DNA of 30,911 nt, from positions 1-30,911 of the forward strand of contig JAHLWH010000084.1 of the NCBI GenBank assembly GCA_019058015.1. Direction: 5' to 3'. Source of the DNA: Promethearchaeota archaeon (GTDB lineage Archaea > Asgardarchaeota > Lokiarchaeia > Sigyniarchaeales > SOKP01). The translations under genes and the position numbers were made by a program. The stretch's first letter is position 1. Each line of letters begins with the position of its first letter. The notes below the pieces were generated by a model. The model ran no database searches. It saw only the letters and a list, made by a program, of their open reading frames with translations, and was not told the origin of the DNA. Shown here one piece after another: positions 1 to 30,911 of the stretch.

Positions 1-2
1 GC

Positions 3-197
3 GGTGATCCTTTCTGGGACTGTAATTTGTGTACTCTTGCTGTTAGTGGAGGGTCGATCGTGGCGTGTGCGATAATACTTGTTGCTAGTATATATACGTT
101 TTCTTTCGATGTTTTTTTCTGGTGTATAGACGCTTTAGTATTGTTTGAAAACCTTTTCGGTGCTCTTTTTGTTTGTATAGCGTTAGGTTGTTGCTAA
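3..197 (+). CDS. C-terminal 64 aa of a Cys-rich hydrophobic protein, resembling a halocin C8-like archaeocin domain (5' partial, not in ORF track)
   Basis: Manual translation from base 3: GDPFWDCNLCTLAVSGGSIVACAIILVASIYTFSFDVFFWCIDALVLFENLFGALFVCIALGCC, then TAA TGA. It has 7 Cys, an N-side CxxC and a terminal CxxLGCC. Confidence 0.55.
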   Translation, partial: GDPFWDCNLCTLAVSGGSIVACAIILVASIYTFSFDVFFWCIDALVLFENLFGALFVCIALGCC

Positions 198-215
198 TGA
201 TATATTTGTAAATAG

Positions 216-689
216 GTGATTGTAATAAATACAAAAGAAAAGATCAAGAATTTTTGGAAAGCCTATAAGAAAAACAGTATATGGGTTAGTATTGGAAATT
301 GTATGGGCTTAACATTTATGAATTGGGTGTTATTTTATTTCGGAATTATAGATTTGATGATGGCGATCTTTCTTACAGTTTTGTTCCCACTAATGATATT
401 TTTCGTATATTATGGTAGAAAATCAAAACACAAATTGATCATTTTTAAAATAACATTGGTAGGAGGTTGCGGATATGTTTTCGGTCTTATTCTATGGATT
501 TTTCTCGGCTATGTACTTATTGCTGCTCCTTGGGCTCCCTTACGAATTTTGATTTTGGACGCAGTGTTAAGAGGTAGAATTTTCCTCCTCCTCCTACCTA
601 CTTTATGTGTAATTGCTGGATACATAATGTATAGAATAGGTAAAAAAAGAGAATGGAGACTTCCTTCGAGTGATTATTTTGAAAAATAA
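216..689 (+). CDS. Integral membrane protein (~4 TM), candidate immunity protein
   Basis: 157 aa with four hydrophobic segments and basic loops and tail (YRIGKKREWRLP). It starts 18 bp after the Cys-rich gene. The called GTG lies inside a GGTGA SD-like motif, so the true start may be a few codons later. Confidence 0.7.
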   Translation: MIVINTKEKIKNFWKAYKKNSIWVSIGNCMGLTFMNWVLFYFGIIDLMMAIFLTVLFPLMIFFVYYGRKSKHKLIIFKITLVGGCGYVFGLILWIFLGYVLIAAPWAPLRILILDAVLRGRIFLLLLPTLCVIAGYIMYRIGKKREWRLPSSDYFEK

Positions 690-705
690 AAATCTAAATT
701 TCTAC

Positions 706-715
706 TTTTTTTTTT
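706..715 (+). terminator. Oligo-T archaeal terminator candidate
   Basis: T10 run 16 bp after the stop of 216..689, in a convergent intergenic region. Confidence 0.45.
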
Positions 716-801
716 AATTATTTTAGAGTTAAAATAAAATTAAAAAAGGGATTTCTGTTATGGATTTTTGTCTTTTAGTAAATAAGATAAAAAATCGAAT
801 T

Positions 802-815
802 GAGACAATTGTCTC
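802..815. repeat. Perfect 14-bp palindrome GAGACAATTGTCTC
   Basis: Read directly. It lies between the two convergent transcription units. Confidence 0.8.
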
Positions 816-834
816 TTAACGATCTTAAAACTCT

Positions 835-1110
835 TTAATAGTAATGAAATAGATCGTCTTCTAGCTTCTCTTCTTTAGATTTCATATCTTTTCTAGGTGT
901 AAGCTTAACCTTTTTTTTTCCTTCTTTTAATTCCTTAATTATGTCTTGTTTTACTTCTTGTTTTAATTCACTCATAAAATCCTTAAACTCTTTCACTCCA
1001 TCGTCTAATTCTTCAGTATCCTCTTCAGATTCTTCTATTTCTTCAGATTCTTCTGACTCTTCATAATTTGAATCGTTAAACGTTACACTACATTCATACT
1101 CATTACTCAT
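835..1110 (-). CDS. Small hypothetical protein, acidic N-half (EESEESEEIEESEE) and basic C-half
   Basis: 91 aa ORF whose start overlaps the end of the upstream gene by 8 bp, suggesting translational coupling. Confidence 0.75.
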   Translation of the reverse strand: MSNEYECSVTFNDSNYEESEESEEIEESEEDTEELDDGVKEFKDFMSELKQEVKQDIIKELKEGKKKVKLTPRKDMKSKEEKLEDDLFHYY

Positions 1111-1381
1111 TTTTGAGTAGCTCTATTATTTCTTCTAATAAATCTAGAATTGAATCCAGCTTCTCGTTAAGGACGACTGAACTTACACTAGGTTTTTGAG
1201 TAAGAATAGGAGATTTCTCTACTTCAAATACCCAATTTTGCACATAGATTGTATCTGGTACGTCTGGTCTTATTCCTATTGCTTTCTTAGGATACCATTT
1301 TTTAGATCCATCTTTCAAAAGGTATTGACGAGCTTTCTCAGATTCTTTAATGGGAGCAATTATTTCAATCTTTTTGCTCAT
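1103..1381 (-). CDS. Small hypothetical protein with a virus-like ESEKA...WxPK...W motif and C-terminal Leu-rich helix
   Basis: The track starts it at 1399. ATG at 1381 (MSKKIEII) has GGAG upstream and overlaps the end of the RHH gene, so it is preferred. The motif resembles small phage proteins I recall; not verified. Confidence 0.7.
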   Translation of the reverse strand: MSKKIEIIAPIKESEKARQYLLKDGSKKWYPKKAIGIRPDVPDTIYVQNWVFEVEKSPILTQKPSVSSVVLNEKLDSILDLLEEIIELLKNE

Positions 1382-1550
1382 TCTTAAATCTCTCCACATT
1401 TAGAATCATAAAAAAACTCGGATCGTTATCCATATCTCTCTGGACTAATCCAGTGATATACTCCTTAATTGGGACGTCTCTATAAGCACAAAACCTCTTC
1501 AATTTGTTCTTAAACGCTCTACTTACGTTAATTGTTGCAAATTCTGATAT
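1365..1550 (-). CDS. Ribbon-helix-helix (CopG/ParG-like) DNA-binding protein, 61 aa, apparent ATA start (not in ORF track)
   Basis: Manual translation: ISEFATINVSRAFKNKLKRFCAYRDVPIKEYITGLVQRDMDNDPSFFMILNVERFKNEQKD*. TINVS strand plus two helices fit the RHH pattern. It fills the 1381-1552 gap exactly and has AAGGAG 7 nt upstream of the ATA. Confidence 0.65.
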   Translation of the reverse strand: MSEFATINVSRAFKNKLKRFCAYRDVPIKEYITGLVQRDMDNDPSFFMILNVERFKNEQKD

Positions 1551-1551
1551 T

Positions 1552-2040
1552 TTAAATCTCCTTTACTTTCTTAAATTTGAATTTTGAATCAGGTATTAGT
1601 TCCGCTTTATCAATTGGACGACTTCCTATTTGGTGATTCCATTTACTTTTTGAGAGCTTGAATAATTCCTTTCTTCTATACGTTCCGCTACTTTTTACCT
1701 TTTCAGCTTCCTTAAGAGCTTTCTTTACAGCTTTAGGAACTTCTTTCTTTACTCGTTCATATAACTCTGGTAATCTCTTTAGCTCTTTCGCTAGCAATTT
1801 ATTCTCTACTTCAAGCTTTAATATTGTAGCTTCAAGATCACTAAGCATATTGTAAAATATGAGAGGATCTAAAACCTTAAGATCTAGCTTCCTAGCTATG
1901 TCATCTAAAAGTACTTTAATCTCCCAAACGCCATCATTAGGATCTAAGAATCTAGTACTATGTAATCGTTGTAATGTATCTAATCTTAGAAGATCAAGCT
2001 CTATATCGAGTTTTAATTCTTTCTTTTGTTCATAATTCAT
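1552..2040 (-). CDS. Hypothetical coiled-coil protein with basic C-terminus
   Basis: 162 aa, ATG start with AGGTG upstream, heptad Leu pattern (LEATILKLEVENKLLAKELKRL). First gene of a four-gene operon. Confidence 0.8.
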   Translation of the reverse strand: MNYEQKKELKLDIELDLLRLDTLQRLHSTRFLDPNDGVWEIKVLLDDIARKLDLKVLDPLIFYNMLSDLEATILKLEVENKLLAKELKRLPELYERVKKEVPKAVKKALKEAEKVKSSGTYRRKELFKLSKSKWNHQIGSRPIDKAELIPDSKFKFKKVKEI

Positions 2041-2128
2041 ACTTGTTGTTACACCTTGTTGTTTGTATTTTAATTAATTTAATGTGAGTAGTAATAATTA
2101 TTATCTCTATGAGAAAATGTTTCTTAAA

Positions 2129-2635
2129 ATGAAGATCTATATGGTTTTATTACTACTCCTTATTACATACTTACGAGAAGATCTATATAATGATTGTGTT
2201 TTTCTATGAATGAACAATTTAACACATATCAGATCTACAATAGAAGTTATCTTAGAATCTGATCGGTGTATGTATCTTAGTCTCTTATTTAATACTCCAT
2301 ATATCAATAATCGTCTATTTGATCTAAGAAATATTCCATTCGTCCAATAAAGATTCACTATAAGCTCTTAATTGGTCAGAAAGTAATAATATTGATTTTG
2401 TAATTATTAGTAGCGGATCGGTATAAATTGTCTTTCAAGCTAGGTAAAATATGCAAAAGATCACATAAGAGATCTCCTCTAAATAGTCTCTATGTATGAT
2501 TAGAAGGTTTTTTAAAGTAAATGTGAAAAATAAAAAGCTAGCTTTTTTCCTAAATAAAAATAGCTTATAATTTATAAGTTCGATCACTCAAATAATCACC
2601 TTCAGCTATTAAATGATCACTTTCAGCTATATCAA
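2129..2635. repeat. GATC-rich non-coding region with palindromes and short direct repeats (origin- or element-end-like)
   Basis: GATC at 2134, 2180, 2232, 2261, 2321, 2416, 2459, 2471, 2582 and 2615. GAAGATCTATAT at 2131 and 2177. Palindromes AAAAAGCTAGCTTTTT (2532-2547) and CTTATAA-T-TTATAAG (2564-2578). ATCACYTTCAGCTAT at 2595 and 2616, 21 bp apart. Confidence 0.6.
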
Positions 2636-2735
2636 AATTTTATAGTTTTTCTCTATTTTTCTTCTATAAACTACAACAAATTTAATGTTTTTTATATATA
2701 AATTAAAAACTATTTAATTTTAATTCAAAATTTGA

Positions 2736-2972
2736 TTAGGAAAAATCTCTCGTTATAGACTTGGGAGATTCATTATAGGTCTCGGGGTTGGCTTTGGATT
2801 GATTAGCTTAATAATATTTTTAGTTACTGGGATAATTGAGGGCACTTTAACCGAATTTTTCATAGAATTAATAACAGAGTTAATCGTTTTAAAGGGTGGT
2901 TTTGCCTTTGTTGGAGTTCTTCTTACATTTTTTTCTAGAAGGCAATTAAAAAAGGAAGAAAAAGAAGATTAA
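2736..2972 (+). pseudogene. 5'-truncated fragment of a membrane-protein gene (not in ORF track)
   Basis: Open frame after TGA 2733-2735: LGKISRYRLGRFIIGLGVGFGLISLIIFLVTGIIEGTLTEFFIELITELIVLKGGFAFVGVLLTFFSRRQLKKEEKED*. It has two Gly-rich TM segments and a charged tail, no ATG or GTG, and a T9 run after the stop. Confidence 0.65.
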
Positions 2973-3062
2973 ATTTACATTTTTTTTTAATTTTTAGCAT
3001 AAAATGTAGGAATTAAAATATTCTCATAAACAAATAGAATTTAAATATTAACGCAATTTACG

Positions 3063-4130
3063 TTAAATATATTTTTTAGCAATTAAATATTCAGCAGATA
3101 AAACTCCACCTCGCCCTGCGCCTAACTCAGTATTATGACTAAGAACAGTAAATTTTAATCCGTTAGTAAAATTCGTCTTTTCTATTCCACCAACATAAGT
3201 TATCATCCCCGTTTTTTCATTCCCTTTATTCTCAAGGTCGATTCTTGGTTGAGGTCGATAAGGGTCATCGAAAACCTTTATTGGGTGTTCAGGAGCATTT
3301 GGTAAATCTAGACCGGCTGTTTGTCCTTCAAAATCTCTCAATGTTTGTTTAATTTCTTCAATATCTTCAAATTCCTTAACTGTTTCTATAAAAACACTTT
3401 CCATATGACCATTTATAGAGGGTACTCGATTACACTTACAATCGATTAAAAATTCAAGATCATGTATTTTATCCTCAATTATTGTACCAAAAATCTTCTT
3501 AATCTCTCTCATTACTTTTCTTTCCTCCCTTTCTATATGAGGAATAACATTTGCAACTATGTCATAGCTAGCAACACCAGGATAACCTGCTCCTGTAATT
3601 GCTTGCATGGAAACCATATGAACACTTTTAATACCATATTTTTTTAAAATAGGATATAATGAAATTGCCAATCCGATAGCTGTGCAATTAGGACCAGGAA
3701 CAATAAAACCTTTCCACCCACGTTTCTTTTTTTGAATATCTAAAATTCTATAATGCTCTCCATTAACAATAGGTAAAAAAATTGGAACATCTTCTTCATA
3801 TCTATAAGTAGCTGCTGTACTTATCACAGGTTTACTTGTTGCAATTTCACCCTCAATCTCTCGAGCATACCCTGAAGGAATTGCAGAAAAAACAATGTCA
3901 ATTGAATTTAGATCTAAATCTTTAATATCAGTAACTGTCATTTCTTTTATTTCCTCTGGATATTTATAACTCGTAAAGCCCCTGATTGATTCCCCAAATT
4001 TTTTGCCAATCGAGGCGTGTCCATGCAATGATATGATTTCAAACCAAGGATGTCCTATTAATGCTTCCATAAACTGTTGTCCCGCCATTCCAGTAGCTCC
4101 AATTACACTCGCTCTATATTTTTTAGGCAT
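3063..4130 (-). CDS. asd: Aspartate-semialdehyde dehydrogenase, archaeal type
   Basis: GATGMAGQ Rossmann motif, catalytic PNCT, SMQAITGAG, CNRVP..GHME and SHNTELGAG. Confidence 0.9.
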   Translation of the reverse strand: MPKKYRASVIGATGMAGQQFMEALIGHPWFEIISLHGHASIGKKFGESIRGFTSYKYPEEIKEMTVTDIKDLDLNSIDIVFSAIPSGYAREIEGEIATSKPVISTAATYRYEEDVPIFLPIVNGEHYRILDIQKKKRGWKGFIVPGPNCTAIGLAISLYPILKKYGIKSVHMVSMQAITGAGYPGVASYDIVANVIPHIEREERKVMREIKKIFGTIIEDKIHDLEFLIDCKCNRVPSINGHMESVFIETVKEFEDIEEIKQTLRDFEGQTAGLDLPNAPEHPIKVFDDPYRPQPRIDLENKGNEKTGMITYVGGIEKTNFTNGLKFTVLSHNTELGAGRGGVLSAEYLIAKKYI

Positions 4131-4315
4131 AATTCTTCTCTACTCAAATTTGAACTTAATAAAATTTAAAAAATACTATATTATTTTATTTTTGAAGAAA
4201 ATATTTAAAACTTATTTTCTATTTATATTATTAGCAAAAATTTCTAACTGGGTTAAATTAAATCTCTTAAAAATTTTCCCAATTTAGTGTGAATTTTTGA
4301 AAGATTGAGGTATAG

Positions 4316-4840
4316 GTGATAAAGATAGTAGATTCCATAGCACTTCTTGAATCACAAGCTGAAGCATTTGAAAATAAAGCAAAAATAGAGATGAGAAAAA
4401 AGAATTACGGAGAAGCCATCTTATTTTTTGAAGAGGCTGTAGATATCTATCTCAAATTAAATTGGGATGGAAAAATAAAGATGTTAGAAAAAACAATTGA
4501 ACGTCTTCAAAACGTTATTGGGTTTGAAAACAACAATCACTTAAACTCTGATTTTATCAATATTAAGCAAGAAATAGAGAATAAATCAAATAATCTAACC
4601 AAAACACAAGAAGTACCAGAAGAAATTAAACAGAAACTTGCAAAAATCGAAATGCTCGAAAGAAAAGCAGATAATGATGAGATACAAGGGAATTTGAAAA
4701 GAAGTTTTGATAGGTATCAATTAATCTTGGAATTAACAACTGATATAAATTCTTTAGAACAATTTAATTTTGAAAATAAAATTGTAGGAATTAAAGAGAA
4801 AATAAATAAATTGACTGAAAGATTAAAGTCCAATTTATAA
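4316..4840 (+). CDS. Alpha-helical TPR-like repeat protein
   Basis: 174 aa with two helical-hairpin units (KKNYGEAILFFEEAVDIY; GNLKRSFDRYQLILEL). GAGGT lies upstream of the GTG. Confidence 0.65.
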   Translation: MIKIVDSIALLESQAEAFENKAKIEMRKKNYGEAILFFEEAVDIYLKLNWDGKIKMLEKTIERLQNVIGFENNNHLNSDFINIKQEIENKSNNLTKTQEVPEEIKQKLAKIEMLERKADNDEIQGNLKRSFDRYQLILELTTDINSLEQFNFENKIVGIKEKINKLTERLKSNL

Positions 4841-4881
4841 AAAAAAATTTATTCTTTGTGTTCTTTAATATTTTAGATATA

Positions 4882-5913
4882 ATGATTAATCCTTTCGCAA
4901 ATTTTTATCGTGTCCCGACATCTCAAGAACTTCTAGATATTGCTTTTAGTAGAGCTATGAAAAGTAGTGCGGCAGTATCAAAAAATGCCCCTAAAATATT
5001 AAAAGCAAGAAAAAAAGAAATTAAAAGAATTCAAGTCGCAATCAAAGAAATTATAGATAGAATATTAAAAATTATTAAAATGGTCCCGATTATCCAGGAA
5101 ATACCCGAATTCTATCGAGAATTGGCCTCATTAATCGTTAATACTGATGAATTAAGACTATCTCTAGGAAAATTAAATGGTATATTGCCTATCTTAAGTA
5201 AAATTGAAAAAGATTATAAAACTCGAATTAAAAATTCAGAAATCCCCAAAGAAGCTGCGAAATATAGACGAGCAGTATTTGGAAGAATATCTTCAATAAT
5301 AAACAAACAAAGAAAAAGTTTAAATTATTTAAATGAAATTAGAGGAGAATTAAGAAGAATACCCTCTATTGATTATGAAATTCCTTCAATAGTTATTGCC
5401 GGATATCCTAATGTAGGAAAGAGTAGTCTTGTAAGATTAATTTCGTCAGGAAAACCAGATGTTCAACCATATCCTTTCACAACTAAAAAGATCATTATCG
5501 GACATCATATAGTAGAAAAAAACTATGATATGACTAAACTCCAAATAATTGATACTCCAGGGATCTTGGATAGACCTATGTTAAAAAGAAATAAGATTGA
5601 ATTGCAAGCAATACTAGCTCTAAACTTGATTTCTGATGTTATAATTTTCATATTTGACCCTACTCCAGCTTGCGGATATGATATTGATTGTCAGGTGGAT
5701 TTATATTATGAAATTTGTGATAATTTCTCCAAAGATGGCAAAATACCAATTATCATAGTTTTTAATAAAATGGATCTGGCTAATGAGGAGGAAATTCAAT
5801 TTTTAAAGAATAAATTAAATTTAAATAAAAATGATTTTTTTCTAATTAATGCTTTAATAAAGGATGAAAATGTAAAAGAACTACTTGAATTCGTAATAAA
5901 TAAATTGATATAA
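4882..5913 (+). CDS. NOG1-family (Obg superfamily) GTP-binding protein
   Basis: N-terminal ELLDIAFSRA helix domain, G1 GYPNVGKSS, G2 YPFTTK, G3 DTPGILDRP, G4 NKMD. ATG 4882 (MINPF) is preferred over GTG 4858. Confidence 0.92.
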   Translation: MINPFANFYRVPTSQELLDIAFSRAMKSSAAVSKNAPKILKARKKEIKRIQVAIKEIIDRILKIIKMVPIIQEIPEFYRELASLIVNTDELRLSLGKLNGILPILSKIEKDYKTRIKNSEIPKEAAKYRRAVFGRISSIINKQRKSLNYLNEIRGELRRIPSIDYEIPSIVIAGYPNVGKSSLVRLISSGKPDVQPYPFTTKKIIIGHHIVEKNYDMTKLQIIDTPGILDRPMLKRNKIELQAILALNLISDVIIFIFDPTPACGYDIDCQVDLYYEICDNFSKDGKIPIIIVFNKMDLANEEEIQFLKNKLNLNKNDFFLINALIKDENVKELLEFVINKLI

Positions 5914-5983
5914 TCTAAGTCCTCCTATTTAAGATATTATTGATTTTTTCTATTTTTTAAAAAAATAAAGTAAAGCTATATAT

Positions 5984-7288
5984 ATGAGAAAAATAAATGT
6001 ATTTTCGATATATCAAAAACCCATTACTATCCTTAAAACAATGCAACTAGAAATTAAATCACTTTACAAAAGTTTTTTTAATTTTGTTATTTGGGATGTC
6101 ATTAAACCATTATTTAGTGGATTATCAATTAATATTCCTTATAATGAATTAAAAAAATCTGTTGGTAAGGTTTTTGTGGAGGGAGCTTTACATTATAAAG
6201 TCAATTACGACAATATTTTGGAAATATTAAAAAAATCTAATCTCCCAAGTGCTACTATAGATTATATTATTGATTTATTATCAAAATTTGCTAACCAATT
6301 AGATAGTTACTTCTTAAAAAACGTAAATGATATAAATTCAGTATATAAAGGTAAAGAGCTCGAGAATATTTTACATGATTTTAATAATATTATTAATGAA
6401 TACATCTTAATTTCCTATTTCGATTTAATCGTATTAAAACAAGCAACTTCTTTACTCGTTTATGCATCTGATCTTTCCTTAGCAGATATATATCGATGCA
6501 GAATGGAATTTACAGAGCTACTTAGATCAGCTTTAATTAAAGATTCATCGTTAATAATTGCGGAACTACTAGAATCGATAAGAGAAAAATTGAGTAGTAT
6601 TACTGATAACGAAAAAATAATTAATTTAATTATGATTCAATTAGCTAGTTTTTTTGAGTGGTTAGTATCTTCTGATGATTTTAACACAATTATTCCCATA
6701 ATGAAGGAAATTCTCTCGCATGAAGTTATTAATTACCATCAAGTTTCTTCATTAATTCCATCTAATAATGTAAATATTATAACTGAATGGTTAAAACAAC
6801 AGGTAATTGAATTACCAATAATTCTTTTACAAAAATCATTATCTAATGATTTCACATATGAATGTGAGAACTTAAAACATGATATTTTAGAGATTTTCAA
6901 ATTATTTATAAACGGAACAATAACATATGATATTCTCGAAAAGAGATTACAAGAAGTTGGAAAAAAATTAGGTTTGGAAAAATTATATAAAATTGAAGAA
7001 AATATTTTTGAATTTTTAGAATTAGATCAATCCCTAGATTTAGTGAAATCTTACACTATTCAAAAGATACGCACAAAATTCAACTTTATTTTACCAAGAT
7101 TTCAAAAACGAGAAAATGATCAAAAATATATTGAACAAGTAAATTTTATCATTCTTTATCAAATTTACAATAATAGTTTAACCTATTGTAAGTTTATTGA
7201 AGAAGAAAAAGCCATTGACCCATCATTAAAAAGATTAATCCAATATATTAAGAGCAAGATTCAAATTACCGAGACTTTATATATCTAG
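5984..7288 (+). CDS. Hypothetical all-alpha protein
   Basis: 434 aa ORF, Leu/Ile-rich amphipathic helices, no recognisable motif. The start may be ATG 6041. Confidence 0.7.
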   Translation: MRKINVFSIYQKPITILKTMQLEIKSLYKSFFNFVIWDVIKPLFSGLSINIPYNELKKSVGKVFVEGALHYKVNYDNILEILKKSNLPSATIDYIIDLLSKFANQLDSYFLKNVNDINSVYKGKELENILHDFNNIINEYILISYFDLIVLKQATSLLVYASDLSLADIYRCRMEFTELLRSALIKDSSLIIAELLESIREKLSSITDNEKIINLIMIQLASFFEWLVSSDDFNTIIPIMKEILSHEVINYHQVSSLIPSNNVNIITEWLKQQVIELPIILLQKSLSNDFTYECENLKHDILEIFKLFINGTITYDILEKRLQEVGKKLGLEKLYKIEENIFEFLELDQSLDLVKSYTIQKIRTKFNFILPRFQKRENDQKYIEQVNFIILYQIYNNSLTYCKFIEEEKAIDPSLKRLIQYIKSKIQITETLYI

Positions 7289-7362
7289 ATGATGATTCTT
7301 TTTTTAATTTCACAATGGCTATAAAAAATTAAAATATTTTTTGTGAATAGTTGAAAATATAA

Positions 7363-8445
7363 ATGACAGACAAGAAATATTTGTTAGGACTTGACATTGG
7401 AGGGGTAAATACTAAAGCCGCGCTAGTGGAATTTGATAATAAAACATTAAGCAAAATTCTTACTGCTATTAGGTATTACCCATTTTGGGAAAAAACCATA
7501 AAAGAATTACCTAATATGCTAAGAAATTTAAGCACACAACTGTTAGAAAAGAGTAATATTGATATCGATGATATAAATAAAATTGCAGTTACTATTACAG
7601 CCGAGTTGTCTGACGCTTTTCAAACTAAAAGGGAAGGGATTCAAACCATCTTAAAGGCGCTAAAAAGAGTCTTCGAGTCAGATAAAATAATGGTGATCAA
7701 CAATCAAAATATATTCCTTAAAGTTCAAGATGCGTTTGAAAATTATCTAAAAGTTGCTGGAGCAAATTGGGTTGCAACAGCTCTATTTATCGGCTTTTAT
7801 AAGCCGGAATGTATTTTAATTGATGCTGGTTCAACAACTATTGATCTTATCCCGATTAAATATGGAAAACCTCAAACAATTGGTAAAGATGATGTTTCAA
7901 GAATAATGAATCACGAATTAATTTATACTGGTGCTTTAAGAGCAACCATTCCCTCAATAACTCATTTTGTTCCATTTAAGGGAAAAAATTGTAGAATTTC
8001 ATTTGAAAAGTTTGCATTAATTGCAGATGTTCATCGCATTTTAGGGCATATTACCGAAGAGGAATATACTTGTGATACCGCAGATGATCGTTCTAAGTCC
8101 TTTGATAATTGCTATGCTCGACTTTCACGTATTATATGCAGTGATTTAGAGCAAATTACAAAAGATGAGTTGAATTCAATTGCCAACTATATATATCAAG
8201 CTCAGCTTAAAATTATTATGGATGAAATTCAATTGTTTATGAAACAAACATCTTATAGACTGCCAGATTTAACGAAAAATCCATTATTTATTACAACGGG
8301 TTTAGGTGAGACATTTTTAATAAATACTGCGCTAAAAAATTTGGGATATAATAATATGGTAAGCTTTTCAGACATAATCAAGTTTCCAGATAACGTGATA
8401 TCCTCCGCTATTGCTGTTGCGGGGGCATTAAATCTATTTATATAA
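7363..8445 (+). CDS. mfnF: Methanofuran biosynthesis protein MfnF (hydantoinase A / H4MPT-linked C1 transfer family)
   Basis: LGLDIGGVNTK, TITAELSDAFQTKREGI, ANWVATA, IDAGSTTIDLIPI, ELIYTGALR, CDTAD and RLSRIICSD. Adjacent to an MfnE-like gene. Confidence 0.85.
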   Translation: MTDKKYLLGLDIGGVNTKAALVEFDNKTLSKILTAIRYYPFWEKTIKELPNMLRNLSTQLLEKSNIDIDDINKIAVTITAELSDAFQTKREGIQTILKALKRVFESDKIMVINNQNIFLKVQDAFENYLKVAGANWVATALFIGFYKPECILIDAGSTTIDLIPIKYGKPQTIGKDDVSRIMNHELIYTGALRATIPSITHFVPFKGKNCRISFEKFALIADVHRILGHITEEEYTCDTADDRSKSFDNCYARLSRIICSDLEQITKDELNSIANYIYQAQLKIIMDEIQLFMKQTSYRLPDLTKNPLFITTGLGETFLINTALKNLGYNNMVSFSDIIKFPDNVISSAIAVAGALNLFI

Positions 8446-8465
8446 AAAAATGTTGATATTTATAG

Positions 8466-9233
8466 ATGATTGATAATGTTCTTCTATTTAAAATCGGAGG
8501 AAAAATAATCGAGAACAAGACTGATTTAGATAATACTATCTCCCAATTACGTGCCATTAAAGAAATTAAACCGTCGATAAAATCAATAATTTTAATCGCT
8601 GGAGGAGGTTCTGAAGTCGATAAAATCCGAAAAGCTTATGAAAGAGGTGAAATAGATGATGAGATTGCGCATTGGCAAGCAATTAAAATTATGGATCTGA
8701 ATGCTATAAAAATTCAAGATCTCAATAAAGATTTTACTATGGTTGATTCTTTCGCTGAATTAACAAGGCTAGTGTCGTTGTCTGGACAGTTTAAAATAAT
8801 TAATTTTCCAACCTTTAAATATCAAAAAAGAAATGATAAGCTTCCTCATAACTGGGAAGTTACTTCAGATTCGATTTCATATTTTATAGCCAGTAAATTG
8901 AATCTCTTAAAATGTTTTTTAATTAAAGATATGGATGGAATTTATCTCAAAGACGGTAAAAAAATAATAAAGAATTTATCAATAAATAATTTTCATAAAT
9001 TTCAAAAAAACGATCTTTTATTCAATCCTATAAAAATTAATAGAATTACTGGAATGCCTATATTAAAAAAGAGATCTACGCCAATAGATTCTTACTTATT
9101 AAACCTGATAAAAAAAAATAAATTAGATTGTATTATATTAAATGGAAAAAAGCCATCTACAAATATTACAAAATATTTTCAATCTATAAACGAAGATGAG
9201 AAAGTTTTTACAAAATTATATTTTGAAAATTAA
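8466..9233 (+). CDS. mfnE: MfnE-like amino-acid-kinase-family protein ([5-(aminomethyl)furan-3-yl]methyl phosphate kinase)
   Basis: KIGG, IAGGG..D..R, AHWQAI..MD, LPHNWEVTSDSI and KDMDGIY motifs. Co-oriented 20 bp after mfnF. Confidence 0.8.
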   Translation: MIDNVLLFKIGGKIIENKTDLDNTISQLRAIKEIKPSIKSIILIAGGGSEVDKIRKAYERGEIDDEIAHWQAIKIMDLNAIKIQDLNKDFTMVDSFAELTRLVSLSGQFKIINFPTFKYQKRNDKLPHNWEVTSDSISYFIASKLNLLKCFLIKDMDGIYLKDGKKIIKNLSINNFHKFQKNDLLFNPIKINRITGMPILKKRSTPIDSYLLNLIKKNKLDCIILNGKKPSTNITKYFQSINEDEKVFTKLYFEN

Positions 9234-9646
9234 ATATTTTTAGCATTACTAAATATCTTTTTAAAGCATATGCAGCAAGGTATTCCTATAACTATTTTAT
9301 TTTTATAATTTTTTGAATTATCCATTAATTTCAACAAATTTTCTCTTAAATTTTTCGCAAATTCAGTTTCTTCAAAATAAAATCTCATTAAATCATCTTT
9401 ATGATTTTCTCCTTTACATATCGGACAAATAGAATAAAATTTTAAGAAATTATCACAAATTTTCTTTTCTTCATCAGATAAGGCTTCATAGTCCTGATTA
9501 ACAGCATATGTATCTTCAAATAATATTTCTTGTATTCTTTCAATATCTGCTAACATTTGCTCTCTAATCCAAGTTATGGTATCAATCTCTCCCTCATGAT
9601 TTTCCTCTGATTCAAATGGATTCGAAGAAAAATAAGACATATCCAT
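9230..9646 (-). CDS. Small putative zinc-binding protein
   Basis: 138 aa with CPIC...H and PCCxC, and an acidic N-terminus. Confidence 0.7.
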   Translation of the reverse strand: MDMSYFSSNPFESEENHEGEIDTITWIREQMLADIERIQEILFEDTYAVNQDYEALSDEEKKICDNFLKFYSICPICKGENHKDDLMRFYFEETEFAKNLRENLLKLMDNSKNYKNKIVIGIPCCICFKKIFSNAKNI

Positions 9647-10154
9647 AAATATCTATATTTTTTGAAATTATAAACTTATGAAAAACAGGTTATTAATATG
9701 AACCATTAAAATTAAGTAGTTTTTTATTCATATATAAGAAAATGGTCATAAAACATATAAAAGAAACCGAATTTCAAACAAGTTCTGAAATGACGGTCTA
9801 ATGGGCTTATTTTAATATCATCTACTACATATGTATAGATTTATACGTTTTTCAATTTCGAATTATACAGAGAGATAAATCGATTTATACAAAGATATAA
9901 ACTTGTGAAAAATGATAAAAGCAAGGTTTAGAAAAGTGCTTGGCTTCGCTTGATTCCAAATGGACAAGTTTAATAGAGAATCTTATACTAAAAAAAGAAA
10001 TTAGTAAAGGAAGTATAGCTGGTTCATCCTAATAATATTGAGTTTATATAAACTTTAAACGAATAGTTAAATAGTTCAAAGAAGATAAAATTTTTAAGAT
10101 CAAAAATATATCTGTCCAAAAAAAAATAAATAAAAATATTAAGTGATTAGTATA

Positions 10155-11492
10155 ATGAGTGAAGAAAACGAACAAAAGCAGAGTAAAATCCAAGTGAGAA
10201 GAATTGGAAAACGTAATATTTTGTCCATTCTCTTCTTAGGAACCGCAGGACAAATTGCCTGGGTTGTTGAAAATAGCTGGTTCAATACATTTGTGTACGA
10301 TCGGATTACGACCGATCCAACACCGATTGCGTGGATGGTAGCAGTAAGTGCAATAACTGCTACTCTTACCACAATTTTAATGGGCGTTCTTAGCGATCGA
10401 ACTTCTGGGAAATGGGGTAAAAGAAAACCTTACATTGTCTTTGGATACATTCTTTGGGGCGTAATAACAGCAATCTATCCAATGATAGAATGGATTCAAA
10501 CGATTGGGATTGCTGTTATAATGGTAATCATTACCGATGCAATCATGACCTTTTTTGGCTCAACGGCAAACGATGCTGCATATAATGCTTGGATAACGGA
10601 CATAGGACATTCGAGTAATCGTAATCGAATACAAAGTATTAATAATATAACGGTATATATTGCAGCTATGATTGCATTTGGTGCTGCAGGAGTAATTATA
10701 GATATCTTTGGGTATTTCGTGTTTTTCTACATTCTAGGGGGGATAGTAACTTCCACTGGTTTGATTGCTGCATTTTTAATTGAATCTACTCCAATAAAAA
10801 AAGATGAAATTAAATTTGAAAAATCATTACTCAAAGAATTTGCTGATCTCATGAATCCTAAAATTCTGAAAGAAAATCGCATTCTTTTCTTACTGTTTCT
10901 GTGCATGGCTTTAGCGGGTATAGGAAGCCAAGTTTACATGCCTTACCTCTTCATATTCATGGAAAATTACGTTGGGTTCTCAAAAACGGAACTAGGTCTT
11001 TTTATGGCGCTTTTCTTGCTTCTCACGATAGTCGTATTGGTTATTGTGGGTATTTTTAGTCATCGATTTAACCGCAAGACTTTGGTCGTAATTGGCTCGA
11101 TCTTGGGGGCAATAGGAACGATTATATTAGGGTTTACATCATTTCTAGTTAAAGGAAATAGTTCTCTAGCAGTAGTGATATTCCTCCTTTATTTTGTGGC
11201 AACGATACCAGCGCTAATATCTCAAGTTGCGCATGGAGGGTGGCTTCTTGATAAATATCCTGAAGGAGATATCGGAAAATTTCAAGGCATTCGCATGATT
11301 TTCATGGTTCTATTACCCATGGTTATAGGAGCTCCGATTGGATCGGCTATCATAAGCACATTTGGAATCCCTATAGCTGATGGATACATTCCAACACCTG
11401 AGATATTCATTTTTGGAGGGCTAATTTTGATATTGTCGGTGATTCCAATATTATTTATTAGTAAATCCGAAGGAAAAATAAAACTTGATTAA
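10155..11492 (+). CDS. MFS transporter, sugar/glycoside (GPH-like)
   Basis: About 12 TM segments, motif GVLSDRTSGKWGKRKPYI. Directly upstream of a GH2 gene. ATG 10155 is preferred over GTG 10143. Confidence 0.9.
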   Translation: MSEENEQKQSKIQVRRIGKRNILSILFLGTAGQIAWVVENSWFNTFVYDRITTDPTPIAWMVAVSAITATLTTILMGVLSDRTSGKWGKRKPYIVFGYILWGVITAIYPMIEWIQTIGIAVIMVIITDAIMTFFGSTANDAAYNAWITDIGHSSNRNRIQSINNITVYIAAMIAFGAAGVIIDIFGYFVFFYILGGIVTSTGLIAAFLIESTPIKKDEIKFEKSLLKEFADLMNPKILKENRILFLLFLCMALAGIGSQVYMPYLFIFMENYVGFSKTELGLFMALFLLLTIVVLVIVGIFSHRFNRKTLVVIGSILGAIGTIILGFTSFLVKGNSSLAVVIFLLYFVATIPALISQVAHGGWLLDKYPEGDIGKFQGIRMIFMVLLPMVIGAPIGSAIISTFGIPIADGYIPTPEIFIFGGLILILSVIPILFISKSEGKIKLD

Positions 11493-11526
11493 TTTTAGTG
11501 ATTTATCAACATTTTAAAATATTTAA

Positions 11527-13455
11527 ATGGGAAAAATCTTGAATTCATTAGAAAAAAAAGAGATTCCAAGACCAGAATATCCCAGACCGCAATTTGTTAG
11601 GAAAGATAATTGGATAAATCTTAACGGAGAATGGAATTTTGCCTTTGATGATTCAGACACGGGCTTGAAAGAAAGATGGAACAAAAAGGAACAAAAAGGT
11701 AAATTTGACAAGAAAATTGTCGTTCCGTTTTGCTTTCAAAGCAAGTTGAGTGGAATAGAAGATACATCTTTTCACGATATTGTTTGGTACCGAAAAGAAT
11801 TCGCAGTACCCGAAGAATTTATGAATGGAAGAGTTTTATTGAACTTTGGAGCAGTAGATTATTCCTGTGCCGTTTATTTAAATGGGGAATCAATAGGAAC
11901 GCACGAAGGTGGATATATCGGATTTACTTTAGATGTGTCCGATTTTATAGAAAAAAACAACGTCCTCGTTGTAAGAGTAAAAGATCCGAGTACAGATTTA
12001 GAGATACCTAGGGGAAAACAATTTTGGTACGAAAAATTACAACGCATTTTCTATCCTCGCGTCACTGGGCTCTGGCAGACAGTCTGGTTAGAAGCCGTTT
12101 CCAGAGATTATCGCATTGAAGGGTTGAAATTAACCCCAGATGTGGATAAATCTAATATTATCATTGAGTGTGAAGTTGATGGAGTTGGAGTAGGTTTCCC
12201 TGAGCTATCCTTATTAGCAGAAATATTTTTTGAGAACGATAAAATCAACGAAATTGATATCAATCTAAATTCTCTTGGAAATGTAAAAATAAAAAGGGAT
12301 AAAAAGTTAATCAAGGCGAAAGGTCGTACCGGAAAGTTGGTAAATCCTAATCGATTTAAATTTAAAATCTCAATTCCTAAAGACGCATTACATTTATGGG
12401 ATGTAGAAAACCCCAACTTGTATGATATTATAATAAAGATATGTAATAAATCGTCAAAAGAAATTCATGACGAAGTAAAGTCCTATTTTGGCATGAGAAA
12501 AATTTCTTTATCGGAAAGCCCAGAAGATATATCAAAACTGAACGATGAGCAAAGCGATATAACGAGTTTTAATCGACAAGTTCTATTGAATGATTCACCA
12601 ATCTATCAAAAATTATTTTTGGTTCAAGGATATTGGCCAGACGGTTTATATACAGCGCCTTCAGACGATGCAATAAAGTTAGACATACAATATATAAAGG
12701 GTTTTGGGTTTAATGGATTAAGAACTCATCAAAAAGCGTTTGATCCCAGGTTTTTATATTGGTGCGATAAAATGGGCGTGCTGGTTTGGGGCGAAATAGG
12801 AAACGCTTATCAATTCTCTACACGATCTCAACTAAGATTAATCAACGAATTTGCAGCTGAAATAGAACGAGATTATAACCACCCTTCGATCATTGCCTGG
12901 ACGGTTTTAAACGAATCTTGGGGCGTCCCCGGAGCAGATAGAGATGAAAGAAAGAGAGATTATACACTTTCTTTATATTACTTGATGAAATCTATTGATC
13001 CAACGCGCCTTATTGTTGATGATGATGGCTGGTTTCATTGTGTAAGCGACATGTGCACAATACATTATTATTCGGCGGGTGAATTCATTCCTAAATCGTT
13101 TGAAGACGGGATACGGAGTTTTAAAAAAGCAAGACCTAAAATTTATCTCAAACCTCATGAATATAACGGTGAGCCAATAATATATAGCGAAATAGGTGGT
13201 TTTGGCTACGATTTACACGGAGAGATAAAAGAAAAGTGGGGTTATGGAAATACATTACAAGATTCAGAAGAATTATATACAAAAGTCTTAGAATTATTGA
13301 AGGAATTCGATAAAAGAAAAGAATGGATTCACGGCTTCTGCTATACAGAACTCTACGACCAGTTTCAAGAAATCAATGGCTTATTGACATTTGATAGAGA
13401 ACCTAAATTTGAACCGTTGAAATTGAAAAAAGAGTTGGACAAGATGTTCTATTAA
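11527..13455 (+). CDS. Glycoside hydrolase family 2 (beta-galactosidase/glucuronidase-like)
   Basis: PRPEYPRPQF, LNGEWNF, LNFGAVDY, HEGGY, LWDVENPNLY, GFNGLRTHQK, RDYNHPSIIAW..NESWG (acid/base Glu) and YSEIGG (nucleophile Glu). Confidence 0.92.
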   Translation: MGKILNSLEKKEIPRPEYPRPQFVRKDNWINLNGEWNFAFDDSDTGLKERWNKKEQKGKFDKKIVVPFCFQSKLSGIEDTSFHDIVWYRKEFAVPEEFMNGRVLLNFGAVDYSCAVYLNGESIGTHEGGYIGFTLDVSDFIEKNNVLVVRVKDPSTDLEIPRGKQFWYEKLQRIFYPRVTGLWQTVWLEAVSRDYRIEGLKLTPDVDKSNIIIECEVDGVGVGFPELSLLAEIFFENDKINEIDINLNSLGNVKIKRDKKLIKAKGRTGKLVNPNRFKFKISIPKDALHLWDVENPNLYDIIIKICNKSSKEIHDEVKSYFGMRKISLSESPEDISKLNDEQSDITSFNRQVLLNDSPIYQKLFLVQGYWPDGLYTAPSDDAIKLDIQYIKGFGFNGLRTHQKAFDPRFLYWCDKMGVLVWGEIGNAYQFSTRSQLRLINEFAAEIERDYNHPSIIAWTVLNESWGVPGADRDERKRDYTLSLYYLMKSIDPTRLIVDDDGWFHCVSDMCTIHYYSAGEFIPKSFEDGIRSFKKARPKIYLKPHEYNGEPIIYSEIGGFGYDLHGEIKEKWGYGNTLQDSEELYTKVLELLKEFDKRKEWIHGFCYTELYDQFQEINGLLTFDREPKFEPLKLKKELDKMFY

Positions 13456-13540
13456 ATATTAATGGGCTAAATCTGAATCGTTCGTATCATGAACGCCCGC
13501 CACCCATGATTTACGGAAAGATATTGCTCTGGTATTCTGC

Positions 13541-13551
13541 TTTTTTTTTTT
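13541..13551 (+). terminator. Oligo-T terminator candidate after the MFS-GH2 pair
   Basis: T11 run about 85 bp after the GH2 stop, preceded by short inverted repeats (ATCATG...CATGAT). Confidence 0.4.
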
Positions 13552-13717
13552 GAGAATGGTTCTTTTCTCTTGTATTATTGGAATCCATTTCTTTAACCTA
13601 TCATAACTATCTATTGTATCATAATTATCATTTATTAAAAAATTCCTATTTTTTCAATTATTAGATTTATTTCAGAAAGCAAATGAAGCCTATGTAGAGG
13701 TAAGAACTAAAATATTT

Positions 13718-14803
13718 TCATTCAACATTTTTTTTTCTTTTTTTTAATTCTTGCTTTATTTTATCAATCTTTCGGTCTTTTATCCAATAACGAATTTTTG
13801 ATTTAGATAATAATGATTGAACTCTATTATTTAATTTTCGGAATATTTTCTTGTCAGCTTCAGATAATTGCGGGATCTTCTCTAAAGAATAATCTTCTTC
13901 AGAAAGTATAGTTAGTTCTTCTTCTGGTAAAGGAATCTGCATCTGTTCTTTTTTAACTAATAGTTTTTCTCTTAAAATTCTTTTAATATTTCTTCTCCAG
14001 CCCTGTATCCATGAAAAATTTTCTTTAACTTTTGGGTCCTCGATTTCAATATCAAAACGTTTAACTATTATTAGTGAATCTGGGCACGCATTTTCACAAG
14101 CCGAGCAGTAAATACAGTCATCTTCTTTCACTGCAATTTTTCCGTATTTCATAACATCTTCCGCATTTTCAGGGATAAAAAAACATTCTGTTGGGCAAAT
14201 ATTTATGCACGCTTTGCAATTCTCAGGTGAGCATTTGTAAAGCATATTCTTTTTTATAATAATTTCTCCTCTTATTGGAGAATTTATATAGAAACATTGT
14301 TTAGGACAATCTTTTTGAATTTTATAAAAAACTTCATAATGGTGTTGATCTCGTACTTTTAAGCATAATTGGCAAGTTTCATTTTTAGAATCTTCAATAC
14401 ATTTTGTATTGTCAATTTCATAAAACTTATTGATGGACGGAAATTTATTAAGGTCAATTAATTCTTCAGGTTTAATATCTACAAGAAATGCGTCATTAGG
14501 GCATACGATTACACAAAGCATGCAATAACAACATTTTTCATGGGCAATTAAAAGTTTCGGATTAGAATCGTCTAGTATATTTTGAGCAATTTCTGGTATA
14601 GGACCAAACTCAATTGCATCAACTGGACAGACCAATTTGCATAAGCTACACCCAAAACATTTTTTTAGGTCATAAATAAGCGTCTTATTAACATTCTTAT
14701 ATTTCCAATTTAGTAAGAATTGTTCTGCATCAATATCAATATTTTTTTCTATAACATCTATTCCATTTTCCCTGATATTATCATTTGCTGAAGTATTTGA
14801 AAT
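13718..14803 (-). CDS. fwdF: FwdF-like polyferredoxin (formylmethanofuran dehydrogenase subunit F-like)
   Basis: Several CxxCxxCxxxCP motifs. The frame stays open upstream of the called TTG (14635) to 14833 and completes the first cluster motif (KKCFGCSLCKLVCP). The start is uncertain: ATT 14803, ATA 14827, or an indel. Confidence 0.75.
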   Translation of the reverse strand: MSNTSANDNIRENGIDVIEKNIDIDAEQFLLNWKYKNVNKTLIYDLKKCFGCSLCKLVCPVDAIEFGPIPEIAQNILDDSNPKLLIAHEKCCYCMLCVIVCPNDAFLVDIKPEELIDLNKFPSINKFYEIDNTKCIEDSKNETCQLCLKVRDQHHYEVFYKIQKDCPKQCFYINSPIRGEIIIKKNMLYKCSPENCKACINICPTECFFIPENAEDVMKYGKIAVKEDDCIYCSACENACPDSLIIVKRFDIEIEDPKVKENFSWIQGWRRNIKRILREKLLVKKEQMQIPLPEEELTILSEEDYSLEKIPQLSEADKKIFRKLNNRVQSLLSKSKIRYWIKDRKIDKIKQELKKRKKNVE

Positions 14804-15157
14804 TTTTAATCGACCAATTAAATTTATAACTTCCTATGTTGTCTAATATTTTAAATCTATTTAATTTTAATATTTTAAAATAAAAAGTGAAGATCCTATT
14901 AAAGAATATGATGCCTTATTTTAATTTTAAAATATCTTTATATAGATCTGTTCTCTTAGCCATTTTGGGAATTTTTCTACTTAATAAAGAAATTTTTCTC
15001 TTCTGATTGGTCCCATTAATATTTCTGAAAAATTAACAAAATTAAGTTTGAAATTATTTTGAGATAATTTATTTTTAAATTCAACGGGAAATATTTAGAC
15101 CCAAATAATTTTTTTTAAATACTAATATTTTACAATTAAGGTATAAGAATATTATTC

Positions 15158-15869
15158 TTGATGAATTTTATGGAAGAAAATAAACTTGAAAAAATAAAGC
15201 AACTCATAGCTAAAGGGAAATTAAATGAAGCATTAGAATTGATAAATTCTAATGATATAAAATTTTTAATTAACTTAGGAATTAGTTTTACAAATAATGA
15301 AAAACATTCACAAGCTGCAGAGATTTTTAAAAAAATTATTGAAATAAGTCCAAGGAATCCAAAGGCTTGGTATTTTTGGGGGATTTCTCTTGTAAATCTA
15401 GACAAAAATGAAGAGGCTTTAATCAAAAAGCAAGAATAGTTTTAAAATATTCGAAAATATTAATATTAATTCTCTTGCAGATTATATATTCTATATCGAA
15501 AACTTGGATTCAAAACAATTAATTAATAATATTTATGAAATTGAGAAAATAATAAAGAATTTCCATATAAAAGTTAAAAATGATTCAAATTTAGAAGATT
15601 TGAGATTATTGTTAATATCCTCTAAAATAATGATCGAACTTTTAGATTCATTAAATGAGTTTGAGAAGTCGCTAATAAATTGGAAGGATGTTTTGAAAAA
15701 TTTAATTTTTGAAAAAATATCAATAAATTCTGTTTTAAAAAATACTATTCGAGAAATTAAAAGGAAGAATTCATTTGAAATTCAAAAAACAATAAAGATT
15801 TTACTTAAAAAAAGGAAGAACTTTAAAGATTTTAGATTTACTCAAAAAAAGATTAGCGAATTTTTCTAA
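15158..15869 (+). pseudogene. TPR-domain gene that appears split into 15158..15439 and 15423..15869
   Basis: The first ORF has clear TPRs (AAEIFKKIIEISPRNPKAWYFWGISLVNLDKNEEAL) and stops mid-repeat. The second frame is open from 15423, overlapping the first, and has only a weak TTG start at 15504. Confidence 0.5.
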
Positions 15870-15935
15870 AAATTTTACTTCTATAAATTTTTAATTAGCT
15901 TCACTAAAATAAGCTTCTTAAAATTTAATTTTTAA

Positions 15936-16730
15936 TTAAAAATCAAAAAACCAATCATTTTCATCTTCTTTCCATAGAAAATCCATCAATTTAGACATAT
16001 CTTTTAATAAAATCTTAATTGAGATTTCACTTTTTGCTTGTTCTATCTCATCTCTCTTGAGATAAAACATCTCATCAATTAGATTTTCGATATTAAATCT
16101 CCCAAAGAACTTTTCAGGACTGAAAAAGAAGGTTGATAAGATCTCCTTACCTTGATTTCTATATACTTTAGATAAACCTGATTCTTCATTATATAACATA
16201 TCTAAATTTTCCTTAATTTTTCCCAATAAACATTCTTTTCTTAAAATAATATTATTTCGTTTATAATCTAAATTTTTAAGTTCATTATCTAATTCTTTAA
16301 TCTTCTTACCTAAATAATGAATTTTTTCGGATTCATCCTTAAACTCATCTAAATCAGAATAAATTTCAGAAATTTGCTCATCGATTATATCTGATTTTTC
16401 TTCTTTTTGATCTAAATTGTGTTTAATATTGAAATAGTTGGGGGATAAATCAATTTTTATTGAAATATTATCTTTTATCTTATACGCTTTCCCCTTTTTA
16501 CCAGAAATATCAAATTCCTCTACGATATAAAATTTTTTAAGTAATTCCATTTGACTGTGAACTGCTTGTCTTGAAATTTTTAAAGTATCAGATAATTCTT
16601 TAATAGTTAATGGAACCTTCGCGGTCTTACTTAAAATTGCTCTTCTTGTAGGATTTCCTATAATCTCTAAAAAAGTATCAAGATTTCTTTCCTTCCTATT
16701 TTTTATTTCTTTTATAACGATTTTATCCAC
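15936..16730 (-). CDS. ArsR-type winged-helix regulator with coiled coil, Phr/HSR1-like heat-shock repressor
   Basis: LEIIGNPTRRAIL...LTIKELSDTLKISRQAVHSQMELL helix-turn-helix, then I.IDLSPNYF and a coiled coil. Last gene of the hsp20-cdc48 cluster. Confidence 0.8.
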   Translation of the reverse strand: MDKIVIKEIKNRKERNLDTFLEIIGNPTRRAILSKTAKVPLTIKELSDTLKISRQAVHSQMELLKKFYIVEEFDISGKKGKAYKIKDNISIKIDLSPNYFNIKHNLDQKEEKSDIIDEQISEIYSDLDEFKDESEKIHYLGKKIKELDNELKNLDYKRNNIILRKECLLGKIKENLDMLYNEESGLSKVYRNQGKEILSTFFFSPEKFFGRFNIENLIDEMFYLKRDEIEQAKSEISIKILLKDMSKLMDFLWKEDENDWFFDF

Positions 16731-16759
16731 CTTTTTTTATTACTGATTTTTCTTAAATT

Positions 16760-18997
16760 TTAACCATATAAACTTTCTTCTGGACCCGCCATTTTATTAG
16801 CTCTCATATAAGATTTCGTATGTTCATCTGCCCGCTTTAGAATTTTATTAATAGCTTCTTCAAAATGTTTTTTTTCAATTTTAATAGTTTCGATTTTTTC
16901 CTGTTCTTCATTAAATATTTGCTTTTGTAAAATTGCTTCTCTAATGGCTAGTAATGTAGCTTCTTCACTTATTGCTTGAACATCTGCACCAGTATAACCA
17001 TCTAATTTTTCCGCTAATTTATCTATATTTACATCATCACCAATTGGCTTTTTTTTTAAATGGATTTTAAATATTTCAATAAGCGCTTCCTTATCCGGTA
17101 AATTAATTTGAACATGTCTCCCAAATCTTCCTGCTCTTAATAGAGCCGGGTCTAACATATCTGGTCTGTTCGTGGCTGCAACTAATACAACATCCCTTAA
17201 TTCTTCTAAACCATCCATTTCAGTTAAAAGTTGAGAAATTACTTTTTCAGTTACCTGAGAACCTATATGCATGCCTCTTATACTTGCAATTGCATCGATC
17301 TCATCGAAAAATATAATACAAGGAGCTGCCATTCTTGCCTTTCTAAAGGTCTTTCTAACGGCTTTTTCGCTCTCTCCAACCCATTTTGAAAAAAATTCAG
17401 GACCTTTTACGGAAATAAAATTTACTTCACTCTCGTGAGCTAAAGCTCTTGCTAATAATGTTTTACCTGTTCCAGGTGGGCCAAATAGTAATATTCCATT
17501 TGGTGGTTTTGAATTCATATGCTTATATAAGTTTGGATATTTAAGTGGCCATTCAATAATCTCTTTTAATTGCTGTTTTGCATCTTCTAATCCGCCAACA
17601 TCATCCCAGGTTTCTTTAGGCGTAGATATTAATACTTCCCTTAATGCCGATGGTTCAATACTAGTGAGTGCTTGATTAAAATCCTCCATCGTAATCTGAA
17701 TTTTATTTAAAATCTCTGCTGGTATTGGTTTCTCCATATCTATTTCGGGTAAAATACGCCTTAAACTTAACATAGCTGATTCTTTAGCTAATGCTTCAAT
17801 ATCTGCTCCTACAAATCCATGGGTTCTATCGGCTAATTCTTCTAAGTCAACATCCTTATATAAGGGCATTCCTCTTGTATGAATTTGTAAGATTTCATAT
17901 CGTCCGTCTCTATTTGGAACACCAATAACGATTTCTCTATCAAACCTGCCTGGACGTCTTAATGCCTCGTCAATATCATTCACTCTATTTGTAGCTCCAA
18001 TAACAATTATTTCTCCTCTCGATTCTAAACCATCCATAAGAGATAACAATTGAGCAACAACCCTTCTCTCAACTTCTCCAGTAACTTCACCTCTCTTTGG
18101 AGCTATAGAATCTAATTCATCAATAAAAATAATCGAAGGAGCATTTTTTTTCGCGTCTTCAAAAATATTTCTTAAATTTTCTTCACTTTGCCCATAAAAT
18201 TTACTCATTATCTCTGGACCTGAAATAGTTATGAAATGAGCATCTGTTTCATAAGCAACTGCTCTTGCTAATAACGTTTTACCCGTTCCTGGTGGTCCAT
18301 GCAAGAGAACTCCTTTTGGTGGAGATATGCCCGCTCTTTTAAATAATTCTGGATGTCTCATCGGTAACTCAATCATTTCTCTAATTTTTCTAATCTCTTC
18401 ATATAACCCTCCGATATCTTCATAAGTCACTCGTAACTTTTCAGCAGCTTCGATTTCCTCTATGGCTTTCTCTGAAACTATTATTTTAGTCTTAGTATGA
18501 ATTCTAACTGCTTCAGCTTGAGGAGTAAATTTTATAATCATAAAATCAAATCTTTGTCCCATTGCATAAAAACTAATGATATCTCCTTTTGTAACCACAC
18601 GATTATCTAATAAATTTGCTAATGCTTTTGAATCCCTTATAACTACTGGCCTTCCAATTGAAGCAAACGTAATAGTTCCTGCCAGTTTCGCTTCTATTTT
18701 TCTTATAGTAACCCAATCATCAATAGAAGCGCCAAGATTTCGCCTTAATGAACTGTCTAATCTAATGATACTCGATCCAACATCTACTTGTCGGCCAGGA
18801 TATAATAATCCAGCTGTGCTTTTGTCTTTATTCTCATTATAAACTTCAATTACATCTCCTGTTCCTAAATTGTGTTTTCTAGATATCATTGGATCTATAC
18901 GTAAAATACCACGACCAGAATCTTCTTTTAATGCATCAGCAATCCTAAGATAATCCTTCTCTTTATTTTTATTTGATATTGAACTCAAAATTTTCAC
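16760..18997 (-). CDS. cdc48: CDC48/VCP-family AAA+ ATPase
   Basis: N-domain plus two AAA modules: GPPGTGKT twice, IIFIDELD and [20 protein letters not shown] and ALLRAGRF. C-terminal ...LYG. The true start may be TTG 18988. Confidence 0.95.
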
Positions 18998-19113
18998 CTA
19001 TAATATGATCTTTTAAATTAATTTAATTAAATTTCTTGTTAAGATTTAAATAAATATTAATTATAAAAAAAAATAATTTTCCTATTTTTTTCTCAAATTT
19101 TTTAATTTTACTT

Positions 19114-19713
19114 CTATTTTTTACGTTTAAACTTTAAGCATGCAATACCGTTCTTTAATTCTAAAGTATATTCTTTAATATTAAGCTTTGTAGGCAATTT
19201 AATTTCCTTATAAAACTTTCTACCATCTCTCTTAGCCTCTATTGTTAATTCTTCTCCTTTCTCATCAAAATTCAACTTAAGATCTTCCTTTTCAACGCCT
19301 GGAAGCTCTAAACAAATTTCAATTTGATCTTCAAAATCCGTAATTTCTGTATATGGTTCGATACTGGCTTTTAACTCTCTTATCTCTTCCTTACTTTCAG
19401 GTACTAATGATATTTTCTTTATCGTAGGTCGTTCTGTAATGAATTTCGGAATCCCTTTTAAGAATTTAGAAAGCATTTCATCATCAACATCTCCATTTAC
19501 CCTAATCTCAGGTTTATCCATCCCCGTTTGATAATGATATGATATAGAATACGACTTTGTATTATTCTTCTTGAAATTAAGATCTTTATCTAAATCAATT
19601 CTTGGAGACACTGAAAAATCCGAAAAACCGAAATCTTTATCGAAAAAATCTGAAAAACCTTCAAATAAATTACGAAATCTTTTCATAAATCTCTTATAAT
19701 CATCATTATTCAT
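19114..19713 (-). CDS. hsp20: Small heat-shock protein (Hsp20/alpha-crystallin), archaeal type
   Basis: EPYTEI..., LELPGVEKEDL, RKFYKEIKLP and LKNGIA motifs, Phe-rich N-terminus, GAGGT SD. Confidence 0.9.
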   Translation of the reverse strand: MNNDDYKRFMKRFRNLFEGFSDFFDKDFGFSDFSVSPRIDLDKDLNFKKNNTKSYSISYHYQTGMDKPEIRVNGDVDDEMLSKFLKGIPKFITERPTIKKISLVPESKEEIRELKASIEPYTEITDFEDQIEICLELPGVEKEDLKLNFDEKGEELTIEAKRDGRKFYKEIKLPTKLNIKEYTLELKNGIACLKFKRKK

Positions 19714-19741
19714 TTTTTTTTACCTCTAATCCTCTTCAATT

Positions 19742-19788
19742 ATTAATTGTCAATTAATGATTGTCAATCAACCCTTATAAATGTTTCG
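19742..19788 (-). promoter_or_regulatory. hsp20 operon promoter (BRE/TATA) with two palindromic operator sites
   Basis: Minus strand CGAAA-CA-TTTATAA (19788-19775). Immediately downstream are TGATTG-W-CAATCA (19758-19770) and ATTAATTG-W-CAATTAAT (19742-19758), centres 14 bp apart. Confidence 0.75.
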
Positions 19789-19984
19789 ATTATAAAAATA
19801 ATATTCTCTAATGATAAATTGGATCTAAAAATCAAGGTTAAATAAAAAAGAGTATAAAAATATAACTAACATTTTTCTAATTCCTCATGGATTTTTAATG
19901 AAAACATAGAAAGAGAGCTATTTCAAAAAAATAAAAATCTTCGAAAAATGATTATATTTTTGAGAAGAAAATTTTAATAGTGTT

Positions 19985-20848
19985 TTAATTTTTTTCTTTT
20001 AATTTTATTATGAATCTATAAACAGAACCCCACATATAATCATCTTCTCTTTCTTTTACCTCGAAGTTATTGGTATGTAACCAGTTTTTTAAAGCTTCCT
20101 TTGTTTTATTATTATAATCTCCAGTGATTTCTCCTTCATAGAATCCATCGATTTTTAAAATCTCTTTTACGGTTTTCATCATATCTCCCTCTAACTTGAT
20201 AATGTCGTTGGGATCATCTCTTTGAAGCAAGCACATATCGTAAATCTCAAACACTTTTCGCAGCTCATTGAGGGGATTAGGGTTCTCATCAACTCGAATG
20301 TTAATATATCTATCTGTACCTCCATCATATGCACCTTTCTCTTTTACTATTAGAATTGCAGCTGATTCTCGACCTCTCTTATCACCACCCTGTTCTTGTC
20401 CGGCTTCTAATGTGGCAAATAGTTTTTCTATCAAATCACCCTTAGTCTCCAGAAATGCCTTTGACATTGCTGATACGACCCTTTCTGAAGCTAAAATATT
20501 TCCTTGGCATGCATGGTTTTTTCCGATTATATGTCCCGCCCAATCAAAGCATTCTTTTCCGGTAAATGATGCTGTGTTACCATAAGAATCTACAACACCT
20601 ACCTGTCTTTGTTCTTTTAGATCATCATGCTCAATCAATTTTTCAATCGTTTCTTCAGCTGTGAGACCCTCTTTAAGTAATGATAATCCCTTAGGACCAT
20701 AACTGGTATTAGCATAAGCTTGAGTTGCAATTGCTCCAACACCTGCCTTTGCAAATGGGACTATTGCTCCTACAGCAACAAATTTTGATTGAACTGCAAC
20801 ACCCCATTCATTATTTTTTGGGTCATATGCCACAATTGAAAATGTCAT
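19985..20848 (-). CDS. DUF1028 Ntn-hydrolase-family protein with C-terminal peptidoglycan-binding-like helical domain
   Basis: MTFSIVA start (ATG 20848), GVAVQS, GAIATQA, RQVGVVD, QGNILA, GGDKRGRESAA and IRVDE..P..EL motifs. Confidence 0.88.
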   Translation of the reverse strand: MTFSIVAYDPKNNEWGVAVQSKFVAVGAIVPFAKAGVGAIATQAYANTSYGPKGLSLLKEGLTAEETIEKLIEHDDLKEQRQVGVVDSYGNTASFTGKECFDWAGHIIGKNHACQGNILASERVVSAMSKAFLETKGDLIEKLFATLEAGQEQGGDKRGRESAAILIVKEKGAYDGGTDRYINIRVDENPNPLNELRKVFEIYDMCLLQRDDPNDIIKLEGDMMKTVKEILKIDGFYEGEITGDYNNKTKEALKNWLHTNNFEVKEREDDYMWGSVYRFIIKLKEKN

Positions 20849-21011
20849 AATAAATTTCATTTATTTTATTAGATCATATTTTAAAAATGAAATTATACTT
20901 TAAAGAAGTAGCATTAAATATTGGTTAAAAGTTATTTTGATGAATTTTAATAATATCAATACAGAAAACTAGATTTTTACTATTTATTATTTTATCTTTG
21001 GAGTGATTTAG

Positions 21012-21884
21012 ATGGAGATATATTTCCGGCAATTAAAAATTGAAGATATTCCTGCTATTAAAGATATTAGCAAAGATATCTGGGAAGGCGATGATTATAT
21101 TCCAAATGTTATAGAAGAGTGGCTTCAACAAAAGGAATGTATAAATTATGGAGCTTTTAAAGATGAAGAAAAAAAAATTTTAATTGGATTTGGGAGGATT
21201 AAAATAATGTCAAAAGATTTGGTGTGGTTGGAAGGTGGACGAGTAAAATTTTCGCTTCAACACCAAGGGATTGGCAAGGAGATGATAAAATATGCATTGG
21301 AATATGCTAGACAAATTAATGCAAAAACTGCTCAATATAGTACTTGGTCTAAAAATTTTGATTCAATTTCGCTTGCTAAAAAATTTGGATTTCAAAAAAA
21401 GAAGATTATGAATATCCTTGAATCAAATATAAAGACACTCAAGCTGATTAACAACCCTCCTTCAGAAGTTGAGAATATCACAGCGAAAGAAGCATTAAAA
21501 ATATATAGAAATATACCAAATGGTCCAGGAGATGAATTGTGTGTTGGTTGGTCCTATATCCCATTAAAATTAGAATATTTTGTGAATAAAAATTGGTCTT
21601 GGATAAGAAACTCCGGAGCGATTTTACAAAAAATTGAATTTAAAAGAACACACTTTCAAGAAGATCCAAAAAATAATGAAATTTGGATGATTGTTTATGG
21701 AAAACCAACAGCAGTACGCGAGTTATTACAACATATTATTCAAATTGATCTTCAAACTAAAAATTTTGAGAAATTCGTAGTTTTTTGTCATCCTGAAATT
21801 ACAGCAATTATTAAAGAAATTGGATTCTCATATTATGACGACGATCTCTCCGGTGTGTTACTGTTTGAAAAACATTTGGGCTAA
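21012..21884 (+). CDS. GNAT-family N-acetyltransferase
   Basis: IWEGDDYIP, WLEGGRV...QHQGIG acetyl-CoA motif and N..SI.LA.KFGF. Confidence 0.85.
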   Translation: MEIYFRQLKIEDIPAIKDISKDIWEGDDYIPNVIEEWLQQKECINYGAFKDEEKKILIGFGRIKIMSKDLVWLEGGRVKFSLQHQGIGKEMIKYALEYARQINAKTAQYSTWSKNFDSISLAKKFGFQKKKIMNILESNIKTLKLINNPPSEVENITAKEALKIYRNIPNGPGDELCVGWSYIPLKLEYFVNKNWSWIRNSGAILQKIEFKRTHFQEDPKNNEIWMIVYGKPTAVRELLQHIIQIDLQTKNFEKFVVFCHPEITAIIKEIGFSYYDDDLSGVLLFEKHLG

Positions 21885-22019
21885 AAAAAATAATAATAAT
21901 TTCTATATTTCAACTTGTAGTGAATGCTTTATAATAAGTGAAATAATTAAAATCACCTACAATAAAAAGAACTTACGTTGTATTACATAGCAGTATTAGA
22001 TATATAATGAATATTTTAG

Positions 22020-22032
22020 AAAAAAAAAAAAA
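22020..22032 (-). terminator. Oligo-T terminator candidate for the acyl-CoA ligase gene
   Basis: A13 on the plus strand (T13 on minus) directly after the stop at 22033. Confidence 0.5.
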
Positions 22033-23766
22033 TTACATTTTTCTTAAAGCTTTTTTATCAATTTTACCAACAGAAGTTAAGGGCATTTGTTCAAGAATTT
22101 CTATTAATTTAGGTACCTTATATTTGGCTAAATTTTCTTCAGCAAATTTTAAAATGTCTGCTTTTACTTCTTTAGAGTCTTTATATCCTTCTTTTAGAAG
22201 TACAAATAATTTTACTATTTCAGAGCCAGGACGGTCTGGGTCAGGAAGGCCAACGGTAGATGCAAGTTCAATTGCTGGATGTTTATTCATTTTATCATCA
22301 ACCTCAACACTGAAAACTTTATAACCGCTAACTATTATCATATCTTTTGTTCGGTCAACTATTTTTACATAACCATCTTCATCCATTATCCCAACATCTC
22401 CAGAATAAAACCATCCGTCTTTTAGAGCATTTTTTGTCTCCTCTGGTTTATTCCAATAACCTTTAAAAATTTGAGGACCTCTTATAACAATCTCACCAGC
22501 CTTACCAATAGGTACTTGTTTTTCTCTATCACTAACATCTACCAATTTTATTTCTGTATTTGGAAGAGGAACACCAACAGTTCCAATTTTTTTTTCCCCA
22601 AGATAGGGATTCATGGTAACACCGGGAGATGCCTCTGTCATACCGTAAGCTTCTAATACTTTACTTTTTCCAACTACTTCTTCAAATTCTTTGATACTTT
22701 CTGTTGCAAAAGGAGCTGCGCCAGAAATAAAAGCTTTGATAGAACTGAAATCTAACTTTTTAAATTTTCGATTGGTTAAAAGCATTAAATAAAGAGTGGG
22801 AACGTTATATGCTAAGGAAATTTTACCTTCATATTCTTTCATTTTATTTGTAATATAACCTGTATCCCTGGGATTAGCTACTAAGATTTGAGCTGCCGCG
22901 TTATATATAGTTTGTAAATTGAATTGTAATCCCGCTAAATGAAAGAAAGGAAATCCAGAAATATAATAAGCATCTCCTGGATTAGCAGCTGGTTCAAACC
23001 AATGATAAATTAATTGCATCATCGATATCATATTTTCATGTGTAAGTATTGCTCCCTTTGGAGGACCGGTGGTTCCACCTGTATATTGAAGTAATGCGAT
23101 ATCTTTTTTGGGATCAATTTTAATTTCAGGAGTTTTTTCACTTGAATAGTTTGCTAAAATTTCTTTAAAGGTAAAGAATTTTATACCTTCTATTGGTACG
23201 ACTTCACCGTAAGGAATTTTACCGATTTTTATTAATTGTTCTTTCATTTCTGGCTCTAAATCCAAAGTATCTGCAATATTTGTTGTTATCACGATTTTAA
23301 CATCGGTCCCTCCCATAGAAAGAGCTTCACGCACATTTTCTTCATAAAAAGAATCCATTGTTATTAGAGCAACTGCTCCGCTGTCTTTTAATTGATAGGA
23401 TATTTCATTTGATTTTAAAAGAAAATTCATACCACTTTGAACACATCCAGCGTAAAAGGTTCCAAATAGGGCAATAATATATTGAGGACAATTAGGTAGA
23501 TTTATTACAACTCTGTCGCCCTTTTTTACACCATTCTCTACAAGAAAATTAGCAAAACTATTAATTAATTTTTCTGCTTCCTGAAATGTTTTACAATCTC
23601 CTTGAAAATCGTAGCAAAGGCTATTTGGAAATTCTCTTGCTGTTTTCTTCATCATATCAGCCAAAGACATTAACTCTAAATCAATCTCTGGCTTTACATG
23701 CTCATCATAAGATTTTAACCATATTTTTGAAGCATAGGGACTTTTTTCGTTAGAATTTTTACTCAT
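22033..23766 (-). CDS. Long-chain-fatty-acid--CoA ligase (AMP-binding family)
   Basis: QYTGGTTGPPKGA, YGMTEASP, GWFYSGDVG, IVDRTKDMIIVSG and LPLTSVGK-type (MPLTSVGKI) motifs. Confidence 0.92.
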   Translation of the reverse strand: MSKNSNEKSPYASKIWLKSYDEHVKPEIDLELMSLADMMKKTAREFPNSLCYDFQGDCKTFQEAEKLINSFANFLVENGVKKGDRVVINLPNCPQYIIALFGTFYAGCVQSGMNFLLKSNEISYQLKDSGAVALITMDSFYEENVREALSMGGTDVKIVITTNIADTLDLEPEMKEQLIKIGKIPYGEVVPIEGIKFFTFKEILANYSSEKTPEIKIDPKKDIALLQYTGGTTGPPKGAILTHENMISMMQLIYHWFEPAANPGDAYYISGFPFFHLAGLQFNLQTIYNAAAQILVANPRDTGYITNKMKEYEGKISLAYNVPTLYLMLLTNRKFKKLDFSSIKAFISGAAPFATESIKEFEEVVGKSKVLEAYGMTEASPGVTMNPYLGEKKIGTVGVPLPNTEIKLVDVSDREKQVPIGKAGEIVIRGPQIFKGYWNKPEETKNALKDGWFYSGDVGIMDEDGYVKIVDRTKDMIIVSGYKVFSVEVDDKMNKHPAIELASTVGLPDPDRPGSEIVKLFVLLKEGYKDSKEVKADILKFAEENLAKYKVPKLIEILEQMPLTSVGKIDKKALRKM

Positions 23767-23912
23767 TTTTGATCAATTTAAAAATTTATTTTATTGATTT
23801 TGATTAATTTTAATAATAAGATTTGCGATAAATTAATATTTAAAATTAATTATAATACTTCAATTTACTACTTGACTTTTGTGAAAAAAAAATGAATTAG
23901 TATTGAGGATTA

Positions 23913-24713
23913 TTAAAATTCATGGGTATCAGATATAATTCTTCCACCATCGACAATTATACACTCACCATTAATGTAAGATGAATCATCGCTAGCTAAA
24001 AACAAGGCTACATTGGCAATTTCTTCAACTGTACAAGCCCTTTTTTGGGGATAAGTTTTAGCAATTCCTTCAATCCATTGCTCGACTTCTTCTGGGGTTC
24101 GATTGCCCTCTGAATTTGCAATTCTGACAAATCCCGGACAAATAGCATTTGCCCGAATTTGAGGAGCAAAATCTATAGCTATTGTTCTTGTTAAGGAATT
24201 GATTGCTGCTTTCGTCACAGGATAGACACTAAAATTTTTCAAAACCTTAAAAGCTGCAGCTGATGAGATATTTACTATAGTTCCTCCACCACCTTTCAGC
24301 ATCAATGGGATTGCATATTTAGCAACCCTGAAATAACCATTTAAATTAACATCAATAATATAATTCCAATCCTCCTCCGATATTTCTGCAATATTTTTAA
24401 ATATATCACCTTCATAAGAAGCAGCACAATTCACTAGACAATTTAATCTCCCAAATTTTTGATCCGTAATTTCTATTGCTTTTTTAATCTCATTCGTTTT
24501 TGTAACATCTGTTTTTACAAATAAGCCTTCACCGCCATTTTCCCTTATTTTATCAATAGTTTTTTTACCCATTTCTTCTAAAATATCAATAACCACTACC
24601 TTAGCACCTTCGGAAGCAAATTTAAATGCAATTGCACTCCCAATTGATGGACCGCCACTCTTATAGCCTAATGCACCTCCGGTGACTAAAGCCACTTTAT
24701 TTTGCATCTTCAT
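23913..24713 (-). CDS. Short-chain dehydrogenase/reductase (SDR)
   Basis: KVALVTGG.......SIG with a 7-aa insert, VNISS, catalytic YPVTK, NAICPG and VDGG. ATG 24713 is preferred over TTG 24722. Confidence 0.9.
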   Translation of the reverse strand: MKMQNKVALVTGGALGYKSGGPSIGSAIAFKFASEGAKVVVIDILEEMGKKTIDKIRENGGEGLFVKTDVTKTNEIKKAIEITDQKFGRLNCLVNCAASYEGDIFKNIAEISEEDWNYIIDVNLNGYFRVAKYAIPLMLKGGGGTIVNISSAAAFKVLKNFSVYPVTKAAINSLTRTIAIDFAPQIRANAICPGFVRIANSEGNRTPEEVEQWIEGIAKTYPQKRACTVEEIANVALFLASDDSSYINGECIIVDGGRIISDTHEF

Positions 24714-24849
24714 ATTAGTCAATATTTTTACATCTCAATATAAAGTTGTGTTTTTTCTATTAAAGGAAATATTAAGAATATTTTACGCAATTTTACAATA
24801 ATTAATTGTTATATAAAATTGAAGTGTGTGCAAGTAAATTGAAATTTCA

Positions 24850-26652
24850 TTAATTAGAATAATATTTCGAAATAAGGGAATCTATTATTTTTTCATTTAA
24901 ATCAAATAAAGTAAAAATTAATTTATCAATATCTCTTTTATATAATTCTATTTTTCCTAAATCTTGCAAGGAATTGGTAATTAATTCTTTTGAAAGTTTT
25001 CGAATAATTTTATAAATGTCTCTTTTTTCTTGAGTCTTAAGATTCTCATAACTGATAATAGGTATCTCATTTTCAAGCTTACTTTTGGATCTTTTAATTT
25101 CTAATCCTTTCGCGTAAAAAATGAATTTCATTAATTTAGAATTTAAATAGGCAATTAAAAAAAGATAATCCGCTTTCTTTCCATCATTGTGTAAAAAATA
25201 GGTATCTGATGTGGCATAAAAAGGAACTCTTGCAAATCCAAATACATTTTCCTTTGAAATATAGGAAAAAAATATTTTCTTTTGGTTCTCATAATAAGGT
25301 TCTAAGTATTCAATTCCACTTTTATTTCTCAAGTTATGAATTTTAAAACCACGTCTTGGAAATAGCCAATTTCTTGGAGATTCTTTGCATTTAATTAAGG
25401 TGTTTTTCAGTTCATCTTCAAATTGATATAAATATCTCATTAAAACCGGGTATTTTTTATCTGGGTTAAAATTATCAGATTGAAATTCAATCTTATCAAA
25501 AAATATCATCCATCCTAAATAATCATCTTCAATAAAACCATACGGACGAATGGCTCTTCCTTTATATATTTTCTTCAAGCGATTTTTTTCAAATTCATTT
25601 AGTTTTAAATGATCTTTTTCTATTTTGAGGAAAAAATCTCCATTTTTTCTAATGATATCCTCATTTTCCTTCAAAATAAATATTCTATCTTTAATAGAAA
25701 TTATACCATTTCTTATTTGAAAGAAATCTTTTAGATAAATAACTTTCCCACTCTCATTTTTACATGTATTCTCGATTTTATCTATAATTACTTTTACCTC
25801 CCAAGGAAAAAGAAGATTCCAACTCCCATTTTTTTTCAAATTTTGATTTGTTATCGCACTATCATAAGATATACAGTTAAGATCAGCAGATTGGAAAATA
25901 GAATTACAATCTTGAAATTTCGAGCTGTTCTTGAATTGAATAATTTTAATTTTTTTATCTATTTTATTTGTTTTTTCCTCGTTGTTTTTCTTTTGTAAGA
26001 TGAAAATGCAATTATCCTGCCCCGGAGCGTCTTTAAAAACTTTCAAATTTGATAAATCTACATAAGTCTTGAGAAAACATTCTTCTATAATATGGGGTTT
26101 TAATTTTGCAACACCTGTTTTTTCTCCCTTTTTTATCCAATAATTCGTCGTAATGAAGCATAATAAACCTCCAGGTCTTAATTTTCGAATACCTAAATGA
26201 AGAAACCAGTAAAATAAATCCATATTTCCACAAAAAAACTCTTTACAAATTGGATATTTACGAATGTAACCTTGGAATATTTCTGAAGCATAATTTTGTC
26301 CAAGATAAGGAGGGTTTCCTATTATTAAATCATATTTTTCCTCTTCACTTGATTCTAAAAAATTAGAATTTTTTAATTTAATATTGTTTCCAAATTTATT
26401 TTTTAGCATATTATAATAATATTTATCAATTTCAAACGCTGTAATGTTTTTAAAACCATATTCGATGAGTGTTTCAAGAAAAGCACCATCGCCAGCCGCA
26501 GGTTCTAAAAGAGATAAATTTAAAACTATAAAATCATCCAATTTATTCTCCTCTTTAAACTCCTCCATTACCAAATTTACCATAAATTCGGTAATCGAGG
26601 TGGAGGTAAAATATTGACCAAAGTTTTGTTTCTGACTGGCTTTTAAAGTCAT
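24850..26652 (-). CDS. Gamma-class N6-adenine DNA methyltransferase (Eco57I/TaqI-like) with target-recognition domain, no nuclease domain
   Basis: GQYFT (motif X), LEPAAGDGAF (motif I), IIGNPPY (motif IV), DLFYWF and the TaqI_C-like YLNSKL region. Confidence 0.88.
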   Translation of the reverse strand: MTLKASQKQNFGQYFTSTSITEFMVNLVMEEFKEENKLDDFIVLNLSLLEPAAGDGAFLETLIEYGFKNITAFEIDKYYYNMLKNKFGNNIKLKNSNFLESSEEEKYDLIIGNPPYLGQNYASEIFQGYIRKYPICKEFFCGNMDLFYWFLHLGIRKLRPGGLLCFITTNYWIKKGEKTGVAKLKPHIIEECFLKTYVDLSNLKVFKDAPGQDNCIFILQKKNNEEKTNKIDKKIKIIQFKNSSKFQDCNSIFQSADLNCISYDSAITNQNLKKNGSWNLLFPWEVKVIIDKIENTCKNESGKVIYLKDFFQIRNGIISIKDRIFILKENEDIIRKNGDFFLKIEKDHLKLNEFEKNRLKKIYKGRAIRPYGFIEDDYLGWMIFFDKIEFQSDNFNPDKKYPVLMRYLYQFEDELKNTLIKCKESPRNWLFPRRGFKIHNLRNKSGIEYLEPYYENQKKIFFSYISKENVFGFARVPFYATSDTYFLHNDGKKADYLFLIAYLNSKLMKFIFYAKGLEIKRSKSKLENEIPIISYENLKTQEKRDIYKIIRKLSKELITNSLQDLGKIELYKRDIDKLIFTLFDLNEKIIDSLISKYYSN

Positions 26653-26859
26653 ATTTGGAATTTAATTATTTTATCTCTTTTAAAATATCGAAAATATCTT
26701 CATATGATACTATAAAAATATTTAAAATCTATTAAAGTTCTAAAATTCTTTAAGATTAAATATATAATTATGTGAATTTTTATTGCATTTTTTTAATTCT
26801 ATAGTTTTTACTCAATAAGTATAATCTTTTTAAGCTATAGGTCTTTTTTATTAATGATA

Positions 26860-26923
26860 ATACTAAATTCTAAAAAAGTCATACTAAATATTGAAATGTT
26901 TTTTGTATAAAGTAAATACAAAA
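26860..26923 (+). promoter_or_regulatory. Candidate operator elements upstream of the chelatase operon
   Basis: Inverted repeat TTTTGTAT-N7-ATACAAAA (26901-26923), and direct repeat ATACTAAAT at 26860 and 26881. Confidence 0.4.
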
Positions 26924-26943
26924 CTTATGTTTAAACTATTAAA

Positions 26944-28962
26944 ATGACACATTATAAAGCATACCCTTTTACTGCTATTATTGGACAAGATTTAATGAAA
27001 TTAGCTTTGTTATTAAATGCAATAAATCCAAAAATCGGTGGAGTTTTAATAAAAGGTACAAAAGGAACTGGAAAATCTACGGCAGTAAGGGCATTAGCAG
27101 ATCTACTCCCAGAAATTGAAGTTATAAAAGATTGTCCATTTAATTGTAACCCCAAGAATTTGAAAGAATCGTGTCATCCTTGTCAAGATAGGATAATTGC
27201 TGTAGATTTAAAAGAAGAAGATATGGAATTTCGAAAAATGCGAGTGATAAATCTTCCAATTAATGCTACTGAAGATAGAGTTATTGGCACAATAGATATT
27301 AAGAAGGCTTTGGAGGAAGGTATAAAAGCCTTAGAACCTGGAATTTTAGCAGAAGCAAATAGAAATATTCTTTATATTGATGAGGTGAATCTTCTTGCCG
27401 ATAATGTTGCTGATATTCTGTTAGATAGTGCAGCAATGGGAATTAATATAATTGAAAGGGAGGGAATAAGCCTTCATCACCCATCAAACTTTATTTTAGT
27501 AGGCACGATGAATCCTGAAGAAGGAAATTTAAGACCTCAGCTTTTAGACCGCTTTGGATTAAGCATTGATGTAGAACGCATTAAAGATATCGATAAGAGG
27601 GTTCTTATTACGAAATATGCAGAAGAATATCAAAATGATCCTAACGAATTCTATAAAAAATTCAAAGAAAAACAAAAAGAATTAAAAAATAAAATAATAA
27701 ATGCTCGAAAAATTTTACTTTCTATAGAAACTTCAGATGGCCAACTAAAAAAAATGAGTAAGATCTGCGTGGAATTACAAGTTGACGGTCATAGAGCAGA
27801 TATTACAATAAATAGAACTGCCAAAGCAATTGCTGCATTGCATAGTCGAAAATTTGTAGAGAATGAAGACATTAAGACTGCAGCAAAATTGGCTTTATCT
27901 CATCGTTTAAGACGTTTACCTTTTGAAGATAAAACATTAGATGAGAGTGAACTCGAAGCCTTATTTGATAATGAAGAAATTGAAGTAAAAAATGATACCC
28001 AACTAGAGGAAAAACAGTCCGAAATGGAGCATAATCAAACTGATAATAATCTTTTAAATAATATCCAGAATGATAAACAAATTCATAATGTGCGGGAAAA
28101 GACGTTTGGAATAAAAGAAAACATTTTAGCCGATCAAATCATAAAGAATAAAAAAAAAAGGGAAGTTATGAATACTTCTGGAAAAAGAGTATTACACCCA
28201 ACATTGAGCCCTCATGGGAAATATATAGGTTCTGAGAAAAAACGAGAAATAAATATGCCTTATTCGACGGATATTGCCTTCAATGAGACTTTAAATGAAG
28301 CTGCATTGGATGAACAAAACCTTAGAGCTTTTAAAAATGGTAATAAATTAGAAATAAAAGGAGAGCACATTCACATTAAAAAAAGAATGGGAAAATCTAG
28401 TTATTTAATTATTTTCTGTGTGGATGCCTCTGGATCTATGGGAATTAAGGACAGAATGGAAACTGTTAAAGGAGCAATTTATTCTATTTTACAAACTAAT
28501 TATATTCATCGTGATAAAGTTTCTCTTATTGTGTTTCGCCAAGATAGGGCTGAAACTATTTTACCACCCACCAGAAGTACTGACTTAGCTTATAAGTTAT
28601 TAAAGGATATTCCTACAGGAGGGACAACACCTCTAGCGGCGGGATTGTTAAAGGCGTTGGATGTAGCTAAAGAAGAAATTCGAAAAAAAAGTGGTTATAT
28701 CCCTCTAATTATACTATTAACTGATGCAAGAGGCAACGTCTATTTTAAAGATGCAATTGAAGATGTATTAAAAATTGGCAAGGAAATTGCTCAACAAGAA
28801 ATAAATTTAATTCTTGTGGATACAGAATTTTCAGATGTAAAATTGGATTTCTCTAAAAAATTAGCAAACGTTGCAAACGCCGTATATTACCATATAGATC
28901 ATCTAGATCAGGAAAATTTAAATGAAATTTTAACCATTGAAGGAATTTTTGAAAATATTTAA
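26944..28962 (+). CDS. chlD: Class I chelatase ChlD/BchD-type subunit (ChlI-like AAA+ domain, linker, vWA domain)
   Basis: [51 protein letters not shown], then v[17 protein letters not shown] and LTDARGN. Confidence 0.9.
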
Positions 28963-28982
28963 CTTTTTTTTAGTGTATTATT

Positions 28983-30911
28983 ATGGGAAAAAAAATTGAT
29001 ATTGATAGAAAAATCCCTAAAATCACACTTATTTCAGCTAGTATTTTTATGAAACACATAACTGATGGTATTCAAGAAATTTATAATGAATTGGGCAAAA
29101 TCTTTGAATTTAAGAGTTATTTTTTAAATGATGTGGATTCTGGAAAAGTGAAGAAAGAGGACTTTATCAAAGAAATCTATGAATCAAAAGTTATGCTTAT
29201 TGACATTCGTGGAAATTGTCCTACTGTTGAGATTTTAGTTGAGATATATAAAGAAATGGAAAATGAAAACCCTGAACTCTTTGAAGAAAAAACTATTGTT
29301 GCACTTGTTGGAGGTAATAGCGAAATTAGGAGGCTTACAAAGATGGGTTCCTTTATGGCTCGAAAAATACCAGCTCCTAAAGGAACAGAATATGGGATTG
29401 ATGAGATACCTGATTTAACTGACGCGGTAAGGTTTGGGCAAAAAATGACTGAAATGATGAAATTATTAGGAAAAATATTACCAATTAAGTCGCTTAGACA
29501 TGCGCGTTATTGGGTTCTAATGATGGATTATTGGGTTTATGGCTTTGCGGGGATGGCTTCAAATCATAAAAATATGATATTATTTTTATTAAAACATTAT
29601 TTAGGTTATAAGGACATAGATGTACCAAAACCAGTAAAAATTCCATCTTACGGAATTTATGATATTCAACTGAATAAATATTTTGATAAAATTGAAAATT
29701 ACTTATCAGAAAAACCTCTTAATCCGAATAAACAAACAATTGGCCTTTTTTATTATGGAGGTCTTTATTTTGAACAATCATTACCTATTGTTGAGGAATT
29801 TACTAATTATTTATCAGATTATAATATAATTCCCGTGTTTTCAGATATTTTGACTAATGTGGAAGCACATGAGAAATTTTTTTTTAAAAAAGGATTAAAA
29901 ATCGTTAGCCTAATCATAAATCTTCAATATTTTCAACTAAATGGCGGACCTCTGGGAGGTGATGGCTCAATAACATTGGAATTATTCAAAAAAATGGATA
30001 TACAACATTTTAATCCAATTATTCAATTTGATATGTCTTACGAGGAATATCAAAATTCACAAGAAGGAATTATTCCAATTAATCAAATCATTGCGGTGGT
30101 AATGCCCGAATTGGACGGACGAATCGAAATGCTAACGGTTGGATGTATGAAAAATTTAGGTTATTCAGAAGAGATTCATTCAGATGTCTTAGAAGTGGCA
30201 CCATTACCAGAAAATATTCAATTCACCACTGAAAGAATAAAAAAATGGCTTAATCTACGAGAAAAACTAAATTCCGAGAAAAAAATTGCAATTATTATAT
30301 ATAATTACCCCCCAGGGGAAGATAAAATAGGAAATGCCGCATATTTAGATGTTTCAGAGTCATTAAGAAATTTAATAAACACCTTAATAAAAGAAGGATA
30401 TACTATAGAAAGTTTGCCCGAAGATAAAAACCTTGCAGAAATTTTTATCAAAAATGGTTCTGTTAATAGTCCAAAATATACAAGTGTAGATAATTTTAAT
30501 GGAAAACACTTAAGTAAAGGTAAATATTTAGAGTATTTTAATAGTTTGCCTACTAACCTTCAACAAGAAATCAAAGAATTTTGGGGTGAACAAATTGGAA
30601 AGATCATGGTTGAAAATTCCAGCGTAAAATTGCCGATTATTCAACTTAAAAATATTTATATCTGTTTACAGCGATCCAGAAGTACTGTTTCAGGAGATCA
30701 CAATGAGTATCACAATAAAAATCTACCTCCTCATCATCAATATCTCGCTTTTTATCGATATATTGAAGATATAATAAAAGCTGATGCGATAATTCATATT
30801 GGAACTCATGGTACAGAAGAATTTTTACCAGGAAAGGAATGTGCCGGAAACTGTAATGATTATAATCTTAATTTATTAGGGTCCTTACCGAATATATATT
30901 ATTATCATATA
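28983..30911 (+). CDS. cobN: CobN/ChlH-family chelatase large subunit (3' partial, not in ORF track)
   Basis: ATG 28983 is in frame with motifs through to the window end: MPELDGRIE, YNYPPG...GNAAYLDV, PPHHQYLAFY, HIGTHGTEEFLPGK and LPNIYYY. Confidence 0.9.
   Translation, partial: MGKKIDIDRKIPKITLISASIFMKHITDGIQEIYNELGKIFEFKSYFLNDVDSGKVKKEDFIKEIYESKVMLIDIRGNCPTVEILVEIYKEMENENPELFEEKTIVALVGGNSEIRRLTKMGSFMARKIPAPKGTEYGIDEIPDLTDAVRFGQKMTEMMKLLGKILPIKSLRHARYWVLMMDYWVYGFAGMASNHKNMILFLLKHYLGYKDIDVPKPVKIPSYGIYDIQLNKYFDKIENYLSEKPLNPNKQTIGLFYYGGLYFEQSLPIVEEFTNYLSDYNIIPVFSDILTNVEAHEKFFFKKGLKIVSLIINLQYFQLNGGPLGGDGSITLELFKKMDIQHFNPIIQFDMSYEEYQNSQEGIIPINQIIAVVMPELDGRIEMLTVGCMKNLGYSEEIHSDVLEVAPLPENIQFTTERIKKWLNLREKLNSEKKIAIIIYNYPPGEDKIGNAAYLDVSESLRNLINTLIKEGYTIESLPEDKNLAEIFIKNGSVNSPKYTSVDNFNGKHLSKGKYLEYFNSLPTNLQQEIKEFWGEQIGKIMVENSSVKLPIIQLKNIYICLQRSRSTVSGDHNEYHNKNLPPHHQYLAFYRYIEDIIKADAIIHIGTHGTEEFLPGKECAGNCNDYNLNLLGSLPNIYYYHI

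Follow-up and report, generated by a model that had tools for sequence, protein, structure and literature searches.

A predicted exchangeable Cys-rich membrane hairpin and its linked membrane protein gene in Asgard archaea, with the anatomy of a polymorphic toxin/immunity locus

Background

Polymorphic toxin systems are exemplified by CdiA-CT/CdiI and Rhs-CT/RhsI, with their orphan cassettes; their general features are said to be those set out by Zhang, Aravind and co-workers in 2012 and in the CDI literature, and the C-termini of the classical members are functionally diverse. Small membrane proteins and membrane hairpins occur in several other systems: colicin immunity proteins are membrane proteins of three to four helices; Escherichia coli YgaP joins a rhodanese domain to two C-terminal membrane helices; and in the IdsD/IdsE pair of Proteus mirabilis, which depends on type VI delivery, the specificity regions lie in membrane segments. 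Ideas on how eukaryotes arose give a central place to the cell-cell contacts of Asgard archaea, and to our knowledge almost nothing is known of competition and mutual recognition among these archaea. Among archaeal antimicrobial peptides, halocin C8 is Cys-rich. According to a recent account, its mature 76-aa peptide is cut from the 283-aa precursor ProC8, which is exported by the Tat route and whose own N-terminus is the immunity part, HalI (bioRxiv 10.64898/2026.07.27.741052).

The window analysed here is a stretch of 30,911 nucleotides from a Promethearchaeota archaeon (contig JAHLWH010000084.1). A 64-aa frame at its 5' edge is, as judged by homology, the exchangeable C-terminal module (tail) of a family of Asgard-archaeal surface proteins of about 470 aa that are predicted to be Sec-exported. 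The tail appears to travel with a gene for a four-segment membrane protein (4-TM gene) in the manner of bacterial toxin-immunity cassettes, and the anatomy of the locus resembles that of a polymorphic toxin/immunity system with orphan cassettes.

Results

The frame at the window edge

The features of the window that bear on the argument are listed below; L-numbers denote related loci and P-numbers proteins.

1..23, + strand: 3' part of a conserved junction, where body and linker meet the variable tail (..GGC GGT GAT CCT TTC TGG GAC TGT)
3..197, + strand: Cys-rich tail module, a 5'-open frame of 64 codons plus TAA; predicted two-helix membrane hairpin with 7 Cys
198..215, + strand: 18-nt spacer from the tail stop to the start of the 4-TM gene
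216..689, + strand: 4-TM gene for a 157-aa membrane protein; candidate for the tail's cognate partner or immunity protein
706..715, + strand: T10 run, likely an archaeal terminator; 3' end of the unit common to the window and L001

The frame is free of stops from the window edge (3..194, with TAA at 195..197) and encodes GDPFWDCNLC...CIALGCC, a 64-aa sequence with 7 Cys, two hydrophobic stretches by simple hydropathy, a terminal GCC and no basic cluster; the junction peptide at 1..23 is Gly-Gly-Asp-Pro-x-Trp-Asp-Cys. At 18 nt past the tail stop, a GTG at 216 starts the 157-aa ORF that ends at 689, the start codon being ATG at the same position in L001 and L002. The first-pass annotation had pointed out this arrangement of a hydrophobic Cys-rich frame, an 18-bp gap, a 4-TM gene and a T10 run, all of which can be read directly and stand out from chance: an open frame of 64 codons has a probability of about 0.005 at the base composition of the window, and 7 Cys in 64 residues, compared with 1.1% Cys in 25 other window ORFs, gives a binomial P of 6e-6.

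The tail at the equivalent place in L001 is 58% identical to that of the window (tblastn E = 4e-24); this match is the independent evidence of homology, because the tail profile that the window tail matches with E = 2e-24 contains the window's own row. Homology between the window and L001 by blastn covers 3..717 with 86.8% identity and then ends, for which reason the T10 run is taken as the 3' end of the shared unit. Besides the tail and the 4-TM gene, no ORF in the rest of the window matches any related locus, and the large unknown ORFs of the related loci do not match from one locus to another. The body of the window's own precursor would lie beyond the window edge, and a rhodanese domain is predicted there from its relatives.

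Architecture of the full-length relatives

When the 64-aa frame was compared with longer proteins by a word-based search, none of the 72 candidates reached E <= 0.01, and the full-length relatives were recovered solely from DNA around homologues of the 4-TM gene. The 22 related loci are labelled Promethearchaeota or Promethearchaeia (15), 'uncultured archaeon' (6) and Nanopelagicaceae (1, probably mis-binned), labels that support the first-pass annotation in its placing of the DNA in a probable Asgard archaeon. Proteins of L001 (4570..5979), L002 (4594..5979) and L014 (7537..8952) contain a rhodanese domain (PF00581; E = 6.6e-17, 5e-15 and 2e-16, respectively) and carry the tail at their end, after a Gly/Pro run; by eye, their N-termini are Sec-like, with a K-rich region, a hydrophobic core and V-x-A followed by EEQ. 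Over about 470 aa, a family member comprises a signal peptide and a rhodanese domain, then a beta-rich domain and two long helices, and lastly the Cys-rich hairpin behind a Gly/Pro linker. PF00581 matches 52 of 52 relatives (Pfam, E <= 1), the CxxGxR active-site loop is present in 69 of 73 long family members, and the rhodanese domain is apparently of the active type. A fold search of the PDB with the full L001 model returned rhodanese domains only, that of E. coli YgaP among them, and an NCBIfam 'rhodanese/DsbD fusion-like' family matches the rhodanese domain weakly. The middle beta-rich domain on its own (pLDDT 88.5) gave no match in the PDB fold search at E <= 0.001, and its modelled structure appears to correspond to no known fold; in the Protein Atlas, the middle domain and the 4-TM protein fall only into unnamed clusters, with scores below 0.9.

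AlphaFold2 models the tail of the L001 homologue as two helices (408-437 and 440-466) that follow a disordered linker. Three columns (C10, C22 and C41) are invariant among 29 aligned tails, the motif GCFGGDP.WDC ahead of the first helix is conserved, and in 69 of 73 family members of at least 430 aa the final 65 aa contain 6 or more Cys (median 10). Tails are uniformly hydrophobic and Cys-rich in physico-chemical kind, and their C-terminal endings differ among tail classes. No Pfam or NCBIfam model matched the tail; at E <= 1 the window tail hit no NCBIfam family, and a sequence-profile search of the PDB gave one chance-level match (glutaredoxin, E = 0.54). A CYSTM-type tail anchor and C-terminal prenylation were rejected, there being no Pfam match and no constant ending across tail classes, and the Cys-rich proteins described in PMC11529989 are viral nuclease-like and unrelated to the tail. 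The tail profile found 14 matches among 1.84 billion representatives; one match, P0118, is a repeat protein and looks spurious.

Tails are exchanged at a sharp junction

Identity of the body is almost uncoupled from identity of the tail (r = 0.16 over 1326 pairs). Tails are less than 30% identical in 18 of the 40 pairs whose bodies are at least 80% identical, the baseline for shuffled tails being 25.7 +/- 4.5%; extreme examples are P0197/P0202 (bodies 95%, tails 28% identical) and P0133/P0140 (90% and 24%), and the opposite case is also found in P0132/P0183, with bodies 48% and tails 72% identical. At a threshold of at least 45% identity, the tails of 52 members fall into 31 clusters. Where bodies are near-identical, identity drops within a few residues, in or beside the linker, and an alignment of junction DNA from the window, L001, L002, L006a and L020a reveals that GGxTGxTTTGGxGGTGAxCC...TGGGAyTGT is conserved among cassettes that differ downstream. 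The family thus combines a conserved body with a hypervariable C-terminal module and a sharp junction between them, as polymorphic toxins do, and the hairpin is replaced through recombination at the conserved junction next to the linker. Between L001 and L014, identity is 76% in the body, 30% in the tail and 44% in the 4-TM protein.

The tail is linked to the 4-TM gene and forms cassette arrays

All 13 matches to the tail profile with E < 0.01 (7 training rows and 6 independent sequences) are immediately followed, on the same strand, by a 4-TM gene, and all nine complete tails in the loci have a 4-TM gene about 20-75 nt downstream. Conversely, a tail or 3' tail remnant lies directly upstream of 18 of the 28 assessable 4-TM genes (31 in all): six have a complete tail at the end of a long ORF, three a stand-alone complete tail, and nine a remnant, that is, the 3' end of a tail kept with its spacer upstream of an intact 4-TM gene; two more have weak nhmmer signals only, and eight have no tail trace. 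The remnants were detected by nhmmer with tail-plus-spacer DNA in L019, L004, L010, L018 and L008, and likewise in L012, L009, L007 and L016. The check proposed in the first-pass annotation, whether homologues of the 157-aa protein follow Cys-rich, variable C-termini of secreted proteins, therefore has a positive outcome, and those C-termini are highly variable.

Arrays of the form body-tail, 4-TM, stand-alone tail, 4-TM are present in L006 and L020, and three 4-TM genes surround one full gene in L014. Stand-alone tails are found in L006, L020 and L007, that of L020 having no ATG, GTG or TTG ahead of its CxxC. An orphan in L002 (6852..7439) consists of the last third of a body with a tail of another class, and convergent to it is an unrelated small four-segment membrane ORF (7466..7918), the sole neighbour inspected for tail classes other than the window's. 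Orphan or displaced C-terminal fragments and partner cassettes, another mark of polymorphic toxin loci, are thus present.

The small downstream gene also changes with the variable module: four of four 12-Cys-type tails (L006a, L020a, L007a and L014) lie upstream of a divergent 'B' type of 4-TM gene, and five of five window-type tails upstream of the 'A' type. The tails of L006b and L020b, both start-less, are 97% identical and their 4-TM proteins 61% identical, so that pairing is not strict, at least for start-less copies. The correlation between tail end and 4-TM protein in a Mantel test (r = 0.27, reached by 181 of 5000 permutations) is weak, confounded by shared ancestry, and of little weight as evidence because adjacent genes would correlate anyway. 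Complex prediction with tail and 4-TM protein, both supplied as alignments, scored 0.00 in runs without controls, which speaks neither for nor against binding.

The 4-TM protein

Homologues of the 4-TM protein are numerous (111 with E <= 0.001 among 142 candidates) and share the invariant motifs APWAPL and Y..Y..GKKR.W. Simple hydropathy of the 157-aa protein gives several overlapping stretches, read as four segments, with basic regions at the N-terminus, the C-terminus and the loop between segments 2 and 3. Across 32 sequences, invariance is confined to K, F, W, L, G, Y, P, A and R; there is no invariant Cys, His, Ser, Asp or Glu column, and the lack of an invariant catalytic-type residue fits a binder rather than an enzyme. 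The best-conserved stretch is the cytoplasmic C-tail, and the variable portions of both the tail and the 4-TM protein are their membrane helices. The protein has no match above the curated cut-off of any Pfam or NCBIfam family, its Pfam matches at E <= 10 being to unrelated families, all sub-threshold and none of a colicin or immunity kind; it also has no match in a sequence-profile search of the PDB at E <= 1, nor any in PHROGs or PADLOC. Several genomes carry two to five copies of the 4-TM gene with fewer intact tails. In the comparison of the window with L001, the tail (64 codons) has a dN/dS of about 0.9, the 4-TM gene one of about 0.7 and the last 34 tail codons one of 2.2, values that are indicative only, with 34-154 codons compared and the last figure resting on very few sites.

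Discussion

By analogy with bacterial cassettes, the tail could quite plausibly, if still tentatively, be a polymorphic toxin module that targets membranes, and the 4-TM protein the cognate membrane protein that confers immunity to it. Within the membrane of the producer and of its kin, the hairpin would be bound and neutralized by the 4-TM protein; a neighbour without the matching 4-TM protein would have its membrane damaged by the hairpin, delivered by cleavage near the Gly-Gly/Asp-Pro junction, by contact or by vesicles. The rhodanese domain may assist in cis, through oxidation or persulfidation of the abundant cysteines. Earlier cassette replacements would have left behind the start-less tails and the intact orphan 4-TM genes, and we propose that the latter are retained because they protect against the tails of neighbours; the excess of 4-TM copies over intact tails in several genomes likewise makes them resemble orphan immunity genes. 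Several observations count against this reading. Neither Pfam nor NCBIfam offers a known toxin or immunity family that matches; tails of uniformly hydrophobic, Cys-rich character would also suit a membrane anchor; a conserved and apparently active rhodanese is an odd carrier for a toxin; and conservation of the cytoplasmic C-tail of the 4-TM protein is not predicted by immunity acting purely within the membrane. Pairing is loose in L006b/L020b, although their tails are start-less, the eight assessable 4-TM genes without a tail trace have no upstream partner, the Mantel correlation is weak, the dN/dS values come from few codons, and the one neighbour inspected for the other tail classes (in L002) is an unrelated membrane ORF. 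Taken more broadly, and held more tentatively, the locus may be an Asgard polymorphic cassette-swapping system of antagonism or self/non-self distinction, in which the hairpin would supply specificity, the 4-TM protein would act as its reader and the rhodanese would mature the cysteines in cis.

The main rival, which we consider unlikely, is that the tail anchors an extracellular sulfurtransferase in the membrane, with the 4-TM protein as a dedicated membrane partner; the two could form a six-helix unit for anchoring, assembly, or thiol or sulfur relay, and tails, without any part in conflict, would then owe their variety to weak constraint and to gene conversion between the numerous paralogues. 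The first-pass annotation had named a known housekeeping membrane or surface protein with this segment as its anchor as one finding that would overturn its reading, and part of that description holds: the relatives are rhodanese surface proteins whose two hydrophobic helices follow a stalk-like Gly/Pro linker and would be the sole anchor once the signal peptide is cleaved. They retain the rhodanese invariants, and their tails are of one physico-chemical kind; moreover, the joining of rhodanese to membrane helices has a precedent in YgaP, whose rhodanese domain is among the fold matches, and the weak match to the 'rhodanese/DsbD fusion-like' family points the same way. The family is not, however, a known housekeeping protein, and a plain anchor is doubtful because the tail behaves as a recombining cassette. 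Weak constraint cannot explain why bodies with 90-95% identity bear tails at baseline identity, nor why the breakpoint is sharp; 10 Cys and a separate partner gene per tail type go beyond what a plain anchor requires; start-less tails before intact 4-TM genes, and 4-TM genes that outlast their tails, would serve it no purpose; and the 4-TM protein offers no invariant Cys through which a relay could run. A recognition of identity or kin without killing, in which hairpin and 4-TM protein form a lock and key read when the membranes of neighbours meet, draws on the same polymorphism, cassettes and pairing as the proposed toxin and immunity protein, and would suit both the location of the variable parts of both partners in membrane helices and the conserved cytoplasmic tail of the 4-TM protein, which could signal inward. 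The present evidence does not separate recognition from killing, but orphan 4-TM genes are more easily explained as protection, and the loci have no linked signalling partner and no conserved neighbours; we rate recognition alone as rather improbable.

A C-terminal sorting signal with the 4-TM protein as its processing enzyme, a new sortase-like pair, is suggested by the position of the tail after a linker, the conserved GCFGGDP.WDC and the adjacent small membrane protein; yet this is very unlikely. Archaeosortase/PGF-CTERM and similar dedicated systems are marked by a short motif, a single membrane helix and a basic cluster at the C-terminus, and by one enzyme, with a catalytic Cys/Arg or Ser/His, that serves many substrates; the tail, by contrast, forms two helices and lacks a basic cluster at its end. 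NCBIfam yields no sorting-signal or sortase match for the tail or, among the families listed, for the relatives; no Cys, His, Ser, Asp or Glu is invariant in the 4-TM protein; and each tail has its own 4-TM gene, with several paralogues per genome, rather than sharing one enzyme with other substrates. The first-pass annotation itself had proposed the precursor of a halocin C8-type archaeocin with a separate immunity gene on a mobile element. The resemblance is real as regards composition, with 7 Cys in the 64 aa of the window tail and, across the family, secreted precursors that end in a hydrophobic stretch of 60-70 aa containing 7-13 Cys, much like mature halocin C8; homology and mobility both contradict the proposal, which we regard as exceedingly improbable. 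Only rhodanese families match the tail or its relatives among the models listed in Pfam and NCBIfam: NCBIfam matches of the 52 full-length relatives at E <= 0.1 are mainly to rhodanese, and the 25 of 34 families listed include no halocin C8 model; TIGR04449 (halocin_C8_dom) is absent from the matches of the tail and from those listed for the relatives, and PF22862 (Hac8_like_N) is absent from L001, L002, L014 and the 52 relatives, provided that the respective NCBIfam and Pfam copies include these models. The N-termini of the relatives are Sec-type rather than twin-arginine (by eye, no RR in the K-rich n-regions of L001, L002 and L014), and the immunity part of ProC8 is reported to lie within the precursor and not in a downstream gene. 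As for carriage on a mobile element, the flanks are housekeeping genes (among them SecY, ribosomal protein L10, thermosome, eIF2-gamma, NOG1 and CDC48), no integrase or transposase family is present, and PHROGs and PADLOC searches of the first seven ORFs of the window gave nothing but one chance-level match.

As a concrete pair for study, the locus offers a hairpin of about 60 aa and a membrane protein of 157 aa; natural alleles are numerous, orphan copies exist, and the recombination junctions are clear. If the tail and the 4-TM protein are indeed toxin and immunity protein, they would extend the logic of polymorphic toxins to an Asgard lineage, with a new type of membrane-acting peptide and a new class of membrane-embedded toxin/immunity specificity, and would be the first system of conflict or recognition defined for the archaeal relatives of eukaryotes. 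If they are an anchor and its partner, the case would still be unusual: a conserved extracellular sulfurtransferase, which also contains a domain that matches no known fold, would carry a membrane module subject to rapid exchange.

Comparison with known systems

Likeness to pore-forming colicins and to membrane-acting CDI and type VI effectors, which have membrane immunity proteins, lies in a C-terminal hydrophobic helical hairpin that enters membranes and a small multi-helix membrane protein, encoded beside it, that would neutralize it within the bilayer; there is no homology, in that the 4-TM protein matches no colicin or immunity family of Pfam at E <= 10, and the tail, at about 60 aa and Cys-rich, differs from their ten-helix bundle of about 200 aa. 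YgaP likewise has a two-helix membrane hairpin behind a rhodanese domain, but it faces the cytoplasm and has no signal peptide, beta-domain, Cys-richness, polymorphism or linked partner gene. As in IdsD/IdsE, specificity would sit in variable membrane-embedded segments of two partners; there is no type VI system here, and the likeness is one of general features. With halocin C8/ProC8 of Natrinema, the family shares a small hydrophobic Cys-rich peptide at the end of an exported precursor; the N-terminal body is here a rhodanese/beta-domain protein of about 400 aa, the candidate immunity gene is separate, the N-termini of the relatives are Sec-type in place of Tat export, and the ABC transporter genes beside halC8 have no counterpart in the window. 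The closest parallel is with CdiA-CT/CdiI and Rhs-CT/RhsI, which likewise have a conserved secreted body, a hypervariable C-terminal module, a sharp junction of conserved DNA, a small downstream gene that tracks the type of module, and arrays of displaced 3' fragments with their partners. The present family differs from these systems in its Asgard host, in its predicted Sec-exported rhodanese carrier without a dedicated secretion system, and in that its variable modules, instead of being an assortment of enzymes, are without exception Cys-rich membrane hairpins.

A cysteine-rich tail and a four-segment membrane protein

Three features on the forward strand open the window:

3..194 (stop 195..197), +: tail frame, 64 aa with 7 Cys (GDPFWDCNLC...CIALGCC), already open at the window start
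216..689, +: 157-aa ORF (the 4-TM gene), GTG start 18 nt past the tail stop
706..715, +: T10 run, downstream of the 157-aa ORF

The Cys-rich frame, 18-bp gap, 4-TM ORF and T10 run of the first-pass annotation were all re-read at these positions. GTG 216 is taken as the start because ATG stands at the aligned position in two related loci, L001 and L002. Chance is ruled out for the tail frame by three counts: its open length (P ~0.005 for 64 codons at the window's base composition), its Cys content (7 of 64 residues, versus 1.1% in 25 other window ORFs; P = 6e-6) and the existence of homologues of both ORFs. Hydropathy analysis reveals two hydrophobic stretches in the tail, and several overlapping ones in the 157-aa protein, read as four segments; the basic ends of the latter, and the basic loop that joins its segments 2 and 3, suggest that both termini are cytoplasmic.

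The 157-aa protein has 111 homologues at E <= 0.001 among 142 candidates, Lokiarchaeota being among the few named, and neither a Pfam or NCBIfam family at curated cut-off nor a PDB match. Across 32 aligned members, invariant positions are confined to K, F, W, L, G, Y, P, A and R (motifs APWAPL and Y..Y..GKKR.W), and Cys, His, Ser, Asp and Glu are nowhere invariant. When the 4-TM alignment was used to scan a single genome from each species, 22 loci came up, labelled Promethearchaeota/Promethearchaeia (15), 'uncultured archaeon' (6) and Nanopelagicaceae (1). Promethearchaeota, listed as an archaeal phylum in the taxonomy, is the formal name of the Asgard/Loki lineage, and the 15 labels agree with the earlier assignment of the window to a probable Asgard archaeon. 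The contig labelled Candidatus Nanopelagicaceae bacterium (DATKTW010000091.1), which has a typical 4-TM gene and tail remnant like those of Promethearchaeota loci, is probably mis-binned.

The carrier protein

A tblastn search with the 64-aa frame matched L001 immediately ahead of the 4-TM gene there (58% identity), as well as L002, L006, L020 and L014. Traced to the preceding stop, the matched frames are ~470-aa proteins with five parts:

1. N-terminus: K-rich, hydrophobic, ending V-x-A then EEQ
2. rhodanese domain (PF00581, E = 6.6e-17 in L001)
3. ~250 more residues
4. Gly/Pro run
5. GCFGGDP.WDC and the Cys-rich tail

An AlphaFold2 model of the L001 protein (52-row alignment, mean pLDDT 81.8) comprises the rhodanese domain (42-145), a long beta-strand meander (150-312), two long helices (318-368), a disordered linker (386-407) and a two-helix tail (408-437, 440-466). 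Compared with PDB folds, the rhodanese part alone was recognised in the full model; the middle domain modelled alone (residues 150-390, L001:5017-5739; pLDDT 88.5) again forms a beta meander plus two long helices and had no match at E <= 0.001. Conserved N-x-S/T sequons occur in the family consensus of this domain. In P0115 (260 aa), the N-terminus is a Lys/Glu-rich coiled coil lacking a signal peptide, and a window-type tail follows it precisely from GCFGGDP on; this protein is either a second carrier or an orphan cassette read through.

Exchange of tails between carriers

Searching with the L001 protein retrieved 103 proteins, ~95 of them true relatives, under names including Thorarchaeota, Njordarchaeota and one Bacteroidota MAG. 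At least 6 Cys lie in the last 65 aa of 69 of the 73 members of at least 430 aa (median 10, range 6-13), Cys making up 15.4% of these residues versus 1.8% of the body. Clustered at >= 45% identity, the tails of 52 aligned members form 31 groups, shuffled tails giving a baseline of 25.7 +/- 4.5%. Body and tail identity are scarcely correlated (r = 0.16 over 1326 pairs). Tails are less than 30% identical in 18 of 40 pairs with bodies >= 80% identical and in 58 of 82 pairs with bodies 70-80% identical. In pairwise alignments (P0133/P0140, P0180/P0190, P0197/P0202, P0153/P0154), near-identity ends at the Gly/Pro linker, with none beyond, whereas P0132/P0183 present the opposite case (tails 72%, bodies 48% identical); junction DNA is kept among cassettes with different downstream sequence. 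Tails so unlike on near-identical (90-95%) bodies are beyond the reach of point mutation; they are exchanged through recombination.

Among 1.84 billion representatives, no more than 14 proteins matched a profile of the window-type tail. Most are fragments of the carrier family; P0115 is another of the 14, and the match to P0118 looks spurious. By eye, several tail classes that are unrelated to one another have an Asp-Pro dipeptide immediately ahead of their first hydrophobic helix (GGDPFWDC, CTPDPFC, CDPALGDC, CGDPLCL), often with Gly-Gly in front of it; this may be a cleavage or demarcation motif.

Linkage of tails and 4-TM genes

When body, tail and 4-TM profiles were run against six-frame translations of all loci, each of the 13 tail matches at E < 0.01 (7 training rows and 6 independent) lay directly upstream of a same-strand 4-TM gene. 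The 31 4-TM genes, window included, were sorted by what precedes them.

Upstream state of 4-TM genes (number of genes)
Complete tail ending a long ORF: 6
Complete stand-alone tail: 3
3' tail remnant, 15-35 codons ending ..GCC or ..CP: 9
Weak nucleotide signal alone: 2
None: 8
Contig end too near for assessment: 3

The suggested check on whether 4-TM homologues follow Cys-rich, variable C-termini of secreted proteins came out positive; a tail or 3' remnant lies upstream of 18 of the 28 assessable genes. All four 12-Cys tails precede a divergent 'B' type of 4-TM gene, and all five window-type tails precede the 'A' type; between L001 and L014, identity is 76% in the body, 30% in the tail and 44% in the 4-TM protein.

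Cassettes also form arrays. L006 and L020 carry body-tail, 4-TM, ~520 nt, stand-alone tail and 4-TM; L014 carries 4-TM, 4-TM, body-tail and 4-TM; L004, L007, L018 and L022 have 4-TM genes in tandem; and in L008 an intact 4-TM gene comes after the truncated N-terminus of a body and a partial 4-TM sequence. No ATG, GTG or TTG stands before the CxxC of the L020 stand-alone tail. The MAG contigs L006 (1..2100) and L020 (1..2060) match at 99-100% DNA identity from the body end, across the first tail and the 4-TM gene after it, up to and including the orphan tail. Identity then drops to 75% in the second 4-TM gene, a pattern resembling a breakpoint of recombination that separates the orphan tail from its 4-TM gene; tail/4-TM pairing is, on this comparison of sequences, not strict. 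In the L006 orphan tail, Tyr replaces one conserved Cys. L002 holds an orphan (6852..7439, +) consisting of the last third of a body and a Cys-rich tail of another class (ending ..EECIDWCLEIY); an unrelated, convergent 151-aa ORF (7466..7918, -), which has four hydrophobic segments and basic ends, is a possible partner for that class. Just upstream of the L004 tandem array lie ORFs for an ATPase of an ABC transporter and for a membrane protein of 276 aa (L004 3402..5276, +).

Surroundings of the pair

The window (G+C ~30%) encodes archaeal housekeeping proteins (aspartate-semialdehyde dehydrogenase, NOG1 GTPase, CDC48, CobN and others). A tRNA search of the window found none, and the ORFs adjoining the pair have no PHROGs or PADLOC family of note. 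DNA common to the window and L001 is confined to 3..717 (86.8% identity), with nothing shared past the T-run, and window ORFs other than the tail and 4-TM gene match none of the loci. Flanks differ from locus to locus and are mostly housekeeping genes, and no integrase or transposase family occurs among the window ORFs, which speaks against the suggested carriage on a mobile element. Three further regions, all on the reverse strand, may be recorded:

835..2040, -: three or four small ORFs (91 aa very acidic, 98 aa, 45 aa, 162 aa coiled-coil-like), for which Pfam, NCBIfam, PHROGs and PADLOC gave no noteworthy family and which are unmatched in every related locus
19985..20860, -: DUF1028 in fusion with PG_binding_2, which binds peptidoglycan (E = 2e-16), surprising in an archaeon that should be without peptidoglycan
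24850..26652, -: Eco57I-type methylase with TaqI-like specificity domain, likely a type IIG restriction-modification enzyme

Function and comparison with known systems

Because the anatomy of the locus is that of polymorphic toxin systems, the tail is read as a putative toxin (or identity) module directed at membranes, with the 4-TM protein as the candidate that neutralises it there. The main rival is that the tail is a membrane anchor and the 4-TM protein its dedicated partner. All tails are of one kind across the family, which suits anchoring too; moreover, the carrier retains an apparently active enzyme, the rhodanese, the cytoplasmic part is the best-conserved region of the 4-TM protein, and co-variation statistics are weak, all of which count against the toxin (or identity) reading. 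Anchoring fails, however, to account for tails at baseline identity borne by near-identical bodies, or for start-less tails preceding intact 4-TM genes. Two weaker observations may fit the toxin (or identity) reading, namely the mostly even Cys number in the last 75 aa (49 of 69 members) and the approximately symmetric Cys positions about a central Pro-containing turn; they would suit stapling by disulfide or persulfide, possibly aided by the rhodanese domain in cis.

A literature search, with supplements and the archaeal survey of Makarova et al. 2019 outside its scope, returned no description of the tail-carrier/4-TM family and no toxin/immunity system in Lokiarchaeia. The first-pass annotation had likened the tail to halocin C8. 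A preprint (bioRxiv 10.64898/2026.07.27.741052) describes ProC8 as a 283-aa protein exported by Tat, from which the 76-aa mature halocin C8 is cut and whose N-terminus is the immunity part (HalI); next to its gene are ABC transporter genes and one for a regulator. Among the matches listed in Pfam and NCBIfam scans of the tail and full-length relatives there was no halocin C8 model (TIGR04449, PF22862), and the relatives differ in their Sec-type N-terminus and the candidate immunity gene in being a separate gene; kinship with halocin C8 is accordingly not upheld, and the likeness appears limited to composition and position. The parallel with polymorphic toxin loci is one of anatomy: there, as here, a conserved body is exported, its C-terminal module recombines at a sharp junction, and a small partner gene tracks the module, accompanied by displaced orphan cassettes.
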